Source: Octopus vulgaris (lineage: Eukaryota). Taken from it: DNA of 64,000 nt. Made by a program: the position numbers and the translations under genes. The stretch lies in NCBI GenBank assembly GCA_951406725.2, contig OX597816.1, forward strand, positions 119,722,001 through 119,786,000, written 5' to 3'. The notes under the pieces are model-generated. The model saw nothing but the letters and a program-made list of their open reading frames with translations. It searched no databases and had not been told where the DNA came from. This document shows positions 1 to 64,000 of the stretch, piece after piece; position 1 is the stretch's first letter, and each line of letters starts with the position of its first letter.

Positions 1-62
1 CATCAAGAAACGCAAAGAAGGGTAGCTCTGTCCAATCCACTATTTCATCAAGACTGATTTCT

Positions 63-201
<139 letters not shown>

Positions 202-839
202 TAAAAGAAAGGCAGCGACTTCGAAATTCGTCCAGAACTGGCTTCTCAAGCTTTGTTGGAATGATAGAAATTTGTCATATACTTCGTATATAAAGCTTAG
301 AATAGCGTTTCCCATGCATTTGTCGGTCAAGTACGCTCTAGATGACAAGCTGAATCGGCCAACAGCCTTCCTAAAGTGAGTCTAAAATAAACAAGCATTG
401 GCGCTAATAACGGTGCCCCAGCATAGTCACAATTTCTAACTAAAACTGATGGTAGTATAATAATAGAGTAACTTAAGCCTTGTCTCTATAACACTTTCTT
501 ATAATTTAGAATGAACCTCTACTATAATAGCCTCCTTTCAATTAACATTATATATTTCTAGACGTATTTCTTGTCTAATTACATTTTCCGTTGTCCTTTC
601 ACTACCAAAGATATTTCTTTCATTCAATATTTCCATTCAGTATTATTGGTGTATGTTGTAATTCAATACATTTATAACAATTTATAATTTACTTTATTAG
701 ACAACTCATATCAGCTTACATTAGTTTGTCCTTTGACATTGTATTTAGCAACTTAATTTTGTAAACACCTAAATATTAAAGTACCCTATTTACTGTTCCT
801 AACAATTAATTAGTTGGTCTTCTCTACCAAATAACTATA

Positions 840-1011
840 CTGACACACAAACAAATACATTCATACACACACAGACGCACACACACACACATGTACAAAT
901 ATATATACATACATACATTACATACATACACACACACAAGCATATATATATATGTGTGTGTATATATATAAATATATATATATATATATACATACATATA
1001 TATATATATAT

Positions 1012-1083
<72 letters not shown>
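840..1083. repeat. Compound (CA)n/(TA)n/(TACA)n microsatellite
   Basis: Directly visible. Confidence 0.97.
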
Positions 1084-1085
<2 letters not shown>

Positions 1086-1335
1086 TCATCAATTTGTGTT
1101 GCAGATTCCTGATTTGAAGTCGTGTGTTGAAATCGATATTGTTGTATTTCGGGATGGTCATTTTTTTTTTTGCCAAATAAACACACGCACTATATATTTT
1201 TCACTCACTCGTTTATTACTGTTCTTATTTTATTATTTTAACTCATGTCCATTGTCCGGAAATCTTTCGACACACATCTGTGACCTCTTCAGCGACACTT
1301 TTCGTTTTCGTGTGTGTTCTTGCTCCACTTCATTC
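1084..1335 (-). mobile_element. Short interspersed repeat with hammerhead motif (Penelope pLTR/retrozyme-like); diverged relative at 46265-46535 (+)
   Basis: Shares GAAGTCGTGTGTTGAAA..GATATTGTTGTATTT..GATGGTCATTTT..AAACACACGCACTATATATTT with the reverse complement of 46400-46510; both carry an HHR core; abuts (TA)n. Confidence 0.8.
1253..1298 (-). ncRNA. Minimal type I hammerhead ribozyme motif (slightly decayed)
   Basis: Minus strand reads GTCG CTGAAGA G GTCACA GATG TGTGTC GAAA GATT TC CGGAC; cores CUGANGA, GAAA and UH are present. Confidence 0.7.
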
Positions 1336-1359
1336 TGTTTTTCTAAGAACACCTTATGG

Positions 1360-1545
1360 ACATGCTGGAGCACTGCCTTTAGTCGAGCAAATCTACCCCA
1401 GGACTTATTCTTTGTAAGCCTAGAAATTATTCTATCGGTTTCTTTTGCCGAACCACTAAGTTACGGGGACGTAAACACACCAGCATCTGCTGTCAAGCGA
1501 TGTTGGTGGGGGACAATACAGACACACACACACAATATACACACA
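1360..1545 (-). mobile_element. 3' part of abundant tRNA/CORE-type SINE
   Basis: Matches 32337-32545, 25545-25750 and (inverted) 52360-52575 within this window. Confidence 0.9.
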
Positions 1546-1766
1546 CGCACACTGGATTACGTGTTCTTTTCTCTTTTTGTCTTCTGCAATTTTATCTTTG
1601 ATCTTCTATATATATATGAAGATTTTACCTCCGTCTGGCTGTTTTTCTCTCTGCAAGACAAAAAGTTACATTGTGAAACAGTGATTTTAACGAGTTGTTT
1701 TATTTACTTATCACCCGACGAGATACATCTGCACCACTGGACTCCTGAACCAGTTGTTGAGTGTCC

Positions 1767-1809
1767 CACCAGAGGAATCGACGCTAGATGTGTCGAAACA
1801 ATTATCGTG
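1767..1809 (+). ncRNA. Degenerate hammerhead motif
   Basis: CAC CAGAGGA atc GACGC tagat GTGTC GAAAC AATT ATC GTG; U4 is mutated; followed by AATAAA and (TA)n. Confidence 0.5.
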
Positions 1810-2170
1810 TTTAATAATAAATTCTCGTATATTCCATCTTCTGTCTTTCATTTGTTATATATATATATATATATATCTGTACATACACAGACGAACGAAA
1901 AACAGAGCTATTGGTCAGAAGGTCAAGCGCAATTTCAGCTTCTATCGATAATATTGCTTCCACGCTGGAGGCACCGGCAAGGAACTTGCCGGGAATGGAA
2001 TCAAAACATAACAAAACAATACACAGAATAGGGCTTAGGGCCACACGAAGACAACAATTAAAAGGAAAGTAATACATATACAGTAAAAAAAGCTTTAGGG
2101 CTGCAAGACAAGACAAAAATGGGTAACGCGAAGACGAAATGAAAAACACGGAAGGGGTAGACCTAGGAGC

Positions 2171-2189
2171 TCAGAAAATCGTGGCTTAT

Positions 2190-2263
<74 letters not shown>
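2171..2263. repeat. (TA)n microsatellite
   Basis: Directly visible. Confidence 0.98.
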
Positions 2264-2265
<2 letters not shown>

Positions 2266-2303
2266 GTAATATAATAATAATGTGACAATTATTCAGTTAC
2301 CAA

Positions 2304-2364
2304 AATAAAACTCCGAGTTTCGGATGTCGGGACGGAAATCTACTCCGGCATCTCGTCAATTATT
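2304..2364 (-). ncRNA. Type I hammerhead motif (C3U variant or decayed)
   Basis: Minus strand reads AATAA TTGACGA GATGCCGGA..TCCCGACATC C GAAAC TCGGA GTT TTATT; stem I AATAA/TTATT, long stem II, near-palindromic stem III. Confidence 0.65.
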
Positions 2365-2390
2365 AAGACAATAAAAACATACGTGAATTC

Positions 2391-2492
<102 letters not shown>

Positions 2493-2583
2493 GTGTTGGA
2501 ATTTACAAACAAAAGAAACGATGAAGACGGGTGTGTAAACAACAAATAGATGTATTAGTTTAACGCTCGGGAAGTGAGAAAGT

Positions 2584-2618
2584 CTTTTACGTTTCGAGCC
2601 TACGCTCTTCAACAGAAA
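2584..2618 (-). ncRNA. Minimal hammerhead in PLE pLTR with CUGUUGA core variant
   Basis: Minus strand reads TTT CTGTTGA A GAGC GTAG GCTC GAAAC GTA AAAG, the typical minimal PLE HHR layout. Confidence 0.75.
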
Positions 2619-3139
2619 TGAACATAGAAATAAACAGAGAGCGAAAACTTAGAAAAAGGTTTAGTGGCTAGCGATCAATCATTGCGAATGCCGGACAGAG
2701 GTGGTCAGACAGGAAAGCTAGGAAGAAGGGGAGATAATAAAGTAGTGGTAAACCCAAAACGAAGATGCGTGCGTGTGTATGTGCGTGAGGATAGGGCTGG
2801 TGACCTTGACGTGTGCGTGTATGCATGTGTAGATGTGTGGATGATGGTGTAAGTGCTGGGATGGTGTGGTATGGTGTGATGTGGTGTGGTGGTGTTGGGG
2901 TGTGGGGGTGAATGTGGGGGGTATGTGGGAGTGGGGTGTAAGGGCGGGATGAGGTATGTGGCAGTGGAATGAGTGGGATGGGGTGGGGTGGGATGGGATG
3001 TATAGAGATGTTAAGGTTGGAATGCGTAGAGGTAGAGTAACGATGGAGGGAGAGGGTGGAAGAGAGAAGGTGGGTAGGAGTGAAGAGAGGTAGTAGGTGT
3101 CAGGGTAAGGGAGGAGAGGAGAGGTGGATGGGAGTGAAG

Positions 3140-4880
3140 GGACGAAGTAGGTGTGAGAGGAAGAGAGGAGGAGAGTTGAGCCCATGTGGCGCAAAGGAGC
3201 GAAGAGAGAAGATTACAACCAGTTCACGGTGAAGCCGGGAGTCCGGATGGCCCCTTTGTGAGGACAATCCGAACACAGACAGGTGTTGTAAAGAATGACC
3301 GGTAGAGTGGAAATGGCGCGAGACCGGGGTGTCGTTGCCGAGTCTGATGTCTCGGAGGTGTTCTGCGAACCGGTCAGCCAAGCGGCGTCCCGTTTGACCG
3401 ATGTACAGAGAAGGACAGAGAGAGCAGATGTAGTAGATGACGTTCTTAGAAGTGCAGGTGAAGGAGACGGTGATATGATAGGGTCGATGATAGGTGCCTG
3501 TGAGGATGGTGGTGTTGGAGAGGTAAGGGCGAGTGCGGCAGCGTAGGCGGGGGCGGGGGAACGAGCCGGGTTGGGAGATTGGGTTAGGGAAGAAACTGTG
3601 GACCAGGAGGTCACGTAGGTTGTGGGCTCGTTTGAAGGCGGGGAGGGGTCGGTTAGGGAAGATGTGCGGGGAAGGGGTCGGACTGGAGTCGCCGGAAGGC
3701 TCGGAGAATTGTGCGTGGGAGAGGTTGGGTGGAGGGGTGGTAGGTGAGGAGATATCCACGTAGGATGAAGTGGCGAGCCATAAGTTGAGACTGAGTCTCA
3801 AAGTCATGGTTGCCACTGCAGAGCCTGCGCAGACGGAGGAATTGGGAATAGGGGATGGAAAGCTTGATGTGTTTAGGGTGGGAGGAGGAGAAGTTGAGGT
3901 ATGAGTGTGAGTCTGTGTGTTTGTAGTGAGTGGAGGTGGTGAGAGTGGAGTGATGAATGTTAACTGAACTGTCGAGAAAGGCGACGGAAGTGTTGGAAAT
4001 AGTGTAGGAGAAGTGGAGGGCAGGATGGAAAGATTTGACAAAAAAGAGGAAGGAGTCTAGTTGTTCGCGGGAGAGTGAGGCCGCACCGATACAGTCGTCA
4101 ATATAACGACCGTATAGTTCGGGAGTGGGACTAGTGAAACTTGAGAATATTTGGGCCTCAACATAGCCAACGAACAGGTTCGCATAGTTGGGGCCCATTC
4201 TCGTTCCTATGGCCACTCCTGAGTTCTGCTGGTAAAAATCACCCGCGAACGAGAAGCAGTTGAGTGAGAGGACAAGTTCGGCCAGACGAAGAGGTGTGGG
4301 TGTGGCAGGTTGAGGTTGGGTCGATGGTAAAGGTACTGTTGGAGTGTACGCAGCCCCTCATAGTGAGGGATCACCGCGTATAGGCTCTTGATGTCAAGAG
4401 TGAAGAGAAGTTTAGAGGGGCCAGGAGGGAAGGAGAAAAAGTTGAACAGACGAAGAGCATGGTCGGTGTCATGGATATGAGAGGGGATGGAAGCCACTAG
4501 GGGGGCAAGGACACGGTCAAGATATTTGTAGATGAGTTCGATGGGGCAGTTGCAGGCGGAGACGGTGGGGCGGCCAGCGTTGCTAGGTTTGTGAATTTTA
4601 GGGAAGAAGTAAATTGTTGGGGTCGAGGGTGCGGACAATGAGGTTGGAGGCGGTGGGGAGAGACGGAAGGAGGAGATGAGGTCATAGATAGTGGAGGATA
4701 CCGTCTGTTGGTAGCTGGTCGTGGGGTTGGAGGGCAGAGAGCAGTAGAACGAGGTGTCTTGAAGTTAGTGGAGGGCTTCGGCCTTGTAGGGGTCCGCGCC
4801 CCAAACCACCACGGCTCCACCCTTGTTGGTCGGGTTTACGATGATGTCTTTGCGGCGTCGGAGACATCGAAAGGCCAAGA
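3140..4880 (-). pseudogene. Frameshifted PLE reverse transcriptase + GIY-YIG endonuclease
   Basis: Motifs FFPKIHKP..GRPTVS, LFTLDIKSLY..IPH, AIGTRMGPNYANLFVG, YGRYIDDCIG, HSYLNFSSSHP, SIPYSQFLRLRRLCS and NVIYYICSLCPSLYIGQTGRRLADRFAEHLRDI, spread over ORFs 4207..4638, 3653..4216 and 3100..4041. Confidence 0.95.
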
Positions 4881-4999
4881 GTTCGAACACACACACACAT
4901 CAATCACTTTCCCTCCCCTCTCTCCTTTCCTACTCTTTCTCTCTTTCTTTCACTCTCTTTCTCCCTCTCCCTCTCCCCCTCTCTCTCTATTGCTCTAAC

Positions 5000-5610
5000 T
5001 TTCCTCACCACCATCATTCCGTAAATGTTACCACCAACACCACCAACACATTCACCACCATCACCTCCACCACCACCACCATAAATCAGCATTTCCATCG
5101 CAACTAATTCAACCACCACTACCACTGGCGCTACTACCACCAACACTATTATTACTAACACCATTATTATACTGTCACTACTTGTTATGCGTACAATACC
5201 GTCACGACTACCACAAGTACTTTCTCCATAACCACCACCACCACGATCACTACCACCGCTACCACCACTACTACTATTGCCAACGCTCCTGTGATACTGA
5301 TACTGCCACCGCCACTAATTCAATTAGCACCACTTGTACCACCATCAGACCGGATATACAAACACCTCAGACGCGCGCAGCACACACACACAAGCACACA
5401 TGCATGCACGCACGAATACGCACACACACACACCAATACTACCACCTTATCCACTTCCACCACCTCTACAACCACCAAAACTATCATATCACATTGGTAC
5501 AACTACTACCAACACCACTACATTAGCAATAACAATACTACTATAGCGGCATTGTTCCTACAATTATACTATCACCAACACTACAACCACTACTAACACC
5601 ACCACCGCTT
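5000..5610. repeat. Degenerate (ACC/ACT)n low-complexity tract
   Basis: Trinucleotide-rich sequence, directly visible. Confidence 0.85.
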
Positions 5611-5639
5611 CTACCTGTACGAGCCAACGAGGGAGATGA

Positions 5640-6096
5640 TATGGTCCCTCAACCAGCTAAAAATAGCAGTCAAATCTCCTTTAAACCACAAACCTCCTCA
5701 TCCACCCCCAACGCTTCAGAAAAGTACACATTGGTGAATGTGATCTAAGGTTTCTTGCAAGTAAGTAAAAAGATAGGATGGTGGTCACGGCTGGAGTGTA
5801 TTTAATTATAAATATTTACGATCATGGATGACTTAACGACAATGTGGTCCCTCGACCAGGTAGAAATAGTAGCCAAATTCCCCACCACCACCAGACATAG
5901 AAAAGAACATATTGGTTGATGTGATCTCACGTTCCCGGCAAGTAGGTAAAAAGATAGGATGGTAGTCACAATTGGAGTGTATTTAATTATAAATATGAAG
6001 AATCATGGATGACCTCAGAATCAATGAAAATCAGTGTGCCCCATCGATCAGCTAGAAATAGCAGCCAGATCTCTCTTAAATTATAGACCTTAAACA

Positions 6097-6185
<89 letters not shown>

Positions 6186-6342
6186 CCTTAGAAATGAACA
6201 CATTGATTACTATGATAACACTTCCCTGCAAATAGGAAAATAGGTAGTCATGGTTGGAGTGTCTTTAATTATAAATATGTATGATCATAGATGAGCTTAG
6301 ACTGAGCAACAATCAATGTGGTCCCACGACCAGCTAGGAATA
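5640..6342 (+). repeat. Diverged tandem array of ~200-bp units (3 copies plus the start of a 4th)
   Basis: TGGTCCC..CCAGCTAGAAATAGCAGCCA..GATAGGATGGTAGTCA..TGGAGTGTATTTAATTATAAATAT..ATCATGGATGAC recurs at ~5640, ~5842, ~6035 and ~6317. Confidence 0.85.
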
Positions 6343-6343
6343 T

Positions 6344-6770
6344 GGCGTGGCTGTATGGTAAGAAGCTTGCTTCCCATCCACATGGTTCCGTGTTCAGTTC
6401 CCCTGCGTGACACCTTGGGCATGTGTCTTCTACTATAGCCTCGAGCTGACCAAAGCCTTGTGAGTGGATTTGGTGTGTATGTGTGCGTGTGTGTGTGCAT
6501 GTGTGTGTATGTAAGTGTGTGTATGTGTGTGTGTGTGTCTCTCCCTCTTTGTGTCTGTCTGAATTTGTCCCCCCCCCCCCGCCCACCATCACCGCTTGAC
6601 AACCGGTGTTGGTGTGTTTATGACCCTGTAACTTAGCAGTTCGGCAAAACAAAAAAAAACGATAGGATAAGTACTAGGCTTAAGAAATAAGTCCTGTGGT
6701 CGATTTGTTCGACTAAAAAAACCTTCAAAGTGGTACTCCAGCATGGCCACAGTCAAATGACTGAAGCAAG
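6344..6770 (+). mobile_element. Near full-length tRNA-derived CORE-type SINE with internal (TG)n
   Basis: A-box-like GTGGCTGTATGG, B-box-like GTTCAGTTCC, CORE-like CACCTTGGGCA.GTGTC, shared 3' tail. Confidence 0.88.
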
Positions 6771-6905
6771 CTTCTTTCAGATTTCGTCTAGCAAATCCAC
6801 TCGCAAAAGGCTTTGTTAGTCGACCCGGAGCTATTGTAGAAGACATTTGCCCAAGATACTACGCAGTAGAATTGAACACGGGATGCAAACTTTTATATCA
6901 CACAT
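6771..6905 (-). mobile_element. CORE-type SINE head fragment
   Basis: AAATCCACTCGCAAAAGGCTT..GTAGAAGACATTTGCCCAAG. Confidence 0.8.
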
Positions 6906-6949
6906 TCTAATATTTTAATTAAGAAATAAAGCCACCAGTTTTAAGGGGA

Positions 6950-7060
6950 CACCTTTGGTCAACACCATTTGACTGGTACTTTATTTTATCGACCCCCTGA
7001 AAGGATGAACGACATCATTAGCCCCGGCGAGAATTTGAACCCGTAACGTTAAAGAGCCTA
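6950..7060 (-). mobile_element. Second SINE family fragment
   Basis: CTGGTACTTTATTTTATCGACCCC.GAAAGGATGAA..GAATTTGAAC. Confidence 0.8.
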
Positions 7061-7351
7061 AAGAACCACAACCACTGTCATCAAATACTACCACCTTCAC
7101 CACGCCCACCACTAATAACCCTCTATCAACACTACCCTGTCAACAATCTGTCATAAAGTCTATAAAAAGCCGGCTGGCGTTAAAAAAAATCGGCCATAGT
7201 GACTTAATTCTTGAGCCAGTCATCACTTTCCGATGGGAGTGGGAGAAAAGGTAAAAGAAAGGGGGAGTAGGAGGTGGAGTATGAGGAAAGGAGGAGGAGG
7301 AACGGGAGGAGGAAATGTATGATGGGTGGTAATGATGGAGAGAGGGGGAAT

Positions 7352-7382
<31 letters not shown>

Positions 7383-7499
7383 GAGGGAGAGGGAGGCGGG
7401 AATGATAGCTTGCGTTTAATTAACATTGCTATTCGGTCGACTGACTATTGCTTGTCCCCAATCACGTTGTATCATCACAGCGGAAGGTGTGTGTGAAGG

Positions 7500-8573
7500 G
7501 GTGGAGATTATTGATGATGAGTGGTGGTGGTGGTGGTGGTGGTCGTCGTCGTCGTCGTGGTTGGTCTGTGGCGTGGTTATGATGATAATGATGGTGAAGG
7601 TGGAGTACTTATGGTGATACGATAATGATGATGATGATGATGACAACGAGGATGGGGGTATGATGTGGTTTTGGTGATGATAATGACGGCGAGGGAGATG
7701 CAGGGTGGGTTATGATGATGCAAACGGTTAAGAGATGAGGTGGTTCTAAAGATGATGATGATACTCATGGTAGCGGGGTGCTGGTGCTGCCGGTGCTGGT
7801 TGTGGTGGTAGTGGCGGTGCTGCTGCTGCTGATGATGATGATGATAGAATTGGTGGAGTGGTGGTTGTGGTGGTGCCGCAGTTTGCTGCTACTGGTGATG
7901 ATGAGGTGATGGTAGTGGTAGTGGTGATGGTGCTGCTGTTCATGATGGTGAGGTGGCGGTGGCGGTGGTGGTGGTGGTGGTGGTGGTGGTGGTGGGTGGT
8001 GGTGGTGGTGATGGTGCTGTTGTTCATGATGGTGAGGTGGCGGTGGCAGTGGTGGTGGTGGTGGTGATGGTGCTGCTGTTCATGATGGTGAGGTGGCGGT
8101 GGCAGTGATGGTGGCAGTGGTGGTGATGGTGGCGGTGGTGGTTATGGTAGTGCTGGTGATAGTCGTGGTGGTGCTGGTGGTGCTGGCCGTCGTCGTCGTC
8201 GTTGTCGTAATGGTGTGGCGGTGATGGCTTTATTGCACATTGGTGCGTGTGTGAGAGATTGTGGTTGCGCTGCTAACTGTAGTATCGGCACTCGTACTTT
8301 GTAATGGTGGTGACGGTGATAGCTGTAGAGGTGCTAGTTGATATTATTGCTTGTGATAATTCTGAGAGCGGTGAGACAACGGCAATACCGATAGTGATGC
8401 TGGAATTACAGTTTGGGGGAGGTGCTGGTGGGTGTGGTGACATAGGCGGTAGTGGTGGTAGTTTGGGTGGTTCTATTATCACTGACGTTGATATTTCTAG
8501 TGATGTTGCCACTACTACTACTACTACTACTACTACTCACAACTACTACTGCTGCCTTTGCTGCTGCTACTGT

Positions 8574-8609
<36 letters not shown>

Positions 8610-8759
8610 AACTACAACTACTACTACTACTACAACTGTTACTACAGCTGCTGCTGCAAATAATACTACTACTACAGCTACTGTTACTACTACTACTACT
8701 TCTGCTACTATCACAACTACTAGAACTACTGTTATTACTAATACTACTGCCGTTGTTAC

Positions 8760-8797
<38 letters not shown>

Positions 8798-8800
8798 ACA
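7500..8800. repeat. Compound (GGT/GAT/CTA/TAG)n trinucleotide low-complexity region with a short internal 3x repeat at ~7924-8105
   Basis: Directly visible; explains the poly-T/S/H/V ORFs. Confidence 0.92.
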
Positions 8801-8984
8801 GCCGCAGCAAGCAAATTAAAAGGATCTCGGCCAGTTTGGACAATGAGTATTCAGTTACCCGACCAATGAATTCAAGAGTGGTTGAGTAATCCATAGACAC
8901 GAATAACCCGTAAAGTAATCCTCAGGCAGGATCAGTGTGACAAGGATGGACCTTTGAATTACGTATGGAGTCAAGCTCATGGGG

Positions 8985-9140
8985 TTCCACACAGTTTCCA
9001 TCTACTTAATTTCAGTCACAAGGCTTGCGTTGACCCGAGATTATAGTAAAAAGAACGTAGTGCCGAATAGGTTTCATTCACTGGGGTCGAACCCGGTGCT
9101 TCGAGGCAGCGAAGCGAACTTCTTAACCATTCGGCCATGT
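8985..9140 (-). mobile_element. Degenerate CORE-type SINE head
   Basis: CAGTTTCCATCTAC..CACAAGGCTT..GGGGTCGAACCCGG..CTTAACCATTCGGCCA. Confidence 0.7.
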
Positions 9141-9219
9141 TGCGTTTAGCTACTACTACTACCATATCTGATACTGCTACAATTACTACTACCACCACCA
9201 CTAACACTACTACTACTGC

Positions 9220-9267
<48 letters not shown>

Positions 9268-9295
9268 CAATAATAATAATAATAATGATGAGGAT

Positions 9296-9510
9296 GATTT
9301 CAAATTTTGGCACAAAGCCAGCAAGTTCGGGGGAGGGAGTAAGTCGATTATATCAGTCCCAATGCTCAACTGGTATTTATTTTATCGACCCTGGAAGGCT
9401 AAAAGGCAAAGGCGAGCTTGGCGGCGTTTAAACTCAGAACACAAAGACAGGCGAAATGCCACTAATTATTTTTGTCCGATATGAGAACAATTCTGCCAGC
9501 TCGCCACTTT
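9296..9510 (-). mobile_element. tRNA-derived SINE (second family)
   Basis: Ends TTCTGCCAGCTCGCC; shared central GAAGG..AAAGGCAAAG. Confidence 0.85.
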
Positions 9511-9539
9511 ACTGAGACTAAAGGTTTTATCCCATTATC

Positions 9540-9870
9540 TCGTTTTTTGTCAACCCTTAGGTCTCCTGCCGATTGCTTTGGCTTGAAGAATCCGTCTTGC
9601 GTCTCTTTCCTGCAACATTCTAATTACATGTCCGTAGTACCGGGGCATTGACCTCTCAATGCGGAGAAGTAGCGGCTCGACTTGGAGAGACTTCCTGATC
9701 TCTGAGTTACGCTTCCTGTCGAGTAAAGTTACTTCAGAGATCCTTTGGAGGAACCCCGTTTTGCCCGCTTGTATTCGTAATCGTACTCTTTCAGTTACTA
9801 CCCAACATTTATATCCATTATGTGAGGATAGGCATGAAAACCAAACTGGAGATAGCAAATTTTGCTTTTT
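9540..9870 (-). pseudogene. RTE-clade LINE 3' ORF fragment
   Basis: ORF 9550..9858 FLQRISEVTLLDRKRNSEIR..LRIERS..YGHVIRM..R.ARRIL..GRRPKG is the typical RTE C-terminus. Confidence 0.88.
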
Positions 9871-9995
9871 TAACTATGCTCTCTTCTTCTTAAGATCAAA
9901 TGAACACCTCTTTCCAAATGTAAAACTGGGTTTGCGTAGAGCCAACACCTCAACCTCGAAAAAGGTATCGATAATAATTCAAAACGAAAATACCT

Positions 9996-10480
9996 ATTTC
10001 TTTACTACCAACAAGGGGGCTAAACACAGAGAGGACAAACAAGGACAGACACATGGATTAAGTTGATTATATCGACCCCAGTGCGTAACTGGTACTTATT
10101 TAATCGACCCCGAAAGGATGAAAGGCAAAGTCGACCTCGGCGGAATTTGAACTCAGAACGTAGCGGCAGGCGAATTACTGCCAAGCATTTCGCCCGGCGT
10201 GCTAACGTTTCTGCCAGCTCGCCACCATTCTAATCGAAAATACCTATTCCTTTACTACCCACAAGGGACTAAACACAGAGGGGACAAACAAGGACAGACA
10301 AACGAATTAAGTCGATTACATCGACCCCAGTGCGTAACTGGTACTTAATTTATCGACCCCGAAAGGATGAAAGGCAAAGTCGACCTTGGCGGAATTTGAA
10401 CTCGGAACGTAGCGGCAGACGAAATACCGGTAAGCATTTCGCCCGGCGTGTTAACGATTCTGCCAGCTCTCGCCGCCTTT
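9996..10480 (-). mobile_element. Two head-to-tail full-length SINEs (second family), each bounded by CGAAAATACCT
   Basis: The direct repeat occurs at 9985, 10235 and 10485, spaced exactly 250 bp. Confidence 0.93.
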
Positions 10481-10700
10481 TAATCGAAAATACCTGCAAG
10501 ATGAAGAGGCATCCCAGAGTCGAGAACAGTGGAGAAAAGTTGTCGATAGCTTATACTCCATAGGGGTTGAATAACTTACCACCGTTGTTACTACAAGCAT
10601 TTGCCAATCCAACCACAATCACCTTCATCACATCTACCATCATCACTACCATTATCACTACTAGTATCAATGTTTAGTCACCACTAGTACCATCGGAAGA

Positions 10701-10918
10701 AAGGCGGCGAGCTGGCAGAAACGTTAGCACGCCGGGCAAAATGCGTAGCCGTATTTCGTCTGCCGTTACGTTCTGAGTTCAAATTCCGCCGAGGTCGACT
10801 TTACCTTTCATCCTTTCGGGGTCGATAAATTAAGTACCAGTTACGCACTGGGGTCGATGTAATCGACTTAATCCCTTTGTCCTTCCTTGTTTGTCCCCTT
10901 GTGGGTAGTAAAGAAATA
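10701..10918 (+). mobile_element. Full-length tRNA-derived SINE with 15-bp TSD
   Basis: AGTACCATCGGAAGA at 10686-10700 and 10919-10933; B-box GAGTTCAAATTCC; central GCCTTTCATCCTTTCGGGGTCGATAAATTAAGTACCAG (resembles Nin/Deu-type domains, from memory). Confidence 0.95.
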
Positions 10919-12239
10919 AGTACCATCGGAAGACCTGTTAGTAGTAGAGCCCATTGACGCAAAATGTAGATCTACCAACTCAACTTTATCAAAGCCAACA
11001 TTAATCTAATGTTACTATTGACTAATGATCACTGAGGAAATTCAATGCGTTGTTTCTATTTTGATGTATAAATTTTAAGATTTTCATAACATTGTTTCAT
11101 CGTGTTAAAGATTTAGATTATGTCTTTGATATCGTTCCATAGTAGAGATTGTTTTAAAGTGTAAATCTCGAACACATATTCAGACAAACAGAATATAGAT
11201 TCTTTCGGCGAGCACGGAAAAAACTTTAGACTTATTTCGATTTTATTAGATTTTTTTCAGTTAAGTATAGACTTCACCGTACTTTCTGCAATAGGATTTG
11301 TTTTCTGGGGGGTTTTTGTTTGTTTGCTTGTTTTGTTGTTTTTTATATATAGAAACCAGACTAAACACTCTGTTTACTTTTTTGCTTTTTTTCAGCTCAG
11401 ACGGATAAATAAATGAGCTGACGTTTGCTTTGGAATTATTACTACTTTGGTTATTGATGTTGTTGCTGTTGTTGTTTTTGTTGTTGTTGTTGTTTAACCA
11501 TAGGTCAGTCATGATCATCTTTTTCAAACATAGCTTACCTATGACTACATAATCCAATATACATACAATCCTTTTTTAAGACAGTAGAGTGTGATTTGAA
11601 GGAGATTTGGCTGTTATTGAGCCTCGACGATACATAGCCACCGGTTTCAATAATAAAAGTATAAAGCTGAAAGATGTATGTATGTATGTATGTATAGTTG
11701 GATGGATGGATGGATGAATGGATTTATGTGAAGGTCTCATGTAAAAGCGTGGGAAAAAAGAACAGTTATGGTGAATTAATGAGAAACTGATATTCGAAGA
11801 ATAGTCTTTCACTTGGACCTGTTGTTATAGATAGTTAGCCTGAGCTATGTAATAAACTTCCATAAAAGCATTGAAATGCTGGGTATTTTCAAGAAAGAAC
11901 GAAGTAAACTGATTTTCATCCACCAAATCCAATCGATAAGTGATGCAGTCGAGATTTGTAAAACATTTCAAAGGTTCTCCTTTTGAGTTCCCTGGTTTGA
12001 ACCATTGCACTCAATTAGGTGTTTCTATAGTATACACACATATATAAAATGTAATTAAACACATTTGTGCTGTAAAGAAGCATATTCGCAAATTATATGA
12101 CTAAGTATATCGATGCATAAATGTACGCACTAATTCCCAATATAATCCCTGCAACAGTATTATCTCAAAATTGCTGACACTTTATTAGTGACTAATACCT
12201 TAAAAATGCATACATACATACATACTTACATACAGTACA

Positions 12240-12700
12240 ACTCTAGGATTATAGCTGAGACATATCAGTCAAAACTTCTACCAAATGCAAATATAACAGG
12301 CACGACATCGTTATTTGGGACAAAACAACAAAGTCATGTACAGTCATAGAGGTTTGCTGCCCTGCTGAAATGAACATCCTTTTTCCAAGATCAGCAGGAA
12401 AGAGAATATCTGTGAAGGAACGTTTTGAAACCTACGGCTCCTTTCTTCGGTTAGAAATTCACTTTTATACTAATTACGATTAGTGCACTCGGCTATGTTA
12501 GTAAATATTTAAGCCATAATCTGGAGAGTTTTCAAGCAAAGAAAGAAACCGACTAACATGAACTTTACAGATATACTCTGTAAAGGGAACAGTAGAAGTA
12601 TGCAAGACTTTCTTAAAGTTCAATTTGTAACAATTGTTATTTTCATTCAAATTCCAGTAATGGAGCCTTTGTTTCTTTCTTAGAAACCAGTTCTTTCTTC
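12240..12700 (+). pseudogene. Decayed R4/Dong-like LINE restriction-like endonuclease fragment
   Basis: KCKYNRHDIVIW....SCTVIEVCCPAE resembles 17820..18230; preceded by (ATAC)n. Confidence 0.7.
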
Positions 12701-13732
12701 TAAAAAGAATGCTAATAAGTTCCTTAGAATATTAGATGATGGAGAGTTCGCTTGCTTACACAGCAATACCACTCACAATTTTCTGTTCTCTACTAGACAG
12801 GAAATTCTCGATCAGTTTGCAAGTTGTCCCCTTCAATTCTATAGCTGTTTAGTTCCTTGGAGTACTAGACATTAGAGAATTCAAGTTTTTAGATAACAAT
12901 GTCACTAGCTCTAACTCTCTATTACCCGTTAGACAGAAAATTCTCGACTCACTTGCAGGCTCTCCCTGAAATTCCATAGCTATCTAATTTACGACAAAAT
13001 TTTGCAGTAAACGATTTTATTTAATGATTTGGAGTTAAGACCAGAAACATGTCGTCTAGTTGCTTTCTTCAGTACTCTGTCATGAAAATACTTATGAAGG
13101 GTATTACAAGAGGGAAATGAAAAGAGACTGATAAATAAACAGATATACTGAGAAGTAGATTAAGACTAATAGACTAAGAGGCAAACGGATATAAAAATTA
13201 GGAAGACAATATTCGGAAAGTAAAGAGGTTTTTATTATTTTTAAAAAAAGGGCAAATACTGAGAAGTAGTTTTTTCTCTTTTATTTTAGTAATATCGTTT
13301 CACTTCTGATTGGGTAGAGAAATGAGTAAAGACATTCCAGTCGTGGCCATCCGGCTTTTTTCAAAAACAGTGCACTGTAAACTACATTACTCAATATATA
13401 CTCCTTTATTTTTAAATGGTAGGGTATGATTTGAAAGGATTTGGTTGCTAATTTTAGCACGCCGAACAACCATCCATAGGCCCTCGACACAGCTCGTTTG
13501 TATGCTGTTGTTACCGGTGGTGGTGGTGATGGTGGTGGTGATGGGGGTGAGGTGGGGTGTTGATGGTGTTAATGGTAATAGTAATGGTAGTGGTGGTAAT
13601 GGCCGTAGTGGTGATTGTGGTAATGGTAGTAGTGGTGCTGGTTGTCATATTAGTTGTCGTCGTGATTGTGGTCGTGATGGTGGTGGTGGTGGTGGTTTTG
13701 GTAGTAGTAGTGGTCGTCGTCGTGGTCGTGGT

Positions 13733-14058
13733 GGCGGCGGCGGTAGCGGCGGCGGCGGCGGTAGCGGCGGCGGTAGCGGCGGCGGTAGCGGCGGCGGCGG
13801 CAGCGGCGGCGGCGGCAGCGGCGGCGGCGGCAGCGGCGGCGGCGGCAGCGGCGGCGGCGGCAGCGGCGGCGGCGGCATCGGCGGCGGCGGTAGCGGCGGC
13901 GGCGGTAGCGGCGGCGGCGGTAGCGGCGGCGGCGGTAGCGGCGGCGGTAGCGGTAGCGGCGGCGGCGGTAGCGGCGGCGGCGGTAGCGGCGGCGGCGGTA
14001 GCGGCGGCGGCGGTAGCGGCGGCGGCGGTAGCGGCGGCGGCGGTAGCGGCGGCGGCGG
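13733..14058. repeat. GC-rich (GGC)n/(GGTAGC) compound repeat with ~15-bp period
   Basis: Directly visible; translates as (GGGGS)n, poly-A or (PPPPL)n. Confidence 0.97.
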
Positions 14059-14329
14059 TGGTGGTGTTAATGTAGTAGCAAAGAAAAAATTCAATGAATG
14101 AAAAGAAAAATTTAAAAATATAAATAAATACTTAAGCAAAGCGAGAGAAAAAGTCTCATAAAACAAATGATATTCAAAGAATGAATTGAAGACTAGTATT
14201 AACAAATCCGGAGTTAAGATGTGAAACCTGCCGCTCAGTGATTCCCAATTGGGGATGTTTAAACACCTGCATATAGTAACTTTAAGGAAGCCGGCATTTG
14301 TTATTGAGGTGGGACTTTTGAAAAAGGTC

Positions 14330-14903
14330 ACGGCAGAGTTTGTGTAGCAAACAGAGCGAGGGTGTTGGTGGGAGGTGAATGAGAAAAGTGAGTACGTGAA
14401 AGTGAGGAATGAAAAGTGAGAGAAAGCGATAAAGAAAGGGGAGATAAGTGAATTGGGGGTTTGAGGTTGTTGGTTAAGTAGAGAATACACAGAAAATAGT
14501 TGGAGAGGTGGGTAGTTGTGTGCTGGAGGAAGGAGAAAAAGAAGTAGATAGACATTGGAGGAAGAACAGGGGGAACGAGGTGAGGTGAAATGAGTAAATG
14601 GTGGTATGGTGTGAGGGTGTGAAAAAGAGAAAAGGATTGAGAAAAGTGAATGGGGAGAAAAAGGGGAAGTGAGGGAGGAAGTGGGAATGAAAGTGAGAAA
14701 GGAAGAGAGAGTGAGAGAGAGAGAAGGGGAGAGGGAGAAAATAGAAAGTAAGAGAGAGAGAAAGCTAGAAAAGAAGAAAGGGAGAAATAAAGCGTAAGAG
14801 AGAGTGAGAGAATGAGAATTGGCAGACAAAAATAAAAAAAAAACTGGAATAGAGAGAAGTGAAAAACTAGTTCAGAAATAAAAGAGTAATAGATACAAGC
14901 GAA

Positions 14904-14990
<87 letters not shown>

Positions 14991-15340
14991 GACTAACAGA
15001 GAGACATACAGAGAGAGACAGACAGACAGACAGAGACAAATATACAGTGAGAGAGACAGACAAAATAGACAGAGACAAACACAGCGAGAGAGACAGACAA
15101 AACAGACAGAGACATACAGAGAGAGAGACAGATAGACAGACAGAAAGACATAGAGAGAAAGATAGGGACAGTGTTGGGAGTGACAGAAGTGAAATAGGGA
15201 GATGAGAAATTAAAGAGTAAATTAAAACCTAATATAAAAAGGGAAGAGAAAGAATAGGAGAATAAGGTGGGGAAAACAAGGGGAACGGTAGAGGAGAAAA
15301 AGAAAACTGTAAAAATCATAATAGAAAGGAAGATAAATTG
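14330..15340. repeat. Purine-rich (GA)n/(GACA)n low-complexity tract
   Basis: Directly visible. Confidence 0.9.
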
Positions 15341-15720
15341 TTAAAAGATGATAAGTATCTATCTATCGATCGATCGATCTAGTTATGTATCTATCAGTTT
15401 GTGTATATACTTAGCTATCGTCCTACATGTCTTCTGCTTATTTAGCTAGCTAGGTGTTAATTTATTTAGATGTCTTCCTATCCATCCATCTAACGATTTA
15501 TTTAGCCAGCTCTTAATTTATCTACCTATCTATATGTGTTTAACTCCTATGTACCTAAAAGACAGACGATAAGCAACTTCTTTAAAGCGAAGGATAAAAT
15601 CTGTTGAGATTTTTAATCCAGCTTTCTACGCTCTGCGTTCAAATCCCGTCGAAGCAACTTTCATTTTCATTATTTTGAATTCGATTAAGGAAAGTACCAG
15701 CCGAATGCTTCAGAAGCGTT

Positions 15721-15776
<56 letters not shown>

Positions 15777-16114
15777 CTCCCTCGCAGGCTGTCATATCCC
15801 AGTTATATCGCTGAATCCTGGTTAGAAGATTCGAGAAGGTGTTTGTTCGCGCCAACATGGAGCGTTAGAAGAGCTAACGAAAACTAATTTTTACTACCTT
15901 CTCATCCCTGATTTTTACTGACAGCCGTAGTATTTTGTGTATCAATGTATCTATTCACGCACACACATGTATATAATGGGAAATAGGGCTGTATATCCCG
16001 GGTGTGCAAGGCCAGCGTTACACACCCACCAAAGATGGCAGAATTTTCAAATACCACTGCATTTTTGAAGTTGTATTTTGATATAATCTGGTCGTAATTT
16101 GTTCTTAAACCTTC

Positions 16115-16325
16115 AAGGCGGCGTGCTGGCAGAATCGTTAGCACACCAGACGAAATGCTTAGCGACATTTCTTCCATTCTGAGTCCAAATTCCACCGAGG
16201 CAGACTATACCTTTCATTCTTTAAGGGTTCGGTAAAATAAGTACCAGTTGAGCACCGGGGAACGATCTAATCGACTTATCCCCCTTTCCCGAAATTGCTG
16301 CCTAGTGCCAAAATTTGAAGCCAAT
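16115..16325 (+). mobile_element. tRNA-derived SINE (second family)
   Basis: AGGCGGCGTGCTGGCAGAATCGTTAGCAC..GTGCCAAAATTTGAA. Confidence 0.9.
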
Positions 16326-16821
16326 GCGTTCTCATACACATTCAGAAACAATGATTAAATCAGTGTGGAATCGTATCACATGTATAGAAATAACTTAAAC
16401 TTTCTATGTATATAAATTTTTGCCAGAGTATTAGGATCAGAACCATTTTACATACAATGACAAACAACACACACGCATTAACATTTGCGCGCGCACACAC
16501 ACTCACACATATACAATGCATGTAATTCAAAATAATTGTGAATGTTGTGTAACGGAAAGGACAAAATACAGTTTTGAATAAACCCATTTCATCAGACAAC
16601 GTTCAATCCAGAATCATTGATTTCGGCGCTTGGTTGAAAGTTCATCTGAAACGCACCAGAGTTAACACAAGATAAGGCGAAGACAAGTCTTCAACTACAA
16701 ATGCGCGGGAGGCTGAAACAAGTCCTACGACTGAAGACCAGTAAGACGAAGACAGAAGACTGCTACACAAGACAAGAACAAATTTGAAGTATAAACATGA
16801 GTATCTTTCAACTTTAGATAG

Positions 16822-16877
<56 letters not shown>

Positions 16878-17193
16878 TTTGGGTCACTATTTGGGTGTAC
16901 AAGTGAAAGAAGACTTGAAGTAACGACAGACGCCAGAATATCAAAAATATAGGCAATTCATAATGGGAAGAGGTTGGAATCAATTGTTCCATACAAAACA
17001 GTACCGTATGGCTTTACTAATTCATTTATCTTGCATAGAAGTATTATATAGAATATACTCTGACTTTTTAAATGCATAAAAACATCTGTTTATTAACCCG
17101 GCGGGGATGGAGCATGATGAAATGAGTGAAAGAGAAAAAGAAGGAAAGCAAAACTACCACTGCCAGCATTTAGATGGAGATTTTCAACAAGAC

Positions 17194-17227
<34 letters not shown>

Positions 17228-17423
17228 ATTTTCTCTTTCTTTTTTTCTCTGTCTCTCTCTTAACCGGAAAAGGAAATCATATGCTACCAGCAGTGTATTT
17301 GCAAGTAAGACCTGTTTCGGAATTTTTATTGTCACGAAAGTTTGCCAAAACGAAGAAGACTGAAAACTAAGTAAAATCCGAAGTATATCTGAAGTTCTGT
17401 AATTTGTATGTGTTTATGTATGT

Positions 17424-18326
17424 CATTATTCAGTTTTATTTCAAGATTCCTTACCACTAGAGAAAGAGCCGGTTTCTAACCTATCAAGGTTCCTTCACTG
17501 GAATTTCAACATCAACAACGGTATTTTTGTTTGTATGTATGCATATGTGCAGATTTGTATGTTTTGTTTTATGTATGTATTCTCATGCATAAAGTTGCAT
17601 ATCCAGACATCTTCTAGAAAGTTTTACAGATTTTTCAGTTCCGGTAATGGATTGGATCTGTAGTCTTCTAATTAGCTTTCTCTTTTCTAGTTTTAAGAAG
17701 CCTAATTTCTCGAGATTGGTATTTAGGCAGTGTGTTACATACCCCAGGGCCCCAATAATTACAGGTATAAACCTGAATTTGTAATCTGGATAGAGAAACT
17801 GCAGTTCAGCATAGATATTCTATTTTTCACTGATCTTCAGCTTTATGCTAATATCCGCTGGGCAACTAATTTCCACAACTGTGCACAGTTTCTCTTCTCT
17901 ATCCCAAATCATTATATCAGGTCCCTTATGCTTACATTTCATTGAGGTCTTCATTGGGGCATTCCACCAGTATTCCTTTTTATTATGAGTGGCTATGGTT
18001 TCTACAATACTGTGGATTCTTATTTCTTCGTCCTCGAGGTTATCCTTTCGAAGAATTTCATTATAGAGTGTCCTATCTGCAACATCACATCTCATCAGTA
18101 GATAATACCGTGATGTCATTTTCGGACAACTGCTTATGATGTGGGGGATATCTTCGGTATTAACTCCACAAAGCCTGCATCGGTTGCCACATTTTACTGC
18201 TTTCCCTGCATCTCTAACCCTTTTGTGCATCAGGTACTTGGTTGATATTTCCTGTTCCTGGATTGCAAATGCATACCCTTCAAAGTGGGAGGTAATAATC
18301 CGGCTATTAGCCCATGATAAACTGCT
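17424..18326 (-). pseudogene. 5'-truncated R4/Dong-like non-LTR retrotransposon (CCHC knuckle + PD-(D/E)xK endonuclease + 3' UTR)
   Basis: ORF 17820..18230 CRLCG...EDIPHIISSC, WWN.P..T..KCKHKGPDIMIWD...CTVVEISCP; both ends abut TATG repeats. Confidence 0.92.
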
Positions 18327-18344
18327 ATGATGGTCAATGTTACT

Positions 18345-18465
18345 ATGTATGTATGTATGTATGTATGTATGTATGTATGTATGTATGTATGTATGTATGT
18401 ATGTATGTATGTATGTACGTATGCATGTATGTATGTACGTATGTATGTATGTAGTTATGTATGTA
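18345..18465. repeat. (TATG)n microsatellite
   Basis: Directly visible. Confidence 0.97.
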
Positions 18466-18642
18466 TCTTTTATATTTTACTAATTTCAGTCATTGAGTTG
18501 TGGCCATGCTGGGGCACAGCTATGAAGGATTTTTGTGGAACAAATCAATTCCAGTACTTATAGTTTTTAAAGGTACTTATTCTATCGGTCTCTTTATATA
18601 CACGTACATATACATAAACTCATATATATACATATATGTGTG

Positions 18643-18682
<40 letters not shown>

Positions 18683-18683
<1 letters not shown>

Positions 18684-18800
18684 CATGGTTCCAGCTTCAG
18701 TCCCACTGTTTGGCACCTTGGCAAGTGTCCTCTACTATAGACTCGGGCCGACGAAAGCATTGTGAGTGGATTTGGTAGACGGAAACTGAAAAAGCCTCTC

Positions 18801-18801
<1 letters not shown>
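18683..18801 (+). mobile_element. CORE-type SINE head fragment
   Basis: TTCAGTCCCACTG..GGCACCTTGGCAAGTGTC..GTGAGTGGATTTGGTAGACGGAAACTGAAA. Confidence 0.88.
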
Positions 18802-18888
<87 letters not shown>

Positions 18889-18943
18889 GTTGTAGTAGTA
18901 GAAGGTGAAGAAGAAGAAGAAGAAGAAGAAGAAGAAGAAGAAG

Positions 18944-18975
<32 letters not shown>

Positions 18976-19599
18976 CGACAACAGCAACATCAACAACAAC
19001 AATAACAGTAACAACAACAACACGGCAAGAACAGCATAAGTGTGAAGGACGAACAACGAGTTTTAAAAATACAAAAACATGCTGAAATTGCAAGGTATTA
19101 GATTGTTTCGAGATTGTGTGAAATGAAGAATAGAGGAGATGGCGGTAGTGTGAAATTCCTAGGAAGCAAAATAGTGCGTGTATTTTTTTAGAGTCAGAAC
19201 AGATGAAGAAATATCTGCCTAGTGTACTTTGGTGGAAGATAGGATCTTTATTTGACAAATGACCATCGCAAACTGCCCTAAGCACACACACACACACACA
19301 TTTATATGGATTAGGAATTATGAAGCTGTGTTAGAATGGATTAGTGTATGTATAGTATGATGTGGAATGAGTAAAGGAAATTTTACTCTTCTCAAATCAT
19401 TCCAAGAAAATTTAGCTTCTTTCTGATTTTCATTTTCCCCTCTGTCCCTTTCTTTCTCTCCCTTTCTTTCGCTTCTCATCTCTCTCTTTCCCTCTTTCTC
19501 TCCGTCTCGTCTCTTCCTTTTACTCTGCCTGTCTCTTTCTTTCTCTTCTTCTCTCTCCTCTCCTTTTGTCATACCTTTCTTACTGCATTCTCTTCTCTC

Positions 19600-19685
19600 T
19601 TTTGTATGATATGTCTATGCAGAGCAAATGTAGACAGACAAGGGTCCCAGACGGACAGACAGAACTTCGCTTTTATTATTATAGA
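19600..19685 (-). mobile_element. Helitron-like 5' terminus fragment
   Basis: Minus strand starts A|TCTATAATAATAAAAGCGAAGTTCTGTCTGTCCGTC; no 3' CTAG end found. Confidence 0.5.
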
Positions 19686-19873
19686 TTAAGAGCGGCAGAA
19701 GCAGTATCAATACCATAAGGTAATATTTATCTCCCACTTAAAAGTAAATGTTCTGTTAGAAAACAGAATACCGCGTTATTATTTAGCTTGTGAGAGCCTC
19801 ACATATGGACTTGTAGTGTATATAAGTACTCGTGTTTATATCGCTAGCGGGAGATAATCGTCCACAATCGAAC

Positions 19874-19920
<47 letters not shown>

Positions 19921-20395
19921 TGTATGTGTGTGTGTGCGCGTGTGTGTGTGTGTATATATATATATAAGTAATTTTTTGCTAGTTTTATTTTGTCTTTTTG
20001 TCTTCTCTCCATGTGCTGTATGAACATTTAATGTGATTTTAGAGTCAGATTTTGGCTGCTATTTTCAGCATGGTGGTATCTCGTAGATACCCTAAATTAT
20101 AATTTTAATAATAATTATTACCTTTCAAGGTTTTTATTTCCATACTGGCCACTTGATAAGATCGTTATTTAATTTAAATGAACGATCTTATCCTTATTTA
20201 TATAAATAATAAATTTATTTTATTATTGCATTTACTGCAGTGATGTTTTAACCATATCGCACGAGGAGTTACGAAGCGGGCAATTTAAACTGGTCGTGTT
20301 GCATACGTGCATATATATGTATGTATACGTTCGTATATGTAAGTATTCGTATGTTATATGTATATATATGTGTATTTATGTTGCTCTCTGCGTAT

Positions 20396-20454
20396 ATTCC
20401 ACTGATGAGGCAAAGTATTTCTAAATGCAAAGCCAGAAATCCGGGATCTGGAAT
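20396..20454 (+). ncRNA. Near-intact type I hammerhead ribozyme
   Basis: ATTCCA CTGATGA GGC..GCC a GAAAT CCGGG ATC TGGAAT; perfect 6-bp stem I, AUC cleavage triplet. Confidence 0.8.
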
Positions 20455-20614
20455 TATCCAGTAATTTTTTAGTTTTATTTTGTCTTCTTGTCTTCTCTCC
20501 TTGTGCTCCATGAACATTTAATGTAGTTTTAGAGTCAGATTTTGGTTGCTATTTTCAGCATGACGGTATCTCGTAGTTACTCTAAGTTATAATTTTAATA
20601 ATAATAATAATAAT

Positions 20615-20733
<119 letters not shown>

Positions 20734-20890
20734 TATATATGGACGAAGAAATATATATATATATGAATATGTATATATATATATAAATATTCATACATTT
20801 ATATATATATATATACACTCCTATACACATACATTTATGTATTTACACACTCACACATACACGCACGCACATACACATACACACACACAC

Positions 20891-20953
<63 letters not shown>

Positions 20954-21764
20954 GGCGAATAGGCAGAGTCGTTAGATCATCAATTAGTTTATTTTGCAGT
21001 AATTGTTCTAGTTCTCTACGCTGTAAGTTTAAAACCCTATTGAGATCAATTTTGCCTTTCATCACTTTATAAATAAAATACCTATCCTATACTCACTAAC
21101 TCTTTTTTGCTGTCGGTATGTCTATTCTCGGAAATGAAAAACGGTTGTGATCAATCTTGAAGAGGGGTGCACAAAACGCCGAATGTCACGACGGATTCCC
21201 TACAATTTCATTGCAAGTTGAGAGCCCACTGTACTTAGTGTTGGTCTTCGTAGCCGTGGTATATGATACAGATGTAGTGCAATCTTCGTGGAACAAGTAT
21301 TGAAAACTATTCATTGTCTAGACTCCTTTGGATTGCTTTGGATTGGATAAACGTAGCTATCATAGATTGCAGTTGTATGTAAAATGTGTTTCACAGTGTG
21401 GCCATTTTGGGAATGCTATTTCGCTAAGTAGTTGTAAATTCCCATGTGCTAATAGTGACCACCTGCGTCGCCCGAAAACATTAAAACAAACCTTTGTACA
21501 CGATAAGCTAACAATGTTTTATTGAATAGCTAGTATTTGTATAAGACAGAAATGAGACGCAAAAGATCAGCTATCGCTAATTAGAGGGAACGTGGTAGTA
21601 GTAAAATTCTAAATTTTGAAACAAGAAGTTATACCAGAATATTCGCACGTAAAAATGCTGTATTGGAGATTGACGTGCAGAGTATGATAGAAATGAAATT
21701 GCGAGTTGTAAACCTGGTTTGATGGGCAGCAACACTGGAATAAATTGCATATCGAATAGTGATA

Positions 21765-22921
21765 ATTGTTCGTGTTCACACAGTAATTGTCAGTGCAAGC
21801 TGAAAATATGTAAAGAAGACCTAAACACGTGGCAAGTTAACACTGTTGCAGTGTATAGTAAGTGTAGGCGTAAGATAGAACTGAATCTGCGGACTATAAC
21901 CTCCGCTGGTGTTCGTTAACCTCGCAATTGATTGATAAACAGATCGTTTCCTTTGGAAAAATTTCTAGTTTATTTTGTGAACATGCATTTAGATGACACG
22001 AATAGGGAAAATGTTAAATAGACGAATTATCATGAAGATTAACCGAAATCTGCTGCCAGTGATTTTGTAATATTTAGTGTGATGTTACAGGCTGTGATTT
22101 CTATAAAGATACAATACAGGAACAAGGATTTTCCGACAGAAGCGAATTGATATAGGAAATTCAATTGTCAGATTTTCTGTTGATAAAAACCCATATGTAG
22201 AGCTTAAGAAAATCTCCATGAAAGTATAATGTAAATAAAGTTTATAAAAACATTAGTTTCGCTTTGTGCGTTTACAAGCCGGTAAAGCTATTCGTAGGAA
22301 AGCCTATGAAGAAGCTCTCTTCCGGGGGTAACATAAAACAGACTGTAGCATGTGGCCACTGTTTACCTGAACTCTGGACCACTGAACGGTGAACGGGATG
22401 CGAATTTTTTTTCCCATGAGAGTTCCAGACCCCAGTTATAAGCTCATTTGCATACAGCCAATCAGAGCTCAACTATCAAACTAGAGTCCACCTTGTCACG
22501 AAAATACTCTGGTTGAGTTCAGTGGAAAATGTTCGTTATAGCAAAATCTAACTGTTCTAAACGGGTTAATAGGGGTGACAAATGTGAAATTTAGTGTATA
22601 AAGTGAATGGAGAGCTGCTCACCGATGATACCATAAGTGTTGCCAATTTGCGTAATTTACTAGAAAATGTAAATGAGTGTAGATTTCTCTTTTTTTTTTT
22701 TGACTGATTTTGTTCATTCCTAATTTAAAATGTTGGTGTTGATCTGGAAACATCGTAATCAATATGGAATTGTGTCTAACTGCATGTACCCATTGATATT
22801 GTTCGTGTTCACACAGTAATTGTCAGTGCAAGCTGAAAATATGTAAAGAAGACCTAAACACGTGGCAAGTTAACACTGTTGCAGTGTATAGTAAGTGTAG
22901 GCGTAAGATAGAACTGAATCT
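21765..22921 (+). repeat. Identical 124-bp direct repeats (21765-21888 and 22798-22921)
   Basis: ATTGTTCGTGTTCACACAG...GATAGAACTGAATCT occurs twice, 1033 bp apart. Confidence 0.95.
22436..22462 (-). promoter_or_regulatory. CCAAT + octamer + TATA-like cluster
   Basis: Minus strand reads ATTGG ctgt ATGCAAAT gagc TTATAA. Confidence 0.45.
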
Positions 22922-23059
22922 ATCAAAGAGGGCGCAATATATGCAAAAATGGCTTGAAAGTCATAACATGCCGGCAGGAAAATAACATCACTAGGTGAGA
23001 CAAGCTGACACCGAATTAGCCTAGCTTAGAGAATGCGTGGGCTAAGACTACGCGCCTTC

Positions 23060-23165
23060 ATTGGTCAGTTAAAGTTGAGACAGTGTCACGTGACAACTTG
23101 CTGGGGCTGCCTGCTGGAGCCTAGCAGCAGGTATATAAAGGGAAATTTGACAAGACAGTCAGTCA
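23060..23165 (+). promoter_or_regulatory. Pol II core promoter of an LTR/pLTR-like cassette
   Basis: ATTGG 23060, palindrome TGTCACGTGACA 23084-95, TATATAAA 23132-39, Inr TCAGTC 23159-64 (A+1 is 29 nt from the TATA start). Confidence 0.7.
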
Positions 23166-23292
23166 CCCGCTGACACTCGTTAATGCTACATCGAAAAGGC
23201 CAGAGAACAGAAGAAAGAAGAAGAAAGAAGACATACACTCAACACCAGAGCTGAAGACACCTCCGAAAGTGGGTGGGGGCGCCACGTCAAAA

Positions 23293-23344
23293 CGGTAGAG
23301 GAATAGAGGCCGAAACCGGACGTGGTTCCTCCTGATGATGTCTT
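23293..23344 (+). ncRNA. Hammerhead-like motif with scrambled strand order
   Basis: CGGT A GAGGAA ta GAGGCC GAA ACCG gacgtgg TTCCTC CTGATGA t GTCTT. Confidence 0.6.
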
Positions 23345-24431
23345 GAGCTAACTAGATCCTATAAAGGAGCTGTTGTGGTAGCAGACCGCGAAACACGGTT
23401 GAAATTCCTCCTTGGGAGGTATCGTGTGGCTGACTGCAGGATCTTGTGGGTGACTACAAATAGAATATTTGTATCTTTATTTTTCACACCTACCCTGAGC
23501 GTTTCTCTGTAAGGTAAAGATCGGGATTTCCTTTGCTTTTGTTATGGCATGCTGAATTAACTTGGGATATTTTTGTTTCTGAAGGAAACATACATTATAC
23601 ATTTATGCGTGTTTAGGAAACGTGTCTAAATATACTGTTGTAAAAAAAAAACCTCTCCATTGCTATGTTTTATGATTCACCATGCCATGATGCTCAGTTG
23701 TATCAGTCTTATTTTCTGTATCTACCGTAGCGATATAATAGTGAAATATTTTTTTTCCTTTCTAGTCTCCCGGTTCACATGAAACACTGAAAGGAAACTT
23801 GAACAATGAATTGTAAAATTATAAAAGCGGTGTAGGATTTGTAAATTCTCATCCATACTTTAAATAAACCATTATGAATTCAAGACTGCACTAAAAGCAC
23901 ATACCTAAGGTGTTGACTAGTGCGATCGAACCCATAAACAACGTAGCTACGAAACGAACTTCGTAGCAACCCAGCCATCCCCCCAGTTAATATATAGATA
24001 TTTTTGCAGCCCTACCATCACTTACTTATGCCAACGTACCACCAAAATATTAAATGCCTTTGTCACGTTTTACAAAAATTGATTGCTTGATTGATTACTC
24101 GCTATCGCAGTAAGTTCAGCTATTTTTTAAGAATGATTACTAAACAAAAATTTTTTTGATAGAAATTTTACAGTTCTCGCAAGTTTTGTTGATATTAATT
24201 ATGCAGTCCATCTTTTATTTAATATATAATATGTTGTGCGAGTTGTAGGTTATACAGAAATATCAAAAACAAAAGCGAACGAAATAATATACAAATATGT
24301 TTCTATACGTAGGTACATAAAACGATTTCTTTCAGATAGTCATGGCGATATTGTTCGTAAAGTAGTGCAAAATACATTCAAATAGGAATAAGCTGACATA
24401 TATTAGGGAACAGACAGATTGATAGATAGAC

Positions 24432-24479
<48 letters not shown>

Positions 24480-25544
24480 TTGTTTTGGCTTGCATCCTAC
24501 AGATTTAACCGACATTCTCGGAAGATGTGCGTGCGCGCGCGTGTGTATTTGGTTTGATAATAGGGGTTCCTAGTTCTATCAAGTCACATATGGGATCACC
24601 AGGATATTGTCAAGCAGGAAGACTAGGGCAAGCCATAGGAGGTGATGTGGCGAATGGTTCTACCCCAGTTTCCTGTAGGTACCCAAATTGCCACCTCTGT
24701 AGATACCCGGAGCAGAAACGTATTGGATTTTGAGTGAGCAATTTGGACATTTAGGACTTGCTTTCACACCCTTCACAATTGTGTGATACCAGTACCGCTA
24801 CAAGGACACATAAGGTTCATTTCTTTTCTGCAGAGAAGGTCAGTTTACGAAGACCATACAAAGCTATCTTTTAGGGTAGTGAGAGCCCATCCGAACTTAA
24901 TTATCCATTAAAGGGTGGTGGATATTCAAGTGTATCGACCCACCACCACTACGACACCCAAGTACTTGACTACTTTGATCTGTCGAAGTACTTTGACCTG
25001 TCGAACCCGGAAAGTTAAAAGGCAAAGTTAATGGGATTTGAACTCAAACACGGAACATATATGACCATAACTAAACACCACAAAGAATTATGTTCATCAC
25101 TCTGCCGATTCTATCAATCCAACTTCTTGAATACATTCAACTATAATATTTGCAATTTGAATATAAGGTCATATATTTGGAGATAAGATATGGTCGATTA
25201 TATTTCTCCCTAGTGGTTAACGGGTACTTTATTTCATCAACTCCGGTAGGTTAAAAGGTAAAGTGAGTCTCGGCGGAATAATTCAAAGTCGAAATACATA
25301 CTGACTGACAAATATAGAACGCCTAATGTAGAACTTTTCCTTTTCGATACCATTTGTTGGCCTTTTTTTTTTAGTTAATATCGGACCAGATAGTTCTTCT
25401 GATTATTATGCTAAAGGAATGCGAAGATCACAAGTGTAGCCTTACTTCTTTAATATACTATTATATATATTTATCTGTATATCTATGAATGAGTGGACAA
25501 ACGAAAGGGCACTCAACACATTTATTAGGTACATTTCTTTTATT

Positions 25545-25739
25545 CTTTTACTTGTTTCAGTCATTTGACGGCGGCCAAGCTGGAGCACCGCCTTTAGTCG
25601 AACAAATCAACCCAAGGACTTATTCTTTGTAAGCCTAGTACTTATTCTATCGGTCTCTTTCGCCGAACTGCTAAGTTGCAGGGATGTAAACACACCAACA
25701 TCGGTTGTCAAGCGATATGGTGGGGGACAAACACAGAAT

Positions 25740-25779
<40 letters not shown>

Positions 25780-25972
25780 AAAGGAAAAATTCTATCAGAA
25801 AGGAACTCTTTCTCTCTTAAAAAAATTTTGATAAGCATAACAAATGCGCAACCGGTAAAAAGAACTTTCACCTAATTAAATTACTTAAATTACTTAAATT
25901 ATTTTGTCAGCATTTTCTTCATTTCCTTTTTTTATATATCACAACTCGTGTTCCACATCTCCTTTTTAAATA

Positions 25973-26037
<65 letters not shown>

Positions 26038-26192
26038 GGCCTCTTTCAGTTTCCGTCTACCAAATCCACTCACAAGGCTTTGGTCGGCCAGAGGCTATAG
26101 TAGAAGACACTTGCCCAAGGTGCCAAGCAGTGGCACTGAACCCGGAACCATGTGGCTCGGAAGCAAGCTTCTTACCACACAGCCACTCCCGC
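25545..26192 (-). mobile_element. CORE-type SINE split into tail (25545-25750) and head (26034-26192) by microsatellites and an AT-rich insert
   Basis: Both parts match 32337-32709. Confidence 0.88.
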
Positions 26193-26698
26193 GATTGACG
26201 CCTTGCATTCTCGGTGTCCCTTTTAAATTCCAGCATTTTAAAAAATAAAGTACTATTCTTTCCCCACACACCTTAATTTTGAATTGAATTTACGGTTAAG
26301 AGATTCGCTTCGAAATCATGTAGTTCTAGATTCGATCTTATAACACATAACCTGGAGCAAATGTCTTCTCATATGACATTACGTCGATCCACTATAAGTA
26401 AAATTGGGTAAACGGTAACTGTCAAGTTACCATCGGATGAATTGTACCTATTCTTATGCGGTAGACTTACCCTGTCGCTCGGTTTTAATACCCCTTTTGG
26501 CCCTTGGGATACCGTAAGCAGAATCCATTCTTTAGCAAGCACTCAGTCCTGGTACCAATCACGGATTAGCTATTAGTCATGGTTTCTTCACCCTTCCCCA
26601 CTAATCTTAATTGCTCTGCAAAATATCATGGGCGCATCACTGATTAAGCGATCTTTCCATCATTGATTAAACTATTAATAAATCTATAAGGTGATATA

Positions 26699-27604
26699 TC
26701 TCTTATGATAAAAGGCAGATTTTCTCTGCCTGTTACCATGTTCGTTTTTAATACAATTCTACAATATAGAATTTCTTCAATTGGAATTTACCTATGATTT
26801 TTCGAAGTAGATTCGATTGGGTCATGGCATATAAAGTTTTTTTTCAATTTGACCCCCAATTAAGCAAAAATTCGAGAAAAGTAAATATTTTACGATTTGC
26901 CTCTCTAATTTCAACTGCTACACTCCTGCTATTACCATACTTTCTCCTACTTTCTCTTTGCAAGTGTACCTTAAACCACTCAAAAAAATACAGAGCAAAC
27001 AGAAACAAATAAATACATAACGATTTACTCCTCACACAATTTCTTCAATTGGAATTTACCTATGATTTTTCGAAGTACATTTTACTCGGTCATGGCATAT
27101 AAATTTCTTTCAATTTGACACCCAATTAAGCAAAAATTCGAGAAAACTCAATATTTTACGATTTCCCTCTCTCACTTCAAAGGCTTTACTCCGCCTATTA
27201 CCACACTTTCTCCCACTTTCTCTTTACACACATAAACACGCAAACATATACATATATGACAGTGTCAATTGTTGAAAGAAAATTGTAAGCTAAGAAGGTG
27301 TGTGTGTGTGTGTATGATAGAGAGTATGATAGAAGGGTTGCTCTTCCTTCCGCAGAAGATAAAAATCAAATCAGACCATGTTAACACCAAAAATTATTTA
27401 CATCAAAAAGGTGCTTTTTTCTATGAAAATCCCTATTTTTTACGATTTTTTCACTGCTGTGTCGCCACTTTTCGGTGTATTTCAACCAGAAAAATGTTCA
27501 CTTGAAGAGAATAACAAGCTACATAATGCAAAATTTTTACTTTTCAAAAATTCCAATTCCAGCGGGTCGAAACAAACCCAAGCAACGACGGGCGATACTG
27601 CTAG
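26699..27604 (+). mobile_element. Non-autonomous Helitron with internal ~268-bp-period duplication
   Basis: 5' A|TC, 3' CCCAAGCAACGACGGG hairpin-like motif then CTAG|T; repeat units start at 26770 and 27038. Confidence 0.82.
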
Positions 27605-29399
27605 TTTACAATAATTGAACCGGTTTGAAGATTCCTTGATTTTAAAAGTTGTGTGAGAATGAGGGATATAGAGCTATGCTGTAACTGTCTGACCTCTGAA
27701 CGGTGCTTGAAAATTCGTTCCTCTTTATATTAAAAAAAATATATGTCAAATTGTTATCAGTTAAGATAAAGATTAATTGGCTGAAAATGGTCACAAGGTC
27801 AGGAATACAATTTGGAAAATTCTCTGCCTGACCTCATAACCATCTTCAACCATATTGCATGGATATTGATAGCACCAAAAGTCACACATACACATGTGTG
27901 GTGGGTAGGGTTGTATTGTGCGCATGAGTGTAATGTAAAACGATTATAATAGTACTTCTCCGGTTTCGCGCCTGGATACTCATCATAGAAATAGGTATTA
28001 GATGGAAGATCATAGCGGCCATATAAAAGTTGGTAGAAGGAAGAGGAGATATAGTTGGTAAGTCTGTTATGCGTGTTTTTGCTATTAAAGTGAATATTAT
28101 TTAAAGAAATAATAAACTCTATTGGCTTTTTGGTTCTAGTGGAGGACGTATTGAATGAATCATGTATTTGACGTACATTTAGGAAAATATTTACTTTATA
28201 GTGGATAATTTTAAATTTCTGTACTCAGTCTCATATATTCATCTAACTAGGCACAGTAGAACCTCATCCATTCATTCAGGTCGGGCATCTTCTCCAAACC
28301 AATGTAACTCTTCAACGCCAGACGTCCCGATCGAACGAATAGTCCTGGGTTTGAACGAAGAGTGTGGAACCACTTCTTCGCCATTATTGTTTGCAGGTCT
28401 ATTCCGAACCTGAGTTGTGGTTCCTGTCAGGATCCCGGATAGTGTTAAATAACATGTAACCAACCAAGCCAGGAAACGTTAAAATCATGGGATGTAGCAT
28501 GGTGGATGTGAACTACTTTTAGCTGATGAATTTATTGAGTCAATGGCGAATATCATCACTAGATGCTGGGCGGATGGACAAACAACAAACTGTCAATGGC
28601 CAGGTTCAACCAATTCAGTTAACATATTACCATCATCTATACTCGTGGCGTGCGCAGATGAGACATTTCAGCAAGTGACGAGTAACTAAAACTCTGGTTA
28701 AACTTTCATACCTCGTCACTTGATCAGCAGAACCCCAAGAACCACATTTCAGCAAGTTACAAGATCAGTATGTGACGTACTATATTCCTATTTATATTTT
28801 CTTTAGAATTTGTTAATTTAGTTTGTATTATAGATATAAACCCTGTGTTTTTCAATGTGTTTAATGTTTAATTTTAATATATACTGTTAAAGCAGAGGGG
28901 TGAATTTTAATCTTTTGTCAGTTTTAAAGAATATGCTATTTATTACAAGAATATTTTAAAGAGGAGTGATTTTTTTAATAGCATATTCTTAATTGCATAT
29001 TCTTCATTAGTTAGTCTTAAGAAAAGATTTTTATTAAGAATACGTAATTAAAAAAATATAATTAAAGTTTATTCTTTTGGGATGCATACGTGATGGTTTC
29101 CATTCACACAACTGTACATGTCTTCTTTCCCAGTTATTACACACCCAACTTTATGTATTCATATGTATACAATAGTTCATATGAAATCGCTTCTTTCTCA
29201 ATATTTTATGCATTGAAACTAAAGAAACTTTTGAGTAACGTTATGTGCAGACAAATCACCTGATTAAAAAAAAGAAGGTCTGAAACCGATACACATTGCA
29301 TACGTTCGTAATCCAATTCATTTTTGAAGAATCAAATATTTAAAATATATGAAAATGTATTTAAATACAGATAGATACACACATACATATATAATATAT

Positions 29400-29419
29400 G
29401 TCTGTCTATGTATATGTAC

Positions 29420-29512
<93 letters not shown>

Positions 29513-29560
29513 TAGATAGATATACATACATACATATACATACATACGTACGTATGTATA
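29400..29560. repeat. (GATA)n/(GACA)n/(TACA)n microsatellite
   Basis: Directly visible. Confidence 0.97.
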
Positions 29561-29858
29561 TGGATGATCTACATAGAAATAAATTATATAAATGAGACTA
29601 AAAGTATATAAAGGCGAAAAACGTATTGTCTTTTACTTAATGCTTGAAATAATTTTATTTATTCTTAATCGTTTTCACAATTCCTATTTCACAGTTACAC
29701 TATTATGTACAATGGGATAAATTTATTAGTTTTAATATATTTTCTCACTCTTTCATTGGTCGAAAGTTAAAATGATTCCTTTAACAATGGGAGTATTTCG
29801 AGACTTATACACACAGCATATATATATGTGTGTGTGTGTGTGTGTGTATATTGTAATG

Positions 29859-29915
<57 letters not shown>

Positions 29916-31329
29916 AATATATATGGTCATATATTTATGTATGTATGCATAGTAATTTGTTCTTCGCATACCTGCTTAATAGATAATAGAATTAACAAAG
30001 TTACACTTGAAAAAATGTATTTTGATGAAATAAATATAAATTAATAGACGATAAAATATCTAAAATATTAAATGATATTAAATGTGTCTTCGTTTGTGTG
30101 TGTGTGCGCACACACACACACACACAGTCATATATATGGCCGTATAACGGGTGCTGATGTCGCTGTTAATCTCAGTTTGCCGGCCAGAGCAAGATGCATT
30201 TTGAACTAAACAATTTCCCGATCGAAATTTTGAAAGTTATTTCTGGCAAACACGTTACGTAACAGCATATTCTCTGTACAGAGCGCTTATCTTCCTGCAG
30301 GCTTTTGCCACGTTCTTGCCTTTATAAAATAAAAAGCATCATGTGTCGATAATGCTCGTTTTGGTTCTCCATTTTCAGTGTAATCCCAAGCACACAAAAT
30401 ACAACCTGTCTCGTCACAAGTTCGTGTCGAACTCAGTTGAAGTGTCAAGTAGCTAAAGAGTACGCATGTGCAAGAGACAATCTGGAGTTAGTTACTTATT
30501 AGAGTGCCTGCAGTTTAGTGACAACAAAAACCTAACGGATGTTTTTGCCCAACCTATTATATTGAGAAGCATCTATAATTTCGAATCCAACTAGTCAATC
30601 ATCGAGGATTACGTTCTTGCACACTAATGGATTTACATGCCTGCTATGTTTATCTGAGAATTACAACATACTGATGTAACGTTTAATTTGTTAAACTAGA
30701 ATTAGTCCCGTCTCTTCCTGCATTAGACAACGTGTATATATGATGAACACTTTATCAACAAGTTCGATGTTGTAAGAATCGTCTATTGTCAATGTCAGCC
30801 ATATTATCAACGCCGGCCATACGCTAAGTTACCTACAAGTAGTTTTTGTATTTTTTTTTTTTTAATATTCTTGAAACTCACTGCTTTTCATTGCCACAGA
30901 CGATTTTTTTTCGTTGAGTTCATTCCCCTTCGAACATATATACAAATATACACACATCCACAACATACACACTCACAGAGTATACACACATCCACACACA
31001 CAGAGTATAAACACACACACGCTCAAACACGCATACATACACGTAGAAAGGCCTCTGTACGAGGGGACGTACACACTCACTCACACACATACACAGTCAC
31101 ACACGTGTGCAACATATAAACTGCCTCTAATACACCGCCTCTAACATTAAAGCTTTTTCAACTGGCAAGAGAAAATCAAATATTTGTGCCGTTGCTACGA
31201 ATATGGCTATCTCTTCTTCGTTCACCTACTTACTGCTTTACCTTTGCTTTGTGCCATATCGGTCCTCTTTTCACTGCTTATTCACTCGTTCTGTACACAT
31301 ACCGCACCAACCTTATCTATAAAAACACT

Positions 31330-31420
31330 CACACACACACACACGCACACACTCAGTCGTGTGTACATACATATGTGTGTATGTATATGCATACACGTAT
31401 ATACGTATATGTATAAACAC

Positions 31421-31458
<38 letters not shown>

Positions 31459-31588
31459 TGCATATACTACATGTAAAACAAAATACAAGCACATAGAAGA
31501 TTAATCAGAAATACATACATATGCGCTGAATGTACACATGCATAAATAAATCTATTCGCACATGTATACCTACACATGTATTTGTGTG

Positions 31589-31636
<48 letters not shown>

Positions 31637-31709
31637 CATATATATATATGTGTGTGTATATATATACATACATACATACATGCATACATATATATATATA
31701 GATAGATAG

Positions 31710-31742
<33 letters not shown>

Positions 31743-31895
31743 TATTTACACATATTTACACATATATATAATATATATACACATATACATATATACATAT
31801 ATGCATATATATATACATAATTACATATATATATATATATATATATATATACGCATATATACATATATATATGTGTGTGTGTGTGTGTGTGTATA
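31330..31895. repeat. Compound TA/CA/TG microsatellite field
   Basis: Directly visible. Confidence 0.95.
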
Positions 31896-31934
31896 AAGAA
31901 ACGGAGTTAAGCGCAGGTTTTATTAAAATCTTTA

Positions 31935-32022
31935 TACCTCCGACATATGTTTCGAAGAAACATTAGTATTATTCCAGAGGGAATAAAATTATGTAAAACA
32001 AAGCGATCTTCTCATCGGGTAA
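31935..32022 (-). ncRNA. Type I hammerhead motif with long loop II (U4C or small deletion)
   Basis: Minus strand reads TTAC CCGATGA GAAGA...TCTTC GAAAC ATAT GTC GGAGGTA; palindromic stem III ACATATGT; AATAAA downstream. Confidence 0.7.
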
Positions 32023-32117
32023 AAAAGAGAAATAAAATACATCAACAAGCTATTTTTACCCTGGTAACTATTTATTTTTTCCGTGTTATTTGTACACATT
32101 GAAAAAATACACATACA

Positions 32118-32157
<40 letters not shown>

Positions 32158-32202
32158 TATATAAAATTTCTTATCGACAACGTTAAATGCAAAAAATGGC
32201 TT

Positions 32203-32276
<74 letters not shown>

Positions 32277-32336
32277 CATACATATATATACATATATATA
32301 TATATACATATATATATACATATATATATGTACATA

Positions 32337-32709
32337 CTCTTTTACTTGTTTCAGTCATTTGACTGTGGCCATGCTGGAGCACCGCCTTTAGTCGAGCAAA
32401 TCGACCCCTGGACTCATTCTTTGTAAGCCTAGTACTTATTATATCGGTCTCTTTTGCTGAACCGCTAAGTTACGGGAAAGTAAACACACCAGCATCGGTC
32501 GTCAAGCGATGTTGGGGGGACAAACACAGACACACAAACACACACACATATATACATATATATATATACATATATACGACGGGCTTCTTTCAGTTTCCGT
32601 CTACCAAATCCACTCACAAGGCTTTGGTCAGCCCGAGGCTATAGCAGAAGACACTTGCCCAAGGTGCCACGCAGTGGGACTGAACCCGGAACCATGTGGT
32701 TCGTAAGCA
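32337..32709 (-). mobile_element. Near full-length CORE-type SINE
   Basis: Contains the head (B-box GGTTCAGTCCC, CORE-like) and the tail. Confidence 0.93.
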
Positions 32710-32710
32710 A

Positions 32711-32749
<39 letters not shown>

Positions 32750-33379
32750 CTTTTAATAATGGGGAAGTTACAAAGTAATTGTTGGCCTTGTGCTAAAATT
32801 TGAAGCCAATATTATAAATATATATATTCGATATGTAAACGTTTAATAGAGAGTCCTCGATATTATGGACAACTTGTGAACTCTTCGTAAACAATACAGT
32901 TATTCACTTATGTGAGCCAGGGTAAGTCTAAATGCACCGAAAAATAATACAGTTTATATTACCAGACATTAAATAGAATACTTAATAAAATCTTCCAATG
33001 CAGAGTTTCTCTTTCATACTGTTTTCACTGATTAGGGATATTAAATTCAAAAAATAACAATGACTTCCTGATGAAACTAAATGCTGATCCATGGAAAATA
33101 ATAACTCTAGAAAATTATTTATTCACCCTGACAAAATAAAGATGTCTTTATAAAATTAACCACATACCATCTAAGTGTGTCTACTTTCATCATGTATGCT
33201 TATAAGAAATCAAATTTGTACACTCCAAACGAGATCAAAATTCAGAACCAGATTATTGACTTAGATTCAAATGTAGATAACAGGACAGAGCCGCTTGCTT
33301 TTATACAGTCATATTTTAAATCTAAGGATCACAAAGAAAACTCCGAGTAAAAAACTAAAATAGGATGATAAATACACTA

Positions 33380-34900
33380 ATAAATGATTGAGGTGTTATC
33401 AGTAAACATATAGTAGATAATTTTACAACTAAAATGATAAAAGCATCGCCAATACTCCGATAAAATAACTCATTTGCTGTTCTAGAATGTTTTAGAATGA
33501 TACATCTGTCTTCCTCCAATAAAACACTGAATTTCTACATCTCTACGTATCATTAATCCCTAAATCATTATGCACAAATTCTTTAATTTTGCTAAAAAAA
33601 AAAAAGAAATACTACGGTCGATGACATTAGAATTATATTACACGCGAGAAAAGCTATACTGAGAAATAATCAATCTGTTCAGATTTTTAAATGGTTAGGC
33701 CATTTTAAAATCTCCAACGCAACTTCTGATATCTGTGTGGGCGTCAAAGATTCCGCTGAAATTAGTAATCTCAAAATTCGATGCCAACTAACCAACTTAA
33801 AAACAAGTTCTCTAAACTGAAGAAGGATTTTATAGAGATGGTAACCTCTTTTCAGGTAATGTTAATCCGCAAGATCCGCAAGAGATGGATAAATTCAGAA
33901 AATACACAATCTGTTCTTCAAAAGTTATTAACTACAAATAAAAAAACATTAACCTTACCTCTAGTGCTCTATACTGCAATTCAAATGAAACATTAAACTA
34001 TATACACTGGCTATCTGACAATCCAAATATCATTATTAATGGCTTAGTCCAGATCATCTCTCTTGGGCTTTCCAAATTAACCGCCAATAAAGTTGTTGTT
34101 TTTTTTACCTTAGTTAAATAATATTACACTCATTCAAAAATATGAATGCAAAAACAATCATGTACAAGGAAGGCAACTCTAGAAAAACAACCCGCAGTAA
34201 CAAAAAAAGAAATGTCATTTGGTATAACCCTCTTTTTCAGTTTACCTGTAAAATCCTAATACTTCACAATTTCTTTACTTTATCCAGAAACACCGAATAT
34301 TACAAAATCTTCAAGAAAAACATCATTAAAACTTTTTGTGCCTTGTCTCATCTAAACTACAGTTCCTTACCTCATCTAAACTATCTAAATTAAACCAAAT
34401 TACAACTAACCGATGACCCGTAATTCCAACTGTACAATTTAATTTCTTTTTAAATATTAGTTGTTTATATAAAATGTAATATAAATCCACAGTATACAAA
34501 CTAACAATCCTACTAAAGCATACATTTGCTTCATTTCGAACCCATTTACATCACGATTTAACCATTTAACCAGTATACAGTTACAGGTGCAAAGATATCT
34601 CAATAGTGGAAATAGAAAAACCTACGCTTTATGAACTACTGACGGCTGTGTTTTCGTTTTATACAGCATTCATCTGTAATTGACATTCAGAAAAAAATTT
34701 CTTATCGACAACGTTAAATGCAAAAAATGGCTTGAAATATTTTACTGATCTTAATCCTCTTCCGTTTACATTAAGATATACTATTCTACTAACGATTAAA
34801 TATTGACCTGTATATTGAATGACCACCCACCTTCTACACCAAAATAGTATAATATCTCCAAATGATCCCCTTGTGTTCATCCTCTCAAAAGTTTGTCAGA
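33380..34900 (+). pseudogene. Heavily decayed AT-rich Penelope-like RT + GIY-YIG (different clade from 3140-4880)
   Basis: Remnants VGVKDSAEISNL (cf. MGSYDGAEVCEL), GFYRDG (cf. YRDDG), KKRNVIWYNP and KAYICFISNPFTSRFNH (cf. YIG..F..RY.NH). Confidence 0.75.
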
Positions 34901-34967
34901 CATATTTTAATAATTTAGATTCACATTGCACCATTAACATTCATTTCCTAATATATTTTATGTCATT

Positions 34968-35115
34968 TACGTTCTGATTTCAAATTCCGCCGAGGTCGAC
35001 TTTGCCTTTTATCATTTTAGGGTCGACAAATTAAGTACCAGTTACGTACTGGGATCAATCTAATCGACTGGCCCCTTCCCCAAAAATTTCGGGCCTTGTG
35101 CCTAGAGAAGAAAAG
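34968..35115 (+). mobile_element. SINE fragment (second family)
   Basis: TTCAAATTCCGCCGAGGTCGACTTTGCC. Confidence 0.9.
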
Positions 35116-35544
35116 AATATATTTTATGATGTGATTTGCTTTTATATATTATACAGTTATAGTTTATTCATAATGTCTTAAATTCTCTCTAAGTATATTT
35201 TTACGCTCTATAAATTTTATCCTTATGTCTATTCTTATTATTCCATATTTCTTTGTGCGTCCGTCTGAAAATGAATCTGTCCGAATGCGAGCATACTTGG
35301 ATATGTTAACACTGATACCCTCCCATTAAACGAAGACTAACACCTCCTAATCATCTCGCCCTTAATTCTCTACCTCCCATATATATAAGAAAAAAATCAG
35401 GCAATAAATTTACTATTTACTTTGGAAAACATGTTGCTTCAGAAACTTAACAATTAACTAACATACAAAACCACCTCGCATGGGTTCCATGCAAATACCT
35501 ACTAACTACATCTTAAAAGCGACCTCACTAATACAATTAATATT

Positions 35545-35758
35545 AGTTTCAATTTTGGACACAAGGCCAGAAATTTCAGGGGATGAGGTAAATCGATTAC
35601 ATCTACCCCAGTGCTTAATTAGTACTTATTTTATCGAATCCGAACGGACGAAAGACAAGGTCGACCTCGACGGAATTTGAACTCAGAACGTAGCAACAGA
35701 CGAAATGCCGCTAAACATTTTGCCCGGCGTGATAACGATTCTGCCAGCTCGCCGCCTT
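35545..35758 (-). mobile_element. Full SINE (second family)
   Basis: Ends GATTCTGCCAGCTCGCCGCCTT. Confidence 0.9.
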
Positions 35759-35935
35759 TAATACACTTAGTATTATTGTTTATCTCAAATAAATTTTAAT
35801 TAATCAATATACTCTGAGTATATGAAATATAAACGTTCCCTATAATTCTTTAAAATCTGTTCAATGAGTTGCTTTCCTAGCTTTTATTGTCTTCCTATTC
35901 TTTTCTATCTTTCTTGTGTGTAACTAATGAGAGAG

Positions 35936-36200
35936 GGGGGATCTTTTCATTTTCGTCGCCTGGACGTCAGATTTTTCTAGTTAACTAAATAATTTGAAAC
36001 TTCGTGTACTGGTAGAGTGTCTCAAAACAAAACACTAATTCCAACTTGTTTATTTGAGAAAAATCTATTTTATGACTTTAATCGTAGATTAAATCTGCGA
36101 ATTTTAACCAATCATATTGTTTGTTTTCATATGTAATACTTTACTGCATTCTCTTAGTGTGACGTAGAAAGCTATTTTGTGACGTAGGCAACTGTGCACA
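35936..36200 (+). mobile_element. Solo arm of a long-TIR (MITE/foldback) family
   Basis: GGATCTTTTC..CAGATTTTTCTAGTTAACTAAATAATTTGAAACTTCGT matches 42879-43125. Confidence 0.8.
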
Positions 36201-37375
36201 GTTTGGAAATTATTAATTAAGACGAGCAAATTATATTTCCGTCGTCTTAAATTTCGTTTTCGCTTCGAAAAATAATTACTGTAACATCGAGAGGTTCACA
36301 TAATTCTATTATTTACATTATTATCATTACAGCCTTAAAGTAAATCTTTGTCAATTTTCCGTTTTACCAGTGCCTCATTAAGAAGAGAACACGTGCGGAG
36401 GTCTGACTGTATTTTATTTAATTTCTGTTTAAAATTTTATACAAAACTAATAATTTGAGCTGTTTTACAAACAATAATTTTTAAAATGGCTAGTCTAGGT
36501 GAATTGTTTAGGTTTTCGCTTATTATTTACAATAACATACGTGAAATGTAAACAACTCGAAATAATGTAAACACTGAATCGGCCATACATACATACATAC
36601 ATACACACACACACATACACACACATACATACACATACATACATACACACACACACACACATAGATACATACACACATGCATTTTCGTATGTGTGTGTTT
36701 ACGTGTAGTTCTGGGACTTTTTTGTTTTGTTATATTATCAATCGCGAACTTCCCGATTCTACATTTTCCGTCAAAGTGACCCTGCACAGGTTTATTACTT
36801 AGTCCTAAACCAACCCTTTTCAAAGAGAACAATGACGAAAGGCTTTCCCAACTCAACCGTGACCATCACTTTTTCGAGTATCTAACACTACATTATCGCA
36901 CAGTCCCCTTTTTACAAAGGTTAGCAGTGAAGATTTGGCTTCTATTTCTAGCAGGATAGGCAGTCGCTGTGTCTTGTCTTTCTTCCATTCCTTTTTAAAG
37001 GTGGTTTGGGAGTGGTTGGAGCTAAATGGCTGCTATTTCAAGCCGAACAAACAACCGCTTTGTCGCGTCTTTCACCCCCGTTTTAAAGATAGCTAGAAGT
37101 GGTGTAGATTTGACTGCTATTTCTAGCAACTGTGTCTGTCTCATATTTCTTTCCTTCTCAGCAGTAAGCAGTAATTGATTCTACAACATAGAGGTTACTG
37201 GAGTGATTTCTATTGGAACTTTATGTTGTTATTTAACTCAAGGTCAACCTGATCGAAGAAAACCCACGATGATAAGACAATCTCACTGTAATCTGTTCAT
37301 TTTTTTTTTCCTGCAGGCATAAATTTCTGTATAACCGATAGTAGTGTGACATTTGAGAGAATTAACTGGCTGCTA

Positions 37376-37759
37376 TTTCTATTCTTTGCATTTGCATCAC
37401 AAATTGTAACATCCTGCTTGCATATATGTATCATGCTTCAAAATGTATTACACACCTGTTGTACAATTGCAGTCCTGCTATGGACTCTTCTTCTATTCTT
37501 TGCATTTGCATCACAAATTCTAACATCCTGCTTGCATATATGTATCATGCTTCAAAATGTATTACACACCTGTTGTACAATTGCAGTGTGGCCATGGACT
37601 CTTCTTCTATTCTTTGCATTTGCATCACAAATTCTAACATTCTGCTTGCATATATGTATCATGCTTCAAAATGTATTACACACCTGTTGTACAATTGCAG
37701 TGTGGCCATGGACTCTTCTTCTATTCTTTGCATTTGCATCACAAATTGTAACATCCTGC
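37376..37759. repeat. 114-bp minisatellite, ~3.4 near-identical copies
   Basis: TTCTATTCTTTGCATTTGCATCACAAATT recurs every 114 bp. Confidence 0.96.
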
Positions 37760-38089
37760 ATTAAAATTGATTTACTCTTTATTTGGTTTTGTTTCTGTTT
37801 TTGTTTACATTGTGTGCATGCCTTGTTATGGTTTATGTGAGGGTTTGAGCTATGGTCTAGAATTGGCAACAGATAGCATACTAAATTGTAAATGGCCACG
37901 TTTACTGTATGCTAAACTGGCACTAGAGATTTAATGAAACCATTTACCTATCAGAATTTAAGTCATGAAAGGGTTAGTTAGCATTGTCAACACACTTCAC
38001 ATTTCTCTCTGTTTCTGTGGGCAATGAAATAAAACACTAGATAAGGAGAGGGTCAATATAGTTGACATTATTTCCTCCTATAAAATTTT

Positions 38090-38700
38090 TGGCTATGTAC
38101 CTTTCTAAGAAATTCTTATTTGTATTAATATAAAGTGCGAGCAAGAGAACATCTGCAGGCTTTCCTAAACTGTTAATGTGAATGTAGATGATGTCTTTTT
38201 TCAACTTGTGTAAATTAATGTCTGATGAGAATGTGATTCCATGTAGAAGCTGCTATTCTGGAGATAAATGATTGGCTAAAATATTTAGTAAAAGGGTTCT
38301 AGCTGTGAGACATGTTAAAGATGATGATGTGGGCTCAGTTTGATATAGTTACAGCTTACTAATTCACAGGAATAGTAGTGGGTGTTAGGGTTTTTTTCCC
38401 ATGTTTTATTTGAACAATTTGGCTGGATAAAGGGGACTGTATCCTTGCCTTTTGCATTCCTTCTGAGACAAGAGCTGTGCCTTCAAAACTGGTAAGATTG
38501 ACGTAGTTGATCTTGAATAAAATTTGTGGATGGCTGCAGAGGAAAAAACATGGACAAGGGAATTTCAGAAGGCTGATAATCTGGTAAGAAAAAATTTAAT
38601 GCTTAGTTTGCAGGTGAATTACATGCTACGTGATCTTCGAGCCTTTTGTCGCCAGATGCTGTAACATGGTTTGTATCCAATATAATAGTACCACCACTAT
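38090..38700 (-). pseudogene. Possible decayed CR1/L2-type LINE ORF2 3' end
   Basis: Minus-strand remnant TKYFSQSFISRIAASTWNH resembles the SF..R....WN.L C-terminal motif. Confidence 0.45.
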
Positions 38701-39129
38701 TGCGATAATGGCCTAATATGTGGTACCAGTGTGATAAAATAAGATAATGCAGCAGCAATAACAACATAACTATCTCTCAAGAACCAACAAATATTCCAAA
38801 TGAACAAACCAACCCACACTCGAACTTCTCTATGAAATAACACAAACTATATACACTCTCTCGGTTCAGTCCATTCCTCACAAGAGGGTACCTTGGCTCT
38901 CATCACAACACTGAGAGTGTAAGGGGTTACTAACTTTGTTCTGCCGACAAATTTCCATTTATTTATTCTTAAGCTTCTCTTACTGCTAGAAACCACCTCT
39001 GCCTGGTACTGGCATTTATGTGAACAATGTAGACAATTGACAAGTATCAAATGCCACAATACATAAATTCATTATTTATTAAAAGTATCTTCAATTGTAG
39101 AAGTATCATAATTACTAAATGGTAATCGA

Positions 39130-40275
39130 TTAGCATATTCAGGGCCATTTAGTCACCTACCAATCTGGTAGACACACTAGTCAAATTGACTACATCCTCA
39201 CTAGGAAACAGGAAAGACGACTACTTGTAAATGCCCAAACCTTCCCAGGTGAAGAATGTACCCCACAATATAGATTAGTAGTTAGCGACTTCAGGATCAG
39301 GGCTAAATGGATGCCCAGAAGACGACCAGAATGGAGGAGAAGGGTCTGGAAGCTTAAGGATCCTGCAAAAAGAGATTGAGAGACATATTACTCAAAGCTG
39401 TAGAAGACAACTGGAGTTTTCTACAGGACAACCTTTTGAGGGCTAGTGACCAGATCTGTGGATGGTGCAAAGTCTCCTCTCAACCCAAGGTAACGTAGTG
39501 GTGGAACAATGTTGTTTACAGGGCTAGTAAGGAAAAGAAACAAGCTTTGAAGGACTGGGAGACTGGTGATAGCAGGGAATGGTATCAGACTGCCAAAAGG
39601 GAAGCTAGGAGATAGGTTTATTTGGCCAGAGGGGAAGCAGATAAGGAAAATTTTGCCAATGTTCTGCGCCGTGATGACCAAAGACTTGAAGTATTTTCCT
39701 GTTGCCAGACAGTGTGTGAGAGAGAATCACGATGTCCTAGGAGAGAAATGTGTCCTCATGGGTGACGGTTCACTTGCTGCAAAGAGACAGGTTTGGAGAC
39801 ACCATTATGAAAGTTTGCTAAATAAAGTGAATGAATGTGAGAAAGAGAGTCTGCCGAATGCCGGCCCAACAGAGGGACCAGCTATCTATCTAAATTGACA
39901 GTGCCTTGGTAGGTAAAGCAATTAAGGGTATGAAGACAGGGAAAGCCCCCGGACAATCAGGAATCACCACAGAGATGCTCAAACTATCTAGCGGTGTAGC
40001 CTACTCAACTAGGTGATACATGAAGGAGTCATACCCAATGACTGGTGTAGCAGCACCATAGTCAACTGCTAACAAAGGTAAAGGTGATGCATTAGATACA
40101 AATAATTACAGAGGTATCAAGTTGTTGGATCAGGTAATGAAGGTCACGGAGAGGGGCATAGCCCAAGTAATTAGGGAGAGAGGCAGTTTAGATGAGATGC
40201 AGTTTCAGTTCGTGCCAGGGGAAAGCACCACTGATGCTATATTTCTGATAAGACAGATGCAGGAGAAATAGCTAG
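39130..40275 (+). pseudogene. RTE-clade LINE fragment (end of AP endonuclease to start of RT)
   Basis: IDYILTRK..PGEECTPQYRLVVSDF, WKLKDP, WWNNVV, MKTGKAPGQSGITTEMLK, PNDW, KGKGDALDTNNYRGIKLL and STTDAIFLIRQMQEK; frameshifted. Confidence 0.93.
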
Positions 40276-40279
40276 TCCA

Positions 40280-40600
40280 AGAAATAGCCAAGAAATAGCC
40301 AGGCCAAGCCAAGCCAAGCCAAGCCAAGCCAAGCCAAGCCAAGCCTTCTTGTTCATAGTGGTAAGACGAAAGCCATAGCGCTCGCTGTGGTCTCGTAGCC
40401 GTGGACAGTGAGCCCAATGGCGCCCAGAGCGAGCTCTGGTCGCCATAGCGCTCGCTGTGGTCTCGTAGCCGTGGACAGTGAGCCCGATGGCGCCCAGAGC
40501 GAGCTCAACACACTCCTTATACCCTAAGTAAGGCATGTGTAAAATTTGAATGAAATCGGTTGTGTAGTTCTCAAGTTTTAGGGAAACACATTCTCACGGC
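40280..40600 (+). mobile_element. Insertion truncating the RTE: (AAGCC)n, a 2x70-bp GC-rich repeat and a Helentron/DINE-like AAATTTGAATGAAATCGGTTG motif
   Basis: Repeats directly visible; family assignment from memory of the motif only. Confidence 0.55.
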
Positions 40601-40607
40601 ACGAAAA

Positions 40608-40781
40608 AAGCACCCACTACACTCACAGAGTGGTTGGCGTTAGGAAGGTCATCCACCTGTATAAACACTGCCAGATCAGACTGGAGCTTGGTGCAGCCTC
40701 CTGGCTTCCCAGACCCCGGTCACACTGTCGAACCCGTGCTAGCACGGAAAACGGACGTTAAACGATGATGCTAATGATGAT
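40608..40781 (+). mobile_element. SINE/RTE-type 3' fragment with (GAT)n tail
   Basis: GGTTGGCGTTAGGAAGGTCATCCA (MetaSINE-like central motif, from memory) ... GGACGTTAAACGATGATG. Confidence 0.7.
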
Positions 40782-41775
40782 TCTCCGTATTTGTTTCTCT
40801 CTCCTTTCTCTCTCACTTTCCCACTCTCTTACTTTTCTTTTCTCTCGGACTCTCCCTCGCTTTCTCTTACTCTCTATCTTTATCTATCTCTCTCCCATTT
40901 ATAAACAACAGAAGATCTTGAGTAAGTTGAGAAATAAAATATTTAGAAAGATCAATCATAAATATCAGGCAGTGGCAATGGAAAGGTCTGCTTCAAGGCA
41001 GACAGCAAAATGCTAACATTTAAAAGGGACAGACGAACTTGCGAGCTGAAGAAAAATAATAAAATATTGGAAACCAAAGTTTGAAGGGATAGAATCTGAG
41101 GATAGTAGAGTCACCATGGCTGGCATTTGTTAACGACGGACATCAACGTAGTGACAGTTTAACGGCTGGCGTAAAATTTTCAACTTGATGTAAAAGAAAA
41201 TTCGTAAACACTAAGTTTTGAAGTGATTCTTTCTCACGACAGTAGACTCACCATGGCAAGCATTCAAAAGTCCCGGGGTCTAGTTGCTCGATTAAAGGCG
41301 ATGCTCTCACTTTTTTAACATCTGGCCTGTAAAACCTAATAATCCTCTAAATATTTTATAAGTCATCATACTATTTTTATCTTTAAAAAAACAATGACCG
41401 AAGGAGTGAGAAGATTAGATTATTCATGAAGCGTATTCATAAAAACGAAAACACAGAACTCCTTTGGCATCTTAAATAAATACGATATTAATTCCAATAA
41501 AAGTAAAAAGACCCGTTTTCCTTGACCAACTTTACTGACGTCAGCATTTGAATGGATAGGTATAGGGGTGTTTACAACTCTGTTTCATTACGATTAACAC
41601 ATTCTATTGGGCCCTGAAAGATAAGACAAAAACCAGCCGAGCAGGATTTGAAATGATTATTGTAAAATAATGCAAATGTCGGCTTACCTATACATGTGTG
41701 CCCCTACCCGACCGACTTTGTTGCCTCACAACTTCCAGAAAAATGTAAATTTTTTAATGAAATTTTCAAAAAATA

Positions 41776-42287
41776 CCGTTAATCCTCGAGTATAGTCTGC
41801 CCTTGAGTATAATACGCAGGGGATTTTTAGGGGGCTGTACCTCTGGAAAACCTAAACCTTGTGTATAATACGCACCCCTTCTCTAACTTCAGTCAAGGAG
41901 GTCTATATAACGTCCTTGGTTTCTAAAAATGTATACAGTAACGTCCTTTATTATTATTGTATATATAACATAATGCAAACGTGTAGCTTTTTTGTGCATC
42001 TTGTTTGCAGAAAATAAAGAAATAACAGTAATAACGTTTAATAAATGTTGCTTATTGCAAGTTATGGATGATTCTTTTATGACTTCATTGCTTTCAGGCT
42101 TAGCTTAAGGTATTTTCGAGCCCGACATCACAAAATACCTCTGAATAAACATTGCCTGACAGCAAATAGAGACTTGGACATTGCTTAGAAAATAATTTCC
42201 ATTTTTAACCGCATATATAGTACGCACTAGGGATTTTGACCTTTAAATTTTGGGAAAATAATGCGGATTATACTTGAGGATTTACGG
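41776..42287. mobile_element. Non-autonomous Tc1/mariner-pogo-type DNA transposon
   Basis: ~25-bp TIRs CCGTTAATCCTCGAGTATAGTCTGC / GCGGATTATACTTGAGGATTTACGG; TA on both flanks. Confidence 0.88.
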
Positions 42288-42754
42288 TATGTTTTAGATG
42301 GTGTATATTCCGCTTATGTAGGAATTTAATATTTTAAAAAATTCTGTGGTTAGGAAGAGAGGTTTCGGGAAATTCACATGAGTTGACTTTGTTTCCTCAT
42401 AACTTGGGTATTTTTTAATGAAATTTGCTACAAATACTTTTCAGAATGTATACATTCAGATTATATTGGAATTTGATGTGAAAAGGAAAATAGTGGCACA
42501 CATCACAATTTCTTTCGAAATCTCAAGTTTCATTTTGTACATATATATGATATCCATTAGTACATATGTGCATAAAAGCCCACCATTTTGTATTTTCTTT
42601 TGTCATATTAAAACCCCAGCGTTTTCGATAGCCGCTCATGAAAAAGTGAAAGTCTTTCTTCGGCAATTTCTTGATTTCAGCAACTATTTTCGGAAAAAAA
42701 ATTTTGCCCCCTACCCCTCCACCTCCAGTTTCTTCATTTCTCGCTTGTTTCCGT

Positions 42755-42878
42755 AACTCTAATCCTAAATCCCAACCCTAACCCTAAAACCCAAAACCAA
42801 ACCCTAACTCTAAAACCCTAACCATAAAACCTAGCTCTAAAACCCTAACCCTAAGACCCTAACCCTAAAACCCAAACC
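42755..42878. repeat. Degenerate (CCCTAA)n telomere-like repeat
   Basis: Mix of CCCTAA and CCCTAAAA units. Confidence 0.85.
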
Positions 42879-43555
42879 CGGATCTTTTCTTTTGGAAAGC
42901 CAGATTTTTCAGATTTTTCTAGTTAACTAAATAATTTGAAACTTCGTATACTGGTAGAATGTGTGAAAAGAAAACAATAATTTCAACTAGTTTTTTTGAC
43001 AAAAATATATTTTATAAGTTTAAACGTAGTTTAAATCTGCGAATTTTAACCAATCATATTGTCTGTTTTCATTTGAAATTATTAGCTGCATAGTGTTAAT
43101 GTGACGTAGATAGCTATTTTGTGAGTGGGTAAGCAGTAAGCAAACAGCTGTGGTAGATGTGGTTATCATGGCAGTGGTGGTAGTGGTGACAGTGGATGTG
43201 TATGATGGCAGCAATTATAGTGTTGGTGTTTTTGTAGAGGTGGTGGTGGTGGCGGCAGTGGATGATGATGATAATGATGATGATAGTAGTAGTAGCATTG
43301 ATAATGTTAGGATGTCTCATGGATGGTAGTGTTGGTGTGTGTGTGTGTGTGTATGTATTTATCAAAACAGTTTGATTCAAATTCTGTGGTACTTATATAT
43401 TCATACATACATATACATGTAGATGTATATAACATATATATATTGTATGTAAACATCTTTTATATATATATAATGTATGCATCTATAATACACACACATT
43501 ATAAATATATACACATATATGCATATGCATTAGAATATGTGTGTATAGGTGTATA

Positions 43556-44286
43556 TGTGAGTAAAATTACATTTAATTCATTAATAGCGAAACAATTGTC
43601 CCAAAATAATCTGTATTTTTGTTATTTTTTATTTGCCCTGTTCGTGTGAGCTAACAATCGTACTGACTTTCATGGGAAACATGTATTTTTGTGGTTGAAA
43701 CCTTTTGGATTTACTAGTGCTAGAGTGAGTCATATAGTGACCACTCTCTTATATTTATTTTTGTATAAAATATTATAATATATTATAAAATATTATAATA
43801 ATCCAGGTTTCTCGGGGCACTGGGCCACTTGGTGTTGAATAGATATACTATTAAATTAGTATCTAATTCTCTCACCCTTATTAATTAATTATAATTATGC
43901 TACATTTATTTCTAAATGTAGTATTTGTTTCCGTGAAAGTTTGGCGCGCTGTTGGTAGGGGCATTTGAATTATAACGTCGGATGTAATCAATTGAACCAC
44001 ACGTGTATTTATCGTTATGGTAAAATCTGGCGTGTGATTGAGTGGATTTCATCCAGATAGTTTTGGCTGAGGAGCTACAAGTGGATTTTTTGTGAGTAAA
44101 ATTACATTTAATTCATTAATAGCGAAACAATTGTCCCAAAATAATCTGTATTTTTGTTATTTTTTATTTGCCCTGTTCGTGTGAGCTAACAATCGTACTG
44201 ACTTTCATGGGAAACATGTATTTTTGTGGTTGAAACCTTTTGGATTTACTAGTGCTAGAGTGAGTCATATAGTGACCACTCTCTTA

Positions 44287-44295
<9 letters not shown>
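43556..44295 (+). mobile_element. Retrozyme/non-autonomous PLE-like partial tandem (535-bp unit, identical 205-bp terminal direct repeats)
   Basis: 43556-43760 = 44091-44295; intact HHR across the junction; ends in (TA)n. Confidence 0.85.
44054..44148 (+). ncRNA. Intact type I hammerhead ribozyme, predicted cleavage after C44135
   Basis: TTTTGG CTGAGGA GCTA [42-nt loop] TAGC GAAAC AATT GTC CCAAAA; stem I extends with CAGAT/ATCTG. Confidence 0.92.
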
Positions 44296-44342
<47 letters not shown>

Positions 44343-44704
44343 TATGTTTGTATACATGTGTGTGTAGCTATTTAGGATCTACACAAATTTTATATATACT
44401 CCACGAAGTTTATGATAAGCGGAGATGTTTACATTTTAGTTAGCTGTTTATTTTAACTACGTCACAAAATAGCTGTTTACGTCACAGTAACAATATTTTG
44501 AGAAGCAGTAAATAATATGAGGTCGAAAGAAAGAATATCATTGGTTAAAATTCGAATTTTTAAACAACGTCAAACTTAGAAATTACAATTCCGTTTTCAT
44601 TTTGGTTAACAATTATGTTTTCTTTTGACACATTCTACCAGTATACGAAGTTTCAAATTGTTTAGTTGACTAGGAAAATCTGGCTTTCAAAAAGAAAAGA
44701 TCCG

Positions 44705-45484
44705 AGAGGGGGAGAGAGTGAAGCGTAGATGATTCTAAGAAGTGAGAGGCTGAATAAAGCGGGAGTTGACGTAAACTCACAAGAGAAAGAGCGTGAAATT
44801 GATAGTGACATTTATATAAGAGTGAGGTAGAGGAGAAATAATTACCATGAACAGTTTTCATGTCCTATTAATGTTTTATAATAAAATATAATAGATATCA
44901 TATTCGTAGCATTTGATTTTTCAGGAAAAAAAATTTCATTAACTCCGTTTAAATACTTTGAGATCTTGAATATAGCTTGAAGTCTTACTTGTTCTAAAAA
45001 ATGCATAATTATAATAATTTATTTATTTATATCATCATAATTGCAAAAATTACCTCATGATGTTTACAGATATGCATGACACAACTGCGTCTTTAGTCAC
45101 ATCCTGACTCCCGCTTAACCTTTATATATGTATCTAAATTTACACACGTTTACGAGCGCATGCATTGAAACATTCACACATATATAAATACACATATACA
45201 GGAAACCTTAGAATTTTTCTATTCTTGAAGCGAAAGAATACACTCAACTAAAGACATTGATACCAATATTTCAAACAAGAACAGTTCAAGCAAATGCAAA
45301 AAGAGGGAAATGTGATAAATAAATATGCAGTGACGTCACAAGCTTTGCTACGTCTTGATATTATTCCCCCTCCACCCCACCCCCCTCTTCCAACATAAGT
45401 TTCCATGTCAGTTTCATCCACTTTCTCTTATATGTTTAATTCACCTCCTGCTTTATTCAGCCTCTCATTTCTTAGAATCCTCTG

Positions 45485-45500
<16 letters not shown>
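44705..45500. repeat. Diverged inverted repeat pair (~44705-44840 vs ~45360-45495)
   Basis: GATTCTAAGAAGTGAGAGGCTGAATAAAGC vs GCTTTATTCAGCCTCTCATTTCTTAGAATC. Confidence 0.8.
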
Positions 45501-45554
<54 letters not shown>

Positions 45555-45595
45555 ACTCACTCTCTCTCTCACTCCATATATATATATATATATAT

Positions 45596-46190
45596 ATTCA
45601 CTATTTAGGTTAGTTGAAATATGTTTGTCACATATTTCAACTGCTAAAGGATAATACACTGCAGTTACCATGGAGAAAAGATCGCTCTTATGGTAAAAAG
45701 GTGTGAAAATTCCCAGTTCGTTCAGTGTCGCCATCTCTGGGGAATCTCAGACATCGATGTTTCGAGTTTATTGACTCTTGCCGATGAGAGGCAACCCTGA
45801 ACGAACTAAATAAAATTTGTAGCGTTATAAATTCAGTCAATGCATTGATTGATTTGCGATGGTACATCGCCCGATCGTGATAAATAGCGAAATCATAGCA
45901 CAAAGCAGTGTTTATGTATAATCACAATTTAAGCTAGTTGAAATATATTTGTCACATATTTTAACTGCTAAAGGCAAGTACATTGCAGTTACCGTGGAGA
46001 AAAAGTCTCTCTGATCGACAAGAGTCAATAAACTCGAAACATCGATGTCTGAGATTCCTGAGATATGGCGACACTGAACGAACTATAACTACAGTAACTG
46101 CCGTGTATTTGCCTTTAGCAGTTGAAATATGCGATAAACATATTTCAACTAACCTAAATTGTGATTATACGTAAAAACTGCTTTGCGCCA
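45596..46190. mobile_element. MITE (45896-46190, ~95-bp TIRs) plus an adjacent partial copy with inverted core
   Basis: TIRs GCACAAAGCAG..AGTTGAAATAT..CATATTT.AACT..GCAGTTAC and its reverse complement; core 45715-45790 is the reverse complement of 46010-46085. Confidence 0.85.
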
Positions 46191-46209
46191 TTACTTCGTT
46201 ATATGTATG

Positions 46210-46267
<58 letters not shown>

Positions 46268-46319
46268 AAATGGCTGACGGTTAGTAAGGAGAGACACAAA
46301 TAAGTAAGAAGAAAACAAA

Positions 46320-46364
46320 GGACCACTGATGCGGTCACAGGAGTGTGACGAAAGAACTCTGGCC
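46320..46364 (+). ncRNA. Minimal type I hammerhead motif (A9C)
   Basis: GGACCA CTGATGC G GTCACA GGAG TGTGAC GAAA GAAC TC TGGCC. Confidence 0.7.
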
Positions 46365-46539
46365 GAAATAAGATTAAGATTAATGTAAAAAATAAATAAC
46401 ACTGAAGCAAAGTAACACCAAATATATAGTGCGTGTGTGTTTTATTGGCTAAACTGGCAAAATGACCATTCCTAAATACAACAATATCTGTTTCAACACA
46501 CGACTTCACATAAAAAAATCTTGCACAACAAATATTTAA

Positions 46540-46602
46540 ACGTACTATATATATATATCAACGAGCGTGTATATATATATACATATATATATATACGCAC
46601 AC

Positions 46603-46684
<82 letters not shown>

Positions 46685-47060
46685 CTGCCGCTATTTCTCT
46701 CACTTTGCAGAGTTACTCAAAAGTTGGGCAGGAGTGTACATATGTATGTATGTGTGTATATATATGTGTGTGTATATATATACACATATATGTACGTACA
46801 CACAAACACAAACATACGCACACGCGCGCGCTCACACACATGTATACATACATGAGTGTGTATGTATGTATGTATGTATGTATGTATGTATGTATGTATG
46901 TATTATATTGATATCTGGAAACTAGCACATAATGTAGCGAACAAAAAATAGCGTTTAATCATTTCGATTTCTACTCGTAATGAAAAGAAAAATCATTAGC
47001 CTTCCTGGCAACTTGGAATGGAAGGCAATGTAGATATACAGACACACGCACATACATCCA

Positions 47061-47111
<51 letters not shown>

Positions 47112-47199
47112 CGTGTGTGTGTAATGTGCATGTATATGGTGCGGGCGTGTATATTTATATATAGGTGTGTATTTGTGTATGTATGTATATGTGTATGTG

Positions 47200-47238
<39 letters not shown>

Positions 47239-47249
47239 CTTTATATATA

Positions 47250-47287
<38 letters not shown>

Positions 47288-47449
47288 CATGCGTATGTAT
47301 GTGTAAGCATGTATGTATAGTATATATAATATATATACACAGATACAAACACACGCACATGTGTATTTGTGTAAAAAGATATACATGTGTGTGTGTGTAT
47401 ATATATATATAAGTATGTATGTATGTATGTATGTGTGTGTGTATGTATG

Positions 47450-47519
<70 letters not shown>

Positions 47520-47560
47520 TTGATATAGATACAAACGTATATACTTCAGACATACACTAC
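46540..47560. repeat. Compound TA/GATA/TG/TATG microsatellite field
   Basis: Directly visible. Confidence 0.95.
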
Positions 47561-47934
47561 ACGCGCGCGCGCTCACCAATTCATCTTGAATTGCGTTATA
47601 TATTACCTTTCTTCGCTGTTAATTTCTAAATCCAAGATTACCGGGTGCTTCGATGAGTACCCAGGTGTGTAACCTACAATACGAGAAGAGTGAGGTTTAA
47701 AGTGGGTTTATATTAGCAAATAGTGAAACGGCAACATGTAAAGGACCACGTTTGTACAGGGCTGTTTAGAGAAACAAAAATGAGGAAATGTAGCATATCA
47801 AATGAAATGAAATAGTAAATCAGGCTATGTTTATATTATATTATTTTGTGTTATTTTACAGCATTTTTTGTTTTTATTTTTATATCATTTTATTTTATTT
47901 TATTTGTTTTTTATTCCTTTATTTACTGCTTGTT

Positions 47935-48802
47935 CTTGTCATTAGACTGTGGCCATGCTAGGGCACTGCCTTGAAGGGTTAAGTCGAACGAATCGACCCC
48001 AGAATTTTTGTTGTTGTTGGTGGTGGTGGTGGTGGTGGTGGTGGTGGATGGGGCAGTTAAATCTGGTACTTGTTCTGTTGCTCTCTTTTGCAGAGCCTCT
48101 GAGTAACGAGAACGTAAACAAACCGATACCGGCTGTCAAGAAGTGGTTGGAAGGCAAACATATCACAAACACAAGAGACACACCCAACCACAGACATATA
48201 CGTATAATACATACACACACGCGTGCGCGCGCGCACACACACACACACATATATATATAGGTATGTTGATGCAAACAGGAAAAACAGAACTCAAAATATG
48301 ACTGTATTTTTATTAATATTTAACAGATGCAACAGAGTGACTCAAGGTCTGAGAGTTTCGTGCGTTGGTACTCTATTATTCCAGCTAAATATGTATGTGT
48401 GTGTGTGTGTACCTTTTTCTCTTTTTACTTCTTTCAGTCATTAGACTGCAGCCATACTGGAGTATTGCATTGAAGAATTTTTAGTCGAATAAGTCGACCC
48501 CAGTACTTATTTATATATATATAACTGAACTGCTCAGTTATCGGGGCCGTAAACACTTCAACACCGGTTGTGAAACGGTGGTGCAAGAACAGACACGAAG
48601 ACACACGCACACACACACAATTTTCGTAGCTTAGTTTTTCCTTGGGGCTGGCCAGATCGAAGCGATCTCAAGATTAATCAGCCGAAATTGCGAGGATGAT
48701 CCGGTTCTTGACTGAAGATTGAGGGCTTCGAATGTCCCGTCCGTGTTTTTTGTATCGTCTTCTAAATGTTTTGCGTTCTCGTCCCAGTTTTTTTTTTTTT
48801 AC

Positions 48803-48840
<38 letters not shown>

Positions 48841-48981
48841 GACAGGCTTCATTCAGTTCCCGTCTGCCAAGTCTGCTTACTAGGCTACAGTAGAAGACAC
48901 TTCCTCAAGGTGTCACACATTGGGACTGAACTCTGAGCCATATGATTGGGAAGCAAGCTTCTTGCCACACAGCCACGCCTC

Positions 48982-49024
<43 letters not shown>

Positions 49025-49165
49025 GACGGTATACTTTCAGTTTCCATCTACCAACTCCACTCAAAAGCCTTTGGCCAGTCCAAGGCTAAATAAAAGACAC
49101 TTGCCTATGGTGCCACGCAGTAGGACTGAATCCAAGATGACATGATTGGGAAGCAAACCTGTGCC
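47935..49165 (-). mobile_element. Cluster of CORE-type SINE tails (47935-48200, 48421-48610) and heads (48840-48982, 49023-49165)
   Basis: Match other copies in the window. Confidence 0.85.
48662..48727 (+). ncRNA. Second hammerhead-like motif with scrambled strand order
   Basis: GCGAT C TCAAGA ttaatc AGCC GAA ATTGC [14 nt] TCTTGA CTGAAGA ttgag GGCT. Confidence 0.55.
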
Positions 49166-49369
49166 TATGTTCATTTTCATTTATATTATTCTTTTATTTT
49201 TGTCAGGAAACTATGACATGAAAATAAAACATATAGATATATTGTCTTAAGATGGTTGTTGTTGTTATTGTTGTTGATGTTTGGGTGGTAGTTGTGGTAG
49301 CTTTTGTGGCGGTGGTAGTGAATATTGTTGATGTGGTGACGGTGACGAGAGGGAGCAAATAAAGAAATA

Positions 49370-49470
49370 AAGAAGAAGAAGAAGAAGAAGAAGAAGAAGA
49401 AGAAGAAGAAGAAGAAGAAGAAGAAGAAGAAGAAGAAGAAGAAGAAGAAGAAGAAGAAGAAGAAGAAGAA
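49370..49470. repeat. (GAA)n microsatellite
   Basis: Directly visible. Confidence 0.98.
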
Positions 49471-49479
49471 ATAAAAAAT

Positions 49480-50326
49480 AACTTATTTACCTAAATTTTA
49501 ACATCGTCTCCTTCGAAATAGTCACCTTTCGAGCAATATACAATCCCAGCGTTCCTGCTACTTTTGGAATCCTGTCTGGGAGTCGTTTTCTGTAAGCGAG
49601 TCAAGGACTTTCTACGATTCGCTCTGGATCTCACCGGTGTTAAAACGGTGACCTTTGAGCTGCATTTTCATTTTGGAAAGAGATAGAAGTCCGCATGTGC
49701 TAAATCTGGCAAATAGGGCGGGTGCAGAAGCGATACCATGTTGTTCTGGGCGAGAAACTCACGAGTGAAAAATCCAATTCTTCACTCTCCACAGATCCGG
49801 TCACTTTCGCCGAATGACCTCCCTCAAACGCTTCAAAACGTTGCAGTTAAATTCTCGGTTGACGGTCTAATCCGGCCGAGTGAGGGTGGGATTCTAGATG
49901 CACATTACTACATTTCCGGGAGTGACGCTCGTGGCAGATCTTCCGGATCGCTCATAGTCTTCCTGGGATGTTCTTCCACTTTTGAAGCACCCGTGCCACT
50001 AGAAACATTGCGTACGATCCATTGTCACATCGCCGTAAGCTTGATGAAGCACGTTCAGTGTCTCTCTTGTAGACTTCCCAAGTTTAACACAAAATTTCAC
50101 GTCGGTTCTTTGTTCCAATTTCCTGTCCATGGCAAAATCGCAGACTACGACATCCACGTGATCACAAAAACACACATTTCCCAAACTAGCGAAGTAAAGA
50201 CAGGGATGTTACTTGGCACACTGCCTCGTGAAAATCACTGCAAGCTCTCACTGTGCACATAAACGCGTGCTGCCATCTGTTGGCGCACTACATAACTAGT
50301 TCAGGAAATGTTTGATACCAATTCGT
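49480..50326 (-). mobile_element. Internally deleted mariner transposon (pseudogenised transposase)
   Basis: N-terminus EQRT.VKFCVKLGKS..ET...L..AYGD; C-terminus HPPYLPDL..DFYLFPKMK..LKG.RF and GDYFEGD; one TIR-like end at ~50297-50326 next to TA. Confidence 0.9.
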
Positions 50327-50507
50327 ATACAGGTGTTTGGTTCAGTCTTTTGTATTTGTGATTTTTTTGCTCTCAGCTTTTCAATCAGTTGCATGGTTTG
50401 GGGCCATCTTATATCTATCCTTGCACATCCTATGTGCTGGAATAAATGCCTGAGACAGAATTCAGCACTTAAAATTTCAGCCGTTAACCATAAAAGATAG
50501 CAGAACA

Positions 50508-50720
50508 CGTTTAGTGGTTAGGGTGTTGCACTCACAATCGCAAGATCGTGGTTTCGATTCCTAGACTGGCCGTAAGTTGTGTTCATTTCACGTTGCTCCT
50601 GTCCACTCGGCTGTAAATGGGTAACCTTGTGACGGATTGGCGTACAAGGGTGAGATGTTGACTCAGGAAAATCACACGAAAGGAGGTCTCGTGAGCCATA
50701 TTTTGTATCCAGAAATCGAA
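50508..50720 (+). mobile_element. tRNA-derived SINE (third family)
   Basis: TAGTGGTTAGGG A-box, GTTTCGATTCC B-box, V-domain-like CCTTGTGACGGATTGGCGT (assignment from memory). Confidence 0.7.
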
Positions 50721-52359
50721 GAGATGAATAGCACAACCGTACTGTGAATCCCTATCGATTAGGATAACACTTTTCAGTGGCTATATTCTTATAAATACAA
50801 AATAAAAGTGAAAATTTTCAATCATTATCATGTGAAATATAAAAATAATACGCCAAAACTTTTTTATTATAGCATTAATATTTCATTTGTTGTTGTTTTG
50901 TGTTTGTTTGTTTTTTTGCTTGTTTTTTTTGGAGTTTTTGTTTTTGGCATTTTAATACCCAAAATTAACTGTATTACAAAAGACCATCAGAAAACAATGT
51001 TTGTAAATGTGAAATAATGATATATGATGGAAACAGGCTTCAAATGGAAATACCAATTGATGCCAAAAGCTGCTGAAAGATTACAGTACTGTTAAATTGG
51101 GAAATCATATACAATGTGAATTATTATGATTGAAAAAAGTGATACTAATATTGTTTGTTTGTTGTTTATTTGCGTAGTTGTCTATAGAAATCAGAGTTAA
51201 CGATCGGACTGGTCATAAAATACAACTATATTGAAAACAACTTTAATTACCTTGTTTGAAAATGTTGCCAGCGACAAATTGAAACAAACAGAACATAAAC
51301 ATTGATATTTTACAAACGTTTATTGAATAACACGCAAAAACACCTTCAGTTTATAAGATCATTGACCTCAGACTGAATATTGAGGAAGATTTGTGATTCC
51401 TTTTGCACAACAAGACAGGTTATCGTTTATGATATTGAAAGATTTTTTCTTCATGTTTTAATCTATAGATGTCTACAGATGTAATTATAGGCCCCGGTCC
51501 ACAAGACCAAGAAAGGAGTATAATAATGAGTGTACCATTTTTAAATAAAATTAGTCAAAGATGTTGATACGATTTAGATATTTTCATGATGGAAATGATA
51601 CAGCAGTTTTTTTTTATTTGAGTTATGACTATGAGACAAAAACCATTGGTAAAATAGACAGATTTAAGCATTTCAGTAAACCATGTGAATTGCTAAGACT
51701 GTTTGTCGTGAGGACTAAAACTGTCCAAAGTTTCAGAAAAAGGTATTTTGACAAAATAACTCATAGCTCATGACGCCTGTAACTCCAACAATCCCTCGCT
51801 CAGCACTCCTACCACCCAATTAACACTTCACTCTACAGTTCTCATTCATTGCAAGGATTTCTTCATCTCCATCCTGTCTTCACGTTGTAACATATTCACT
51901 TCTGTTTCATTTCCAATATCCAATGCATTGTATACTACAGTCAAAGCACCTTTATCCGAATCAAGACTTTTACACTCCTCACAATAGCCAAACTTACCCC
52001 TTACCAAGGTTTACGAAGACTTTTTACTTTTTACAAAGCCTATTTATCAAATGTTTCTAATCTTTATTATAAGAGAGGTAAGTCAGTTTGTCATTGAATT
52101 TAACGATTAAACCATATCAGGTATTAATCCAAGTAGAAGGTATTTGTTAGTGTGTCAATGACATCAAATGTAAACTTGCACTCCAATATCAGATTACTTA
52201 GTGCGTCATGCACAACTTTATTTTACGTATGTCTTGCTGGGTGTCAACACTGGTTCTCACGATGAGCAAGTGTTTGCAATTGTATATAAGGTTAAAGCGG
52301 CCGAGGATTTGACGATCATTTGCAGAGATTATTTTTATGGTGACACTACGTATATACGT

Positions 52360-52575
52360 ATGTGTGTGTTTGTGTGTCTGTGTTTGTCCTCCCAGCATCG
52401 CTTGACAACCGATGCTGGTGTGTTTACGTCCCCGTAACTTAGCGGTTCGGCAAAAGAGACAGATAGAATAAGTACTAGGCTTACAAAGAATAAGTCTTGG
52501 GGTCGATTTGCTCGACTAAAAGGCGATGTTCCAGCATGGCTACAGTCAAATGACTGAAACAAGTAAAAGAGTAAA
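52360..52575 (+). mobile_element. CORE-type SINE tail
   Basis: Matches other copies. Confidence 0.9.
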
Positions 52576-53203
52576 AGAGAGAGTTACATGCACCAGATGA
52601 GTAAGGGTCTGTCACAGATCTTCCATTCGATATTGAGGGAATAGTTTTCTTGATTCCTGAGAATCAAGCCAAAACGAACAGGATAGTGGAGTTCTCCGTC
52701 CTTATATCTGAAGGAGTGCATATATTGCCTAAAATACCCATTAAACCATTAGCAAGAGGATCCTTAAGAATTCCCATCTTAGTCGCCCGGAGCGCTTAAT
52801 TGCCAGATGTGCCTCTCTGAGAAACTGTATATTCCACAACAACTTCCATTTTCTATCAACAGAAAACTAATATATTGTAGTGTTGCCATCAAAAAACTCA
52901 TTGAGAAAGAACTTCAAAAATTGCCCAGTTATATAGAGTAAAGGCCTCTGTCACACTTGAAGGCATTTATGCAGTTGCAAGCACATTTTAATTGTGAGAT
53001 TATCCTTCCGCTCATCTCCAGTACTCTCTCTCTCTCTCTCTCTCTGTCACTCACACACACGCACACACACACACACACTCACAAACACACACATACACAC
53101 ACGTTTATATGCATGTGTGCATGTATTATGAATATATATATATTGTGTTTGTATATATGGATATATGTATGAATATAAGAACTATTAAAAGAGTTCTCTC
53201 TCT

Positions 53204-53242
<39 letters not shown>

Positions 53243-53246
53243 TATA

Positions 53247-53803
53247 TCAATATCTATAAAGCTGAAATGCGAAAAGTTTGTTTGTCTCATTTTGGGATTG
53301 AAACCTTGTTTGAAAATGTTGCCAGCAACAAATTGAAACAAACAGAACATAAACATTGATATTTTACAAACGTTTATTGAATAACAACGCAAAAACACCT
53401 TCAGTTTATAAGATCATTGACCTCAGACTGAATGGGGTCGAATTGGCTCCAAAATTTACAGGGAAATGTAAAAAGAGGCAAGGAAGTGAGTGGACTAGGT
53501 TAGAAACTCATATCTCAAAAGCTGTGGTTACTAGGACAACAAAACCCATACTTTGACAAGTGTTTGTCGTTTCTCTCTTTCGCATATCACCCTGTCTTAC
53601 TCCATCTCTCTCTCTCTTTCCTTCCTTCCCTCCAATTTTCTCTCTATAACGACGTTTGAAAGGAAGAGTAAGTGAGTGGGAAAGTGAGAGAGAAAGGAGA
53701 GAGAAACAAAGAGGGAGAATGTGGCGATAAGAAACAAAATGGAAGCAACAGAAAGTAACGACCACACCCTCATCCGCGCGTAGAGCAGGTCACCTTAAGC
53801 TAG
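53247..53803 (+). mobile_element. Non-autonomous Helitron in (TA)n carrying a copy of 51249-51378
   Basis: 5' A|TC..TATAAAGCTGAAATGCGAAAAGTTTGTTTGTC; 3' hairpin ATCCGCGCGTAGAGCAGGT then CTAG|T. Confidence 0.72.
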
Positions 53804-53934
53804 TATATATATAAATTTATATATATGTATGGAGAGAGGGTGAAACAGAGAAGGACAGAGAGAGCTTGATAAATAGACATACAAATATGTATGCATACCA
53901 CACACATACACGCACACACGCATGCACACATACG

Positions 53935-54029
<95 letters not shown>

Positions 54030-54032
54030 GAA

Positions 54033-54193
54033 AGGCGTCTTCTTTTAGTTTCCGTCTACTAAATCCATTAACAAGGCTTTTGTCGGCCTGAAAGTATAGT
54101 AGAAGACACGAGCCCAAGTTACCACGCAGCGAGACTGAACCCGGAATCATGTGCTTGGGAAGCAAGTTTCTTACTATACAGCCACGCCTGCAC
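54033..54193 (-). mobile_element. CORE-type SINE head
   Basis: Matches other copies. Confidence 0.88.
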
Positions 54194-54248
54194 CTATATG
54201 TGTGTGTCTACATACATACATACATACATACATACATACATACATACA

Positions 54249-54282
<34 letters not shown>

Positions 54283-54601
54283 CATACATACATTCAATGT
54301 TATTCAACGTACTGATCTAACGATTTTGTTGGGGTTTTTTCCCTAGTATTTACTGCCGTCTCTTTTTAACAGTCCACCTATTGTAATGTGATTCTTAGCT
54401 GTTTGGTGTTTACACCACTCTCTGTTGCTATGGAGCTAAGATCAAAGGAAATTGCAATTTCGTTCGGCTAGTGGTGCTGTGTGAGAAATATAGATAAAAA
54501 TATGAAAAAACTGCGTCACTGACGGTAGTTTACGGGTGGCCTATGGACCTATCAATGTCATATACATATTGATATACATATATATACACACATATATATA
54601 C

Positions 54602-54660
<59 letters not shown>

Positions 54661-54711
54661 CATATATATACACACACATATTTACACACATATATATATA
54701 TATACATATAC

Positions 54712-54746
<35 letters not shown>

Positions 54747-54977
54747 TGTATGCGTCTAAGTATATATGGAGTATGTAGATATGTATACTATATGGCTAGT
54801 ACAAAAGGCTAACATAATTTAATAGTTTATATAGACGTGTTAATCGTGGGTCATAAGGTAGTGACGGAGTTGTATTGTTGGTATTGGCGGTAATGGCGTA
54901 TGTGAAGTTGTTTAGCCCCAAGTAAACGTTGATTTGCAGATTTGTGATCAAAAATGGTCAATTGTAACAACACCATA

Positions 54978-55064
<87 letters not shown>

Positions 55065-55268
55065 TAGTCTTATTTTAATCATGTGCTTTTACTGCAATAC
55101 CGAGCGCATCTCTGTGCTTTGGATATGTGCTGTGGTTTATTGTAGTGCTCTTATTTTCACTGTATTGAAAGTGTTTTATGTAGGATGTGTGCGGTGCCTA
55201 GTAGTACTATTTTCTGTATGTTACATATACATGTAAACTCTGGTGTTTTTTGTTATGTATTTGTCTGA

Positions 55269-55330
<62 letters not shown>

Positions 55331-55825
55331 AATGCACCTAGGAATTGTTTCTGTTTTTAGGCTCCACATTCGAGTTACCTCTATTTCCAGATCTTTGTAT
55401 TTTGAAAGTTTCACCGTTTCTTTAGAGAAACATTGTCATCTGTTGGTATTGATACATCGATTAGAGAGCATTTTTTTTCTTGGTGATCTCTGACAACTAT
55501 ATCCTGCCTATTGGCCTTAATTTCTCTATCTGTGTGTATTGGCATATCCCAGAGTATGGTTGTTTTCTCATTTTCTGTGATCAATTTTTTTTCTGGTGTC
55601 ATTTCATAGTGTTGGCATAGCTTCCAGTGTATATAGGTCCTAACTCTGTCGTGTCTGTGAATATATTCCTTCTTAGCTGGGACAGGGCAACCAGAGACAA
55701 TATGATTTATTGTTTCTTCTCAATCACCACATATTCTGCAGTTACTTGTATTTCTTTTCATTGCGTGTTTTTTTGGTGATTTCTGGTGGGAAGGCGTTGA
55801 TCTTGTGCTGCAATTAAAAATCCTT
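55065..55825 (-). pseudogene. R4/Dong-like LINE 3' fragment between (TAA)n arrays
   Basis: CRICG..EETINHIVSGCPVPA..EYIHRHD and ILWDMPIHTDREIKANRQDIVV..CSLIDVSIP. Confidence 0.9.
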
Positions 55826-55826
55826 T

Positions 55827-55857
<31 letters not shown>

Positions 55858-55861
55858 CGTC

Positions 55862-56009
55862 TTTACTTTCTGAGTTCAAATTCCGCCGAGGTCGACTTTG
55901 TCTTTTATTCTATTGAGATCGGTAAAGTATGTTCCAGTTGAGCACTGGCGTCGATGTAATCGACTTACCCTCTCCCAAAAATTACTGACCTTGTGCCAAA
56001 ATTTGAAAC

Positions 56010-56051
<42 letters not shown>

Positions 56052-56067
56052 CAGCAGCAGTAGTAGT

Positions 56068-56134
<67 letters not shown>

Positions 56135-56345
56135 TGGTGGCGAGCTAATAGAATCGTTAACACGCCGGGAAAATGCTTAGCGGCATTTTATCCATCTTCA
56201 CGTTCTGAATTCAAATTCCACCGAGGTCGACTTTGCCTTTCATCCTTTCGGGGTCAATAAACTAAGTGCCAGTGAAACACTGGAATCGATGTAATCGACT
56301 ATCCCTTTCCCCAATATTTGAGGCCTTGTACCTATAATTAAAGAA
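55862..56345 (+). mobile_element. Two SINE copies (second family) separated by (TAG/CAG)n
   Basis: 55862-56010 and 56135-56345. Confidence 0.88.
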
Positions 56346-56599
56346 AGGATTATTATTATCATTATTACTAGTTTTTTTTTTATTCTTTCAATTTTGTTTC
56401 CATTTCTTGCCGAATATCTTCTCGACATCTAGGGCAAAGAAACTCACAGTATACATTGGTAGGCCATTAAAATAAACACACTAGATTGTTCATTTACAAA
56501 GTAATGTAATTGAAAAAAGCAAAAAAAAAAAAAAAAAAGGAAAGGGAAAAAGAAAAAGGAAAATGGCAAAAGAGAAAAGAAAATAGAAAAAAAGGAAAA

Positions 56600-56767
56600 A
56601 ATTCACAGAGAAAATGCTCTTCTCAATGCGTGTGACATGTCAATTAAAACAATCTTTTGTACTTCTTGCATGGATGGTAAACCAGGGATCATTTAAAAAT
56701 AATTTTCAGTTCCTTTCTTCATCATTTCATGTTCTCCAACAATCACTGGTATTGTAACCACCTTAAG
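56600..56767 (-). pseudogene. R4/Dong-like extreme 3' fragment
   Basis: LKVVTIPVIVG...MMKKG..IPG.PS.QEVQKIVL; abuts (TAA)n. Confidence 0.7.
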
Positions 56768-56831
<64 letters not shown>

Positions 56832-56833
<2 letters not shown>

Positions 56834-57470
56834 GAGTGAGAGAGCGATGCATGTCATCAAAGTGACACTGGAGTACAAATATACGAAACCCAATATACCC
56901 ATCATGATTACCCGTCTAAGGGTACATCAAGCACATGCATCACAAGCATATGTATGCGATATGGTGATCTCATATCAAGATAAACAGCGCATGACCTTGC
57001 CGGTGGGGTCTCAGAATTTTCTTCAGATCGAGTAGCCCATCCCGCTCAAGAGGTCCCTGAATAAGATTTGTTTGAAGATCATGAACAAAACACCTATGTT
57101 TCTAGAAGTGAATTATTCAAACCCCAAAGAATTTATGCTCCCCCACTACTCTGCTCGTGATCAGAGATGCACATATCGTCAGCCACCAAGGGACCTACTC
57201 AACTGGTTAAGGTCAAGTAAATGACAATCAAATATGTGGTATTGAACAGAATATTTGCAGTAGCCCATCTTTTATACCAAATCAGTATTATTATTATTAT
57301 CATTACTATTATTATTATTATTATTATTATTGAGTGAGAGAGCAGTGCATGCCATCAAAGTGACACTGGGGTAAAATATACGAAGCCCAGTATACCCATC
57401 ATGACTACCCGTCTGATAAGGGTACACTAGGCACATGCATCACAACCATATGTACGCGACATAGTGATCT
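56832..57470. mobile_element. Interspersed repeat embedded in (ATT)n: long copy 56832-57285 and partial copy 57331-57470
   Basis: Both start TGAGTGAGAGAGC..TGCATG.CATCAAAGTGACACTGG directly after (ATT)n. Confidence 0.8.
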
Positions 57471-57500
57471 CTATTATTATTATTATTATTATTATTATTA

Positions 57501-57556
<56 letters not shown>

Positions 57557-57560
<4 letters not shown>

Positions 57561-57830
57561 TATGTTTGACTTTTGCTATATATTGGTACAAGTTGGCTCC
57601 AAGTTTCACCCAGAGACCTCAAGAGACAACAGGTTGGAAGTTCACGTTGTTGTTATGCCTAGTGTGCCATATATATATATTTTTTTTTTTGGTGTTGTAC
57701 TAGTGGATGTCAAAAAAAAAATGATGTTTGTTCTAAACCTTGAGATTACATAGAAAGTATTTTGCGTAGGATATGAGCAGTTCCCATGAACACTATCTTT
57801 TGAATTTCTGCCATTTTTGGGTTTCCACGA
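57557..57830 (-). mobile_element. R4/Dong-like 3' end/UTR fragment abutting (TAA)n
   Basis: Minus-strand remnant PKMAEIQKIVFMGTAHILRKIL. Confidence 0.7.
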
Positions 57831-58389
57831 TTTTATTATCGGGTATGTCCTTCCATCTTAAAGAGAGTTAGGTGAGTAACATTTGATGGTGGGGATTTAT
57901 TTGGTTGTGTTGACTGTGTTTGTCGTGGTGGACGTCTGTGTTAGTACTTGAAATTATTCCTGTGGACATGTCACACCTTACCTCCTACAAGCAAGAGCAC
58001 ATTTGATAATGTCGCCCTAGGTACACTACGGCCGGAGTAATGAACGTAGCTGTCACTGTTAGAATACCTTTTGTTTGCTCGATCAAAATTGAGCGGGAAC
58101 ACCTTATACTTGTAAAAAGTGACAGATAGCAAGATCGGTAGAATACTAAGTGGGTGTTATTTAGTTGTGTGTCAGCACATTCTAAGTTCAAATCCCGCCA
58201 ACGTCGACTTCGTCTTTGATCCTTCCAGGAATCGATAAGATAAGTAGCAGTCAAATACTGAGACACATCTGATCAACCATAGTCCCGACCCTACCTCATT
58301 AGCAAATCTATATTGGTTTCAAATTTTGGCAAAAGGTCAGCAATTTCGGGGAAGGGAGGGCAATTGATTACATCAATCCCAGTGCCACT

Positions 58390-58790
58390 CTGACTCGGAG
58401 GAGTAGCACCAGTCAAAATCTCAGCTATTGGTTAATTAGTATATTAGGACGCCCCTTACTATGCAGGTTAAGACTGGACACGGCGGACTCTACGGAACAA
58501 ACCTTCATAGTTAAACGGAGGGAAGGCAGCCGCAGCAATGCATTATGGAGTGCAGAGAGCAAGATGAAGCAAGTAAGATCCATTGTATCTGTTTCCATCC
58601 CCAGTCGTTTTGGCTTGGTCTTGCCACTGGATTGAAGATGATCAGGGACGTGAGGGTGAGGCTAACGGTGCGTAACTCTTCTTTACTTTAAATAAAGTCA
58701 TTGCACAAGTCGTCAATCATCCCTAAGGATGACTAGATAGTCCTCATCACTCCGTCGGACGAACGTGGTATACTTGTATATTATAACTAC
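58390..58790 (+). mobile_element. Possible RTE-type 5' UTR remnant
   Basis: GC-richer island with CCCCAGTCGTTTTGGC..GCCACTGGA..TTAAATAAAGTCATTGCACA, reminiscent of RTE leaders (from memory only). Confidence 0.4.
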
Positions 58791-60149
58791 TATAATGAGG
58801 ATGGGTACCTATCTCACTATTCAACAATTACTATCACATCAACAGCAAAAATCAAAACATCCACACCTACAACAGTAATATCAAATGTATAGAAGTAAAA
58901 TCAAAAACAAATTCAGTAATAGTATGATCAATCATAATATCAACTATAACAAATATATGAAAAACAAGACAACAATATATACTACTCTAATAAAGAACAA
59001 CAGCTGGTGTCAAAACAAAACCGACAACGTCAGATGCAAGAACAAAACAACTACAGCAATAACAAATTTAACAACAAAAGAGATTTTTTTTTAATAATTT
59101 TAGTTTACAACAGCTGTAATCAGTAGCCACAACGACTAAAACCACAATGTCTACAGCAACAACAACTAAAGCACTAGCAGCACAAAAAATATATAAGCTT
59201 ACTACAAGGCCTGAAAGTAAAGGCAAGGACATAACTTCTGCTGACGACGTCTAATAACTTAGAAACGTTTAGAGTCGTATCCCTTGCTTGCTCGCTCGGC
59301 CGAAGAATAATGATAGCTAACTTTTAATATTTCCTTTTCATATTCATCTGTATTTACCGCTGTTGAGGTTATTATAATTGTGCTCATCGGAGATTGAAAG
59401 TATAAAAAGAATTGCGGCTATCCTCTGTTACTGGAAGTGAAGAAGTGTCATATCCGGCTTGTGGATGCTATAAAAAAAAAACAAAGTCGCAGAGACAATT
59501 AATCAAAGAAGTTGTCAAGAGTATTGTCCCTTGTCTCCCAAAATCTTAGTTATGATGCAGCAAAGAAATAATCAAACCTACATTTTTATCGCTGACGAAC
59601 CAAGACGAACCAAGTGTTACCTAAAAAGGTAAGAAATAATAGTCTGGTTTCCATAAATCCCGTCTTACATTTTTTAAACCTAGAACGACAGATTAAATAA
59701 TATAATCCAAGATACATTATGACTGCAAGTGAAGAAAAAATAAAGTGGTGATAGTTAGAGTGTCTTTTGGTCATAGATCTGCCCAGTCAGGACTGATCTG
59801 AGCCTAATTAAAGTGACAGCAGATATGACAACAACTGGTTGAGCAACCGCAGACACAACATAAACTGCGACAAAACAGCAACAATATGGTACATGTATCA
59901 AGTCGCGGGGACAATTCATCAAGGAACTTGTCAAGAGTTATGTCCCTTGTACCACCATCCCCCCATTCCTCCTCTCACCCACCCACCCCCCAAAATTGGT
60001 GAGTTGTGATGCAACAAAATTATAGTGGGTAAATATGTGTAAGAGGTTTAAAGGAGTTGATAAATGAGAAGGGAGATTTAGGAGGGGTATTGGATGGGTG
60101 CCTAAACCCTTTTCCCCCATGTGTAGGTGCTATGCGTATGTTTTAGTCA

Positions 60150-60664
60150 AAACTTTCCTGGACTCACAGGATATGATGGTGGAAGGACCGATGGAGACGT
60201 TCTCGATTAAACATGTCTAGCATTTTCTGCCACTGCTAAAATAAACATTACACTTCTCCATGGTTTTCCATTTAATGTTGCAATCGATGGCGCTTTCGTT
60301 CAATAACCCTATATTCCTTACCAGGGCAGTGACATTGCGCCTCTCAAGAATATTAACGGAGGATTTATGATTGTTAAATGGTCCTGAAAGGCTCTTCTGT
60401 TGCGCCCACATACTTCCGCACGTTTGACTCTCCGCTGGGATCTTTTGACGTCATTTCTGTTTCATTTACATCTTTCTCCGTATTGCAGTGGTAGTTAAGG
60501 GGACATGTGATGTTGCCTCCGCATGAGCATCCTGCTTCTGTCTCATGTGTGGGCCTACATGTTAATATGGTCTTTATACGGGGTACACAGTTACAAGATA
60601 CTCTTAAAGTGCATCTATTAACAATTTTACGGAACCTATTTGTACGAGAAAAATGTCTATCCAC
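60150..60664 (-). pseudogene. Penelope-like GIY-YIG endonuclease C-terminal fragment
   Basis: CSC....CPL..HC, RKYVGATEEPF, NNHKSS, TAL and IKWK..EKC..Y.SGRKC across ORFs 60374..60664 and 60217..60411. Confidence 0.88.
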
Positions 60665-60906
60665 TAAGCCAAGGCTTTAGAAAGTTACACTAGCTCAAGA
60701 TTCCACGTAATGGTATCGAACCTGGGACTACTTGGTAGAAAAAGGAACTCTTTAATGATTTTGCTACATGTCGTATATGTGTATGTGTGTGTATGTATGA
60801 TAAATTATATGATACACTATATATATATATATATATATATATGTGTACATATATATATATATATATACAACCAAACAAAATTATATATACACAAACACTG
60901 ATTCAC

Positions 60907-60971
<65 letters not shown>

Positions 60972-61317
60972 GAGCTATAATGGAATGAAATTTAAGATAA
61001 AGTAATATAAAGCAGAATAAACTAGAATGAAATAGACCAAATCAAATAAATTGTGACTGAATTGAAGGACAATAGCAACAGATCTTAGGAACAAATAATT
61101 ACTCCACGCAAACTAAGATGATTCCAACCTTCAATGACACTTACTTAGCAACATAGAAAAACACTTCTTTCATTTGGCTTTTAATAAATTAAAAAGCAAT
61201 ATAGACATGTTTTCAATGAAACTTATCTCTGACTTTATGTGTGTGTCTCACTCTTCCCTTCCCTTTTTCTGTTGCCCCCACTCTCTCCCTCTCCCTCTCA
61301 CCTTTTTCTTTTCCTCC

Positions 61318-61319
<2 letters not shown>

Positions 61320-61364
<45 letters not shown>

Positions 61365-61557
61365 CGTGTGTGTGTGTGTATAAATGCATATATATGTATG
61401 TATATGCATACATGCATAAGCACACACGTTTATATATATGCATATATACACACATTCATACATATATAGATATATGCATATAGATATATATATATATGAC
61501 TACATATGTAAATACATTCATATATATATATATACATATATATATGTATATTCATAT

Positions 61558-61628
<71 letters not shown>

Positions 61629-61676
61629 TATATACATATATATATACATATATATATACATATATATATACAAACA

Positions 61677-61752
<76 letters not shown>

Positions 61753-61800
61753 CATATATGTATGATACATATATACATAAAAGGTTTGTGAGTGTGTGTT
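61320..61800. repeat. Compound TA/TG/CA microsatellite field
   Basis: Directly visible. Confidence 0.95.
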
Positions 61801-61889
61801 CGTGTAAAGCTGTATGTCTATGTTCATATGTCCATGCATTGCTCCTTGTGTGTGTTTGTGAATGCATACATCATTCAGTATATCCATGG

Positions 61890-62001
61890 TTTCAAGTAGT
61901 TTATCCAAGCGGATATCTGCGATCTTCAGTCGACACGGTATAGAGATGGTGCTATCTTTACTTCGTGTCCAGTGATATCCGCTCGGATAGCCTACTTGAA
62001 A
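61890..62001. repeat. Imperfect ~110-bp hairpin (mini-MITE-like)
   Basis: TTTCAAGTAG..TATCCAAGCGGATATC / GATATCCGCTCGGATA..CTACTTGAAA, with inner GACACG/CGTGTC. Confidence 0.8.
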
Positions 62002-62230
62002 TATAGTACATATTATATATGCATATACATACATATATATACATACATACATGCATACATACATGCATGCATATATACATGCTTGCATGCATATATACAT
62101 GATTGCATATGTATATCTATGTATGCTTGTATGCACGTATGTATTTATCTATTTATAAAACAATATTGGCTTCAACAAACGGTTTCAGATCAAAATTCTA
62201 GATAACAAATTCAAAATCAGACAACCGTTG

Positions 62231-62273
<43 letters not shown>

Positions 62274-63424
62274 GCACACACACACGAATGATTGGACAAA
62301 CAAAAGAAAGTGGCACTCGACACACATTTGGTTGGAGTTACATATACTTTTATTAACCCTTTGACTCAGCCCCTTTTGACTTAAGGTTTCGTGTACATAT
62401 GTGTGCGTGTAAGTCGATGGATTCTCCACCGGTCGCAGCGACGAACATTCAGTTATTCAACTAACTGAATTCGTACTCGTAGAATTAACGTACTTATCGT
62501 TGAATATTGCACAGACAAGTGAACCCTCAACATAACTTTCAGGCCGTCGATTCGACACAATAAGGGATGGGTCTACCTTTGAATTACAGGGACAAATCAA
62601 ATAGAGGCAGAGAGAACAAGAAAGTGGGGAGAAATCAAACCTAGTATAGATTGCTACGAAGTTTGATAACACTGCCACAACATGGCGAAGATGTGTCCGT
62701 TGTCCGCATGAAACTGATGAACAGCCGGCATATGCCTTGACAGATTCTACTACTCTGAGATCATGCCGAAGAAAGTACTTTAACTTTCCCTAGTAATTTT
62801 CAGCTAAAATGCTATGGTGAAGATATTGCCAGATGACGAAACTGGTAGGGGAGTAATTATCACCACTAATTTCAATCCCAACGGCTGCAGAAGAGTTGAT
62901 CATTGATAGAGATACTGGCTAAAAAAGTGCAACTCCAAATACACTGGATCAGTGGAAATCCGTTGCAGTTTCGTCTCTTGATTCTGCGTTTCATATACCA
63001 AACCTACCGCAGAAGATGATCCCGAGATTGTAGTGTGTGGGCCACTCCTTGGAAAGTTTCTATACCATCGGTATTTCTTTTTGTTGATCTTTTCTAAAAG
63101 TTTTGCGATGATGGGATAAAGATAACGGATGTACATTTGGCATGGACCTGCACTTCGGTGACAGATATTGCCAGAATTTTTAACGCATCGGACAAAATTT
63201 CGTGCAGTATTTCTTCTGAATTTTTGTGTTCTGCTTTCATATATTGCTAGAATCAACTTTACCTTTCGTCCATTCGAGATCGATAAATAAAATCCCGGTC
63301 CAGAAAAGAAAAATTGGAGGGATGATCAAAGCGTTTGGCAAAATGTCTGCGCTATTTGTTCTAGCTCTTTAGTTTATGAATTCTGTTGTTTTATACGATT
63401 ATACGAACACACACGCGCGCGCAT

Positions 63425-63552
63425 ATGTACGTACGTACATACTTACATACATAAATACATACATACATACATACATACATACATACATACATACATACAT
63501 ACATACATACATACATACATACATACATACATACGTACGTACGTACGTACAC
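63425..63552. repeat. (CATA)n microsatellite
   Basis: Directly visible. Confidence 0.97.
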
Positions 63553-63689
63553 ACATGCAAAACTGTATGATGATTCTTCACAAGCCCTTGGGGGAAGGTT
63601 AATTACTTTAAAACACGAATTCAGGGCTCTGAGCGAAAATCTTCGCAGCTGCAAACGAATTTTTTAACTAGTTTGTATAAGTCACAAGT

Positions 63690-64000
63690 TTGCTTCTAAC
63701 TCACAGACAGTATATAGAAATGTGAGAAAGGAAAAGATTAACGTTAAGGAAGCCTCCTCTCAAGAAGATCTTGAATCATTCTGATTGGAAATCTGGGACG
63801 AAAAGAGGAATCTCAACTTCAATGCATTGTGGCTAAATACAGTAAAGAGAGAATACTGGACCAACATCAGCAGTTAAACATATGCAATTGACCCGCAAAT
63901 TTTCACCTTAGCTATAGGCAGACTGCATAATGGAAAGGTACTTGGAAGGGACCTAATAGTTGGATACTGGTATAAGAGGCTGACATTTTACAGGAAACCA
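63690..64000 (+). pseudogene. R4/Dong-like LINE fragment just upstream of the RT (runs off window)
   Basis: EIWDEKRNLNFNALWL..AIGRLHNGKVLGRDLIVGYWYKRL (cf. NWKAPG.D.I..YW.K). Confidence 0.75.

Follow-up and report, generated by a model that had tools for sequence, protein, structure and literature searches.

The sequence at positions 48662 to 48727 (plus strand) of the window, the whole 64,000-nt stretch of Octopus vulgaris DNA that was analyzed, most probably belongs to the 3′ end of a Penelope-like, non-autonomous retroposon and carries a full hammerhead core in non-circular strand order; its RNA is predicted to fold as a kink-turned hairpin with two pseudoknots and with the core open at A9/G10.1, a ribozyme that likely cleaves itself after C48667 and would thereby cut tandem transcripts into unit-length templates. 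Comparison of the sequences of many copies established the element, its conserved core, stems I and III, an upstream stem II, and helices E, H, and P0. It also revealed a kink-turn consensus and showed that genomic 5′ ends are in excess at the predicted cut or below it.

The letters of the site were checked against the initial annotation, and all blocks named there were present: GCGAT (48662-48666), C (48667), TCAAGA (48668-48673), AGCC (48680-48683), GAA (48684-48686), ATTGC (48687-48691) followed by 14 nt, TCTTGA (48706-48711), CTGAAGA (48712-48718), TTGAG (48719-48723), and GGCT (48724-48727). The annotated order of cleavage site, GAAA, and CUGANGA was confirmed. A descriptor of that reading matched once in the whole window, at this site, and had no match in 200 block-wise dinucleotide shuffles searched on both strands; a looser descriptor without stem II found this site and one at 23293 in the window and gave three matches in 200 shuffles. 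The motif is real and not due to chance, as had been argued. A chance arrangement, or the simple TCGAAGC/GCTTCGA hairpin that had been named as a competing fold, is practically negligible as an explanation: the long hairpin was indeed the MFE structure of the isolated window stretch (z −0.65), but across the family 77.2% of its cells were paired against 77.1% in shuffles, with no excess covariation, so that it was rejected for the family, and the chance reading is opposed by the empty shuffles. The Rfam scan of the window showed no hammerhead family among the 150 matches listed of 317, and that of a complete copy of the element gave no hammerhead and two weak snoRNA matches. A canonical type I hammerhead through a downstream TTC-GAA-TGTC was tried and rejected on its sequence, which has neither A15.1 nor a stem III or stem I partner. 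The circular block order C-G-S of types I, II, and III without core pseudoknots was not found either; the order is S-G-C.

The motif was located at the 3′ end of an ~830-bp Penelope-like retroposon (family 1) that is non-autonomous and has no long ORF. A GAAA-to-core pattern that left stem I free gave 3,736 exact matches genome-wide and none in the control, and variant stem I strands surfaced among them. Copies of the family (1141 candidates) share a common 3′ end in (TA)n, vary in their 5′ ends, and occur as partial head-to-tail tandems; several are preceded by their own partial 3′ end or by an inverted copy. Partial tandems (pLTR), inverted 5′-truncated copies, (TA)n targets, and a fixed 3′ end are marks described for Penelope-like elements (PMC8557442), and their presence here supports the suggestion of a Penelope-type carrier. 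An autonomous partner was sought among 30 GIY-YIG loci and was not found there; what family 1 shared with them was confined to (TA)-rich ends. What had been described as a short cassette between (CA)n and poly-T proved to be a 5′-truncated, subfamily A copy of the longer element, spanning 48624 to 48808 (+) and running at its 3′ end into (TA)n (right edge approximate). A CACGTGAC box was also observed ~250 nt upstream of the motif in family 1.

More distant relatives, reached by walking outward, gave subfamilies D, F, and G. In D, one base is added to both stem III strands. In F, two stem I pairs are changed and the annotated stem II partner is replaced by AACT. In G, three stem III and three stem II pairs are changed, with the stem II partner upstream (GGGCA/TGCCC vs GGCTG/CAGCC); a GGGTA-like partner had been predicted for G from one decayed copy, and with TGCCC/GGGCA as the actual strands the pairing held and the letters differed. 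Among four regions, the motif was the best conserved in 8 of 10 subfamily pairs. Loose ends of four sequencing-run contig sets pointed to further subfamilies, and at L174:136-231 another subfamily variant was noted, whose stem III shows the compensatory change GTAAT/ATTAC and whose kink-turn has U at 2n.

Fifty copies from the five subfamilies (up to 12 each) were aligned, with rows chosen for presence of the core; three copies with deletions, one each from D, G, and B, were left out. C3, U4, G5, A6, G8, and A9 were invariant in 50/50 rows, the core being itself the criterion for row selection, and N7 varied. Together with G12, A13, and A14 these make up the hammerhead core, which is likewise present in the three further families described below (families 2 and 3 and Naiad). 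The A15.1-U16.1 pair was UA in all 50 rows, and N17 was C, A, or U, with G in 0/132 family 1 copies and 0/22 family 3 copies. Paired cells amounted to 95.0% in stem I (four of six pairs with compensatory changes), 97.2% in stem III (three of five), and 95.2% in upstream stem II (three of five); these changes represent about a dozen events and not hundreds, since copies and subfamilies are related and cells overcount them. The annotated stems I and III were upheld by pairing and compensatory change in five subfamilies; the annotated cleavage triplet, with a predicted cut after C48667, was supported as well. In keeping with the check that the annotation had proposed, the family consensus retains the CUGANGA/GAAA core, and the simple-hairpin fold stays at shuffle level. 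The whole-structure covariation score was 0.256 against 0.142 in shuffles, of which 0/500 scored as high; two of five whole-structure measures (both-side changes and pair types) were no better than shuffle. Of copies with G at stem I position 1.4 (201 matches), 91 had C and 9 had T at the partner position among the 100 matches listed, by eye. Only 76.9% of helix E cells were paired, in part owing to a one-column register shift of subfamily G. Defects included an A.C mismatch in stem I (10/27 subfamily B copies), an unmatched extra base in stem III (7/27 B copies), and A.C in helix E (at least 15/46 A copies); in addition, stem I of D closes with A.G, and P0 of A and B has U.U beside A9.

The revised fold departs from the initial annotation mainly in stem II. 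The annotation paired AGCC with the downstream GGCT and thereby placed a 5-nt insertion after A9. According to PMC10085705, insertions above 1-2 nt between CUGANGA and its stems are not known, which made this insertion a weak point. The downstream pairing was found in 80.5% of cells, is lost to AACT in F, and reaches at most 2 bp in G, whereas the upstream strand finds its partner in every one of the five subfamilies. The stem II partner is therefore predicted to be the upstream GGCTG (48646-48650, the proposed 10.1-10.5 strand), with the core opened between A9 and G10.1. As GGCTG pairs with CAGCC, no 5-nt insertion arises, and TTGAG becomes part of a P0 strand. The annotated fold, a type-SGC hammerhead (PMC10085705) with downstream stem II and a 5-nt bulge, is accordingly unlikely, even though the AGCC/GGCT pairing is present in the majority of copies of A, B, and D (each pair in 36-39 of 50 rows) and type SGC cleaves in vitro (PMC10085705): besides the losses in F and G and the unprecedented insertion, families 2, 3, and Naiad have no downstream stem II partner, and in complete copies the downstream strand pairs within P0 (MFE). 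It could nevertheless serve as an alternative conformation in A, B, and D, and as the only one for truncated copies like that of the window.

From 5′ to 3′, the strands of the revised fold run P0, H, stem II (10.x), E, bend, stem III, cut site, and stem I, followed by a 5-nt linker, stem II (11.x), GAAA, stem III, bend, E, stem I, CUGANGA, and P0. Helix E, the kink-turn, hairpin H, and the closing helix P0 were absent from the earlier reading. Helix E joins the far sides of stems I and II. In subfamily F, A9 is followed by six bases that pair with the hexamer immediately 5′ of H, and H in turn runs up to G10.1. Two adjacent helices are thus predicted to take the place of the A9-G10.1 link; we infer that P0 and H stack as a four-way junction. 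The bend matches the kink-turn consensus in the five subfamilies, with three bulged bases of which the middle is a fixed A, then GA against GA, so that the standard layout of a 3-nt bulge and tandem G.A/A.G pairs between two helices (PMC4382518, PMC5061560) is present in each. At 3b/3n, subfamily G has C/C and the other four have U/G; as 3n=G or 3b=C permits kink-turn folding in metal ions (PMC4382518), all five subfamilies agree with that rule. The bend differs from standard kink-turns in its placement in a hammerhead stem III and in giving way to a plain 4-nt bulge in family 2 and some family 3 copies; in the window copy it is disrupted at 2n. P0, H, E, and stem III were recovered in the MFE structures of complete A (L003) and F (L203) copies; for subfamilies D and G, family 3, and Naiad the MFE structures lacked the nested part. 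A descriptor of the revised fold matched 82 times across 1.70 Mb of loci, whereas 5.12 Mb of shuffled window sequence gave no match.

In the window copy (all features on the plus strand), the 3′ strand of hairpin H occupies 48628-48645 (helix 2 of the alignment, 95.1% paired, and present in the MFE of L003 and L203) and is followed by GGCTG. The 5′ strand of helix E, CCAGATC (48652-48658), carries one A.C mismatch and pairs with GATCCGG (48698-48704) in the alignment and MFE. The non-bulged kink-turn strand 3n-2n-1n (48659-48661) is GAA here and GGA in 40/46 subfamily A copies. Next comes block S (48662-48673), with stem III strand GCGAT, C17, and stem I strand TCAAGA, then the linker between stems I and II (48674-48678; 5 nt in all five subfamilies) and block G (48679-48691), with CAGCC for stem II, G12-A13-A14, and ATTGC for stem III, as seen in the letters and alignment. 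The bulged kink-turn strand (48692-48697) consists of the 3-nt bulge GAG and then G-A-U (1b, 2b, 3b). The returning stem I strand and C3-A9 lie at 48706-48718, and the P0 3′ strand (48719-48734; helix 1, MFE), which takes in both the annotated insertion and the annotated stem II strand, has no partner in this copy. Because the P0 partner and the 5′ half of H are gone, 2n has changed from G to A, outside the kink-turn consensus, and E contains A.C, the window copy, truncated and mutated, probably has an impaired ribozyme; the annotated fold is the sole one still open to it.

A second example of the layout occurs in the window at 23249-23349 (+), in the 3′ UTR of a different, unrelated retroelement (family 2), so that the annotated independence of the two sites was upheld. 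The AUC triplet was not shared as had been claimed, the triplet at 23293 being GUA. Here P0 is formed by 23249-23259 and 23339-23349, H starts at 23260, helix E is 7 bp (23282-23288/23319-23325), an A4 bulge serves as the bend, and stem III (23293-23296/23315-23318), A17 (23297), stem I (23298-23303/23326-23331), and the core (23332-23338) follow. Upstream stem II (GGC/GCC in the window copy) is limited to 3 bp there and in most copies; of 29 copies parsed, four reach 5-6 bp. Upstream of the motif lies a 284-aa ORF that matched no Pfam family and no PDB chain, and whose motifs suggest that it may be a HERO-like endonuclease of the R2-type restriction-like class. Motifs resembling CCAAT, E-box, and TATA elements were noted ~120 nt upstream of the family 2 ribozyme (window 23050-23140 (+), L046, and L054), an arrangement that might let the 3′ end drive transcription of the following copy.

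A third family was uncovered by the revised-fold descriptor, with 2,642 pattern matches and one in the control; its 5′ strands are kept in 22 of 34 copies. Stem II is GAAGG/CCTTC and P0 CCCCT/AGGGG, with no linker in most copies, and N17 is U or C. In stem I, 123 of 132 cells were paired, and 0/2000 partner shuffles reached as high. A plain 4-nt bulge replaces the kink-turn in family 2 and in some family 3 copies. Copies of families 1 and 3 often lie within ~1 kb of one another (G000:C1 near 2.63, 2.80, 11.48, 43.93, 50.38, and 64.34 Mb), probably through shared (TA)n hot spots. Candidate hammerheads of other kinds were also seen: a minimal type I with palindromic AACGTT stem III at window 59235-59280 (+), a type I core at window ~1245-1300 (−) in a repeat also found in L089, and a minimal type I at the end of a Neptune-like element (RT and GIY-YIG) in L072, L079, L086, and L090 (~2650-2720), the last with palindromic stem III and an apparent U3-A8 core by eye, and missed by CUGANGA searches.

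For Naiad elements, no canonical hammerheads were reported and eight families were marked ‘HHR_half_core’ (Craig et al. 2021, PMC8557442); a lone half core is noted there, and no fold is proposed. The last ~600 nt of 13 Naiad consensus ends from its supplement, 4_Dst not being one of the 13, were read by eye. Naiad_Ovul and Naiad_Obim show the split-core layout with a full kink-turn at their 3′ ends, and the Octopus Naiad 3′ end had 412 matches in the genome, nearly identical to the published Octopus Naiad ends. It shares its fold and not its sequence with family 1. By eye, the 3′ ends of Naiad_Parc, 3_Nbra, Hpol, and Smim read as complete type-CSG hammerheads that have stems of 4-10 bp plus an interaction helix. 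In Naiad_Esco, stems I and III and helix E fit, and stem II is imperfect. On this reading by eye, six of the eight ‘half-core’ entries are non-circularly permuted hammerheads. No core was seen by eye in the last ~600 nt of Naiads Omin, Adux, Sdum, 3_Dst, and Tama. The ctenophore Naiad_Bfor agrees with the split-core layout in stem III, in upstream stem II, and in a helix E of 16 bp, but its stem I has only ~2 bp.

Genomic 5′ ends bear on cleavage. Among 49 position-ordered family 1 copies, 14 ended at or below the predicted cut against 2 in the 40 nt above, and both of the latter were inverted junctions; for family 3 (30 copies) the figures were 8 and 4, and a Naiad sample (20 copies) had no excess, with 3 and 4. 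By eye, 24 of 27 (TA)n junctions lay at or below the site, 5 of them at it and none 1-11 nt above; 8 of the 27 overlap the family 1 sample, and (TA)n microhomology blurs 5′ ends by a base or two. An excess of this kind could instead come from stalling of the reverse transcriptase. The family RNA likely self-cleaves after N17, judging from sequence, and the related SGC and CSG topologies cleave in vitro (PMC10085705). That cleavage has been lost, leaving a conserved hammerhead-like fold as a binding or stalling site for reverse transcriptase, is very unlikely. Most family 1 copies (35/50) run through the site, some subfamilies have stem defects, and for one tested Penelope-like element, PAc, hammerhead cleavage was dispensable for insertion in vitro (PMC11167929); against this, four unrelated families preserve the catalytic nucleotides and obey the NUH rule although their stems vary freely, and the 5′ ends mark the predicted cut. 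Read-through is also expected from uncleaved or re-ligated circular templates.

In the self-cleaving reading, stem III and helix E would form first, giving a hairpin with the site and GAAA in its loop of 20 nt, and the kink-turn would bring the hairpin base up to the loop. The 5′ flank would then make stem II and the 3′ flank stem I, supplying CUGANGA, and stacked P0 and H would hold A9 beside G10.1 as a four-way junction. Most likely, each ribozyme in a tandem transcript would cut it into monomers, which may become circles; circularization of type I retrozymes occurs with RtcB (PMC7229834). Reverse transcription would begin internally, at a fixed position that lies ~120 nt downstream of the cut, an internal start being known for one Poseidon element (PMC11167929), and the resulting copies would stop at the cut or run through into partial tandems. 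The same pairings might be made between two RNAs or tandem units, as a strand-swapped dimer like that of minimal Penelope hammerheads, and cleavage of such hammerheads as dimers is known (Lunse 2017, from its title). The elements do occur as partial tandems, and covariation is blind to pairing in cis or trans, but stem III is not palindromic, and the bend between stem III and E (kink-turn or 4-nt bulge), which a monomer needs and a dimer does not, is kept in every family; the dimer is thus quite unlikely.

The topology class of this strand order was described in 2023 (PMC10085705). Type SGC (HRIMA-1, with examples from metatranscriptomes) is like the motif in its order of site, GAAA, and CUGANGA, its full core, its short linker between stems I and II, and an extra helix joining the other sides of these stems, here helix E. 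It differs in that the motif has its stem II strand upstream, block C split at A9/G10.1, all three linkers closed, and a kink-turn or bulge joining stem III to E. Type SGC as defined has block C intact and the stem II strand within 1-2 nt of A9; with its partner upstream, the motif would work like SGC but is no member. Type CSG, known from two sequences (PMC10085705), has the same ring order of blocks and an interaction helix, and is opened in the G-to-C linker with block C whole, whereas the motif is opened inside the core. CSG, SGC, and the motif thus share one ring order and the same extra helix and differ in the point at which the ring is opened. The minimal type I hammerheads found in Penelope-like elements and in non-LTR retrozymes (PMC4209133, PMC7229834, 10.64898/2026.07.22.740005) resemble the motif in their location near the 3′ end (pLTR), their tandems, and the proposed cutting of tandem RNA into monomers or circles; unlike it, they are circularly permuted and lack core pseudoknots.

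In the open-access text searched, no split-core or kink-turn hammerhead and no hammerhead lacking a covalent A9-G10.1 link was found, and non-circular permutations appeared only in PMC10085705. Term searches showed no such fold in PMC3088659, PMC10162972, PMC13725137, or two 2026 preprints; ‘additional helices’ variants cited in PMC13725137 were not traced to a structure. The supplement of PMC10085705 makes no mention of Octopus, Metazoa, Eukaryota, Naiad, or nematodes, and of retrotransposon only in one reference. Non-circular permutations (SGC/CSG) are known, and the predicted split core, the predicted kink-turn, and the occurrence in animal retrotransposons appear to be new. There is a good probability that the motif represents a seventh, core-split permutation, an active ribozyme in which A9 and G10.1 are unlinked and held by a four-way junction while a kink-turn closes the strand ring, present in several unrelated cephalopod retroelement families and part of a wider unrecognized non-circular set in nematode, spider, and mollusc Naiads, which would overturn the picture of Naiads as elements without hammerheads.

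Eckert et al. 2023 (PMC10085705) assume that the CUGANGA block is uninterruptible; the predicted fold would break that assumption, and the six-permutation scheme and its descriptors would miss this class, which in one genome numbers at least 6,790 exact pattern matches. The kink offers a solution to how stem III reaches the stem I-II helix, left open in 2023, and a core joint closed by outside helices beside a predicted L7Ae-type binding site may provide a handle for switchable ribozymes. For the elements themselves, the finding would move non-circularly permuted hammerheads from metatranscriptome RNAs into animal retrotransposons, and it would explain the apparent lack of hammerheads in Naiad and make the ‘half-core’ puzzle testable.
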